Shown here one piece after another: positions 1-64,000 of a stretch of DNA of 64,000 bases. The position numbers were made by a program, and so were the translations under genes. Each line of letters starts with the position of its first letter. Position 1 is the first letter of the stretch. The DNA comes from Mobula hypostoma (taxonomy: Eukaryota): positions 172,052,001 to 172,116,000 of the forward strand of contig NC_086097.1 in assembly GCF_963921235.1 (NCBI RefSeq), given 5' to 3'. The notes under the pieces were generated by a model. That model was not told the DNA's origin, did no database searches, and saw only the letters and a program-made list of their open reading frames with translations.

Positions 1-394
1 AGATCAGACACAATCTTACTAACTGCTGAAGCAGGTTCCAGAGGCCGAGGAGCCTGCTCCTGCTCTAGTTTATAACCATAGTTGCCCCTTGCTTTGTCAA
101 AGCTCTCTTAGACTGAGTTTGACCCTGATACCTAATCCAGACTCACCTCTACTACATTGTGCCAGTCAATAACTAGGCTGTTTCTTCTCATTCTGCAGGG
201 TGAGCTGTGCAGATTTAAAAAAGCTTTCCAAGAAAATCGATGCCTTTGTGTTCTAAATGTTTGAACCTGTACCAAACGTATGGGAGTAATGGTTATTTTA
301 TAGGTTAGTAATAGAAGACCAGGCTAACAATCTAGTAACTCAAATTCAAGTCCCAGTATTGATTTATAACTCAGTTAACAATCTAGTCTTAGCA

Positions 395-750
395 ATAGAG
401 ACAGACTCTTTGGCCCAAAACATCCATGCCAATGAAGGTGCATGTGTGAGCTAGTCCCACTTGTCTGCATTTGACCCACTTCTATCTAAACCTGTCCTGT
501 CCATGTGCCTTTTGTAACTTTAATCATTATAATTGTACCTGCTTCTACTAATTCTTCTAACAGCTCATCTATATACCCACTACTTTTTGTGAACAAATTG
601 CCTCCACACCTCCTTTGAACCTTTCCCCTCTCACCTTAAACCTAAGCCCTCTAGTTTTAGGCTCTTCTACTCAAGGAAAAGGCTGTGACCATCTAACATT
701 TTTGTCCATCATGATTTTATAAACGTCTATCACTCTTCATCCTGCTCTGT
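395..750 (-). mobile_element. CR1 LINE 3' end fragment (degenerate)
   Basis: Resembles the CR1 3' ends elsewhere in the window (e.g. 1304-1700, 17016-17317), including 'ctttcccctctcaccttaaacc'. Confidence 0.55.
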
Positions 751-879
751 TTAGGAAAAACAATTTCTGTCTGTACACACTCTATAGACAGTTCTCATTC
801 CCAGCAGCACAAATCCATGGACACCAACGGGATTAAAGAATATAGAGATCATGAAATTACAGTCATTTACTGTTAGTGA

Positions 880-1130
880 ACGCTGCTGATGAAATTGCAA
901 TGCTGGGATCAGGATCAAGAAACAAAGTACTGGAGGACTCAATGGATCAAGCAGTATCTGTGGGGGTAAATTGGCAGTTCATGTGATATGAACCCCACCC
1001 TTCCTCTCATCTCTTTACACTACCTCCCCTCTACTCTTTCAATCCAAGTAAAGGGTCTTGGACCAAAACATCAGCTGTCCATTTGATTTGAAACTTGAGG
1101 TTGGCCAGCAGTTTGTATTTTGCTGGTATT
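880..1130. mobile_element. Old, degenerate inverted (palindromic) Penelope pseudo-LTR remnant
   Basis: The left arm resembles the Penelope terminus; the right arm has a decayed hammerhead-like 'aagggtcttggaccaaaacatcagctg'. Confidence 0.45.
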
Positions 1131-1303
1131 CACAAAGATGACTTCCAAATTTGAATGTTGTAAAACCAAGCTGATTTACCCTATTCTTCAAGGAAAGGAA
1201 TCTTATCCGGTCTGGCCCAAATATGACTCCAAACCACAGCAATATAGTTGTCTACAAAATAGCCCAAACAAACAATCTGTTCAGGAGCAATTAAGCTGTG
1301 AGG

Positions 1304-3990
1304 TCATAGAGTCATAGAAAAGTACAGAACAGAAACAGGCCCTTCGGCCCATCTAGTCCATGCCAAATCATTTAAACTAACTACTCTGATTGGCTGTAGC
1401 CCTCCATACCCCTACTATACATGTACCTATCCAAACTCTCTTAAATGTTGAAACCGAGCTCGCAAGTACATCTTGCATTGGCAGCTCATTTCACACTTTC
1501 ATGATGCTCTGAGTGAAGATGTTTCCCCTCATGTTCCCCTTAAACTTTATGCCTTTCACCTTTAACCCATGAATTCTAGTTGTAATTCCCCCCAACCTCG
1601 GTGGAAAAAGCCTGCTTGCATTTGTCCTATCTATCCCCCTCAGAATTATGTATATTTCTATCAAATCTGCTCTCAATCTTCTATGTTCTAAGGAATATAG
1701 TCCTAACCTATTCAATATTTCCTTATAACTCAGATCCTCCAGACCAAGCAACATCTTTGTAAATTTTCCCTGTACTCTTTCAACCTCATTTACATCTTTC
1801 CTGTCAGTAGGTGACCAAAACTACATACAATACTCCAAATTAGACCTCGCCAATGTCTTATACAACTTCAATATAAGATCCCATCTCCTGTACTCAGTAC
1901 TTGGATTTATGAAGACCAATCTGCCAGAAGCTTTCTTTATGACCTTGTCTACATGTGATACCACTGTCAATGAACTATGAACTTGTATTCCTGGATCCCT
2001 TTGTTATATCGCATTCCTCAATGCCCTACCGTTCACGGTGTATGACCTACCCTGGCAAGCCCCCTATTCCAGCAGGTCCAAATCCCACTGCAAGCCAAGA
2101 TAGTCTTCCTCGCTGTCTACTACACCTCCAATCTTAGTGTCTTCTGCAAACATGTTGATTCAGTTAACCACATTATCATTCAGATCATTGATATAGATGA
2201 CTAACAGCAATGGACCCAGCACTGATCCCTGCAGCTCTCTACTAGTCACAGCCTTCCAGTCAGAGAAGCAACAATCAACCATTACCCTCTGGTTTTTCCC
2301 ACTAAGCCAATGTCTAACCTAATTTACTACCTCATCTTGAATGCCAAACAACTGAACCTTCTTGACTAACCTCCCATGCGGGACCTTGTCAAGTGTCTTG
2401 CTAAAGTCCATGGAGATAACATCCACTTGCTTGCCTTTATCAGCGTTCCTAGTAACTTCCTCTAAAAACTCAGACTGGTTAGACACAACCTACCACACAC
2501 AAAGCCATGCTGACTATCCTTAATTGGTCCATGTCTATCCAAATACTTATATATCCGGTCCCTTGCAATAACTTTCCCACTGCTGATGTCACACTCACTG
2601 GCCTTAAATTCCTGGTTTATTTTTGGAACATTTCTTAAGTAATCCTCCAATCCTTTGGAATCTCACCTGCTGAAAAGGATAATTTAAATATTTCTCTAGG
2701 GCCCCAGCAAATTCTGTGCTTGCCTCATGCAGGGTTTGAGGGAGCACCTTGTCAGGCCCTGGGGATTTATAAACCCTAATTTTACTCAGGACAACAACAC
2801 CTCCTCCTCTGTAATCTGTATACAGTTCATAAAGCTGATGCCGCTTTGCTTTATTTTAATAGACTCTGCGTCCATCTCCTGAGCAAATACAGATGCAAAA
2901 ATGTATTTTAAGATCTTCCCCAACTCTTTTGGGTCCCCACATGAATTACCATTCTGTTCTTGCAGAGGACCAATTATGTCCCTTGCAATCTGTTTGCTCT
3001 TAACACATCTGTAGAATCCCTTAGAATTCTCCTTTACCTTGTCTGCTAAGGCAAACTCATGCCTTCTTTTTGTCCTCCTGATTTCTTTCTTAAGCGTTTT
3101 CCTGCATTTCTTATACTCCATAACTATCTCATTTATTCCTACCTGTCTCTGTCTGCTATACACCTCCTTTATTTCTGAACTAAGGCCTCAAAATCACTCA
3201 AAAAGCAAAGTTCCCTACACCTGTTATCTTTACCCTTTATTCTGACAGGCACATCTATTCTCAAAATTTCACTTTTGAAGGCCTCCCACTTTCCAAGTAC
3301 ACCTTTGGCCTGAAAGCAGACTGTCCCAATTAATACTTGTCAGATCCTTTCTGATACCATCGAAACAGGCCTTTCTCCAAATTAGAATCTCAACCCATGC
3401 ACCTGACTTATCTTTTTGTATATTTACTTTGAAACGAATGGTATTGTAAGCACTGGGTGCAAAGTTTTCACCTACACAAATTTCTTTCACCTGCCCAGTC
3501 TCATTGCCTAATAGCAGATAAAGTATTGCACAATCTCTCATTGGGATTCCATGTAGTGATTAAGAAAATTTTCCTGAACACATTTAGCAAACTCTGACCC
3601 ATCTAGTCTTTACAGTATGAGAGTCCCAGACAATATTTGGAAAGTTAAAATCACCTACTATAACAACCTTATGTTTCTTGCAACAGTCCACGATCTCTCA
3701 ACCGATTTGTTCCTCTAAATCCCTAGGACTGTTGGTGAGGTTGTAATATAGCCCCATTAACATTTTCTTATTAATCAGTTCCACCCATAATGCCTCATTA
3801 GACGAGTTCTGCAGTCTGCCCTGACTGAGCACTGCCGTGACATTTTCCCTGACTAGTAATGCCACCCCTCCTCTTCTAATCTCTTCCACTCAGTCACATC
3901 TAAAACAATGGAACCCTGGAATATTGAGCTGTCAGTCCTGCCCCTCCTGTAACCAGATCTCACTAATGGCTACAATATCATAATTCCAGC
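1304..3990 (-). mobile_element. CR1 LINE, degenerate ORF2 (APE endonuclease to RT to 3' tail)
   Basis: ORF fragments RGGVALLVRENVTAV, SQHGFVCGRLCLT, LGLYSLEHRRLRADLIE; 'catagagtcatagaa' tail at the left end. Confidence 0.9.
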
Positions 3991-4424
3991 TGAGTTAAAT
4001 AAATATTTTCAAGAAGTTTCCAAAAAGCAACAAAAACTGTAAGGTGTTTTCTGCTACCCATGTTGATGTCCTGAAGTTAAAAGGCTATCTTCATTCATTG
4101 AACTTACATGACTGCCAGGCACTGATGGTTGGAAATTAGATTGCATCAAAGTTCATTTGGCTAAATGTATGTTGAAGCTGGCACTAATGCTTAATTGGGT
4201 GATATAAAAACTGAATTTTATAATCAAGTCTTTAGGAAAGCACTATTTGTTTAAAATCCATTAGAACACCATGTACATATTTCATAGCTGCCACCTGTCG
4301 CTGGGCAGGCAGCAGTAATTGCATTCTGTCTGCCTGTAATCTGGCCAGAAAACATATTACTAATAGGTTACACTGTAGCTTAATCTGTAGTCATTTGCCA
4401 AAACAACTTCACCCTTCAGAGACA

Positions 4425-4720
4425 GAAAGACAGATGGTGGAGTCTGTGGCTGAACAAACTGCCAGAGGAACTCAATGGGCGAAGCAGATGCTGAGGAGGG
4501 AAATGGACAGTCGACATTTCAAGTCAAAACCCTTCATCTGTACTGGAAATGAGGAGATGGCCGGTATAAGGAAGTAAGGTGAAGGAGTGGAATAAAAGCT
4601 TGGTAGGCAATAAATAGGTGAGGAGGGATGATATGCAGATGGAGGAGGGGAGAGTGGAAGTAGTGACTAGGACTGAGAGGTGACAGGTAGAGGTGTCAAA
4701 GTGCTGGAGATGCCGGAATC
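4425..4720 (-). mobile_element. Penelope pseudo-LTR remnant, split by the Gypsy insertion (continues at 19862-20075)
   Basis: Decayed hammerhead/pLTR motif 'cagtcgacatttcaagtcaaaacccttcatctgtactgg'; the sequence resumes after the second GAATC TSD. Confidence 0.6.
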
Positions 4721-5174
4721 TGACAAGAGTCCAGTAGTGGCCCAAGAATAGAGGGAGAGATGCAATCCTAGAATTAACACTTAACTCAGATTTAATTAGA
4801 ACTGTAAAGAACAGAGAAAAATAGTAAACACTAGGGTAACTAAGAACTCTCAAACTAACTAAACACTCATGCCATAACCGTGGCTCAAAAGCAGTTACCT
4901 CAAAATAAATTTATGCTGCTCCTTTAACATCGCCTGGATAAAGCACGAGTCGTCTTTCTGGGAACGTGGGCAAAGGTAATCAGGGAGCGCGGTCATCGCA
5001 GTGCTTCAGTCAAGACTTGACAAGAGTGAAACAAAAGGAAGGGAGTTAAAAATTACAAGGAAACCCTAGTTGGCAGGGATGTGCATCCTCTCATGCATGA
5101 TTGCTGTCTCCCTCCTTCCAGCTGCCCACCTGCGAGGGTGCCCAGACTCCACAGCAGAGTCCACGTTTGTGACA
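4721..5174 (-). repeat. 3' LTR of element B
   Basis: Homologous to 19416-19861 (shared 'ccagctgcccacctgcgaggg', ends 'gtttgtgaca'). Confidence 0.85.
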
Positions 5175-7463
5175 ATATTTACAATATTATTCAAGTCTTA
5201 CAAAAATATTAAATACATAACCCTCCTCTATGTTTAGCTATAAAATCCAACACAATATAGAATGCATCTCAACTTATATACACAGTATACTACATAATAT
5301 AACTACTACTTAGGCATCCACAGCATCGTAAATTTTAGATTGTTCATTCATGCCTGAAGAGTTCATTGATATGTAGGATTTCTTACTCTTGTGGGATAAT
5401 GTCTTTCTTGACAAGTGGGGGGTGTAGGGGTCACTCTACTTGGCAGGTGAGATTTGAGGCTGTGAAGCAATCTCAGGCTCTGGGGCCTCCTCTGTGGTGA
5501 TGTAAGAGTTGACTACGGGACTGCAGGAAGTGGCTCTGACAGCACTGGCCACTGGCACATGTCGGCATTCCAAACAATGCATGTCAAGCTGCTCAATCTG
5601 CTAATCTCTGCCAGGCCACTAGACAACACTTCATGCCAACACTTTCGTTTTGACCATGCCTAGATGACCTTCAACACCTCAGCTCTCAGCTTGAATGGTA
5701 CAACAACTCGCAACCCCCACATAAGGCAACCACCATCAAGGGCAAGTTCATCGTTGCGGTAGTTAAAATGGGAGAATTGGAAATTCTGTTGCACATTCCA
5801 CCCATTTTGGATGGCTATGTAGACCTGAGACAGTGTGGGGACTTTTCTGGTTTCTCTTTGGATCTTCTCTGCTGTAATAAGTAGACTTTCAATTTGCATT
5901 AGAGAGAAGACATCAAGTGGAGTGTTCTATTTTGTAAATTTTTCATGTATTTCCTTTTCCAAGGGTAAACAAAACACATCATTTCCATGATTAGTCATCC
6001 TCTTGAATTCAATCTTACAATTGTGTCCTCCAGGGAGCGAAGCCCATCTCTGAATCTGTCCACTGCTATTAGTGGAACACTCTTCTGTGGATTGAAAATG
6101 GACACTGGTGGTTGATGTTCAAAAATGAGGGTAAGCTCTCTCCCAGCCTAGTTCTGAATGAAACATTGTACACCACAAACCATACTCAAGGTCTCTCTGT
6201 CAATCTGTGCATAATTTTCCTCTGCAGCAGTAAGCGAACATGATGGGGCATTCACTTTCAATACTCATTACATGTAACATACTGCATCTATTCAATAAGG
6301 CGATAAGACAGGGACCAATCCACAGGCAAGCTTCGCTGGACAAGTTGTATCATAATGTGTGAGTACAGTGTCTGACATCACCATTTTTTTGGTCTTTTGA
6401 AAAGCCAGCTCACATTGCTTTGTCCATTGCCATTTCAACCCAATCCGTAGTAATGAATTCAAGGGGTGGAGCACATTACCAGGTTTGGCAGGAAATTGCT
6501 ATAGTAATTAACAAACCCTAAAACGGGCTGCAACTGTGACATATCCTTTGACCTTGGGGTATCCACCAATGCTTGAATTTTCTCAGCACACTTTATGTAA
6601 TCTTTGAATGTCAATGGTGTGACCACAGTAAGTGATTATTGATTTAAAGAATTCACACTTGTTGCATTATGCTGTGAGCCCATAATCTTCTAATCTTTAT
6701 AACACTGTCTTGAGATTTTAGAGATGTTCCTTGTCATCCTTACTGGTAACAATGCTGTCACCCAGGTAACACTGAGTGCCTGAACAGCCTTGCAACACCT
6801 AGTTCATAACTTTCTGCCTGAGTGCAGGTGCAGATGCTGCTCCTAAAATTAGTCTATTATAGTGATAAAGCCATTCTAGAGCAAGAAACACTTTGGACTC
6901 TTCTTCCATCTCCATCTGTCAGCAGCTCTCAGCTAAGTTCACTTTGCTGAAGTGTTTCCCTCCAGAAAGGTTTGCCATGTATTCTTGAGAAAGGAATACC
7001 ATGTATTCTGAGCAGAGGGTATTGATCTACTTTCAGTACTGGGTTGATGGTTACCTTATAATCACCACAGATCCTGACAGACCCATTCTTCTTGGCTACT
7101 GTCCCTTCCTGCACTGTTTTTTTAATTGACCATTTCTCACTGATTTTTTTTTACATGAAAGACTTGTTGCACTTCAACAGGTCGTCATGGGATCATTTCA
7201 ATCTTTCTCATCATCATTGTAATGTTTTGTAGCTCCAAAACATAAAACTAATTGAAAGAAAAATGAGGGAGCCCGAGATGTGTGTAAATTTTGTTTATAC
7301 CTTTAGTGAGGTGCATATTTATGATGTGGTGATGTATGCCATTCATGTACATTTACTTGTAATGAATTATGTAAGTTAACAGTAATGAATTATGTAATCA
7401 AGCAAAGAACTCTTAATCATAAAACTTATTTACAATATTACTCAAATATTACTGAAGTATCAA

Positions 7464-9557
7464 TGTTACCAGGTTCGGATATGGTCCAAGTGCGCAGTGA
7501 GACACACTGAAGCAGGTCGATAGTTCACAGACTTTAATACAAACAGTGGTAAAGGAAAAATAAAACAATAAACCCTAGGCCAAACAGGGCCGTTAACTAA
7601 AACTCTCAAATGGAAAATGAAGCCAATACTGTGGCTGAAAAGAACATCTAAACATTAAACGAATACCGCTAGTCTTCGGAATCAGTTGACTTGACTGTCC
7701 AATTTTTCAGGGAAGGCTGAATGCAAACAGACAGCGAAGCATTGCTGTGCTCTGTCCAAGTCTCCACAAGCACTACAATGACAAGTATGGAGTTAAATAC
7801 TACCACAATTAAATAATAATTAGCTGACACGTACATATTCACAAGCGCAATTGCCATACCTACTGCGCTGCCGAATCTGTGGTTGTGACAGGGTCCCCCT
7901 CTCCAGGCGTAGCCCCTGAGGTGTCACAGACCTGCGTCCGTAGGAAGTCCTGGATTAGCAACTTGTCCAAGATGTCCTTGGCTGCAATCCAAGTACGTTC
8001 TTCTGGTCCATACCCTTCCCAGTCCACAAGGCACTGGACCTTACCACTTACCCAGCGAGATGCCAGGAGGCGCCACACAGTATAGACAAGGGAACCATCT
8101 ACTGGAGGAATACATTAAGGAGGAATTGAGCATGGGATTTATCCATCCGTCAACTTCACTGGCAGGAGCAGACTTCTTTTTTGTGAGCAAGAAAGATGGC
8201 AAGCTCCATCCCTGCATCGATTATCGGCCCCTGAACAACATCACTCTGAAGAACCGCTACCCTCTTCCCTTGCTGGCATCTGTGTTTGAACATCTCCAGG
8301 GAGCAACCATATTTTCCAAAATTGATCTGCACAACGCTTACAATCTGATTCGCGTAAGAGAAGAGGATGAGTGGAAAATGACTTTCAATACCTCTAATGG
8401 CCACTATGAATTCCTGGTGATGCCTTTTGGTCTAGCCAATGACCCCGCTGTATTCTAGACCTTGGTTAATGATGTGCTCAGGAACATGTTGAACCAGTTT
8501 GTGTTTGTGTATCTTGATGACATCCTTATCTATTCCTGCTCTCATCAGGAGCACATCCAGCATGTCCGGAGAGTACTCAAACGCCTTCTTACAAATAACC
8601 TGTTTGCAAAGCCTGAGAAATGTGAATTCCATAAAGACCAGGTGTCATTTTTGGGTATATACTTACCCTATCCAGTGTTCAAATGAACCCTAGTAACATT
8701 CAGGCAATTGCAGAGTGGCCCAAACTGTCTACAATCAAACAGGTATGGTGCTTCATGGGGTTTGCGAACTTTTATCGCTGCTTCATCCGGAATTTCGGCT
8801 CTAACGTGACTGCAATTAATGCACTCACCAAGAAGACCTTGGCAGGCTGATGTTGGTTGTTCATAGTAAGTTCGTGGATGGCGACCGTGAGTGCAGAAAT
8901 CGCAGACACCTGAGTCCGATTGTCTGTGGTGAGCTGTTGAACAGTTGCAGCTAGGAACAATAACTGTTCCTCCAAGTGAGACTGGGCTTGTCAACACAAG
9001 ATCATCTGCCTCGTTGCCTCTGTAACTTCACCGAGAACAGATTTCATTGCCTGTAGCTTGTCCCCTACCTGGCCAATGAATCTCACAGCCAAGGTCAGCT
9101 GCTCTCTCTTCGCTGGGCCCACTTTTGTTAGTCGAGACTTGCTGTTACTATGTTCGGATATGGCCCAAGACACTGAAGCAGATTGATAATTCACAAACTT
9201 CAATGCGAACAGTGTTAAAGGGAAAATAAAACAATAAACGCTAGGACAAACAGGGCCGTTAACTAAAATTCTCAAATGGAAAACGAAGCCTACACTGTGG
9301 CTGAAAAGAACATCTAAACATTAAACAAATACCGTTAGTCTTCAGAGTCAGTTGACTCAACAATCCAATTTCTCAGAGAAGGCCAAAAGCAAACAGGCAG
9401 CGAAGCATTTTCTGTGCTCTGTCCAAGTCTCGACAAGCACTATGACAACAAGTATGGAGTTAAATATTATCTTGAATAAATAATAATTAGCTGACATGTG
9501 CATATTCACAAGCACAATTGCCGTAGCTACTGGGCTGCTGAATCCGTGGTTATGACA
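7464..9557 (-). mobile_element. Chromoviral Gypsy (element A), internally deleted, with an inverted RT segment
   Basis: LTRs 7464-7890 and 9143-9557; TSD ATCAA (7459-7463, 9558-9562); PPT 7891-7904; chromodomain [14 protein letters not shown] (-); gag start (-); RT on + strand. Confidence 0.92.
8103..8845 (+). pseudogene. Ty3/Gypsy reverse transcriptase fragment, inverted relative to its element
   Basis: [47 protein letters not shown]; internal stop at ~8456. Confidence 0.9.
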
Positions 9558-10590
9558 ATCAAATACCTATCAACTGGGGCCCTCTCCTTAGGTGCAGCTC
9601 ATGAGATATCAGAGACCTGTGCCCGCTTGGATTTCTGGATGAGAGATTTGTCTAGCATGTTTCAAATCTGAACTCAAAAACATTCCTTTGGGCCATACCC
9701 TGCCTGATCCATGAGGTACTGGACCCGGTCCTGTCCCTGCTAAAATGCCAGGAGGCCCACAGAGAATAGTCAGGGACCTATCCACTAAGCAGGGAGGAGG
9801 TGGAGGGAGGGTAACTGGAGCAAGTGGGGAAGAAGTCATTGGCTTGAGCTGGGAAACATGGAACACTGGGTGAACCCTTATGGATAATGATAGGTGCTGT
9901 GATACCCTTCTCCAGTATGAATGGGACAACTTGCGGCTCTCAGATCTCAAAGGACGCTCTCCAGGTGCCAGCCAGACATTATCCCTGGCTTGAAAGTCTC
10001 ACCTGTCAGTGGAGCTGATCGGCCTGCTGGTCACGTTTCTTCTGGGTGTGCAGCACAGAAGTCCTGGCCCATCCCTACATGCGCTTGTAGTATTGCGCCA
10101 ACTGTTTAGCAGCAGGGACATCCACATCAACCTTTTAAGGCCATCGTGAGAGCAGCTTTCAACTGATCAACTGGCTGGAGTGTTCACTGAGATCTTTAAC
10201 CTCTCACTTTGGCATTCTGAGGTACCCACTTGCTTCAAGCAGGCTTCATCGGTGCCTAAGTAAACTAACTCAGTGACTGTCATCCTGTAGCACTGATATC
10301 GACGGTGACAAAGTGTTTTGAGAGGTTGGTGAAGGATCTGCTCCAATTTGCATACCAGAGCAACAGGTCCACAGAAACTGCCACCTCATTGGCTCTGCAC
10401 TTAACCCTGGATGCTCTTTATTGACTACAGTTTGACAATCAATAGTATCTTCCCCTCAAAACTAATCAATAAGCTTCAGGACCTTGGCCTCAACACGTCC
10501 TTGTGCAATTGGGCAGTCAGTTCAGATTAGCAACAATATCTCCTCCATGATCTCCATCAGTACAGGTTGTGTGCATAGTCCCCTGCTGTA

Positions 10591-11822
10591 AGGCCATAAG
10601 ACATTGGAGCAGAATTAGGCAATTCAGCCCATTGCATCTGCTCTGCCATTCCATAATGGCTGATCCTGGGTCCCACTCAATCCCATACTTTCTAGCCCTA
10701 TCCTTTGATGCCCTGACCAATCAGGAAACTATAATTTTCACTTTAAATATACCTACGGTCTTGGCCTCAACAGCTATCTGTGGAAGAGCATTCCACAGAT
10801 TCACTACTCTCTGGCTAAAAAAATTCCTCCTTACCTCTGTTCTAATGTTTGGCTCCTCAGTTTTGAGGCCATTCACTCTAGTTCTGGATACCCCACCACA
10901 GGAAACATCCTCTCCACATCCACCTTATCTAGTCTCTTCAACATTCGGTAAGTTTCAATGAGATTCCCTCCCCCCACTCGCATTCTTCTAAATTCCACTG
11001 AGTACAGGCCCAAAGCTGCCAAACACGCCTCATATGTTAACTCCTTCATTCCTGGATTCATCCTCTTGAACCTCCTCTGGACTCTCTACAATGACAATAC
11101 ATTCTGTCAGAGGTATGGGGCCCAAAACTGTTGACAATACTCCAACTGCAGCCTGACTGCTGTCTATTCCCCTTGAAATGAATACCAGCATTGCATTTGC
11201 CTTCTTTACCACAGACTCAACCTGTAAAATGAACCTTCATGTTTCAAATCTGAACTCAAAAACGTTCCTTTGGGCCATACCCTGCCTGATCCATGAGGCA
11301 TGAAGTTCCTTTGCACCTCCGATGTTTGTATTTTCTCCCAATTTAGATAATAGTCTGCACTTTTCTTCGTTTTACCAAAATGCATTATCATACATTTCCC
11401 AACACTGTCTTCCATCTGTCACTCTTTTGTCCATTCTTCCAATTTGTCAAAGAGCTTCTGCAATCGCATTGCTTCCTTAGCACTACCTACCCCTCCACCT
11501 ATCTTTGTATCACCTGCAAACTTTGCCGCGAGGCCTCAATTCCATTATCTAGATCATTGACAAACAATGTGAAAAGTAGTGGTCCCAATACTGACCCCTG
11601 AGGAATACCACTAGTCACTGGCAGCCAACCAGAAAAGGTTGGTCCCCTTTATTCCCACTTGCTGCCTCCTGCCTGTCAGCCATTCCTCTATCCATGCCAG
11701 TGATAACATGGAATTTTAACTTGTTAAACAGCCTCATGTGTGGCACCTTATCAAATGCATTCTGAAAATCCAAGTAAATGACATCCATTGTCTCTTCTTT
11801 GTCCACCCTGCCTGTTACCTCC
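10591..11822 (-). mobile_element. CR1 LINE, 5'-truncated
   Basis: DVIYLDFQNAFDKVPH, KCMIMHFG, LGLYSVEFRRMR; 3' tail at the left end. Confidence 0.88.
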
Positions 11823-12351
11823 TGTACTCCCCATATACTTATGACTGTACTTAAGCACAGCTCCAAAGCCATATTCAAATTTGCTGATGACGCCACTGTC
11901 AGAGACCAAATCAAAGGTGGTGACGGATCAGCATATAAGAGGTAGATTGAAAATCTGGCTGATTGGTGCCATAACTTCAACCTCTTACTCAATGTTAGCA
12001 AGTCAAAGGGGCTGATTATTGACTTCAAGAGGAGGTCCATGATCCAGTCCTTATCAGAGGATCAGAGGTGGAGAAGCTTAGCAACTTCAAATCCTCAGTG
12101 TTATAATTTTGGAGGATCTGTCCTGGGCCCGGCATGTAATTGCAATTACAAAGAAGGTATGGCAGTGCCTCTACTTCCTCAGGAATCTGCAAAGATTTGG
12201 CATGACATCTAAAACTTTGTTAAACTTAATGGATTCGTCAACACCCTTGATTCGGTCTATGACAGTGGTGTCCTCAGTAACTTTGTCAAAGGTAATGGAT
12301 ATGGCCCAGTCCATCTCGGGTAAAGCCCTCCTCACCTTTGTGCAAAGTTAC

Positions 12352-13402
12352 AGAACCTAGGCCTCTGCAACTGCATCCTCGACGTCCTAACCGGAAGACC
12401 ACAATCTGTGTAAATTAGAAATAACATCTCCACCTCACTGACAATCAATACTGGTACTTAGTCAGCAATGTGTGCTTAGTTTACTGCTCTACTCTCTCCA
12501 CACCCATGACTGTGTGGCTAGGCATAAGCTCAAATGCCATCTATAAATTTGCTGATGACACAAGCATTGTTGGCAGAATTTCAGATGGTGATGAAAGGGC
12601 ATACAGAAGTGAGATATGCCAGTTAATTGAGTGGTGCCAAAGTGACAACCTTGCACTCAACGTCAGCAAAACCAAAGAGCTGATTGTGGGCTTCAGGAAG
12701 GGTAAGATGAAGGATAGAGGGATCAGAAGTGGAGAGAGTGAGCAACTTCAAGTTCTTGGGTGTCAAGATCTCTGAGGACCTAACCTGGTCCCAACATATT
12801 GATGCGGTAGTAACAAAGACAAGACTGCAGCTATATTTCGTTAGGAGTTTGAGGAGATTTGGTTTGTCAACCAAAACATTCCAAAACTTCTACAAATGTA
12901 CCATGGAGAGCATTCAGACAGACTACATCACCTTCTGGTACGTGGGAGCAACTACAAATCAGTTGCAGAAACTTGTAAAATTAGTCAGCTCCATCATAGG
13001 TACAAGCCTACATAATATCCAAGACATCTTCCAGGAGCGGTGCCTGAGGAAGGCAGTGTCCATCATTAGGGATTCCCACCACCCAGGTCATGCCCTCTTT
13101 ACAGTTTTACCATCGGGAAGGAGGTACAGAAGCCCGCAGGCACACACTCAGCAATTCAGGAACAGTTCTTCCATTCTGTCATCCAATTTCTAAATGGACT
13201 TTGAACCCACAAACACTACCTCACAGCTTTTTTATTTCAGGCTTTTTTTGCACGATTTATTTTAATTTAACTATTTAATAGACATATACTCAATGTAACT
13301 CAGTTTTTTTCTCAATTCTTTTATCGTGTATTTCATTGTACTGCTGTCGTAAAGTTAACGAATTTCATGACATATGCCGATGATATTAAATCTGATTCTG
13401 AT
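12352..13402 (+). mobile_element. Rex1/Babar-like LINE, 5'-truncated
   Basis: IYKFADDTSIVG, NVSKTKELIVGFRK, FKFLGVKISEDLTWS, LPSGRRYRS; 'aaatctgattctgat' tail. Confidence 0.85.
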
Positions 13403-15532
13403 CTACATGAAGCATCCATCATCAGGGAAGTCCACCATCCAGGACATGTTCTCTTCTCACTGCTGCCATCAGGAAGAAGGTACAGGTGCATCAGTACCTG
13501 TTCCACCACTATGTTCAGGAACAGTTATTGCCCCTCAACATCAGGGCCTTGAACCAAGGGGGATAACTTCACTCAACTTCACTTGCCCCATCATTGAAGT
13601 GTTTCTAAAACCTATGGACTCATTTTCAAGGACTCTTCATCTTATGCTCCTGATATTTATTGCTTATTTATTATTATTATTTATTTCTTTTTATATTTCT
13701 ACAGTTGTCTTTTGCACATTGGTTGAATGCCCAAGTTGATGTAGTCTTTTATTGTTTCTATTATGGTTATTATTCTACTAAGGATTTATTGTGTATGCCT
13801 GCAAGAAAATGAATCTCAGGGTTGGAAATGGTGACAGGTATGTAATTTGATAATAAATTTACTTTGAACTTTAGTCGAAGAAGACTGGTGAATGGAATTC
13901 CTTCTGGTATTCAAAGGGGAACATGCCAGTGAAAGACTACTGGAGGACAACCTCTGTCCAAACCATTGTGGGGTTGGAAGGGACAAGGCAGTGCAGGGTT
14001 GTCTCCAGCTCCTGATTCACTTTCCCAGTCTGAGCATTAGACTGGGGTAGAAACCTGATGAGAGGCTGGCTGTGGCTTTCAGAAGAGAACAGTTAGCCTT
14101 CCAAAAATGGGACACGAACTACGGTCCTCTTTCGGACACTATGTCCTAAGGGAAACCATGTAGTCTGAACACATGCTGAACCATGAGTGGAAACTTATGG
14201 AAGCTTAGGGAGAGAAGCAAAGTGCGCTGCTTCAGAGAACTGGTCCAAAGCTACGAAGGTGTAGTGTTCCCATCTGACAGAAACAGTCCAGTGGTGAAAT
14301 CCATTAAGAAGGAGAACACACAGGTGGTGAGGCATTGGCAGTGGGCAGAGCAGATCAGCAGGGCAGTGACGTGATGTCTTGTTCTGGGCACAAGTGAGAC
14401 AGGCAGAGACAAAATTGTGGACATTTTCTCTTTATAAGTTCCAGTCTGTTGGCCAACCAGATGGGAGAGTGACTCCACTCCAACACTCTAGGGTGCACAG
14501 TGGGAGGGACAAACAGACAATGAGAAGTTTCCTAACCTGGGGTTGGATCCAAATGTTGGGCAGCCTTCACTTCTGTCTCTATTTCCCAAATCCCATTCCC
14601 AGAGCAGCTATGCATGTGCGGGGAAGGGTGAAATCTGGATTGGCGTTGTCCTGGATACTGGCTGGAGAGACCATTGTCCTGGTATTCTTGCTATAAGGAC
14701 ATTAAGTGAGGGTGAAATTAAACTGGGTAAAAAAGAGAGCCCAACGGGCCTGACTAGGAGTTGAGTGTCATGAATGCAAGAGAGGCTTTTGTGATCTATC
14801 CATACCAGAAAGGGGTGCTCTGTTCCCACCAGCCAGTGTCGCCATGCTTCCAGGGCCTCCTTGACAGCCAGAAGTTCTCAGTTCTCAACATCATAGTTCC
14901 ACTCTTCAGGAGTCTTGCAATGGGAAAGAAAAGTACAAGGGTGCCGCTGATTATCTACGGAAAGCTCTGGGAGAGTAGAGCTCCAACACTGACATTCGGT
15001 GCATCAGTCTTGATGATGATGACTTGGGTCTGGATGCTACAGCACTGGGGCAGTAGTGAAGCATCACTTTAGCTCTGAGTGCTTTGTCTGCTTCATTTAT
15101 TCATAGGAATCCTGCGGAGGTCTTCTTGGTGATTGCATTTACGGAAGCCATGATGGAAGTGAAGCTTCTGATGAAGTGGCAGTAGAAGTTTACAAACCCC
15201 ATGAAGTGCCTCACCTGTTTGGCCATACATGGCTTGGGTCACTCTGTAACTGCCTGAATTTTATATGTGTCCATTTGAATGCTGGAAAGGGTGAGGACGT
15301 AGCCCAAGAATTACACCTACTTTTTCTGGAATTCACACTTTTCTAACTTGGCACAGACTGCTCTCGATGAGCCAGCTGGGACCCTCCGGACACACTGGAT
15401 ATGTCCCTAGGAAGAGCAGGAATAGATAAGAGTGTAGTCCAAATGCACAAAAATAAACTGATTCAACTTGTCCCAGGGCCGGAAAAACAGCAGGGGCATT
15501 TACCAGACTAAATAGCATCACGCAGTACTCAT

Positions 15533-15669
15533 AAACGTAAGAGATTCTGTAGAAGCTGCCAATACCAGAGCAACACACACAAAATGTTAGAGAAACTCAA
15601 TGAGTAAGGCAACATCTATGGAAATGAATGAACAATCAACATTTTGTCCCAAGAACCTTCATCAGGACA
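15533..15669 (-). mobile_element. Short Penelope pLTR fragment inside the RT of element B
   Basis: Penelope terminal sequence ending in a decayed hammerhead 'ccttcatcaggac'. Confidence 0.55.
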
Positions 15670-17015
15670 CAAAGTGGCCAGTGGAGATGTTGAATGCCCA
15701 TCCCCTTCACAGATGCGAACCATGTTGTAAACCATAGATCTACTTTGAGTATGGTTGCTCCTTGGAGATGTTCAAGCATAGAGGCAAGCATGTGAAGAGG
15801 GTAGCAAATCTTCACTGTGATGTGCTGAGGGGCTGAAAATCAATGCAGGGATGGAGCATTCCATCCTTCTTGCTCACAAAAAAGAAACCCACCCCTTGTG
15901 GAGAGGTTGATGGACAGACAAATCCTGAGGCTAGTGCCTCCTTGATGCACAGTACTATTCCATGGCCACCACTCCAGGATAAAATGGGGAAAAGAGCTGG
16001 TCACAGAGAGGACTAGTACTGGGTAAGAGGCTAATGGCACAATTATATGGCCAGTGTGGAAGCTGGGAGGTGGCCCTCTTCTTACTGAAGAACTCAAGAA
16101 GGCCAGCATATTCAGCTGGAACAGCAAATAGGTTCCACACAGCAGTTGGCACAGGAGGGGTTACGCTGACAGGAGCTTGAAGTTAACCCAGACATGTAGA
16201 CAAGCTTACCAGTCCTCACTTTTGGAATGCCTTTCGGGACCATTCGATCTGTGGGCTATGTCAAGATTGCCAGCGAAGGCCAAATGCCAGCAGCATTTCA
16301 GGTGAATCAACAAGACAGAAAGAGAGCTGTTTGCTGTGATTAGCCTCTAGCACAAGTTGGAGAGGTACTGTGGAAAGATGGATCCTGCCAGTGTGCAGAG
16401 CCTGACCATCCAGAGCCTTGACCTCTCTCAATTATTGAGTGAAAACTCCCCATCTTTGAGCCTGAGAGATATCCGTAAGGTTCCCGGCTGCCCCTGAGTC
16501 AAAAATGCCTGAAGTTCCTGGGTCCGAGACCCCCCCACAAAAAGAAAGCTGAGAGCATTCCTCTACTGGGGACGATGCTTGCGAGGAGAATCAACCCAGC
16601 AGAATTCCCACTCTTGCTGATGGGTACCCTCTTTTACTAGGCTCTTGGGATATAATGCCTGGAAGTGTCCTGGATTGTCACAGTTGTGGCAGCAATATGT
16701 TCTCCTGCATGAATCTCGTTCCTCTTGAGATAGTGGCAGGCCCCACACCTGTATGGCTTCTCCACGGATTGTGTACTGGGTGACAAGAGAGAGGATGAAG
16801 ACAGACAGTGATCCAAAGAGCAGGGAGCTCGGGACATTCTCTCTCTGTGCCGGTTATCTATTTGAACAGCCAGATTTAACAGGTGATCCAAGATGTCACA
16901 TTCACCATTCACAGCAATTTCATGCTGGACCCCTGACCCCTGTGTTTATCCCATTCTAGAAAGCAGTGACGAGGGATCTCCTATTCCACCGTTTCGCAAG
17001 ATTGCAGAACTTTAC

Positions 17016-17317
17016 ATAGAACACAGAACAGTACAGGCCCTTCGGCCCACAATGTTGTGCCGACCCTTAAACCCTGTCTCCCATATAATCCCCCCACCTT
17101 AAATTCCTCCATATACCTGTCTAGTAGTCTCTTAAACTTCACTAGTGTATCTGCCTCCACCACTGACTCAGGCAGTGCATTCCACGCACCAACCACTCTC
17201 CGAGTAAAAAACCTTCCTCCAAAATCCCCCTTTAACTTCCCACCCCATACCTTAAAGCCATGTCCTCTTGTACTGAGCAGCGGTGCCCTGGGGAAGAGGT
17301 GCTGGCTATCCACTCTA
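17016..17317 (-). mobile_element. Young CR1 3'-end fragment inside gag of element B
   Basis: TRGHGFKV...FFTRRVVGAWNALP...FKRLLDRYM; 'catagaacacagaac' tail; CpG retained. Confidence 0.85.
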
Positions 17318-17732
17318 GGTAGTCACTCACTGTCCCTTTCCCTGGTGCAGGTCTAGGAGTTGGTGGACAGCTTCCTGACCCCGTACTGGAAGATTGAACA
17401 CTCTCTTGAACTCAACTACAAATTGCTGAAAAGACTGGGCTGCAGGATAACCTTATTCGTGTAGGGCATTGAACAGGCTGAGTGGAGGTCTGCCTAGGAG
17501 ACTCACCATATAAGATAGTTTACGTCCATCATCCCGAACCAACCTGGCTGGGCTTGGAAAGTCAGCTGACACTGGGTAATGAAATTCCTGCAGCCACCAT
17601 GGTCACAGGCGTATCTGCAAGGCAGAGGAATGCTCAGACAACAGGAATTCTGCAGATGCTGGAAATTCAAGCAACACACATCAAAGTTGCTGGTGAACGC
17701 AGCAGGCCAAGCAGCATCTATAGGAAGAGGCG

Positions 17733-17770
17733 CAGTCGACGTTTCAGGCCGAGACGCTTCGTCAGGACTA
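17733..17770 (-). ncRNA. Minimal type I hammerhead ribozyme motif in the Penelope pLTR
   Basis: UAGUC-CUGACGA-AGCGUCUCGGCCU-GAAA-CG-UC-GACUG; stem I AGUC/GACU. Confidence 0.75.
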
Positions 17771-18061
17771 ACTGAAGGAAGAGTGAGTAAGGGATTTGAA
17801 AGCTGGAGGGGGAGGGGGAGATGCAAAATGATAGGAGAAGACAGGAGGGGGAGGGATAGAGCCGAGAGCTGGACAGGTGATAGGCAAAAGGGGATACGAG
17901 AGGATCATGGGACAGGAGGTCCGGGAACCACCCGGGGGGGGGGTGACCCAGAGGATGGGCAAGAGGTATATTCAGAGGGACAGAGGGAGAAAAAGGAGAG
18001 TGAGAGAAAGAATGTGTGCATAAAAATGAGTAACAGATGGGGTACGAGGGGGAGGTGGGGC

Positions 18062-18388
18062 CTAGCGGAAGTTAGAGAAGTCAATGTTCATGCCATCAGG
18101 TTGGAGGCTACCCAGACGGAATATAAGGTGTTGTTCCTCCAACCTGAGTGTGGCTTCATCTTTACAGTAGAGGAGGCCGTGGATAGACATGTCAGAATGG
18201 GAATGGGATGTGGAATTAAAATGTGTGGCCACTGGGAGATCCTGCTTTCTCTGGCGGACAGAGCGTAGATGTTCAGCAAAGCGGTCTCCCAGTCTGCGTC
18301 GGGTCTCACCAATATATAAAAGGCCACATCGGGAGCACCGGACGCAGTATATCACCCCAGTCGACTCACAGGTGAAGTGATGCCTCAC
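18062..18388 (-). pseudogene. Penelope GIY-YIG endonuclease domain (C-terminal part of the PLE ORF)
   Basis: FTCESTGVIYCVRCSRCGLLYIGETRRRLGDRFAEH...VATHFN...LEEQHLIFRLGSLQPDGMN. Confidence 0.9.
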
Positions 18389-18732
18389 CTGGAAGGACTG
18401 TTTGGGGCCCTGAATGGTGGTAAGGGAGGAAGTGTAAGGGCATGTGTAGCACTTGTTCCGCTTACACGGATAAGTGCCAGGAGGGAGATCAGTGGGGAGG
18501 GATGGGGGGGACGAATGGACAAGGGAGTTGTGTAGGAGCGATCCCTGTGGAATGCAGAGAGAGCGGGGGAGGGAAAGATGTGCTTAGTGGTGGGATCCCG
18601 TTGGAGGTGGCGGAAGTTACGGAGAATGTGGTCGAAAAGTTGAAGAGTCCTCCCCCTCCTGTCTTCTCCGATCATTTTGGATCTCCCCCTCCCCCTCCTA
18701 CTTTCAAATCTCTTACTCACTCTTCCTTCCGT

Positions 18733-18770
18733 TAGTCCTGACGAAGGGTCTCGGCCTGAAATGTCGACTG
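18733..18770 (+). ncRNA. Minimal hammerhead motif in the inverted pLTR copy
   Basis: TAGTC-CTGACGA-AGGGTCTCGGCCT-GAAA-TG-TC-GACTG. Confidence 0.7.
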
Positions 18771-19059
18771 CGCCTCTTCCTATAGATGCTGCTTGGCCTG
18801 CTGCGTTCACCAGCAACTTTGATGTATGTTGTTAGAGGAATGCTCAGTCCAGTTCTAGAAGCATCCAAGGATTTCGGGGTATTAATGGCTGAGGCTGATG
18901 AGACCATTATTGAGCAGGAAGATGCCGATGCTGGATGTGGGACTCTCCGAGCAGAAGAATAGTGGCAGCAAGAGCAGTAAGAGCTGCCACCTCATTCTGT
19001 CTGTCTGTCTGTGGTGAACTGCTCAGCAGCGACAGTGACAGCAGTGATGGCTGCCGATC

Positions 19060-19360
19060 TAAGAGTAGTTGTCACACTGCGTGAGCCACTTCTGCTAGCC
19101 CAGCTTTCTCTGTCTTTAACTTCTCCACCTGACCAACAAAATTCTGTTTGGATTGGGCTTGCTACTCTAAAAGTAGTTGTCGCATTGTGTGAGCCACTTC
19201 TACCATCTCAGCATCCATTGACTTGAACTTCTCCACCTGTCCAATGAAATTTGGTTTGGGCTGGGCTTGCCACTCCGAGAATTGTTGTCACACTGCATGA
19301 GCTACTTCTGCCATCCCTACACTGACTTTCACTTCTCACTCACCTAACCAATGAAATTCA
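19060..19360 (-). repeat. 108-bp (36-codon) tandem repeat, about 3 copies, in the gag N-terminus of element B
   Basis: The anchor 'gtagttgtc/attgttgtc' recurs at 19065, 19173 and 19281. Confidence 0.85.
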
Positions 19361-19415
19361 GGGTCAATTTCAGCTGTTCTCTCACTATGGGTCCATTTCA
19401 ATAGTCAAGACTTGC

Positions 19416-19861
19416 TGACAGGATTTCGGAGATGACCTAACTGTAAAGGGAGAGACGCAGACACGGAATGAGCAGTTCACTCGGTTTTAATTAAAACTGT
19501 ACAAATCAAAGGAAAATATAAATGTTAGGCCAACAGGGCCACCAACTAAAAACTCTCAAACTAACTAAAATCTCACGATGTCACCACTGCTTGACAGCCG
19601 TAACTTCAAATTAAATTTACACCACTCCTCTTACATCGTCTGTCTGCATCATGAGTCTTAGAACAGGAGCAAAGGTAAGCAGGGAGCATTGTTGTTGTTG
19701 TGCTTTGACAAGACTGAAATGAAAGAATGGAAGTTAAATACAATTACAAAGAAACCCTAGTTAGCTGGAATGTGCCTTCTCACGTGTGTGATTGTTGTCT
19801 TCCTCCAGCTGCCCACCTGCGAGGGCACCCAGACTCCATGGCAGAGTCCAAGTTTGTGACA
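19416..19861 (-). repeat. 5' LTR of element B
   Basis: TG...CA; homologous to 4721-5174; PBS-like GCAAGTCTTGAC follows on the minus strand. Confidence 0.85.
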
Positions 19862-20207
19862 GAATCTGATAGGATAGGTTTCATGCGCTAATGCATTAAG
19901 ACATTTCATCTCATTCTATCAATGATATTCCTTTTACTCTATGCACCTCTCCCATACCACAAACTAACTTGTATCTCTCTCTGTCTCAGTTCTGATGAAG
20001 GATCTCAACATTGCCTACTTCTCTCTCTGCAGATATTGACTGACCTGAGGTGTGTTTCCAGCAGTTTCTGTTTCTATTATTGATTTGTGGGAAATAGGTT
20101 TAGCGGTTCATGTGGAAGTGAGGTTTTAAAGAAGGAAGGGTGGGGTTGCTGAAAGTAGCAGAGTGGAGAATCACATCAGGAAGGGCTGGAGTGGAATATT
20201 CAGACAT

Positions 20208-20420
20208 TGAGACATAACAGACTGCAGATGCTGGAATCTGGAGAAATAAACAAACTACTAGAAAAATCCGGTAGGATCTGTAGATGGAAATGGACAGTTA
20301 ACTTTTCAGGTCAAGACCCTTCATTTGGTCGAGAAGGTCTTAATCTAAGTTATCAGCAGTCCATTTCCCTCCAGAGATTCTGCCTGATTCACTGAGTTCC
20401 TCCAGCAATTTGCTTTTTGC
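20208..20420. mobile_element. Old palindromic Penelope pLTR remnant
   Basis: Degenerate inverted arms centred on decayed hammerhead sequence. Confidence 0.55.
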
Positions 20421-20544
20421 ACTAGAGTCATGGAGTTATACAGAACAGAACAGCCCATTTGCCCCTACATGTCCATGTCGACTTTCTTGGTAATCTACAC
20501 TAATCCTAATTACTCACATTAGGATTGTATCCTTCTATATCGCA

Positions 20545-20765
20545 GAGACACAAGAGACTGCCAAATGCCAAAATCCTGGTCAAGAAACAAGATTTTTAGA
20601 ATAAATCAGCCAGTCAGGCAGCATCTGTGGAGGGAAATGAACAGTCAACATTTCAGGTAAAGACTCTTCATATGGTCCAGGTGGTTTTGACTCACACCGT
20701 AGACTTCATTTTCCTGCACCAATGCTGCCTGGCCAGCTGAGTTCCTCCAGTAGCTTGTGTTTTAC
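20545..20765. mobile_element. Old palindromic Penelope pLTR remnant
   Basis: Same layout as 20208-20420 and 35905-36125. Confidence 0.5.
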
Positions 20766-22250
20766 CCCTATATCTTCCCTCTGTACTGTAAGTGACTACA
20801 CACAGCTTTAACATGAGAAAGGGCTGAAGGCACATGTGCCTCCTCCTCCTCTCACAGAGTGGAATGATCACACTCCTTGCAGTCTGCGCACCCAACAAAA
20901 ATGCAGATGTTCAAACTGCTTGCTCACGGGCTCACAGGCACTGACCTACATGAAGTGCCAGCTCACGAACACTGGCCCAGAGGATGCACAAACTCTAAAT
21001 CTCCTGCAAACTCATCCATCTTCCAGGAAGGTTATTAAGCTGAGGTTCCACTGAGCCTGCTCAGTCCCTGCAACTCGGCCATGTTGTTCCTTCTGTCTCC
21101 AATTCCCAGCATATTTCCAGCTGATTAAGCACCAGTCAGAATATCAACATTGCCTATTTTGGAAGTGAAACGCTGGAACACAAAGGACGGCTTGATCCTG
21201 GCCTCTTAGGAGCACAGAATTTGCAACGTGCATAAAAATATCTTTATGCAAGTGGGCGAGTGAGGGACTTAAAATAGAAACCAACAGCCTGTCAAAACGC
21301 AGTGGCTTCGAACTCATGGCTTGCAAGCATCACACAGGTGTAATTGTCAAAGGACACATGAAACAGAGCAAAATCTCAAATGTTAAATTAATGCTCAAGA
21401 CAAGGACACATGACAATAAACATCAACTGCTAAATAATCACCTGCAGGTCAAATGCACAGCCTTAATGTAATTTAACTGAACATGGTCTTATAATACAGT
21501 GGGCAGTATGCTTCAACATTGATTTAACAGAAGCACAAATACAGCATTCAAAAATAATTATTTCGCAAGTGGGGATAACTTATGTTGGCAGGATTCAAGC
21601 TCAGACAAATCTGACTTCTTGGAAGACTCTTGAGCCATAGCTGTCTATCAAGGTTTTTTTTCTTCATTTAACGCTTGGGGTATCTCTGTGGAGAAATGGG
21701 AGCTATGGTCTTTTCCCAGAGTCAGATTCAGATTTATTATCACCGGCATATGTTGTGAAATTTGTTTTCTTTGTGGCAGCAGTACAAGGTAATCCATATT
21801 TATAGAAAAAAAGCATGAATTACAGTATATAAAATTTAAAGTATATAGGTATGCAAAAATAAAAATTAAAAACTAGTGAGGTAGTGTTCATGGGTTTAAT
21901 GTCTATTCAGAAATTGGGTGGCAGAGGGGAAGAAGCTGTTCTTGAATCATTGAGTGTGCCTTTAAGCTTCTGTACCTTCTTCCTGATTGTCGAATTGAGA
22001 ACAAGACATGCCCTGGGTAATGAGGATACTTAATAATGGATGCCACCTTTTAGAGGCATTGCTCCATTGAAGGTGTCCTAGATACTATAGAGGCCATTGC
22101 CCAAGATGGAGCTGACTAAGGTTACAACCTTCTGCGGCTTATTTCGATCTTGTGCAGTAGCCCTCTCCCCACCATGCCAGACAGTGATGCAGCCAGTTTG
22201 AATGCTCTCCACGGTATATCTGTAATAATTTGCAGGTTTCTGTGGTGACA

Positions 22251-25200
22251 GAGTTACAAAATACACATGGACTAAGGTGTTAACTTTCCTGTGCTATCAC
22301 CAGTGGGATCATCAGTTGATCTGCCACCTGTCTTCAGGAGTTTCGGCCCGCTTATGATCAAGACTCCCTTGAGGTGGTGGGCCAGCAGTGCTAAAGCAGC
22401 ACCTCCCACTGGTGAGCTTAAAAGCTTGGCATCTGCCTCTATCAGAGTTGTTGGTCACTTCCATCCAACAGATAGTCTACTCTTCAGGTGTCTATGCAAC
22501 TACTGAAGGGTTTGCAAGATATGTCTACACTGTCTGACTATCTGCCCCTCTGGACATACTTGGTCCACACCCATGCTGATCCTTTCTCTGCTGCCTCAGC
22601 TACAGCCCTGCTGGTTGACTTGATCTCTCTTCTAGTGAAGCCAAGGTCACGCAGCCACTTCTGGAGAGTGAACACAATAAACCCACGGCAGCCTACTTCG
22701 AATGGATAGCATGAGACCTTCCACCCTCTGTCTCTGCACTCTGATCTGAACTCTGCATACTTGGTTAACTTGCGCTCATGGGCTTCATCGATGTTGTCTT
22801 CCCAGGGGACTGTGAGTTCACCAATAACCGCTTCTCTACTGCTGTCAGACCATACGATTATATCTGGACGCAGTGTTGTGAAAGCTATTTGCTCCGGGAA
22901 ACTGCCTTTCCCGTCCAGGTCAGCCTTGACACACCAATCATTGGCTGAAGAAAGTATGCTTGATCGTGAGCCTGTGCTGTACACCCTTGACTTGGAGCCT
23001 TCTTTCACAAATAATGTGCAATGTTCTGTGCAGCATGGGGCATGAGATAAGTTGTGCTGCAGTACTCTCTGCTCAATCGCTTCTGTCACAACTTTGAGAA
23101 TGTTGTTGTGTCTCCAAGTGTACATGCTGCTGGAAAGATTGACTCTGCATGCACTCAAGATATGTTGAAGTGTTCCCTTCTCGCCACAAGCAGCACACCT
23201 GTCTGTCTTATCTTCATACCAGGTGCTGAGGTTGGCAGGTGTTGGGAGCAGATCGTACGCTGCTCTGCATAAAAAAGAAATGCGGAGCGGTTCCATCTGC
23301 CACAGAACATTCCAAGATCGGTGTCATTGTTTAACACTTTCCCACCGGGTCCAAGCTCCTTGTTTGGCCAGGCCAGCTGTTTTAGTTAACCTCTTCTCCT
23401 CTTCTACCGCTCGTATTTCTTGTGTTACAAGCTCACAGCGCTCCTTACCTGTAGAAGATGACCACCACTTGTGGGTTGTCCATCCAAGTCCCTGGCGGCC
23501 TAGCTGGATAGCCCCAACCATCTCCTTGTGCTTCAATCTAGACTCTGCCTCATCAACTGCTACACGGGCTGACCACTTCCTGCCTGATCTCACATCTGGC
23601 TGGGTGTTCTTGATGACAGGGTCTTTTGAGTCTCGAAGCATCAAGAATGATCTTGCCTTGGCTACCTTGACTTCCTCAACAAGGGATTGCACTGGGATAG
23701 TAAGCTTTGTCTGGCTACTGTGGATTGCAACATTGGTGAGGCTGCTCAGTACTCCAAGCCACTTCTTCACATACTTGTTGATCTTCCGTTCCATTGCCTC
23801 AACATGGGACATTGTCACTTCATAGACAGTTAGCGGCCACATTATTCGTGGCATCAATCCGTACTGCAAGCACCACAACTTCAACTTGCCAGGCGAGCCA
23901 CACTTGTCAACAGACATCAGACTTCTGCTGATCTGTTCTGCTGTCTCTTGAACCCTCTTGGTGTCTCTCAGCTCCTCTGTGTACCATCGCCCGAGGCTCT
24001 TAACTAGTTGGTCCTGAATGGATGGAATCTCCTCTCCACAAAGGGTGAAATGAAAGTCAACCAGCTTTCCTCTCCTAAGAACAAGGCTCCTTGACTTCTT
24101 GGTCTTGAACTTCATTCTTCCCCAATCCATTAGCTCCTCGAGTCTAGATAGTACATTTTCCACTGCCTCCGTGCTGGGACCCAAAAGGGTAAGATCATCC
24201 ATGAATGCTCATATTGGTGGTAACTCCTCTCCACCATCAAGTGTGACACCAGGTCCCACTGATTCTACAGCCCTCACAATAACCTTCATAGCTAGCACAA
24301 AAAGGATGGGTGAAATTGCACATCCCATTGGGATTCCAACATCCAAGCTCTGCCACCTAGTTGTAAACTGCTGAGTGGAAAACGTCATCCGGAAATCGTT
24401 GTAGTACTGCATAACAAAGTTCCTCACCTTCGCAGGAATCCATAGGAATTCCATCACAAACTCAACCAGGACATGGGAAACAGAACCATACGCATTTGCC
24501 AGATCAAGCCAAACTACAGCCAGATTTCTTCTCAACCTTTTTGACTCCTGGATGGTATGCCATATCATACTAGAATGTACAAGGCATCCTGGGAAGCCTG
24601 GTATTCCTGCCTTCTGCACAGATGTATTTACTAATCCATTTTCAATCACAAATGAAGATATTCTTTCTGCCAGAATGCCAAACATAATCTTCCCCTCTAC
24701 ATTCACGAGTGAAATTGGTCGGAACTGATTCAAAGTAGAAGAATTCTCTTCCTTCGGGATGTATACTCCTTCAGCCTCACTCCATGACAAAGGAACAACA
24801 CCTTGTCTCCACACCACCTTTAACAATCTCCACAAGTATTTCCTCAGCTGTTCACACTTCTTGAACACCTTATACAGCACTCCATTAGGTTCTGGCACTG
24901 AGCCTGACCTTGCCTTTCTGATGAACCGTTCGACTTCTGCCAGTTTGGGTTCTGACAGATCGAACTTCACTCCTGGCCTGGTAGGCTTCACAAGCCCTGA
25001 AATGTCAAGCAAAGGAGCCTCCCACTGTTCGTTAGAGTAAGTGTTGCTAGGTGATCCTCAAGTTCTTGTTGAGAGATGTTAAGCTGCCCGCTCTTACTTT
25101 GTTCAAACAGTTTCTTTGTGAACTCGTGAGGGTTCTCAAAGAACGACTTTCTTGCCTTCTCTCTCTTCTTTCTCTTTTTACGTTGTGACTTTGCATGATG

Positions 25201-25570
25201 GAGTGATGCTAACTTTATTCGAAAATGCTCTTGGAGATCAGCAAGCCCTGGCTTGTCACCCTCACTTGCTACCTTCCACCTCTGTCTCAACGATCTAAGC
25301 TCTCTCCTCAACCTACTAATCTCCTTCTGGCGCCTGCTTGGTTGCTGTGTAGGCTTTGTTTTCTTCAACTCAACCAAACCAAACTTGTACTTTCCAACAT
25401 CGTAAATCATATCGCCCATCACTTCCAACTTTCTCTTTGATGTTCCCCGAGAGTGTTCTCCAACATCATACTGATATCCTCATCAAATACACGCCAAGCC
25501 TTCTCGTCTGCCATTGCTAGCCACTTGACCTTCCTCTTCTTCTCTACCTCCTTACCACCGCCACCACGCC
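22251..25570 (-). mobile_element. HERO-like (R2 group, restriction-like endonuclease) non-LTR retrotransposon, 5'-truncated and frameshifted
   Basis: RT (FRPISLVNVEGKI, WLDLANAYGSV, GIPMGCAISP, MDDLT), CCHC zinc finger (CAACGEKGTLQHILSAC), RHN, RPD...ELTVPW, K..KY RLE motifs; stop at 22538; 3' UTR 22251-22537. Confidence 0.88.
22302..22368 (-). ncRNA. Candidate non-circularly permuted hammerhead ribozyme in the HERO 3' UTR
   Basis: GGGAG-UC|UUGAUC-AUA-AGCGGG-CC-GAAA-CUCCU-(14 nt)-GAUCAA-CUGAUGA-U-CCCACU; stems I, II and III all pair. Confidence 0.65.
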
Positions 25571-28500
25571 ACCAAAGAACTGATTGTGGACTTCTGAAAG
25601 GGTAAGACAAGGGAACACACACCAGTCCCCATAGAGGGATCAGAAGAAAACATGACAATATTTTGTTAAAAGTTTGAGGAGATTTATTATGTCATGCTTT
25701 CTTTGTAGCTGCATCAATATGTTGGGTTTAGGATAAATCCTCAGAGATGTTGACACCGAGGAACTTGAAATTGCTCACTCTTTTCACTTCTGATCCCTCT
25801 ATGGGGACTGGTCTGTGTTCCCTTGTCTTACCCTTTCAGAAGTCCACAATCAGTTCTTTGGTCTGTATGCCCTCTCGTCACTATCTGAAATACTGCCAAC
25901 AATAGTTGTATTGTCAGCAAATTTAAAGGCAACATTTGAGTTGTGCCTAGCCACACAGTCATGGGTTTAGAGAGACTAAAGCAGTGGGCTATGCAAACAC
26001 CCCTGAGGTGCGCCAGTGTTGATTGTCAGCAAGGAGGAGATGTTATTTCTGATCTGCACAGATTGTGATCTTCTGATCAGGAAGTTGAAGATCCAGTTTC
26101 AGAGGTCCAGGTTTTGGGGCTTTTCGATCAGAACTGCAGAGTTATAGTGTTAAATGCTGAGCTGTAGTCTATAAATAGCATCCTGACATAGGTATTTGTA
26201 TTGTCCAGGTGATCCAAGGCCACAGGAAGAGACAATACGATCACATCTGCAATGGACCTATTGTGGTGATAGACAAATTGTAGTGGATCCAGTTCCTTGC
26301 TGAGACAGTAGAAAATTCTAGCCATAACTAGCCTCCCAATAACTAGACCGGACAAAGGGTCTCGACCCGAAACGTCAACTGTACTTCTTCCTATAGATGT
26401 TGCCTGGCCTGTTGTGTTCCACCAGCATTTTGTGAGTTTTTCTCAAAGCATTTCATCACCATAGATGTGTGGTCTACTGGACAATAGTTGCTATGACAGC
26501 ACACCTTGCTCTTCTTGGGCACTGGTATAATTGTTGCCCTTGTGAAGCAGATGGGAACTTCTGACTGTAGCAATGAGAGATTGAAAATGTTTTTGTACAC
26601 TGCTGCCAGTTGGTTGGCACAGGTACTCCATTGTGGCCTGTCACCTTGCGAGTGTTCATCATCCTCTTGAAAAACAGCCTGACACTGGCTTCCAAGAAAG
26701 GGATCACAAGGTCACTGGGTGCTGCAAGGATCCTCAGAGCTGTAGTTTTATTCCACCTTTCAAAGCATGCATAAAGGCATTGAGCTCATCTGGGAGTGAA
26801 GCATCACTGCCACTCATGATGTTGAGTTTCGCTTCATAGGAAGTAATGGCCCGCAAACCCTGCTAGAGTTGACGTGCATCCAACTATGCCTCCACCCTTG
26901 TTTGGAATTATGCCTTTGCTCTTGAGATAGGCACCATAAGTCTTACCGGTTTTTTTTCTACAGGCCTGTGCTGCCAGACCTGAATGCCACAGATCTAGCC
27001 CTCAGTGGACTCCTAGTTCATCCATGGCTTTGGATTTGTGCAAGTACAGTAAGTTCTCAGATACACACTCATCCACACAGGTTTTAATGAAGTCAGTCAC
27101 AGCTGTGGTGTGCTTATTCAAACTCAAAGATGAATTCCTAAATACTGTCCAGTCCACCAATTCAAAGTGGTCCTGTAAGTGCTCCTGAGCCTCCCTCCTC
27201 CAAACCTTCTTGGTCCTTACTACTGGCGCTGCTGTCTTCAATCTCTGTCTATATGCAGGCAAGTGATCAGACTTTCCAAGGTGTGGGTGTGGGATAGGAC
27301 AATAAGCACTCTTAATGGTGGTGTAACAGTGGTTCAGTGTGTTGGTTTCTCTGATACTACAAATGATTTGTTGGTAAGAATTATTTGGAGACTTTTTCAA
27401 GCTGACCTGGTTACAATTCCCCAGAATGATAGGGAAGGCATCAGGATATTTTGTTTCATGTCTGTTTATTATGTTGCTCAGTTCATCTAGAGCCTGGTTT
27501 ACTCTGGCCTGAGGTGGAGTGTACACTACTATCTAGATGATCGCTGAAATCTCCCACAGCAGATAAAATAGAGGACACTTAATTGTGAGATGTTCCAGAT
27601 TGGGACAGCACCACAATGTTTGTACACCACAAGGTATTGATCATAAAGCGTACTCCACTTCCTCTGCCTTTGAAAGACTCAGTAGTTCCATCTTGGTGGT
27701 GATCTGTGAAGCTATCAAGCTGTATCACTGCATCTGAAATAGCGGGGGATAACCAAGATTCCGTGAAACAAAAACTACAATGGCTTTTACTATCACTCTG
27801 TTTAAGCAATCTAGTTCTGAGATCTTTGATTTTATTTACTAGAGACTGTACAGTTACCAGCAAGGTGTTTCTCTTGGAAGCTGAAAGCCACGCTTTCTTA
27901 AACAAACTTTTAAGTCAGAACGGCTTCCTCTCTTCTGCTGTGTTACAGGGAACTACGCTAGTGACCGGAGTTTGTGTGAGTTTTGTCAACTTTGTGTAGG
28001 GATAGATTTTTTAATCACGTTAAAACAATATTACTAGCTATACAGACCATAGTGGCTGTGGTTCTCAGCTGTAGCAGACCAAAATGGGAATATTTGCTGT
28101 TTTCCATCGGAGCTGCTCGCATGAGTTGCCTTCTTGATGGTGCCCCTGAAGTGAAATGGAAAATGGAATCAAAGAATAGAGGGTATGGGTTACAACAAGG
28201 GAAAAGATTTTAAAGGGACCAAAAAAGAAACTTTTTCACACAGAGTCATGGGGGTAGGGGATGGTGGTGGTGCATTTCTGGAACAAACTGCCATGGAAAA
28301 TGGTTGAAGCAGGCACAATAACAAAATTTAATGAACAGTTTACGGAAAGAAAAGATGTGAAGGGATGTCGACCAAATGCAGGCAAATGAAACTAGTTGAG
28401 ATGGTCATGTTGTCAGCGTGGCTGAGTTGGGCTAAAGGGCCTGTTTCCATGATTCTGTTCAGTTAGATGAGGGGATAACAGTAGGCTGTTGATAAGATCC

Positions 28501-30349
28501 TGCAGACTAAGGTGGTGAACAAGTTTACAGCAGATGTAATAATTCAACTGGGATTAAGATTTGGTTAGTAGGGGAAATGAACAGCAGGAAAGATCTGGTC
28601 TTTCTCAGAGTGGTAGGCTGGGATTGGTGGGGTGCCACAGGGATGAGTGCTCGAGTCCAAGCCATTCTCGTGATGGTATTAGGTTTTCTGACCGTGAAGA
28701 TCTAAGCTCAGATAAAGATCTTAAACCCTCTCCAATATAGATAACTGCAGCACCCACACTAAAGGGAGGTTCAACTGTAGCTAACTACTCTTCAAGGACT
28801 TGTTCACTCCCTGTTTATCCTCCATGGTGAATCAATCTAGTCTATAAGCTTCCTTGAATAACTTCGACACCATTGAATAGTTTGAGACAAGCCCAATTAA
28901 CATAACACATAGTCTTACACTGCATCTCTTGAGGAATCAGCCCAAGTGCTGTGAGCTAGTGTTTGTGCCCTAACAGACAGTATACCTTGCTGGAAGCCTG
29001 AGAAGAGTTTATTAGACAGTGTTTGTTTGCTAAGTCGTCCTTTTAATTTCAGAATGAGTACATTAAGAACTAAAGACTGGCTCCCTTTTATGACAAAAAT
29101 CCTAACAAATAACATGGGTTGGAATTTTAACTTTCTTAAAAACAACTGTTTAATCTTTAGAAGTGTCAATTGCTATGTTTAGAAAGCTAAGCAGGGCCTC
29201 CTGACCCTGGACAGTGAAAATCCATCATTTTCTTAACTTCTACCAATGATTTAGCCAAGGGAACCAGATGTAACATATCAAAACGATGAACAATTTGCTG
29301 GAGGAACCAAAAGCATCTGTGTGGAAGAAAGGAAATGTTGATTGATGGCAGAGGGGAAGAAGCTGCTCCTGAATCATTGAGTGTGGACTTTCAGGCTTCC
29401 ATGCCTCCGCCCCAGTGAGCAGTGTTTGATGCTACCTTCATGTGGCCTATTGAAGGTGTCCTTGATGGCGGGGAGGGTTCTGTCCCTGATGTAGCTGGCT
29501 AAGCCTACAACCATCCTGCCACCTGTTGAGGATCTTGTGGCATCGGAGGCTGTGATATAACCAGTCAGAGTGCTCTCCACTGTACACCAATAGAAATTTG
29601 TAACTTGCCTTTATACAATTATAAAGAGCCTTGCTCAGTCTCCCTAAAGTGGAATGTACAGTTCTGAACTCCTTACCTATAAAAAGGGTATATTTCCTAT
29701 TGAAAGGGTACCAGGATTCACCAAACTACTGTAATTCCTGGGACAGTGGGTTTACTGTACGAGGAGAGATTGAGTAGACTGGATTTCCATTCTCTCAATT
29801 TAAAAAAAAGATTAGCTAATGCCAGGGGATATCCTTTTAAAGTGTGTGAAGGAAAGCTTAGGGGAAATAGGCTTCTTACACACAGGTAGGTGTCTGGAAC
29901 AGGGGCGGTGGTAGCGAATGATACACCAGGGACATTTAAGGGACTCTTAGATAGGCACATAGGTGTAAAAAATGGAGTTTATGGGCTCTGTAGGAGGAAA
30001 GGATTAGATTGATCAAGGTGTATACTGTTCTATGAGATGACTTTAATTGAATAGACAAAATTCTCAAAGGGCTTATATGTGGGAAACAGGTGCTAAAACC
30101 AAGGGTCACAGTCTCAGAATGAGGGATGTGTCATTTTGGAAACAGATGAGGAGGAACTTCTCTCAGAGGTTGGAGGATCCTTGGAATTCTTCACATCCAA
30201 AGGCTTTGGAGGCTGAGTCATTGATTTGCATTTAAAATAAAGGTCAACAAATTTTTGGATACTGGAAGAATCAAGGAATATGGGAATAATGTTAAAAAAT
30301 GCATTTGAGCGTTACAATTAGACCATAACAGAATCAGATCATCTTCTTC

Positions 30350-31155
30350 TGCTTTGGAACATCTGGACAGTGAAGGTGCAGACATCAGAATGCTCCTCAT
30401 TGACTACAGCTCTGCATTCAATACCATCACCCCTCAAAGGTAGTCAATAAGCTCGAAGACCTATGTCCTTGTGGAACTGGATCCTCGATTTACTCACTTG
30501 CAGACCCCAGTCAGTTTGGATTGACAACTTCTCCTTCATAATCACCTTGAACACAGGTGCACCACAAGTTTGTGTGCTTAGCCTCCAGCGCTACTCGCTT
30601 TACGCACAGCACAGCTCCAATGCCAGATTTAAATTTGCTGATGATACCACTGTCATTGGCCGAATCAAAGTGGTGACAAGTCAACATATAGGAGGGAGAC
30701 TGAAAATCTGGCTGAATGATGCCACAACAACAGCCTCTCACTCAATGTCAGCAAAACCAAAGAGTCGATTATTGACTACAGGAGGAGGAAACCAGAGGTC
30801 CATGAGCCAGTCCTCATCAAGGGATCAGAGGTGGAGAGGGTCAGCAACTTTAAATTCCTCAGAGTAATCATTTCAGAGATTCTGTTCTGGTCCAGCATAT
30901 AACTGCCATTACAAAGAAAGCATAGCAGTGCCTCTAGTTTCTTAGACGTTTGTGAAGATTTGGCATGTCATCTAAAACTTTTTCAAACTTCTATTGATGT
31001 GCAGTGGAAAGTATACTGACTGGTTGGAACATGACCTGGTATGGAAACACCAATGCCACCAAATGGAAAAACCTACAAAAAACAGTGCATACAGTCCAGT
31101 GTGTCATAGGTAAAGCCCTCCCCACCATTAAGCACATCTACAAGGAGTGCTGCAC
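30350..31155 (+). mobile_element. Rex1/Babar-like RT fragment
   Basis: WILDLLTCRPQSV, TGAPQVCVLS, KFADDTTVIG. Confidence 0.8.
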
Positions 31156-32419
31156 CTGTCTAAATGCTTCTTAAATGCCACTATCATATCTGCTCCACTA
31201 CTTCCCGGGCAGCCCATTCCAGGTGCCTTCTGCTCACTGTATAAAAAATAACATGCTTCACATATCTTCTTTAAGCATTCCCTCTCTCACCTTGCAGGTA
31301 TGCTCTCTGGTACTTGATGTTCTTACCCTGGGGAAAAAATTCTACCTGACTTCTCTATTTATGCCTCTCTTGATTTTAAAACTCTCCAGAGAAATCTGTC
31401 TGTGTTGGTCCAACCATTTTAATGACTTGAGTCACAAATGAAGAGGATGAGTGGTTTGATACAACACAGAACACAGAACGGTACAGTACAGGAACAGGCA
31501 CTTCAGCCTATGATGTTGTGCCAGACTAATGATTGCTCATATATGCTCAGAAAGTAAGGAACTCATTGAAGACCTATTAGAGCAACTCTAAGCAGGAGGT
31601 GAGTGGGACATACGCAATAAGACAAGGGATGGTTCATGTCCTCCTCTGCCTGTGGATGCACAAACCTGAATCAAGCAATGGAACACGTCATCACAGCCTG
31701 AAAATGACACTGATCCACTGACCTCGATGGAGATACTTGTCCATGTAGTGACTTAGAGAGCTCCTGTACACTGTCAGGAAGCTGCTCCATCTTATCTAAG
31801 CAAGAGGAAGAGATGAGAGAATCAGTTTTTGCCTCCAGGAGAGGTTCAATCATAAAATCACCCAACATCTGGCAAGTTCAGAGAAGTAACTGATTTATCC
31901 TTGAATATTACATTGATGTAACTAACACTTATTTTCAGTACTTGGAACAGCTTGGTACTCAAAGGAATTTTAAAAAAGACTCCCCTTCGAGGGGTACATA
32001 CCCATTATATACACCTATTCCTAATCATCGTGAACAAGGATTATTGGCAGTTGGTCAGGAAAAGGGTGAGATCATCTTGTGCGCACCCTGTGATTCTGTA
32101 CCAAGGTTTGATTGCACTTTAGTTCCTGTGTGGCTTGTGTTAACAAAGAGACATTAATAGGGCAGGAAGTACTGTTCCCTGTCACTGAAGTGTATAGCCC
32201 ACCAAGCCTGTGTTGGGTCTGTGAAAGAGCACTCCGATTCATTCCACTGCCCTTTTCTTTCCTCACATCCCTTTCTTTTAACCAAGTACTGTACAATCTG
32301 GTGTAGAACTCTATTTTCTGGTTCATTTTGAGAGAGAGCTGGTGGAGTGAGTGATTGGAACTGACACATGAATGCAGTATTCCTTTGTGTGTTTGTCTAA
32401 TCAAATTGGATACAACGCT

Positions 32420-32630
32420 ACAACTAATAGTGTATCTGCCTTACAGTTCCTGCAACCTGGGTTCAGTTCTGACCTCTGTTGCTGTCTGTGTGGAGTTTGT
32501 ATGTTGTTCTCCGTGTGACCATGTAGACTTCCTCCGGCTACTCCTGTTTCCTCCCGCATGCCAAAGATATGCAGTTTGGTGGGTTAACAACTGTAACTTG
32601 CCCCTGGAGTGTAGGGAAGGGGTAGAATCT
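32420..32630 (+). mobile_element. V-SINE (HE1-like tRNA-derived SINE), degenerate
   Basis: B-box-like 'gggttcagttc' followed by a V-domain-like 'gtgtggagtttgtatgtt...tcctccggctactcctgtttcctcccgcatgccaaaga'. Confidence 0.7.
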
Positions 32631-32959
32631 GGGGGAACATCAAATATAGAACAGAATAGCACAGGAACAGCCCCTTTGGCCTATGATGTCTGCTAATCAT
32701 GATGCCAATTCCAACTATATATCTGCCTGCATATTGTCGATACTCCTCTATTCTCTGGCTATTCATGGGCCTATTGAATTGCTTCTTAAATTTTGCGATT
32801 GCATCTGCTTTCACTTCCTCCCCTGAAATGTATTCCAGAGACCTATCACACTCTGTGTAAAAAAAAACTTACCTTATAAGTCTCCTTTAAACTTTCCCCC
32901 TCTCATCTTAAAGCTAGTTTTTGAACAATTTCATCTCAAGAAAAAGAGCCTGAATTTTA

Positions 32960-33435
32960 TGGAGGCCAAATATTTTAATTCTGATTCCTATTCCCACTCT
33001 TGTGCCAAGATGAGGTCACCCTTAGGGTGGAGGAGCAACACCTTACATTCTGTCTGGGTAGCCTCCAACCCGATGCATGAATATCAATTTCTCATTTCAG
33101 AAAAAAAATTCCCTTCCTCCTTCCCCCTTCTTCTGTTCCCCACTCTGGTCTCTTACCTCATCTCACTGCTTACCACCTCCACCTGCATCTTCTCTTCCTT
33201 CCCTTTTTCACTGGTCCACTCTCACCTCCTATCAGATTCCTTCCTCTCGAGCCCTTTACCTTTCCTACTCACCTGGCTTCACCTGTCACCTTTTAGCTAT
33301 CATCCGTTCCCTCCTCACCATTTTATTCTGGCATCTTCCCCCTTCCTTTCCAGTCCTGCTGAAGGGTCTTGGCCCAAAACATTGACTGTATTTTTTTCCA
33401 TAGATGCCGCCTGGCCTGCTGAGTGCCTCCAGAAT
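32960..33435 (+). mobile_element. Older Penelope fragment (GIY-YIG end plus pLTR with decayed hammerhead)
   Basis: 'ggaggagcaacaccttacattctgtctgggtagcctccaacc'; pyrimidine-rich pLTR; 'gaagggtcttggcccaaaacattgactg'. Confidence 0.75.
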
Positions 33436-35904
33436 TTTGTGTGTGTTACTGCTGTCTAGTGGTAGGTATCCAATTCAATTTCAGCCTCTACTCTCAGATG
33501 ATAATTTGTTGTGTAATAAAAAAGATTTCTTCCCAATAAGTAAAAAGAAAGGTTTCTTGCTGATTCTCTTACCAGTACAGCCTAGCTGCGATAGTTCATG
33601 TGATAGCTGGCTGACACTTGCTGTCTTGGATTGGAAGTGAATTATGTTCCCTTGGGTTCAAGCCATAGAAATAATTCAATGTGAGCCAGAGGGAAAGGAC
33701 AAGGAAGACATCATGACAGAGCAAAGTTCTGCAGGAGTAAGAACTATTACTTCTAAATATTCTCTCTTCTAAGGATTCTTGGCAAAGCCAGAATTTATTG
33801 CCTAAGCCTAAATGCCTTGCTTTGCTCAGCCATTTTAGAGGATAGATATGTTTCAGTGTATTGACCATAAGAAGAAGAGAGCATAGGAGCTAAAAAGGAT
33901 AGATAGGGTAAATACGCAAAGGCTTTCTCCCCTCAAGTTGACTGAGAATAGAACTAGAGGTCACAGGTTTAGGGTGAAAGCTGAAATATTTAAGAGGAAT
34001 CGGAGGTAGATGAGCCTAGGCAGATGACCTGGCTGACACAGACCAGATGGGCCAAAGGGCCGGTTTCTATGCTATAGTGCTCTATGACTCTATGCCTCCA
34101 GGCTACTAAGCCCCTCCAGTCTGTTCCAATACTCAATATGATCATAAGACCATAAGAATTAGAGCAGAATTAAGCCATTCAGCCTTTCAAGTTTTCTCTG
34201 AGATTCAATCACAACTGATTTATTTTTCCTCTCAACCCCATTCTGCTTCCTTCTTTCCATAATTTTAATCCCCTTGCCTGTTAAGAATCTATCAATTCCT
34301 GCTTTAACTATGCCCAATGACAGCCTCTGCAGCCCTTTATGGCAATGAATTTCACAGATTCAGTACCCTCTGACTGAAGAAACTACTCTTGATGTCTGAT
34401 CGTCCAAGTCTCACCTCATTTTCTGTGCCCGTTTTCATGGCCCTTCATGACTGACCGTCCAAAGAGAAGGGCCTGTTTCAAATCCACCCTGTCCAGACCC
34501 CTTCAGAAGTTTTATTAAGTCCACCCCTCATTCTTCCAAAATCCGGAGAACACAGATCTGATTTCTTTAGCCATTGTGATAGGACAACCTTCTCATCTCA
34601 GGCATTAGCCCAATGAATTTCGTTGGACTGCATCTGAAACTTGTGTATCCTTAATTTATTAAAGAGACAAAATTGTGCACAATTGATAGTATTTACAGAA
34701 GATGCTGCCTCAACCTTTTGTTTCTTGAACCAGTCATCACAACCCTGATCATATGAGTTCAGCAAGACTGTGACCACCTTGACTACTTTGCACTATAATG
34801 GACTCTGTGTCCTTGCTTGTAAAAATTGCATTGGATTTATGTTTAATTTATGGATTTTGTTTGTGAATGCTGTTTCTATGATGTTATGTGCCTGTGATGC
34901 TGCTAAAATTTTCATTCCATCTGTGCATACATTACTTGTGCGTTTAGCACTAAATAATGACTTTACTCTAGGTGTGGCCTCCCCTGTACCTTCTATAATT
35001 GTAAAAATATTTCCCTATTTCCGAACTCCAAACCTCTTACTGTGTTATTTGCCTTCCTAACCACTCGCTGCATTTGCCTTCTAAACTTTTGTGATTCTTG
35101 CACAAGAACACAAATTCCTCTCTGCTTTGCTTATCTGCAATCTGTCTCAATTTAGATAATAGGCTTCAGATTCCTCTCTAACCAAAGCTCATGACCTTAT
35201 GCTTGCCATATTGAAATTTATTGTCCGCACTTTCACTGTGCTGTAACACTTCATTCTACAATCTGTTTTTGTTTTTCCTTGTTCTACCTCAGTTGTGATG
35301 AAATGATCCGTATGGAGGCATGCAAAACAAAGTTTTTCACTCTACCTTGGTACATGCGACAATAATAAACTTTTTCCATTTTAATTTTACTGAGGTATTG
35401 CTTTATTACATTAAAGTATCTCCAGGTTGAAAGAAAAAGTGTATAGAAAAGAATCAGCCTTATATGATTGCATATTTGATAATATTAAGTTAACAGCATT
35501 AACCAACTGCGATTTAAAATAGCCTGCAATTTTATCCAGAAAAAGTTTTGAAGGAGGTTTTGAACAATTCCTTAATTCATATTCCTTCAGGAATGTGAGA
35601 TCAGTAGGTGGTGCTGGAAAAGATCATGTAATCAAGGCTCAAAAAATCTGGTAACTCTCTCCTGTGGGGCAGTTATGAAGGACAGGCATGCTTGTAATTA
35701 ACTGTGAAGATCCCTTTGGGCCTTAGTTCAATAATAAATGGAAGAGGTTATTCAAAAGAAAGCTGTAATACTTCAAACTAGTAATCTTCAGAATAAACGA
35801 CATAGAAGCAGGCATCAAATAGAAAAACTTTGTTTCCAATCCTTCCTCAGAGTTGGATAAATTAACACATAATGTCTGGGAAACAATCACAAACATAACC
35901 GTAA

Positions 35905-36125
35905 ACAACAGGAAATCTGCAGATGCCGGAAATTCAAGCAACACACATCAAAGTTGCTGGTGAACGCAGCAGGCCAGGCAGCATCTCTAGGAAGAGGTAA
36001 AGTCGACGATTCAGGCCGAAACCCTTCATCCTGACGAAGGGTCTCGGCCTGAAACGTCGACTGTACCTCTTCCTAGAGATGCTGCCTGGCCTGCTGCATT
36101 CACCAGCAACTTTGATGTGTGTTGC
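35905..36125. mobile_element. Palindromic Penelope mini-element with TSD
   Basis: About 93-bp inverted arms 35938-36030 / 36033-36125; TSD CACAAACATAA(C/T)CGTAA at 35888-35904 and 36125-36141. Confidence 0.9.
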
Positions 36126-37050
36126 ACAAACATAATCGTAATACTTTGTAAAGTCTAAGCTGTTTTAAAATTTCTACTCGCATACCTAAGTTCTAATGCT
36201 GTGATTTGCCTCTGCCTCTCCAGTAAGCATTTCAATACCGGCTCCTCTTGGGGGTTACATGAGGTTCACCACCAATAGCTTGTGCTGATCCAATCATGGA
36301 GGCATCATGGTCAAGAAAGCTCACCAACACTTGGACTACTTCAGCAGGATAGAGAACATTTTTATCAATGCACCAAAGAAAGCATCCTATCTGGATACAT
36401 AAAAGGGTTGCTATGGTAACTACTCTTCCTGTGCACAAGAAACTACAGAGGGTTGTGGACACAGCTCAACACATCGTGTGAACCAGCCTCCGCTGTCTGT
36501 ACCTCTTACTGCCTCAGTAAGGAAGCCAGCATAATCAAAGACATTTTCGTTTCACCCCTCTCCCATCGGGCAGAAGATTAAAAAGCCTGAAAGCTTGTAC
36601 CAGTAGGCTTAAGGACAGCTTCTACTCAGCTGTTATGCGATGACTAAATAGTTCTGCAGCTCAACAGATTCGGCTGTTGACCTCATAATCTATGGAACTC
36701 ATTATAGTCTTGCACTTTGTTACCAACCTGAACTGCATTTCCTTTTCTCTGTATTTCTTATGGCTTTACTCTGTTCTACCTCAATGCATTATATAATGCT
36801 CTGATCTGTATGATCAGGGTGTAAATACAATGTTGTTAAACCTCCATACAAAGACAGAAATCAAAAGGTTGAGCATGATAGGAGTATTGTTCTGAGCTCT
36901 ATATATTTCAATGCAAGGAAAAACAGATGACCTTAGGGCATGGATCAGCATTTGGAATTATGAAGTTGTGGCGATCAGTAAGGCTGGGTTACAGGACGGG
37001 CAGGACTGGCAGCTCAGTGTTCTGGGGTTCTGGTGTTTCAGACAGGACAG

Positions 37051-40000
37051 TATCACCGCGGTTCGGATTGGCCCAAGTGTGGAGTGAGAGACACGGAAGC
37101 GGGTCGAGAGTTCACAAAACTTAAATGCAAACCGTGTTCAAGGGAAAATAAAACAATAAACGCTAGGCCAAACAGGGCCGTTAACTAAAACTCTCAAACA
37201 GGAATCAAAGCCTACACTGCGGCTGAAAAGAACATCTAATTATTAAACGAATACCGCCAGTCTTCGGAGTCAGTTGACTCAACAGTCCAATTTCTCAGGC
37301 AAGGCCGAAGCAAACAAAAGTGAAGTGTTGCTGCGCTCAGTCCAAGTCTCGACAAGCACTACGACGACAAGTATGAAATTAAATATTATCACGATTAAAT
37401 GATAATAGCTGAATCAGTGGTTGTGACAGGGCCCCCCCTCTAGGTGCAGCCCCTGAGGCACCACAGAGCTGTGTCCGCTGGAAGTTCTGGATCAGCGACT
37501 TCCAAGATGTCCTTTGCTGGGATCCAAGTACATTCTTCTGGGCCATACCCTTCCCAGTCCACAAGGTTCTGGACCTTAGCATGTACCCGGAGAGATGCCA
37601 GGAGACGGCACACAGTACAGACCAGGGAACCATCACCATCTACCAGGTGGGGAGGAGGGGGAGGTGGGGTGACTGGGGCCAGGGGAGAGGTACTAACTGG
37701 CTTGAGCTGGGAAACATGGAATACTGGGTGGATCTTCAGTGATGCTGGTAGATGCAATCTGTAAGACACCTTGTTTACAGCCTTTTCCACTACAAATGAT
37801 CCCATGTAGCGAAGTGCTAATTTCCGGTTCTCGACTTTCAGGGGAAGATTCCTTGATGCCAACCAGACCTCCTCTCCTGGCTTGAATGGCCTTATCTGTC
37901 GACGGAGCCAATCAGCCTGCCGGGAATGTTGTCTCCGGGCACGCAGCAGAGAAGCCCTGGCTCGTCTCCGGGTGCACTTGTAGTTCTGGATCAGCTGTTC
38001 AGCAGCAGGAACTCCTACATCGATCTCCTGATCAGGGAAGAGCGGGGGCTGGAATCCCTTTTTGCATTCAATAGGAGGCATACCAGTGGAGGATGACTGG
38101 AGGCTATTGTGGGCGATCTCTGCCCAAACCAGATGGGAGCTCCAGAACACGGGGTCGGAAGAGGCAAGACAGTGCAGGGTTGTCTCCAAATCCTGGTTCA
38201 CTCTCTCATTCTGGCCATTAGATTGGGGATGAAAGCCAGATGAGAGGCTGGCCGTGGCCCCTATGAGAGAGCAGAAAGCCTTACAAAAGTGGGAAGTGAA
38301 CTGTGGTCCATGATCAGACACTATGTCTTGAGGAAAGCCATGGAGACTGAACACATGTTCAACCATGAGTGTAGCAATCTCACGAGCCAATGGGAGCTTG
38401 GGAAGGACAATGAAGTGGGCAGTCTCGGAAAATCGATCCACAATGACCAAAATGGTGGTGTTTCCATTAGATAGGGACAGACCAGTGATGAAATCTACTG
38501 AGAGGTGGGACCGAGGCGGTGGGGCATAGGCAGTGGACACAACAGATCTGCAGGACGCTGATGTGATGTCTTGTTTCGAGCACAGGTGGGACAGGCAGAT
38601 ACAAAGTCATGGACATCCTGGGACACAGATGGTCACCAAAATTGCCTCTATAAATTCCTGAGTCCGTTGAATTCCCGGATGTCCAGCCGGACGGGAAGAG
38701 TGACCCCATTCCAACACTTTGGAACACACCACAGCAGGGACAAACAGCCAGTTGGGAGGTCCCCCATCCGAGCCTGGATTTGATTGTTGGACGCCCTCAC
38801 CTTTGCCTCTATTCCCTAGATCACCGGAGCAGTGATACATGAGCTAGGAAGAATGGGCTCTGGATCGGCAATGTCCTCAGATCCGTCGATCTGTTGGGAA
38901 AGTGCGTCAGTCTTTGTATTCTTGCTGCTGGAACGATGTGAGGATGAAATTGAACCATATAAAGAAGAGAGCCCACCAGGCTTAGTGAGAGTTGAGTCTC
39001 TTAGCATCCTGAATATAGGAGAGGTTCTTCACAGTGACGTTGTTCAGGGGCCGATAATCAATGCAGGGATGGAGCTTGCCATCTTTCTTGCTCACAAAAA
39101 AGAAGCCCGCTCCTGCCGGCAAGTTTGTCGGACAGATAAACCCCATGCTCAATGCCTCCTTAATGTGTTCCTCCATTGCCACCGTTTCAGGATGAGAGAG
39201 GGAAAAGAGCCAGCCCCCGGGAGGACTAGCGCCAGGTAGGAGGTCTATGGCACAGTCATATGGCTGGTGTTGGGGCAAGATGTTGGCCTTTCTTTTACTG
39301 AAAACCTCAAGGAGATCCGCATATTCAGCTGGAATCCCAGACAAGTCCACATCCTTAGTTGACACAGGAGAGGATTCATGGAATGGAGCTTGAGCTGGAC
39401 CCAGACAGGTAGACAGGCATGCCGGTCCCCACTCTGCAGAGACCCATCAATCCGTGGGTTATGTCAGCATAACCATGGGAAACCAAGTACCACTGGCAGT
39501 TCAGGTGAATTAAAGAGATAGAAAGATATTTCTTCATGATGGTTGCCTTCGAGCACCAGTTGGAGGGGTTGGGTGGAAAAGTGGATCTCGCCGCTTCCCA
39601 GAGGTCGACCGTCCAGCACCTTGACATTGATCTTTTCTCTTAATTTGTAAGTTGGAACTCCCCACCTTTGAGTGAGAGAGAGATGTCCATGAGATTCCCG
39701 GCTGCACCAGAGTTGATAAATGCCTTAAGTTCATGGGTCTGAGACCTCCATGACAAGGAAGCTGCGAGCATTACAGGATTAGGGGAAGCCGAAGCCGACT
39801 GAAGAGAGAACCGACCCATCAGGATTCCCCTCCCTGCTGATGGGCATTCTCTTTTACTGGACGCTTGGAACATGCCACCCGGAAGTGTCCTGGATCACCG
39901 CCATAGAGGCAGGAACCTGTCCTCCGGCACCGATCTCGTTCCTTCTGAGACAGGCGCATGCACCCCACTTGCATAGGCTCCTCCGTGGGCTGGGTGCTGG

Positions 40001-41485
40001 ATGGTGAGGGAGGGGGAGATGGCGAGGAAAGACAGTGATCAGTAGGAAGTTTGAAACATTCTTTCCTTGTGCCACTCAGTCACCCCGGTCGTCAACTCAA
40101 ATAGCCAGATTAATCAGGTCATCCAGACTATCCTGCTCATCCCAGGTGGCAATCTCATTCTGGACCCCTGCGTTCGGTCCACGCTGGAAGGCAGTGATGA
40201 AAGATCTCTCATTCCAACCCGTCTCTACTGCAAAGGTACGGAATTTGACTGCATTGGCTGTCACCGTTCCTCTGTTTTGGCCCAGGTCCAAGAGTCGGTG
40301 GGCAGCCTCCTGACCCTGTACTGGAAGATCAAAAGCCGTCCTTAACTCCACCACAAAATGTTGAAATGACTGCGCTACGGGGTATCCTTGCTCCCGTAAA
40401 GCGTTGAACAGGCTGAGTGGAGGTCCATCAAGAAGATTAACCATGTATGGCAGCTTTCGCGCATCATCACCAAAATGACCAGGCTGGGCTTGGAATGTCA
40501 GCTCACTTTGGGTAATAAAATTCCTCCAGCCATCAGGATCATCAGAATATCTGCCTGGAGGTAAAGTACTCGGTTCTTATATGAACACGGGTGACTGTGG
40601 GGGGGGGGGGGATCCGAATGCGGAGGTCAGCTCTGGTCCAGGAACGGAAGCATTATTAGCAGAGATTGTCAGGGCAGCAGAAAATGAAGACCTGCGAGAT
40701 GCTGGGAGTGGTACTGAGAGGGCCTGAGGCTGCTGAATTGCATTGACGAGAAAGTTAATGGCTGTCAGCTGATGCTGGCTGTTCACAGTAAGTTCCTGAA
40801 TGGTGGCCGTGAGTGTGGAAATCGCAAACACCTTAGTCTGATTGTCTGGGGTGAGCTGTTGAACAGTTGCGGCTAGGGATGATACCTGTTCCTCCACGTG
40901 AGACTGGGCTTATCGGTACGATATTATCTGCCTCATGCCTCCATAACTTCACTGAGAACAGATTCCATGCTTGTAGCTTGTCTCCTACATGACCAATGAA
41001 TCTCACGGCCAAGATCAGTTGCTCTCTCTCTGCTGGGCCCATCTTTGTGTGTGTTCGAGACTTGCTGTCACTGTGGTTCGGATATGGCCCAAATGCAGAG
41101 TGAGAGACACTGAAGCAGATCAATAGTTCACAAATCTTTAATGCAAACAGTGTTCAAGGGAAAATAAAACAATAAACACTAGGCCAAACAGGGCCATTAA
41201 CTACAACTCTCAAACAGGAAATGAAGCCTACACTGCGGCTGAAATGAACATCTAATTAAATAGCGCGAATCTTATGAGTCAATTGACTCCACAGTCCAAT
41301 TTCTCAGGCAAGACCGATGCAAACAAAAGCGAAGCATTGCTGTGCTCTGTCCAAGTCTTGACAAGCACTATGACGACAAGTATGGAGTTAAATACTATCA
41401 CGATTAAATAATAATTAGATGACAGGTGCACATTCACAAGCGCAACTGCCGTACCTACTGCGCTGCTGAATCCGTGGTTGTGACA
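37051..41485 (-). mobile_element. Chromoviral Gypsy (element C, same family as A) with RT/RNase H deletion
   Basis: LTRs 37051-37428 and 41066-41485; TSD GACAG (37046-37050, 41486-41490); PPT 37429-37443; gag, protease (AFINSGAAGN), integrase and chromodomain. Confidence 0.93.
37440..38540 (-). pseudogene. Gypsy integrase (rve, GPY/F) plus chromodomain
   Basis: SVDFITGL...[54 protein letters not shown]. Confidence 0.9.
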
Positions 41486-43768
41486 GACAGAGTATGAGGG
41501 ATTAAAGAAGCTGTGCTGGCATTACAGGTCAGGGAAATTGTCACAGCGAGAGACTGGAGAGCTTGTCTACTGAGGCTATAGATATAGATGCAATTGAAAA
41601 ATAAAGGAATGACCACATTAGTGAGATTATATTACACACCACACAATAGTCAGTGGGATTTAGAGGAGCAAATGTGTAGAGTGATCACAGTCAGTTGTAA
41701 GCAACATAAGGCTGTGATAGTAGGGGATTTTAACTTTCCACATTATGACTGGGACACCCATACTGTAAAAGCTGGACGGAAAAGTTTGTCAAATGAGTTC
41801 AGGAAAGTTTCTTTAATCAGTCCCAACTAGAGAGAGTGCGATACTGGATCTCCTATTAGGGAATGAGACAGGGCAGATGAAAGAAATTTGTGTAGGAGAA
41901 CACTTTGGATCTCATGATCATAATATCATTAGTTTCAAGATAATTATGAGGAAGGATAGGCCTGGTCCTCAGGTTGTGAATCTAAATTGGAGAAAGACCA
42001 ATTTTTTTTTGGTATCAGAAAGGATCTGGCAAGTGTGGATTGGAATGGGTTGTTTTCTTGATAAGTGGGAAGCCTTCAAAAATGAAATTTTGAAAGTACA
42101 AATTTTTGTGTCTTCCTGTCAGAATAAAAAGCAAGGATAACAGTTTAGGGAATCTTGGTTTTCAAGAAATATTATGGCCCTGGTTAAGAAGAAGGAGGTG
42201 CATGGCAGGTATAGTCAGGAAGGAACAAATGATGAGTATAGGAATCCAAGAAAATACCTAAGGAGGAAATCAGGAGGGTTAAAAGAAGTCATGAGGTAGC
42301 TCCAGCAGACAAGCTGAAAGAGAATTCCAAGGGTTTCTACAGATACAATATACAGTATTAAGAACAAAAGGATAGCATGGGTCAAAATTGATCCCCCTGA
42401 AGATCCTCTTGAAAGAGATGGGGGAGACCTTAGATAGATTTTTTGAGTCTATATTTACTTGGGAGATGCATAGAGTCCATTTAAATGAGACAAAACAGCA
42501 GAGGTTATGGACTGTATACAGATCACAGAGGAGGAGATGTTTGCTGTCTTGAGGAAAATTAGGGTGGATAAATCCCAGGGCCTGACCTTCGCACCTTTTG
42601 GGAGGCTAATGTCGAAATTGCAAGAGCCCTAGCAGGGGTATTTAAAATGTCTTTAGCCATGGGAGAGGTATCTAAGGTTTGGAAGATAGCAAAAGTTGTA
42701 TCATTGCTTAAGAAGTGCTCTAAGAATAAGATGAGAAATAAAATATTAGTAGTGGGTGAACAACTGGAAGGTATTCCAAGGGACTGGATATATAAGTATT
42801 TGGATAGACACAGACTGATTAGGGATAGTCAGCATGGTTCTGTGCATGGTAGGTCATGTCTAACTAATCTTATAGAATTTTTCAAGGAAGTTATCTGGAA
42901 AGTTGATGAAGGCAAGCAATGGATGTTGTCTACATAGACTTTAACAATGCCTTTGACAAGGTCCAGCATGGGTGGTTGATCAAGAAAGTTCAGTCGTCTG
43001 GTATTAAAGATGATGTAGTAAATTGGATTAGACATTGTCTTTGCGGGAGAAGCCAAAGAGTGGTAGCAGATATTTGCCTCTCTGAAAGGAGGCCTACGAT
43101 TAGTGGTGAACAGCAAGGATTGGTGCTGGGTCCATTGTTGTTTGGCATCTATATCTGGATGATAATGTGGTTAACTGGATCAGCAAATTTGTAGATGACA
43201 CCAAGATTGGGAGCATAGTGGACAGCGAGGAAGGGTGTAACAGATTGCAGCAGGATCTGGACCAGCAGAAAAAATGGACTGAAAAATGGCAGATGGAATT
43301 TAATGCAGAAAAGTGTGGGGTGTTTCACTTTGGAGGACAAACCAGAGTATGACTTGCAGTATATGGTGAGCAATAGAGCTCTAACGAATGCCATAGAACA
43401 GAGGAATCTGGGAATACAGATCCATAATTCATTGAAAGTGATGTCACAGGTTAACAAGATCATAAAGAGAGCTTTTGGCACATAGGCCTTCTTAAATCAA
43501 AGTGTTGAGTACAGGAGTTGGGATGTTATGATGATGCTGTATGAAACATTGATGAGGCCTAATCTGGAATATTGTGTGCAGTTCTGGTCATCTACTGAAC
43601 CCTCAGGAAAGATATCGATAAGATTGAAAAGATGCAAACAAGATTTACAAGGATGCTGCCAGAATTTGAAGACCTAATTTATAGGGCAAGGTTGAATAGG
43701 TTAGATCTTTATTCCCTAGAGTGCATGAGAATGAGGGGAGATTTTATAGAGATATACAAAATAATGAA

Positions 43769-43958
43769 GCCAGCTGATGTTGTAGTGGCATTCGCATTGG
43801 AACTCAAAGTGAGTAACTCCGGGTTCAAATCTGGCCAGCTCCTTGCAGACTTTCCACTTGTGTTGGGTTGAATGTTGACAAAACAGACAAAATGCTAAAA
43901 AATACAGCAAATTTGCCACCTGTTGCTCCACAAGGCATGATAAGGAACAACAACAACA
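43769..43958 (+). mobile_element. tRNA-derived SINE with a (CAA)n tail, inserted in CR1
   Basis: A-box-like 'tgttgtagtgg', B-box 'gggttcaaatc', 'aacaacaacaacaa' tail; imperfect TSD caaaataatgaa/caaaattgaa. Confidence 0.7.
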
Positions 43959-44556
43959 AAATTGAAAGGTATAGATAGGTTAAATGCATGCAGGCTTTTT
44001 CCACTGAGGTTAGCTGAGACCAGAACTAGAAGTCATGGGTTAAAGATGAAATATTTAATGAAAACATGAGGGGAAGCTTCGTCACCCAGAGGGCTGTGAG
44101 AGTGCGGAATGAGCTGCCAGTGCAAGTGGTAGTTGTGGGTTTCAATTCAACATTTAAGAAAACTTGGATAGGTAGATCGATGGGATGAGTATGGAGGGCT
44201 AGGGCTATGGTCCTGTTGCAGGTTGTTGGAATTAAGCAGATTAATAGTTCAGCACAGACTAGATGGGCCAAAGGTCCTGTTTCTGTGTTGTAGTGTTCTA
44301 TGACTATGACTTTAAAAGTTCTTCACTGTATCTCGGTACGCATGACAATAATAAACCAATTCCGGTACCAATTCCGTTATCAATTCCAAGTCACAGTTAA
44401 CACTCACCACTTACACTGGAAACTCCACATAGGCCTCTATACTGATGTTAGTCTGACGCAGGGTCAATTTCCTATTCACTTCAATGGAGGCAGATAGCTG
44501 TGAGGGACAATGGTGAGAGAGTTGGGTTATTTTCCTTCTTTGAATATATTTGAATA

Positions 44557-45960
44557 GAGTCATAGAGTCATAGAAAAGCACAGAACAGAAAAAGTCCCTT
44601 CAACCCATCTAGCTTATGTTGAACCATTTAACCTTCCTACTCCCATCAATCTGCACCCAGACCATAGCCCTTCATACCCCTGCCGTCAATGTACTTATAC
44701 AAATTTCTCTTAAACTTTGAAATGAGCTTGCATGCACCACTTTCACCTTTCACATTTAACCCATGACCTCCACGTGACCTCAGTGGAAAAAGCCTGCTTG
44801 CATTTACCCTATTTATACCCCTCATAATTTTGTATACCTCTATCAAATCTCCTTTCAGTCTCCTACGTTCTAAAGAATACAGTCCTTACTTATTCAATCT
44901 TTCCTTAAAACTCAGGCCCTCCAGACCTGGCAACATCTTTGTAAATTTTCTCTGAACTCTTGCAACCTTGTTTACATCTTTCCTGTAGGTAGGTGACCAA
45001 AACTGCACACAATGCTCCAAATTAGGCCTCACCAACATCTTATACAACTTCGACATAACATCCCATTTTCTTTACTGAATACATTGATTTATGAAGGAAA
45101 GTGTACCAAAAGCTTTCTTTATGACCCTATCTACCCATAATATTGCCCAGGCCCGCGCCCTGGAGAGTGAAGATTTTCCAGGCGCAGATCCATGGTCTCG
45201 CAAGACTAACGGATGCCTTTACTTTACCCTTAACACCACTTATAACAAATTATGGATCTGTATTCCCAAATCCCTTTGTTTTACCGCACACCTCAGCGCC
45301 CTACCATTCACTGTTGGTCCTACTGAAGTACAATACCTCACATTTGGCTGCATTAATTTCCATCTGTCATTTTTTAGCTCATTTTTCCAGCTGGTCCAGA
45401 AGCCACTGCAAGCTCTGATAGTCTTCCCTGCTGTCCACTATACACCCAATCTTGGTGTCATCTGCAAATTAGCTGGTCTAGTTAACCACATTATCATCTA
45501 GATCATTGAAATAGATGACAAACAATGGGCACTGCTCCAATCCCTGTGGCATTCCACTAGTCACATGCCTCCAGTCAGAAAGGCAACCATCTACCACCAC
45601 TCTCTGACTTCTTCCAATATGGCCAATGTCTAATCCAATTTACTACTTCATCTTGAATGCCGAGGAACTGTACCTTCTTGACCAACCGTTCATGCAGGAC
45701 TTCGTCAAATGCCTTGCTAAAGTCCATATAGACAACATCCACTGCCTTGCCTTCATCAACTTTCCCAGCAACTTTTTGAAAAACTCTGTAAGATTAATTA
45801 GACGTGAACCAACCATGCATGAGGCCATGCTGGCTATTCCCAATCGGTCCACGTATATCAAAATATTCATTTATCCGATCCCTTAGAATACTTTCCAATA
45901 ACTTTCCCACTACTGATGTCAGGCTCACCAATGTATAACTTCCTGGTTTATTTTTAGAAT
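44557..45960 (-). mobile_element. CR1 LINE, 5'-truncated
   Basis: Closely similar to the copy at 1304-2620; 'catagagtcatagaa' tail. Confidence 0.85.
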
Positions 45961-48086
45961 CATAATGCTTTGATAAAGATTTGAAATGTTGAGTTACAAC
46001 TCCTCTACAGTTGTTGCCTAATCAGATGAGTTTTTCCAGCATTTTCTGCTTTTATTTCATCTTTCCAGCATCTGCATGTTTTTTTGTTAAATTTAAATGT
46101 TTATATTGGTTAGTACAACATCATGGGCCAAAGGGCCTGTACTATGCTGTACTGTTCTATGATTCTATATTTTTGTTTCAATTTTGTTTTTATTGTGAAC
46201 ATTTTTAAATTTTGTTAATATATTTATGTTTGCATATTTCTATGGGTTCCAAATGATTTAGAGACTTTGAGAGCTTTCTTAGTTTGGTATTTGGTTCAGC
46301 ACTTCCATCATTTTATTTTAACCCTCCTCTCTCACAACTCCACTTGCGTAGATCTACAACAATAAAAGTGAGTAGCCCCCCAAAACTGAGCTATATCCAA
46401 ACTGTGAATTCCCATGGAGGGAGCCGCACAAGATGAGTTGAGTCTTGACCACAAGTTTTTGGTTATTTATTTGTAACATCTACACCCGCTTCAGAATAAT
46501 CTGTGAAAATTCCAAGAATGAAGTTAGTGTTAATTATCCAACAGATGGAGAAAGCAATCTCTGCATGAGAAATTGGCCATTCTGTCCAACTAATCCATGC
46601 TCAGTTGAGCCTCAATATCATCCTTCTCTTGACTCTTTTTGAAATGCACTCTATTTGTGTTGCCTCTATTCCTAGCTCCAATATGCATCAGCTATCCCTT
46701 TTAAGATCTCTTCTGTTTCGCTCAAAAACTCTCAGTGGGTGTGAGTTCTATACTCTCTATGTGTTTTGGGCAAAGAAATTTCTCCTAAATCCCCCACTGA
46801 ATTTGTTGGTGACAGTCTCAAATTTATTGCCTGACTCTTGGTTGATTTGATTGTTAATGCAGATCTGGCCAGGAAGTATTAGCATTCCTCCAGTACCTGC
46901 ACTTAATTCCCCATGGAAAATTTGAGGGATTTTTTTTGTTACTTATTTAAGATTGCTTTGGGATTTTGAAGTTTGGTCTAATTGTTGAGAAGTTATTAGT
47001 TTTAAGAGATCTTAGATACTTCTGAATGTCAGAATCATTCAAAACTTAAGAGTCATAGAGTTACATATTATGAAAACAGGTCCTTCAGCTCATCCGGTTT
47101 ATGCTGATCAAGGTGCTTATCTGAGCTAGTTCCATTAGTCAGTATTTGATTCATATCCCTCTATAAACCTTTCCTATGCATGTTCCTATCTAAATGTCTT
47201 TTAAAGATTGTGATGTTACCCACCTCGATCAGTTCCTGCAGCAGCCTGTTCCACATATCTACTGTCCCCTGTGTAAAAAGTTACCCTTCAGATCCCCTAA
47301 TGCCCTTCATGATTTTATAAACTTTTATGCTCTCTCTTCAGCTTCTTTCCACTAGAGGAAAGAAAAATTCCAGCCTATCCAGTGTCTGCTTATAACTCAA
47401 GCCCTCCAATTGCAGTAATATCCTTGTGAACCTTTACTGTTCCCTTGTCATCTTTTTGAAAATCCTTCTCATAACTGGGTGATCAGAACCACACGCCATA
47501 CTTCAAGTATGGTCTCATTAATGACTTATACAGTCAAAATATGTCTGGTAGTCTTGACAGCTAGCAGAACCAGAGTCCGTGCTTACATACCTGTTAGCTA
47601 TTTTCATTAGTTTGATATGATTTAAATCCTTCTCCCAATCCATGTGACACTTTAGCGGTATAAAGGCCGTGAGATCATAAGATATAGGGGCAGAATTGGG
47701 CCAATCGACCCATCAATTCTGCTCCACCATTCCATCATATCAACTACGCATTTCTCTACAAGTCTTTGGAGTGGAGTCTGAACCTTTGACTTTCCTTTGT
47801 CTGGAATGGTGCTAACAGAGCCCTGGCCATCTCAGAAACAAGCTCTTAAACCTCGGGAAAGCAGCCAACATAGTTAAAGACCCGTCCCACCCCAGTCATT
47901 CTCTCTTTTTCCCTCTCCCATCATGCAGCAGACAGACAAGATGGCAAACATGAATCAGCAGGCTCAAGGACAGGTTTGATTCTGTTGTTATAAGACCCTT
48001 GAATTAACTTTTTGTATGATAAAGATGAACTCTTAACCTCACAATCTACCTCATCATGGCTTTTGCACCTCATTGTCTGCCCGCAG

Positions 48087-49055
48087 AGAACATAGAACAT
48101 AGAAATCTACAGCACCTTACAGGCCCTTCAGCTCACAATGTTGTGCCGACCATGTAACCTACTGTAGAAGCTGCCTAACACATAGACTTCTATTTTTCTA
48201 AGCTCCATGGAGCTATCTAAGAGTCTCTTAAAAGACCCTATTGTATCCGCATGCACCACCATCACCAGCAGTGCATTCCATGCACCCACCACTCTTTGTG
48301 TGAAAAACTTACCTCTGACATCCCCCCTCTACCTACTTCCAAGCACCTTAAAACTATGCCATTTCAGCCCTGGGAAAAAGCCTCCGGCTATCCACACAAT
48401 CAATGCCTCTCATCATCTTATACACCTCTATCAGGGAACATCTCATCCTCTATCACTCTAAGGAGAAAAGGCCAAGTTCACTCAACCTATGCTCATAAGG
48501 CATATTCTTCAACCAAGGCAACATCTTTGTAAATCTCCTATGCACTCCCTCAATAATATCCACATCCTTCCTGCAGTGAGGTGACCAGAACTGAACACTG
48601 TACTCCAAGTGGGGTCTGACCAAGGTCTTATATAGCTGTAACATTACTTCACGACCCTTGAACTCAATCCCATGGTTGATGAATGCCAACACACCGTATG
48701 CCTTCTTAACAACACTGTCAACCTGCGCAGCGTCCTATGGACTTGGACCCCAAGATCTCTCTGATTCTCCACACTGCCAAGAGACTTGCCATTAACACTA
48801 GATTCTGTCTTCAAATTTGACCTACCGAAATGAACCACTTTATACTTAACCGGGTTGAACTCCATCTGCCACTTCTCAGCCCAGTTCTGCATCCTATCAA
48901 TATCCCACTGTAACCTCTGACAGCCCTCCATACTATCCTCAACACCCCCAACCTTTGTGTAATCATCAAACCTACTAACCTACCCTTCTGCTTCCTCATC
49001 CAGGTCATTTATAAAAATCACAAAGAGGAGGGACCCCAGAACAACTCCCTATGGA
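48087..49055 (-). mobile_element. CR1 LINE, 5'-truncated
   Basis: LYKTLVRPHLEYSVQFWSP, WAEKWQMEFN; 'catagaacatagaa' tail. Confidence 0.88.
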
Positions 49056-50738
49056 ACATTTTTGGATCACTGTCCTGCACTGCCCTTGTAACACCATTAT
49101 CTGCATTCCATTATTGCCTTTCCCCTTGTACTACCTTGTTGTATTAACATTTTGAAATTATCTGCATGGATGGCATGTAAAACAAAGTATTGCACTGTAT
49201 CTCAGCACACATGAGAATATAAATCAAATACTAATTACCATTCTCAAAATAATTGGTTGGCATTTCAGAACAGAGATAAGAAGACATTTCTTCAATTTTG
49301 AGGTAGTGTATTTTTGGAATTATCCACACAGCATTGGAAGTAGATTTTTGAATATCAGTGAAATCGATGAACACAGGGTTAGTGCAGGAAAAAGACAATG
49401 AAATATTTAAAAAATCCATAATCTTATTGAGTAGTAGAGCAGGAACAGGGACAAATGGGCTCTTACTGCTTCAGTTTATTGTCTTTAGTACAGGCTTCCA
49501 ACACCCTGAAAGGGCCCTCCTCAAAATTTGACATTCCTGCAGCCAGCATCGTAACCTTTCCCTAATTTGTGTCTGTTTTCTGTTCCTTCTACTTCAGCAG
49601 CAGTCTATATTGAACCAGCAGCAACAGATGTCTGCTCAGCAACGTGTAGCCTGTGTTTTCCATTAACTAAAAAGGTCGCAAATTTAAATGGAAACCGAAA
49701 CAATTCTGTTTCTCTAACGGATAAGTAAAATAAAAAGAATTCCCAGGTGGCAGTTTAAGTTCACTGGACTCTGTGCTGGTTTTGGATAAGCACATCATTT
49801 TGTTTACAGGCAACAATGGAATTCCCTAGAACACATGTCTCTTGTAGTACAACGAATGTGGTAAGCAAAAAAAATCAGGAGTGTGATAACAATGAAGTAT
49901 TTTGTTTTGTAGATGCATATTGGTCCAAAGAGAATTCACCTAAATTATTCATTTTATCATATTGACATTGCTCACACAGCCACCTCGCCTTGAGAAGGTG
50001 TTGATGAGCATTTTGAATGTGATCCTCATATACTCGAATTTCAAAGTTCACAGTAAATTTATTATCGAAGTACATATACCATATACAACCTTGGGTCTAT
50101 ATTTCTTGGAGGCATCCACAAGAAAATTTTTAAAAATGCAATAGAATCCATGAAAAATCATACATGACAAAGGCAGAATCCCTGAAAGTGAGCCTACAGG
50201 CTATGTAGTCAGTTCAGCACTATAAAACTATAAAACCATAAGATATAGAAGCAGAAGTAGGCCATTCAGCCCATCAAATCTGCTCCACCAATCAATCATG
50301 GGCTGATCCAATTCTTCCAGTGATATCAACTCCCCTGCCTTCACACCATACCCTTTGATGCCCTGGCTAATCAAGAACCCATCTCTGCCTTAAGTGCGCC
50401 CAATGAATTGGCCTCCACAGCTGCTCATGGCAACAAATTCTACAGATTTACCACCCTCTGACTAAAGAAATTTCTCCGCATCTCTGTTCTAAATGGATGT
50501 CCTTCAATCCTGAAGTTGTGCCCTCTTGTCCTAGACTCCTCACCATGGGAAATAACTTTACTATATCTTATCTGTTCAGGCCTTTTAACATTTGGAATGT
50601 TTCTATGATATCCCCCATCATTTTCCTGAACTCCAGGAAATACAGCCCAAGAGCTGCCAGATGTTCCACATATGGTAACCCTTTCATTCCTGGAATCATT
50701 CTCGTGAATCTTCTCTCAACCCTCTCCAATGTTAGTAA

Positions 50739-51700
50739 ACAACAGGAATTCTGCAGATGCTGGAAATTCAAGCAACACACATCAAAGTTGCTGGTGAACG
50801 CAGCAGACCAAGCAGCATCTATAGGAAGAGGCGCAGTCAACGTTTCAGGCCGAGACCCTTCGTCAGGACTAACTGAAGGAAGAGTGAGTAAGGGATTTCA
50901 AAGCTGGAGGGGGAGGGGGAGATGCAAAATGATAGGAGAAGACAGGAGGGGCAGGGATAGAGCCGAGAGCTGGACAGGTGATAGGCAAAAGGGGATACGA
51001 GAGGATCATGGGACAGGAGGTCCGGGAAGAAAGACGGGGGGGGGGGTGACCCAGAGGATGGGCAAGAGGTATATTCAGAGGGACAGAGGGAGAAAAAGGA
51101 GAGTGAGAGAAAGAATGTGTGCATAAAAAAGAGTAACAGATGGGGTACGAGGGGGAGGTGGGGCCTAGCGGAAGTTAGAGAAGTCAATGTTCATGCCATC
51201 AGGTTGGAGGCTACCCAGATGGAATATAAGGTGTTGTTCCTCCAACCTGAGTGTGGCTTCATCTTTACAGTAGAGGAGGCCATGGATAGACATGTCAGAA
51301 TGGGAATGGGATGTGGAATTAAAATGTGTGGCCACTGGGAGATCCTGCTTTCTCTGGCGGACAGAGCGTAGATGTTCAGCAAAGCGGTCTCCCAGTCTGC
51401 GTCGGGTCTCACCAATATATAAAAGGCCACATCGGGAGCACCGGACGCAGTATATCACCCCAGCCGACTCACAGGTGAAGTGATGCCTCACCTGGAAGGA
51501 CTGTTTGGGGCCCTGAATGGTGGTAAGGGAGGAAGTGTAAGGGCATGTGTAGCACTTGTTCCGCTTACACGGATAAGTGCCAGGAGGGAGATCAGTGGGG
51601 AGGGATGGGGGGGACGAATGGACAAGGGAGTTGTGTAGGGAGCGATCCCTGCGGAATGCAGAGAGAGGCGGGGAGGGAAAGATGTGCTTAGTGGTGGGAT
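50739..51700 (-). mobile_element. Penelope-like element, 5'-truncated (GIY-YIG 51165-51491), near-identical to 17638-18600
   Basis: GIY-YIG ORF differs from 18062-18388 at 2 of 108 residues; same 3' terminus ACAACAGGAATTCTGCAG. Confidence 0.92.
50834..50871 (-). ncRNA. Minimal hammerhead motif in the Penelope pLTR
   Basis: UAGUC-CUGACGA-AGGGUCUCGGCCU-GAAA-CG-UU-GACUG. Confidence 0.75.
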
Positions 51701-51873
51701 ATTCCTTTCTAAAATAAGGAGCCTAAAACTGCACTCCAAGTGTGGTCTCATGAGTGCCTTATAGATCCTCAACATCACATCCCTGCTCTTATATTATATA
51801 CCTGTAGAAATGAATGCCATCATTGTATTTGTCTTCTTCATCACTGACTCAACCTGGAGATTAATCTTTAGGG

Positions 51874-52039
51874 CAGGGGTGGCCAACCTTTTACATTCCA
51901 TGCGTCAATTTTTTCACACATGAGTTCTATATTAACATATTTTTACAAGAATATAATGGGGGTACAAGAGTTGTATGGTGCTTCTGAACTCGTGAGTGAA
52001 AAAATTGACGCATGGAATATAAAAGGTTGGCCACCCCTG
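51874..52039. mobile_element. hAT (Charlie-like) MITE
   Basis: About 54-bp TIRs starting CAGGGGTGGCCAACCTTTT; 8-bp TSD CTTTAGGG (51866-51873, 52040-52047). Confidence 0.9.
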
Positions 52040-52623
52040 CTTTAGGGTATCTTGCACAAGGACTCCCAAGTCCCTTTGCATCTCTGCATTTTGAATTCTG
52101 ACCCCCTCTGAATAACAGTCTGCACGTTTATTTCTTCCACTGAAGTGCATGACTTTCCAGCATTGTATTTCATTTGCCACTTCTTTGCCCATTCCCCTAA
52201 ACTACCTAAGTCTCTCAGCAAGCTCTCTGTTTCCTCAACACTACCCGCTCCTTCACCTACCTTTGTACCATCGACAAATTTAGCAACAAATCCATTCATC
52301 CTATAGTCCAAATCGTTGACATATATCATAAAAAGCAGTGGGCCCAACACCGACCCCTGTGGAACTCCAGTGGTAACTGGCAACCAGCCAGAATAGGATC
52401 CCTTTATTCCCACTCTCTGTTTTCTGCCGATCAGCCAATGCTCCACCCATGCTAGTAGCTCCCCTGTAATTCCATGGGCCCCTATCTTGCTAAGCAGCCT
52501 CATGTGTGGCACCACATCTACTGCATCTCCTTTGTCTACCCGGCTTGTAATTTCCTCAAAAAATTTCAGTAGGTTAGTCAGGCAGGATTTTCCTTTCAGG
52601 AAACCATGCTGGCTTTGGCCTAT

Positions 52624-53772
52624 CAGAATCAGGATCAGTTTTATTATCACTGACATGTGACGTGAAATTTGTTAACTTAGCAACAGCAGTTCAATGCAAT
52701 ACATAATCTAGCAGAGAACAAAAATGATAATAATAATGATAAATAAACATGTAAATCAATTATGGTATACATATATTGAATAGATTAAAAAGCATGCAAA
52801 AACAGAAATACTGTGTATGAAAAAAAAGTGAGGTAGTGTGCAAAGGTTCAACGTCCATTTAGGAATCAGGTGACAGAAGGGAAGAAGCTGTTCCTGAATC
52901 GCTGAGTGTGTGCCTTCAGCCTTCTGTACCTTCTACCTAATGGTAACAATGAGAAATGGGCATGCCCTGGGTGCTAGAGGTTCTTGATAATGGACGCTGC
53001 CTTTCTGAGACACAGTTCCTTGAAGATGTCCTGGGTACTTTGTAGGCGAGTGCCCACGATGGAGCTGACAAGATTTACAACCTTCTGCAGCTTCTATCGG
53101 TCCTGTGTAGTAGCCCCTCCATACCACAGTGATACAGCCTGTCAGAATGCTCTGAATGGTACATCTATAGAAGTTTTTGAGTGTATTTGTTGACATGTCA
53201 AATCTCTTCAAACTCCAAATAAAGTATAGCCGCTGTCTTGCCTTCTTTATAATGACATTGATATGTTAGGACTAGGTTAGATCCTCAGAGATCTTGACAC
53301 CCGGGAAATTGAAGCCGCTCACTCTCTCCACTGCTGTTCCCTCTATGAGAATTCTATGTGTTCCTTCATCTTACCCTTCCTGAAGTCCACAATCAGCTCT
53401 TTTGTCTTTCCGACATTGAGTGCCAAGTTGTTGCTGTGGCACCATTCCACTAGTTGGCATATCTCACTCCTGTGCCCCCTCTCATCACCACCTGAGATTC
53501 TACCAAAAATGATTGTATTGTCAGCAAATTTATAGATGGTATTTGAGCTATGCCTAGCGACACAGTCATGTGGATATAGAGAGTAGAGCAGTGGGCTAAA
53601 CACACGCACCTGAGGTGCGCCAGTGTTGATTGTCAGTATGGAGGATATACTATCACCAATCCGCACAGATTGGTGGTCTTCCGGATAGGAAGTCAAGGAT
53701 CCAATTGCAGAGGGAGGTACAGAGGCCCAGCTTCTGCAACTTCTCAATCAGGATTGTGGGATTAATGGTATT
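52624..53772 (-). mobile_element. Rex1/Babar-like LINE, 5'-truncated
   Basis: INTGAPQVRVFSPLLYSLY, KFADN, KTKELIVDFRK. Confidence 0.85.
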
Positions 53773-54779
53773 ATCTTGCCATGTGCCTCCAGGTATTCCG
53801 TAATCTCATTCCTAACAATCGATTCCAACAACTTCCCAACCACTGATGTCAGGCTAACAGGTCAATAGTTTCCTTTCTGCTGCCTCCCACGCTTCTTGAA
53901 TAGTGGAGTGATAATTTTCTAGTCATCAGGTACAATGCCAGTATCTATTGATTCTTGAAAGATCATTGTTAATGCCTCCGCAATCTGTCCAGCTACTTCC
54001 TTCAGAACCCAAGGGTGCATTCCCTCAGGTCCAGGAGACTTATCCACCCTCAGACCATTAAGCTTCCTCAGCACCTTCTCTGTCGTAATTTTTACTGCAC
54101 ATACTTCACTTCCCTGGCACTCCTGAATGTCTGGCATAATGCAGATGTCTTCCACTGTGAAGACTGATGTAAAATATGCATTCAGTTCCGCTGCCATCTC
54201 TGCGTCCATTTTGCTCACCTTTGACCCAAAGCCTTCTAAACATTTCCTATCCATGTATCAGTCCAAATATCTTTTAAATGTTGCTATTGTACCTGCCTCA
54301 ACACTTCCTCTGGCAGCTCATCCCATATACATACCATGTACCATCCTCTGTGTGAACATTTTGCCCCTCAGGCTCCTGTAAATCTCTCCACTCTGACCTA
54401 AACCTGTGTTCTCTAGTTCTTGATTACCCAATACTGTGTAGAGGACTGTATGCATTCACCCTCTCTATGCCCCTCATGATTTCATATACTTGGAAAAGGC
54501 TAACACTCAGTTTCCTAAATTTCAAGGATTAATCTGGTGAAGGTACTCCCACTGAGCTGCTAAAGAGGGAATTCCGAGATTTAGACCCAGAGGGGATTAA
54601 AACTGGTAATGTAAGTCCAATGCAGAATGGTATGTGACCCAGAAAGGAACTGCTGATAGCAGAGTTCCTTTGTGCTTTCTGTCCTTGTACTTCTTGGTGA
54701 TATTGACAGAGTAGCTTGAACATAAACTTGGGATTTTGGCTCTTAGTAACTCCCTAAAGTGGCTAGACAAGTACAAACG

Positions 54780-56140
54780 TTTGTAGATAAGTTAGGCTTG
54801 TTGCATGCTTGCCTTCAAGCTTGCGTCAAGTAGAAGAGTGGCAAACTCATACAAAGAAGTGCTTAGCCTGCACTTGCAGCATTGTGTGCAGTTCTGGTCA
54901 CCCCCTTACAGAAAGGATGTAAACACTTTGGAAGAAGTGAAGATGAAGAAGAGGTTCACCAGGATGCTGCCTGGATTAGAAGGTATGGAGAGGGTGGACA
55001 AACCTGGTTTGTTTTCTCTGGAGTGTGTGAGGCTGAGGGGCAAGTTGAGATACGTTTATGAAGTTATGCAAGACATAGATAAGGTTGACTGTCAGAATTT
55101 TTTTCCCAGGATAGAAATGTCAAGTACTAGAGGACATCCATTTAGCATGGGACAGGAAAGTTTAAGAGATATGTAGGGCAAGTGGTAGGTGCCTGGAACA
55201 GGTAGTTGGGTTGGTTATGGAAGCAGATGCAATTGTGGTGTTTAAGAAACTGTTAGACTCATGAACATACAGAAAATGGAGGATATGTATCGTGTGCAGG
55301 CAAGTGGATTTGACTTAGTATAGTACTGTGTTCAGCACAGGTATCGTGGGCAGAAGGGCCTGTTCTCTGCTCTACTGGTCTAAGAGTCTAATCTGCAGCA
55401 CAGGTAGATAAAGTGGTTAGGGAGACAAACGGGATACGTCCCTGCACAAGAACATCAGAATATAAGAGAAGAGGAATGGGAGAAAGCCACTCAGCCCCTC
55501 AGCCCTGATCTAACAGTCAAATGATCACGACTAATTTGTCCTCAAACAATCACAGAATACATATTTAACAAATATTTGTATTTTTAAAATTTTATTTAGA
55601 GATACAGCGTGGAAAGGTGCTTCCAGCTAACCCTGGCCTAATCACAGGACACTCCCCTCCCCCATCCCCACCACACGAACCTTGCTTACTCAGATATCTC
55701 CGGGCTGATTTTTTCCTGAGTACAAGAGTTGGGAACTCATATTACAGTTATACACCATTGGTTAGACTGCACGTGGAGTATTATGCATAGTTCTGGTCAT
55801 CACACGGTGATTAAGCTAGTAAGGGAGTGGAAAGGATTCAGAAGGATGCTGCCTCAAATGGGAGGCTTGAGTTATAAGGATAGGCTGGGACTGTTTTTCC
55901 TAAAATGAAAGAGGCTGAAGGATGATGTTAGAGAGGCTTATAAAATCATGAGGGACATAGACAGGATAGTCACAAACTTTCCCAGGCCAATAGAGTCTAA
56001 AACTAGAGGGTGTATATTTAAAGTGAGAGGGGAAGATTTATAAGGGGCAATCTTTTCACATGGGCAATGGTGGGTATGTGGAATGAGATGCCAGAGGAAG
56101 TTTTAGAAGCAGGTAAAACTAGAACATTTAAAAGACTGGC
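54780..56140 (+). mobile_element. Two degenerate CR1 3' fragments (~54780-55385, ~55720-56140)
   Basis: CVQFWSPPYRKD, FTRMLPGL, STRGH. Confidence 0.7.
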
Positions 56141-57949
56141 TGACCCACTGAATTCCTTCAGTGTTTTGTGTGTTGCTCCAGATTTCCAGCATCCGCAGTC
56201 TCTCTTCTATCTCTAAAATATTCCTCCTTAAGTTGGTACTGACTCATTCTAAAAGACAATCCAACAGTTAACTAAATTGTTGTGAATCTGGGTAAATCCT
56301 TTTCAAAACAACAGCAGTAAACCAAATGGCAATGTGGTTGTGGACACAGCTCAACACATCACGGAAACCAGCCTCCCCTCGATGGACTCAGTCTATACCT
56401 CTCACTGCCTCAGTAAAGCAGCCTGTATAATCAAAAACCTTCCTGGCATTCTCGTTTTTCTCCTCTCCCATCAGGCATAAAATATAATCGCCTGAAAGCG
56501 CATACCTCAAGATTCAAGTAGGGTGGGGGGATGGGGTGCGGCAAGCAGGAGGTGGTGAGTGGTTGGGAGTCAGCAGGAATTAGGGCTCCCATTGACCGCA
56601 GGGACAATGTAAAGTATTTACAGGCAACAAAATACTTTGATGTGCAGTCAGCATAGTAATGGAGAAAAAAGAAACAGTCCATGTTTACAGAAGGCCTAAA
56701 GGGATTTGGGCCAAATGTTGGCAAATGAGACTGGCTCAGATAAACTTTAATAGGGCATATTTTCATGCTATGTAACCCTCTGCCTCTATGTTTCCAAAAG
56801 CAGCAACGATAATTTGGTAATTTGTTACTGGATTTCCTTTATTCAGATGTGTGAGAGATTGGCAGTGTTGACATTTATTGTCCAACCCTAATTAGTCCTA
56901 GAGTGGGGAGGCAGTCATGTTATGGTCCAGATTCATACACAGGCAGATGATGAATGAAGTTTCCTGAAGAATATTCCAGTTCCTGTCTAAAATGTTGGAA
57001 GTCCATTTCCCTCCACAGATGTTGTCTGAACCACTGAGTTCCTCCAGTAGTTTGTTCTTTTGTTCCAGATATTTGCAACAGCCTGGCGACTTTGTGGACT
57101 CGACTAGAGCAAAGGACATAGAATAGTAGCATAGAATAGGTGCAGCCACAATGTTGTGTCAGACTAATTAAACAAGCAATTAAAGGCCAACTAAATGAAT
57201 CCCTTCAGCCTACACCATGTCCATATCCATTCTCTACACATTAAACACCTCTATTACTTCTGCCTCCACCACCACATTCCAGGCACCACCACTCGCTGTG
57301 TAAGTAACTTACCTCTTCTGGACTTACTCCTCTCACCTTAAATACCTGCCCACTAGTATAAGACATTTCTACCCTGGGAGAAATGTACCAGCTATCCAGT
57401 CTCATAATCTTATAAATTTTCATCAGCTCTCCCCTCAGCCTCCAGCACACCTAGAATTTCCAAACATTTCTGATATCACACGACCTCTATTTCAGGCAGC
57501 ATTCTGGTAACTAGAATCCTACTGTGAGCATTAGTTTCCTATTCCAGGTTTTAATAAACAAAATGCATAAATTCTTCAGTATGTCATGCTGGGATTCAGA
57601 TACACATCACTGGATCAATGCTTCATTTTACTACACCCACAAGGAAGAATTGATGTTGCAAGGATATCAGAGAACATATGTTTGCTCTTCATTAAATGAT
57701 TGCCTTTGGAGGTTAGCAGTAACAAAGTTCAGATAAGTTCTTAGTCTACTGAAACCAACTGTCTCCTCAGCAATGTATTGGATTAAGCTCATATTTCCAG
57801 AGCAGGACCCGAATCTGTTTCAGAGCAAAGTTTGCTATCTTCTAACACACAGGAACCACTTCAAAGTTCAAAAGTTCAAAGCACATTTATTTTCTAAGTA
57901 TGTGTACATTATACAACCTTGAGATATATATTTCCTTACAGGCAGCGAT

Positions 57950-60425
57950 AAAGAGCTTTGACCAGTAACCAATTGGCATTTGGGATTGATTAGCAAGAGG
58001 AAATTAAAGGAAAGCAGGGGCAAGAGCAACAGCCATTGTCATAGCGGCCATCATCTGAGTGGACAGAGTCAGAGTAGTGATCTTAAGGCTTTAGCTCTTC
58101 AAAGCTTCAGTCAGAGAAAGCAAAAGAAAGAAAAGCTCCAGGTTAAGTTGTTTTTTTCCCTTCCCTTATTGATTGCTGCTCAGGTAGGACAGTAGAGATG
58201 CCAGGCAGGATAGTTGAAAGCTCCTCATGTGGGATGTGGGATGTGGGAAGGCAGGGAGACCTCCAGTGTCCCTGACAACTACAACTGCCGGAAATGCATC
58301 CAGCTGCAGCTTCTAACAAACCGCGTTAAGGAGTTGGCACTGGGACTGGATGAATTCTGGATCATTCAGGAGCCTGAAGGGGTGAAAGACAGGACATATA
58401 GAGAGGTAGTTACACCCAAGGTGCAGGACACAGGAGTCTGGGTGACAGTCAGGAAGGGGAAAGGTGTTAAGGGGCCAGTGCAAAGTACTCTTGTGGCAAT
58501 CAGGTATATAAATTTGGATACAGGGTGTGGGCAGGGGGCGGGTTGACCTAACAGAGGAAAGTCACAGGGGTCAGGTCTTTGGCATTGAGTCTGGCTCTGC
58601 GAGACAGAAGGGAAAGGGGGTGAAGAGGCCTGCTGTGGTAATAAGGGGTTTGTTAATTAGGGGAATGGACAGGAGGTTCAATGGGCAAGAACGAGATTTG
58701 CAGATGGTATGTTGCCTTGTAGGTGCCAGTGTCTGGGATATCTCAGAAGGAGTCCTCAGCATTCTTAAGTGGGAGGGTGAACAGCCAGAAGTCGTGGTAC
58801 CAGTAACACGGGTAGAAGAGGGATAAGGTTCTGCATCGGGAGTTCAGGGAGTTAGGTACTCAGTTAAAGGGAAGGACCTCCAGCGTTGGGATCTCAGGAT
58901 TGCTACCCATGCCACATACTGATACGGCAAGGATTAGTAAAAATATACAGATTAATACATGGCTAAGGAGTTGGTATAGGAGGAAGGGCATAAGATTTTT
59001 TGGTTCATTGGACTCTCATCCAAGGAAGGTGGAACCTGTACAGAAGGGACAGTTTGCACCTGAACTGGAGGGAAACTAATATCTGAGCAAGAGGGTTTAT
59101 TAATGTTGCACTGTGGGGTTGAAATGAGAGTTGCAAGGGGATGGAAACCAGAGTGCCAGCCAGTTGGTGGAGAGATTATGGAGGCAGATGTTGGTAAGAC
59201 CTCAGACAAAGTTAAAGAATCAAAAGTTTGAGCACGGTGCAACTAGTGTCCTGAGTTGCCTATATTTCAATGTAAGAAGTATCATAGGAAAGGCAGATCA
59301 TGGTGCTGGAGATGCGAAAGCTGGTTTACAAGCAGGGGCAATGTGTAGTGAGGAGAGGCTCTTGATGGGGCAAAATTGCAGTCGACAGGATGAGTTGCAA
59401 TGTAACAGGTGGACAAAATCGAAATGGGTGACTGCAGGACTGAAAGTGTTATATTTGAATGCGCGCAGTATACAGAATAAAGTAGAAGAATTTGTAGCAC
59501 GGTTGCAGATTGGCAGGTATGATGTTGCAGGCATCACTGAATCACGGCTAAAAGAAGATTATACCTGGAAGTTTAATGTCCAAAGATACACATTGTAGGG
59601 AAAGGACAGGCAGGAAGACAGAGATTTTGCTCTGTTGGTAAAAAAAAGAAATCAAATCATTAGAAAGAGGTGACATACGGTTGAAAGGTGTTAAATCATT
59701 GTGGACAGAGCTAAGGAACTGCAAAGGTAAAAAGGCTCTGATGGGAGTTGAATATAGATCCCACAAATAATAGTAAGGATGTGGTCTTCAAATTACAATG
59801 GGAGATAGAAAATATATGCCTTAAGGGCAATGTTACAATATTCATGTCAGATTTCAATATGCAGATAGATTGGGAAAATCAGCTTGGTGCTGGATTACAG
59901 GAGGTGGAATTTCTAGAGTGCCTTTGAGATGGCTTTTTAGAGCTGCACGTGGTTGAGCCCACTAAGGGAACAGCTATTTTGGACTGGGTGTTGCGCAATG
60001 AACCAGAATTGATTAGAGAGTTCAAGGTGAAAGAATCCTTCAGGGAAAGTAATCATAATAAGATCAAATTCACCCTGAAATTTGAAAACGTGAAGTTAAT
60101 GTCAGAGGTATCGGTATTACGGTGTAGTAAAGGGAATTAAAGATGCATGAGAGAGGAGTTGGCCAGAATTGATTAGAAAAGAAGGGATGATGGCAGAGCA
60201 GCAATGACTGGAATTTCTGGAAGGCCCAGGATATATACATCCCAAAAAAGGAACAGGTATTCTAAAAGCAAGATGACACAACTGTGGCTAACAAGAGAAG
60301 TCAAAGCCACCATAAAAGCCAAAGAGAGGGCATATAATAGAGAAAAATTAGTGGGAAGTTAGAGGATTGGGAAGCTTTTAAAAACCAAGAGAACATAACT
60401 AAAATGTCATTAAGAAGGTAAAGAT
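57950..60425 (+). mobile_element. CR1 5' part: ORF1 (Zn finger plus SGNH esterase-like, ~58198-59125) and ORF2 endonuclease, interrupted by L1
   Basis: CGMWE...CRKC; AVVI...IRG..RRF...MVCCL.GA.V.DISE; LYLNARSIQNK...GITES. Confidence 0.8.
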
Positions 60426-60575
60426 GGGCTTCCGGGGTCGAGTATGGAGTGAGTAGGTGCGTGTGAGTGTGGCTCCCGATTTTTATTGAAAATCTACCTG
60501 TTTATCTTTGCCGTATGCTCGAGATAACTGGATACTTACCATTGTGAACAACGCGGGACATAGCTGGACATTGAA

Positions 60576-61480
60576 ATGGCAAGTAGAATGTACCTTCGAA
60601 GTAAAACTGGGGAAAAAGATAGCGAAGCCTCGAGCAAGAAGGCGGATGTTACAGTAATGGCGCCGTCGCACGCTGCTGGAGCTGGACCCGGACCTGCGCT
60701 ACCCGATGACTTGGAGAGGCTTCGTTTAGTACTTATTACTGACATGACGCAAGCGGTGCATTTTGCCCTAAAAAGAGAACTTGAAGATGCTTTATCACCA
60801 GTGACTGCTACCATGGAACAAATTATGTCTGCTTACGAGACACACGACAAACGCATTCGTGGGGTTGAAGACGGCCTAAATGATTACAGTGACCGACTGG
60901 TGAGTGCCGAAGCCGCCATTGCAGCGTTGCAGAGCGAAAACGCATTTCTGAAGGGAAAGCTAGATGACCTCGAAAATCGGTCGCGGAGATCCAATTTGAG
61001 AGTGGTCGGCATTCCTGAAAATTTGGAAGGTTCGGACCCTGTTAAATTTATGACCGAGTTTTTTGACGAAGTGCTGGGGACAGATTTTTTCCCAAGTCCT
61101 CTCGTACTTTCGCGTGCTCACCGAGTCGGACGTAAACCATCCGGTGTCTCTGGAGCCAAGCAAACGAGACCAAGAATGTTCCTGGTTTGCTTTCACTCCT
61201 TTCAAGATAAGCAACGCATCATCAACAGACGGAAGCAGGAGCTGTATTTCCGCGGACACCGCGTGTTTTTTTTGTGAAGATTTTAGTGCGGAGCTGGGTA
61301 AAAAACGAGCAGCTTTCAAGGAGGTGAAATCCCTGCTTTACGGGAAAGTGGTCAGGTTTGGCCTCTTGTATCCTGCCCAGCTCTGGGTCATGCATGAAGG
61401 TAAAAAGCATTATTTCAATACACCAGAGGCGGCCAAAGAGTTTTACCATTCGCGCTGGGGAGAAGAAGAACGAGAAGAGC
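60576..61480 (+). pseudogene. L1 ORF1p (coiled coil, RRM, CTD), +1 frameshift in the T8 run 61266-61273
   Basis: LDDLENRSRRSNLRVVGIPE, RAHRVG, EDFSAELGKKRAAF, LLYPAQL; 3' end approximate. Confidence 0.85.
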
Positions 61481-62102
61481 AATTACTTTTTTTTTACGGT
61501 TATTCATGCAGCATGGAAGGGGTTTCATGCCGAAGCAAACGGTTAATTTTCACAATCCACTTCTTTGTTCATTTTTTCCAGTTTAATTTGTGGAACGCGA
61601 TCGGGTCGAACTGCTATGCTGCCGAAACTGATTAACAAAAACTTTCAACCAGCAAAATTTAAATATTTGGGATTTATATCTCGGGTGTTTAAGTTGCCCA
61701 GTGTGTTTTTTTTGTTTTTAATGCTTAGCTTGACCTGTGTCATCGTTAGCCTATATGTTATATTAAAGGTAGTATAAGTGATAGGATAAATTTTAAGGAG
61801 GGGAGCCACCCTAGATTAGATTGAAAGTTGGGTTGTATGGGGAACGCCTTGGAAGTTTTTTGTTGGGTACTGCCTGCGATCATCCTCAATTTGGGAGGTA
61901 GATCTAGGTTTCGGGGGTTAATTGGGTTTTTTTGTTTGTGTAAAGGGGTGGGGGGAGTGTTTTGGGGGATTACCATGGCAGTTTATTCTTTTGTGTGTTA
62001 CGGATTGATCAGACTTTCTTTTTATTGTGCGTTATTGTGTGCAACTTATTTCCTCACACTGTTTTGGATTGTAGGCCCTGTGTGTCTTTTGATATGGTTA
62101 AC

Positions 62103-64000
62103 ATGAGTGCAGCTGATGGAGGCCACCCTGTGAGGTTTATTTCTTGGAATGTAAAGGGGCTCAATGGTCCGGTTAAAAGAGCTAAAGTTTTCTCTCATCT
62201 GAAACAATTAAAAGCAGATATACTATTTCTACAAGAGACACATTTAAGAGTGGAGGACCATAATAGACTTCGTAAAGCATGGATTAGTCAGATTTTTCAT
62301 TCCAGATTTAATAGTAGGTCCAGGGGGGTGGCAATATTAATCACCAAAAGAATGCAGTTCACACCATCTGATGTAATCAGTGACCCTAATGGTCGCTTTA
62401 TTATAGTCTCTGGCTCTCTCTTTCAGATACCTGTTATTTTGGTAAATGTTTATGCTCCTAATTGGGACGATGTCCAATTTGCAAATAGGGTTTTGTCATT
62501 AATACCTAACCTGAATACACATAAGCTAATCTTTTCCGGAGATTTGAACGGTGCTATTGACCCACTGCTTGATAGGTCTTGCCCTAGGGGAACATTTTCT
62601 GGTATGGCAAAGGCCTTCTCGATGTTTATGCAACAAAATGGTTATATAGGGACCTTGGAGATTTTTGAATCCATCAGTTAGGCAATTCTCTTTCTTCTCT
62701 CATATTCACCACTCCTATTCCAGGCTAGACTATTTCTTTATAGATAATTCCTTGATACCTATGATTAGACAAATTGAATACACTGCTATAGTTATATCTG
62801 ATCACTTGCCCGTGAAACTGGACCTATGTTTTCCTTTAAACGTTAGAGAACGCCCTCTGTGGAGACTTAACCCCCTTTTGCTTTCTAATGAGAAATTTTG
62901 TAGTTATATATCGGCTAACATTGACACATTCTTCGAGACTAACAAAACTGAGTCGGTATCGTACTCTTTACTTTGGGAAACTTTAAAAGCTTACTTGAGG
63001 GGTCAAATAATATCTTATACTTCACTTGCCAATAAAGAGCGTAGGAAGGAAATGCAAGTGTTATTGAAATCTATTTGGGACCTGGATAGAAAATACTCTG
63101 AGGCACCACTGCGGAATTCTATAAAAGCCGGGTTGATTTGCAAGCGAAGTTTAATCTTCTATCTACAAACCTATCAGAACAATTAATTCTTAAGACTCGT
63201 GGCCTCTATTATGAATATGGTGACAAGGCGAGCCGGCTTATGGCTCATCAGTTGAAACATCAAGCTGCATCACGACTTATTCCTCAGGTAAGAGACATGC
63301 ACCAGAACTTGACAAGCAATCCAAAAGAGATTAATAACATCTTTGCAACTTTTTATTCCTCTCTGTATGCCTCAGAGTTCCCCTCAGATAAAACAAATAT
63401 GGAACGTTTTTTAGATAATTTGGAAATACCAACTCTTGAACCAGAGGAAGTGGAGAACCTAGATCGGGCTCTTGGGCAGGAAGAGATTAATAATGCCATT
63501 ATGGCTATGCAGAGTGGTAAGTCCCCAGGTCCTGATGGTTATCCAATAGAATTTTATAAGAAATTTAAGGATAAGCTCACACCGGTCCTTCTAGAAGTGT
63601 TTCAGGAATCTTTGGAGAATGGCTCCTTACCCCCTTCTCTTTCACAGGCAGCTATTTCACTACTTCTTAAAAAGGACAAGGACCCGACTCAATGTGGATC
63701 ATATCGCCCCATTTCACTTTTGAATGTAGATGTGAAAATTTTGGCTAAAGTGCTTGCATGTCGTTTAGAACATCCCCTTCCCAAGATAATTTCAGACGAT
63801 CAAACAGGTTTTATTAAAAATCGCTATTCTTTTTTTAATATCCGTCGACTGGCTGATGTGGTTTATTCACTGAGTGATTCTCCAAGTCCAGAGGTTGTTA
63901 TCGCCTTGGACGCGGAGAAGGCATTTGATAGAGTGGAATGGGTATACCTATTTAGTGTTTTGGAGAAATTTGGATTTGGCAGAATATTTATAGCTTGGGT
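62103..64000 (+). pseudogene. L1 ORF2p (APE endonuclease plus RT start), frameshifts at ~62650 and ~63108
   Basis: SWNVKGLN, FLQETH, NVYAPN, SRLDYF, ISDH, GKSPGPDG, YRPISLLNVDVKILAK, LDAEKAFDRVEW. Confidence 0.88.

Follow-up and report, generated by a model that had tools for sequence, protein, structure and literature searches.

A candidate hammerhead ribozyme with an opened core in the 3' tail of HERO-like retrotransposons

On the minus strand of the 64,000-nt stretch of Mobula hypostoma DNA analysed here (the window), the 3' non-coding tail of a HERO-like retrotransposon encodes an RNA that, judged by its sequence and that of its relatives, is very probably (roughly 85%) a hammerhead ribozyme of undescribed topology. 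The order proposed, with the same confidence, is P0a, hairpin, IIa, PKa, IIIa, UH cut, Ia, linker, IIb, GAAA, IIIb, PKb, Ib, CUGANGA, P0b (Table 1), and this wiring was not found in the literature searched. As predicted, the topology is that of a type-SGC hammerhead whose natural ends are joined via a kink-turn and whose chain is opened between A9 and G10.1. A9 runs into P0, the inserted hairpin leads to G10.1, and a direct or 1-2 nt link between A9 and G10.1 is absent. The helices and their covariation are observed features, and on a model built from them P0 and the hairpin may stack and pass into the core in the manner of a four-way junction. The literature searched yielded no natural hammerhead that has a helix at the A9/G10.1 position, and for this reason we can only infer that the core tolerates one.

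The initial annotation had placed a pseudoknotted hammerhead of non-circular order at 22302-22368. The pseudoknotted order stands, being conserved with covariation in distant relatives, but the plain S-G-C (type SGC) topology assigned to it does not; the interval lies inside the fold, but the full structure occupies 22415-22297. That annotation had overlooked the closing helix P0, the hairpin next to it, the helix by which stems I and II interact, the kink-turn pattern, and the fact that copies are longer than one unit. The letters quoted for 22368-22302 on the minus strand match exactly, and both stem I (UUGAUC/GAUCAA) and stem III (GGGAGU/ACUCCU) as well as the GUC triplet, GAAA and CUGAUGA are present in the window copy. 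The cut predicted at 22362/22361 lies 176 nt past the stop codon (22540-22538) and ~112 nt short of the element end at ~22250. A search of both strands of the window with the full descriptor found this single site with a score of 59, and 200 random 64-kb strands with the dinucleotide frequencies of the window yielded three matches, the best scoring 39; thus, the hammerhead-like letters in the window are beyond chance. A sequence-only pattern matched the window once vs 0.07 matches expected. No Rfam family matched the window at the gathering score, or eight relatives at E 0.5. In the window copy, C at 22399 (G in 71 of 77 copies) leaves one mismatch in the hairpin, and the tandem G-A of the kink-turn is broken because CAA replaces the CGA found in 67 of 77 copies. 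Other natural copies, L005 among them, have G at both 22370 and 22399. Two other candidates were rejected: a second CUGAAGA (22337-22331) lacks a stem I strand and overlaps the kink-turn, and a hairpin GAUCA/UGAUC over the core, which appears in a short-window fold of the window copy, disappears once P0 is included.

Table 1. Predicted features of the element and its candidate ribozyme, in window positions.
Feature	Position	Strand	Basis
HERO-like coding region: RT, zinc knuckle, C-terminal restriction-like endonuclease	22538..25571	-	ORFs, Pfam, homologs
P0 5' strand UCACCAGUGGGA, closing helix of whole fold	22404..22415	-	12 bp with 22308-22297; pair probability 0.66-1.0
Inserted hairpin, flush between P0 and G10.1	22384..22403	-	outer pair flush in 23/25 loci
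Stem II 5' strand GGCCC, first base G10.1 = 22383	22379..22383	-	covariation
Interaction (pseudoknot) helix 5' strand CCACCU; kink-turn non-canonical helix	22372..22377	-	pairing
Kink-turn short strand, CAA in window copy	22369..22371	-	copy states
Stem III 5' strand GGGAGU, U16.1 = 22363	22363..22368	-	letters, pairing
Predicted cut, C17 (22362) / 22361	22361..22362	-	structural analogy and position-17 base counts
Stem I strand 3' of cut, UUGAUC	22356..22361	-	pairing
Stem I-stem II linker AUAAGC	22350..22355	-	descriptor
Stem II 3' strand GGGCC (C11.1 = 22345) and core GAAA (G12 = 22344)	22341..22349	-	covariation
Stem III 3' strand ACUCCU	22336..22341	-	letters, pairing
Kink-turn long strand: bulge GAA (3 nt), GA, C	22330..22335	-	pattern in relatives
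Interaction helix 3' strand AGGUGG	22324..22329	-	pairing
Stem I 5' strand GAUCAA (22321-22316) and core CUGAUGA (C3 = 22315, A9 = 22309)	22309..22321	-	
P0 3' strand UCCCACUGGUGA, starts straight after A9	22297..22308	-	offset 0 from A9 at each locus where P0 was found
Remaining tail up to fixed 3' end, without poly(A)	22250..22296	-	copy comparison

Pairing across relatives indicates that the true stem II partner is the upstream GGCCC at 22383-22379. In a MAFFT alignment of 37 sequences, the GGGCC 5' of GAAA is 94.1% paired with this strand, with 43 two-sided changes; none of 500 shuffles was as high and slid controls reached 24-55%, in a set that was, as for all covariation counts, picked by a descriptor requiring these same stems and with shuffle controls inflated by related sequences. 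The upstream strand also supplies a G10.1-C11.1 pair, where a U opposite CC had been thought to replace it. The helix drawn originally, AGCGGG/CCCACU, found no such backing: its two basal pairs form in 31% of cells (37 sequences), a value equalled by 83 of 500 shuffles, and five-pair versions in three registers reach 0.38-0.48 within a locus vs 0.38-0.43 between loci. CCCACU after CUGAUGA is part of the 12-bp P0 with 22415-22404, against which the pair probability of the earlier stem II is 0. When stem II was not required, an upstream strand of at least 4 bp was found in 45 of 48 cases and a downstream one in 6 of 48, the upstream search window being the wider. The 3-nt linker postulated between the tips of stems I and II was likewise not confirmed, the linker being 6 nt in the window and 1-8 nt in relatives.

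The stems and core claimed for the window are kept across relatives and the stems covary, stem II doing so via its upstream strand. The fold was found in 56 of 80 metagenome loci, 44 of them strict (exact CUGANGA and GAAA) and 12 relaxed (one core change or imperfect stems); these core motifs are search criteria, yet they are visible in the raw tails. Five of the other 24 loci are degenerate, 15 are too short for judgement, and four lack any trace despite enough sequence, on metagenome contigs that may include collapsed repeats. The carrier proteins are 31-100% identical (median 41.5%, from a quick version of the protein tree). All five helices are 0.97-1.00 paired within loci vs 0.47-0.73 for swapped strands. 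P0 is paired in 175/175 cells from 25 loci (swapped 0.47), stem I in 181/185 (swapped 0.49), and the interaction helix, a distal contact between stems I and II whose three-dimensional role is inferred by analogy with type SGC, also in 181/185 (swapped 0.50). In stem III, U-A occurs in 37/37 sequences, as the descriptor requires, and the next pair, G16.2-C15.2, is G-C in 36/37. G10.1-C11.1, which closes stem II, is G-C in 34, G-U in two and other in one of the 37 sequences; the pair is absent from loci L032 and L033, and L035 and L048 have U3. Position 17 at the cut is C in 18, U in 14, A in 13 and G in none of 45 loci, G being permitted by the search, and G is also found in 0 of the 12 relaxed loci. 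The triplets in the 37 sequences are GUC (15), GUU (11), GUA (10) and AUA (1); by eye, the cut block appears to be missing from L095 and L107.

A kink-turn consists of a canonical helix, a 3-nt bulge, tandem G-A/A-G pairs and a second helix. This pattern links stem III and the interaction helix of stems I and II at 23 of 37 loci, 22 of them with a 3-nt bulge, whereas shuffled joiners gave a mean of 1.9 and none of 1000 reached the observed count. It is the majority state of the family, the window copy having A for one G. The same fold recurs in a second family (40-42% identity), with a stem III mismatch in nearly all copies. A covariance model, R1, took in no more than 11 nested pairs and served only as a sensitive search. 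No relative was found in viral contigs, and ARAGORN called no tRNA at 12 loci with suspected tRNA-like tails.

The coding region in the window carries two stops and one frameshift, and the copy is 5'-truncated at ~25571, ~540 nt of the 5' part of the family being missing. A Pfam scan identified RVT_1 (E 1e-12), with zf-RVT below the cut-off, and no GIY-YIG family. In alignment A1 the residues C-C-H-C and RPD...E.K are invariant, which we take to be the restriction-like nuclease motif. The best homologs come from lancelet (62-64%), sea urchin (61%) and fishes, and the solved proteins closest to homolog P0004 are R2 and LINE-1. The earlier placement of the site in non-coding sequence 3' of a HERO-like coding region is supported. 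The HERO label, which follows from the match of the homolog hosts to the range given in PMC9004415, should be read as provisional. According to the passages concerned, the HERO clade has a restriction-like endonuclease, no target specificity, and lancelet, sea urchin and fish relatives (PMC4640811, PMC9004415); the same passages do not mention a ribozyme, a terminal repeat or a circular template. Among 77 distinct 3' flanks no shared target was seen by eye, and target-site duplications of at least 7 nt accompany 5 of 50 copies, one alone being convincing.

The copies have a fixed 3' end without a poly(A) tail, and in 28 of the 30 that reach the 5' start this start is preceded by a duplicate of the copy's own 3' end, with lengths from 19 nt up to at least 1,483 nt. 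These upstream pieces, 16 of which extend through the cut site, have starts scattered from 22271 to 23734 with no pile-up at the cut, and the junction between 3' end and 5' start is constant and without added bases. No copy stops (30/30 loci) or starts (30/30 loci, in a partly overlapping set) at the cut. The terminal repeat is up to 1,693 nt long, all four copies of the second family are longer than unit, and at 7 of 44 metagenome loci a HERO N-terminus lies downstream of the candidate ribozyme. Non-consensus bases common to both ends occur at 0.0117 per nt within the same insertion vs 0.0029 between different insertions, a fourfold difference (26 insertions, 0/2000 as high) for which gene conversion, or a source locus that has two like ends and is read through, could be an alternative explanation. 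In this test, the own end of several insertions was not ranked first. RNA contigs from four runs show a depth jump across the last 90 nt of the element, which is explained by an LTR family carrying that piece, and one back-joint in one RNA contig differs in position from the cut site. As far as genomic copies can tell, the layout is as if they had been copied from circular RNA.

Starting from this layout, we lean slightly towards a model in which the ribozyme would serve circular-RNA replication. The non-coding segment would then be 3' UTR and 5' UTR at once. A longer-than-unit locus would be transcribed through two ribozymes, both of which would cut to yield a unit-length RNA of ~3.86 kb, and the ends, held by pairing through P0, II, PK and III, would be ligated into a circle. 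The RT of the element would start, Penelope-style, at one constant internal position ~112 nt beyond the cut and would travel more than once around the circle, generating the next longer-than-unit copy; 21-nt repeats lie immediately downstream of this position. A wider proposal, tentative and at somewhat less than even odds, is that the fold represents a seventh hammerhead topology, core-split, braced by the kink-turn and four-way junction and clade-wide in animal HERO elements, which, among LINE-type clades that have a restriction-like nuclease, may be the first to replicate via a ribozyme-made circle, internal copying and regenerating pseudo-LTRs.

The ribozyme might instead be active without any covalent circle, its cleavage freeing a 5' end or leaving a nicked, base-paired pseudo-circle across which the RT jumps, or uncut longer-than-unit RNAs might be the templates. 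We regard this as unlikely, but the structural evidence is identical to that for the circle, the R2 and L1Tc ribozymes act so according to the relevant part of PMC6765202, and the four helices spanning the cut would keep the ends together without ligation. However, a pile-up at the cut is the expected mark of a nick or of a linear 5' end, and both are disfavoured because none is seen, all 30 of 30 loci running past this point and the upstream pieces not accumulating there; with uncut linear templates the terminal repeat would become shorter in each generation, yet it has reached 1,693 nt. In a variant, cleavage may, like that of the R2 HDV ribozyme, allow translation to begin without a cap.

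A fold that serves to dock the element RT and does not cleave, with the hammerhead letters a relic or a coincidence, is improbable. An intact cut site, found in every genomic copy, is expected equally of such an RNA; furthermore, the fold adjoins the RT start site, the R2 protein binds a 3' UTR pseudoknot (in the passage concerned of PMC12222951), and P0 does rule out the stem II drawn first. P0 clashes solely with that helix, however, and the upstream strand provides a canonical stem II compatible with it. The single-stranded core, G10.1-C11.1, G16.2-C15.2 and the avoidance of G at position 17 are all kept while the stems change, which disfavours docking because a docking site would need none of them, and the core is altered in 18 of 20 loci where an LTR captured the 3' half alone (probably few events). 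The type-SGC model of the initial annotation, in which the strand following CUGAUGA supplies stem II, is very improbable. The S, G, C block order and the short linker between stems I and II do fit type SGC (PMC10085705) and five of six stem II pairs can be drawn, in this family alone; but that helix neither covaries nor forms against P0, offers no G10.1-C11.1, and the published patterns require CUGAUGAUG or CUGAUGAG where the window has CUGAUGAUC.

A split core, if true, contradicts the explicit premise that nothing may separate the CUGANGA block from stem II; because contiguity is assumed, pattern and covariance searches are blind to the HERO-like form. It would also place a non-circular hammerhead in animal genomes, with >1,000 candidate sites in one genome and many natural variants. 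LINE-type elements are usually held to be copied from the 3' end of linear RNA, and the longer-than-unit copies, whose junction does not vary, suggest a route like that of Penelope or the retrozymes within the R2-related group, which is under development for gene insertion.

Six possible hammerhead orders were counted by Eckert, Friedrich, Weinberg and Weinberg (2023, PMC10085705), with block C assumed uninterruptible, and the HERO-like fold lies outside these six permutations. In all alignments known to those authors, A9 and G10.1 are linked directly or via 1-2 nt, and type SGC was found in metatranscriptomes only, with none in genomes of known organisms (PMC10085705). Type SGC (HRIMA-1 and variants) shares with the HERO-like RNA the order of S, G and CUGANGA, a short stem I-II linker, a double pseudoknot, a helix that connects stems I and II on their other sides, and an interruption after A9, which is one U in the published SGC pattern. 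In contrast, the HERO-like RNA is opened at A9/G10.1 with the stem II 5' strand first, so that this strand does not follow CUGAUGA(U), and its P0, hairpin and kink-turn lack a counterpart in the text of that paper, which contains no match to 'kink' or 'k-turn' and flags the link from stem III to the interaction helix as unexplained.

Among retroelements, R2 and L1Tc likewise carry self-cleaving RNAs in non-LTR retrotransposons, and R2 also belongs to the restriction-like-endonuclease group. Their ribozymes, however, are HDV-class, lie at the 5' end and make a single cut giving linear RNA (PMC6765202, passages concerned), whereas the HERO-like candidate is hammerhead-class and lies 3' of the stop codon and again 5' of the ORF. 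Penelope-like elements, as described in the relevant passages of PMC6765202 and PMC11167929, resemble the HERO-like copies in their partial-tandem arrangement, hammerhead in the repeat, fixed 3' end and lack of poly(A), and in the proposed circular template and internal RT initiation; their pseudo-LTRs go with the latter (PMC11167929). They differ in that their RT is telomerase-like, their nuclease is of the GIY-YIG type and their hammerheads are minimal type I forms, where the HERO-like elements have an R2/L1-like RT, a restriction-like nuclease motif and a large pseudoknotted candidate ribozyme. In retrozymes (PMC4918200; bioRxiv 10.64898/2026.07.22.740005), two hammerheads also bound the unit and a circle accumulates as the proposed RT template, retrozyme circles being reported and the HERO-like circle proposed from the copy layout. 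Retrozymes are non-coding and non-autonomous, with type I or III hammerheads, whereas the HERO-like element encodes its own RT and nuclease.

The hammerhead letters quoted in the initial annotation are present on the minus strand of the window (22368-22302) and lie 3' of a broken reading frame whose stop codon is at 22540-22538. In Pfam searches this frame matched RVT_1, with a sub-threshold match to zf-RVT. The eleven best homologs share 58-71% identity with its C-terminal piece, and those that are named come from lancelet and sea urchin; for many fish and mollusc proteins the identity is 40-47%. Based on domain content, absence of a target and host range, the element is probably a HERO retrotransposon. 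The window copy is 5'-truncated at ~25571 and its 3' end lies at ~22250, without poly(A). Genome copies are 97-100% identical, with one at 90% (the 40 scored of 2,595 candidates), and the window's family is thus young. Rfam gave no match in the window. An inverted repeat of ~73 bp (25571-25645 / 25779-25851), seen by eye inside remnants of another element, lies just 5' of the truncated copy. Short minus-strand frames at 18062-18583 and 26128-27914 resemble the end of a GIY-YIG nuclease of Penelope type and a degraded RT/endonuclease of a LINE.

An alignment of 16 proteins served as query; it led to 322 related metagenome loci, of which the best 80 were collected. Their tails contain GAAA and CUGANGA at constant spacing. 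Demanding stems I and III, with no constraint on stem II, gave matches in 48 of 81 sequences; a stem II of at least 4 bp was formed by a strand upstream of the cut block in 45/48, versus 6/48 for the downstream strand, the upstream search window being wider. The full descriptor, a search pattern asking for hammerhead core and stems, matched the window and 44 of the 80 metagenome loci. In the window it hit a single site with a score of 59, the best of 200 random strands scoring <=39. A relaxed search added 12 further loci; among the remaining 24, 15 end within 200 nt, five have a damaged version (L034, L095 and L106 by covariance model, L107 and L109 by eye) and four are without trace. The carrier proteins are 31-100% identical (median 41.5%) and scattered across a quick protein tree. 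The related loci L095 and L107, inspected by eye, seemingly miss the 5' strand of stem III and the cut site while keeping the other parts of the fold, and possibly form a non-cleaving subfamily. In the protein tree, a second family of the Mobula hypostoma genome (L281) is the sister of the metagenome locus L043. The branches are short and the tails near-identical, a closeness that may reflect horizontal transfer.

Covariation was assessed in a MAFFT alignment of 37 sequences, after removal of 8 near-duplicates. Pairing reaches 94.1% in the upstream stem II, where 43 changes are two-sided (0/500 shuffles as high; slid controls 24-55%); its first pair is G-C in 34/37, the canonical G10.1-C11.1. 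For the downstream stem II, the two pairs at the base of the helix are 31% paired in the 37 aligned sequences, and 83/500 shuffles did as well. Swapping strands between loci lowered pairing from 0.98 to 0.49 in stem I, from 0.98 to 0.73 in stem III, from 0.97 to 0.62 in the upstream stem II, from 0.98 to 0.50 in the interaction helix of stems I and II (PK) and from 1.00 to 0.47 in the closing helix P0 (25 loci); the same test gave no gap between within-locus and between-locus pairing for the downstream stem II. Of the three stems that the initial annotation had proposed to check across relatives, I and III thus covary, whereas its stem II does not. Since the sets were picked by a descriptor asking for stems, and kinship inflates shuffle tests, weight is put on varied pair types and unrequested features. 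Position 17 is occupied by C, U or A; G, although permitted, occurs in 0/45 matches and likewise in 0/12 relaxed ones. The pair G16.2-C15.2 is kept in 36/37.

Parts of the predicted fold in the window, in the order of the element's sense strand (a and b, the two strands of one helix)
Feature	Coordinates	Strand	Context
P0a	22415-22404	-	window fold
Inserted hairpin	22403-22384	-	window fold
IIa	22383-22379	-	window fold
PKa	22377-22372	-	window fold
IIIa	22368-22363	-	window fold
C17	22362	-	window fold
Ia	22361-22356	-	window fold
IIb, then GAAA	22349-22345 (IIb)	-	window fold
IIIb	22341-22336	-	window fold
PKb	22329-22324	-	window fold
Ib	22321-22316	-	window fold
CUGAUGA	22315-22309	-	window fold
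P0b	22308-22297	-	window fold

P0b begins immediately after A9 in every locus with P0 found, and the inserted hairpin is flush with both P0 and G10.1 in 23/25. In the predicted nested fold P0, the hairpin and the upstream stem II are compatible together. P0 and the hairpin would stack on each other and enter the core through a crossover, making a four-way junction. In 23/37, a 3-nt bulge and tandem G-A pairs occur in the loop that connects stem III to the interaction helix (shuffled joiners mean 1.9, 0/1000), in agreement with the kink-turn consensus. A kink-turn would account for the far end of stem III reaching the tips of stems I and II, a contact left unexplained by Eckert et al. (PMC10085705). 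Two positions set the window copy apart from most of its family, 22370 (A, against G in 67/77) and 22399 (C, against G in 71/77), and it may therefore exemplify the fold less well than the family does. A 6-nt palindrome (UGAUCA, UGGCCA or GACGUC) lies in the loop of the hairpin in 16/25 loci (0/2000 shuffles), for example in L043, L044, L050, L061 and the second family (L280-L309), the window family being without it; this suggests loop-loop dimerisation.

Thirty genomic loci were picked solely by sequence that lies upstream of the cut, and every one continues through it (30/30); 30 picked solely by downstream sequence all reach above it (30/30), the two sets overlapping in some loci. The family 5' start is reached in nine of 30 loci picked by ORF start, with a 3'-end piece in front in 9/9. 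Such a piece also precedes 28 of 30 loci picked by 5' start (BLAST), and one more by eye (~14 nt); the last is truncated inside. Sixteen upstream 3' pieces pass the cut, with starts from 22271 to 23734 and none at 22361. The 3'/5' junction is identical in all copies, with 0 added bases; the unit measures ~3.86 kb, the repeat up to 1,693 nt, and target-site duplications are mostly absent. Of 29 insertions retrieved, 26 with both ends were compared: the ends of one insertion differ by 4.5%, those of different insertions by 6.1%, and non-consensus bases are shared at 0.0117/nt versus 0.0029/nt (0/2000 permutations), although several insertions do not have their own other end as the top-ranked match. 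The second Mobula family (14,456 candidates), whose protein is 40-42% identical to that of the window, shares the fold except for one mismatch in stem III; 4/20 long copies reach its 5' start, and an upstream 3' piece is found in 4/4. In metagenome contigs, where collapsed repeats are possible, a HERO N-terminus follows the putative ribozyme in 7/44, and ribozyme sequence lies ahead of the ORF in L038, L042 and L052.

Several further observations concern the same copies. About eleven distinct internal deletions (L004, L007, L010, L119, L121, L128, L170, L180, L181, L260, L269) join a narrow zone, 25216-25388, to 22511-22876; splicing was rejected as their source because the breakpoints all differ. 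After the 3'/5' junction, 1-4 repeats of ~21 nt (RGUGAC...GGAAAGAC-like) occur in both Mobula families and 10 metagenome loci examined (L176:972-1040; L318; after the ribozyme in L061, L063, L064, L070, L082 and L099). These repeats may act as a signal for RT binding immediately 3' of the RT start, or may encode a 7-residue peptide repeat. Between ORF and ribozyme, 40-130 nt after the former, L058, L064, L076, L099 and L105 have tRNA-like stretches with a B-box (A-box 4/5), to which neither ARAGORN nor Rfam gave a call; they may allow polymerase III to transcribe the unit that follows. An LTR element (L201-L220; L330:410-1299 and 4503-5394; L331) holds only the last 90 nt of the HERO tail (window 22340-22250), placed at the end of each LTR. 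Its repeats measure ~890 bp with TG...CA ends, the target duplication is 4 bp long, a gag-like frame runs on the opposite strand, and genome G000 contains 502 pattern matches; the core CUGAUGA is altered in 18/20 of these loci.

Judged from sequence, the RNA is very probably a ribozyme (probability about 0.85). In the proposed mechanism, the helices, core rules, longer-than-unit layout and constant junction are observed, and the RNA steps are all inferred. Two ribozymes in one transcript would excise a unit-length RNA, whose ends would be kept together by four helices and ligated to a circle; RT would begin at a fixed site ~112 nt past the cut and travel round the circle more than once. We slightly favour this whole circle model. 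Among runs recorded as RNA, none contained the stretch, and the four runs compared with it consisted of contigs. Were a cut linear or nicked RNA the template, copies starting at the cut would be expected, and none was observed. Longer-than-unit transcripts that stay uncut would erode the repeat, although as templates they agree with the intact cut sites. Alternatively, the fold might be a docking structure, on the ground that its best helices are incompatible with a ribozyme as proposed; P0 does exclude the stem II drawn initially. The upstream strand, however, supplies a canonical stem II compatible with P0, and this conflict therefore vanishes; docking and catalysis need not be mutually exclusive.

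Among the full-text papers searched, none joins 'hammerhead ribozyme', HERO and retrotransposon, and none contains 'between A9 and G10.1'. Passages of PMC7650587, PMC3088659, PMC13580325, PMC4640811, PMC9004415, PMC2632901, PMC13725137, PMC10162972 and bioRxiv 10.64898/2026.07.22.740005 mention neither a ribozyme in HERO nor a split core. According to PMC13725137, which cites Weinberg 2015 among others, variants of the hammerhead that carry extra helices have been described before. On its sequence characters, we consider that the feature is real and is probably a new hammerhead variant. The replication route would be new for a LINE-type clade, and is plausible.

In Eckert et al. (2023), the hammerhead consists of blocks C, G and S, assumed to be uninterruptible, and six orders are listed; type SGC cleaves in vitro and was found solely in metatranscriptomes (PMC10085705). 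The initial annotation had drawn its fold in this order, a form that would thus be known in kind and new in an animal genome. The relatives instead put the 5' strand of stem II upstream, and the topology is what type SGC becomes when its two ends are connected and its chain is broken between A9 and G10.1, hence none of the six published orders. At this position the type SGC ribozymes have a single U, whereas the HERO fold has P0 and the hairpin (PMC10085705); by analogy, that U shows that at least one additional base can be accommodated in the link. The circle model would follow the same replication logic as that described for Penelope-like elements (PMC11167929, PMC6765202) and for retrozymes (PMC4918200).
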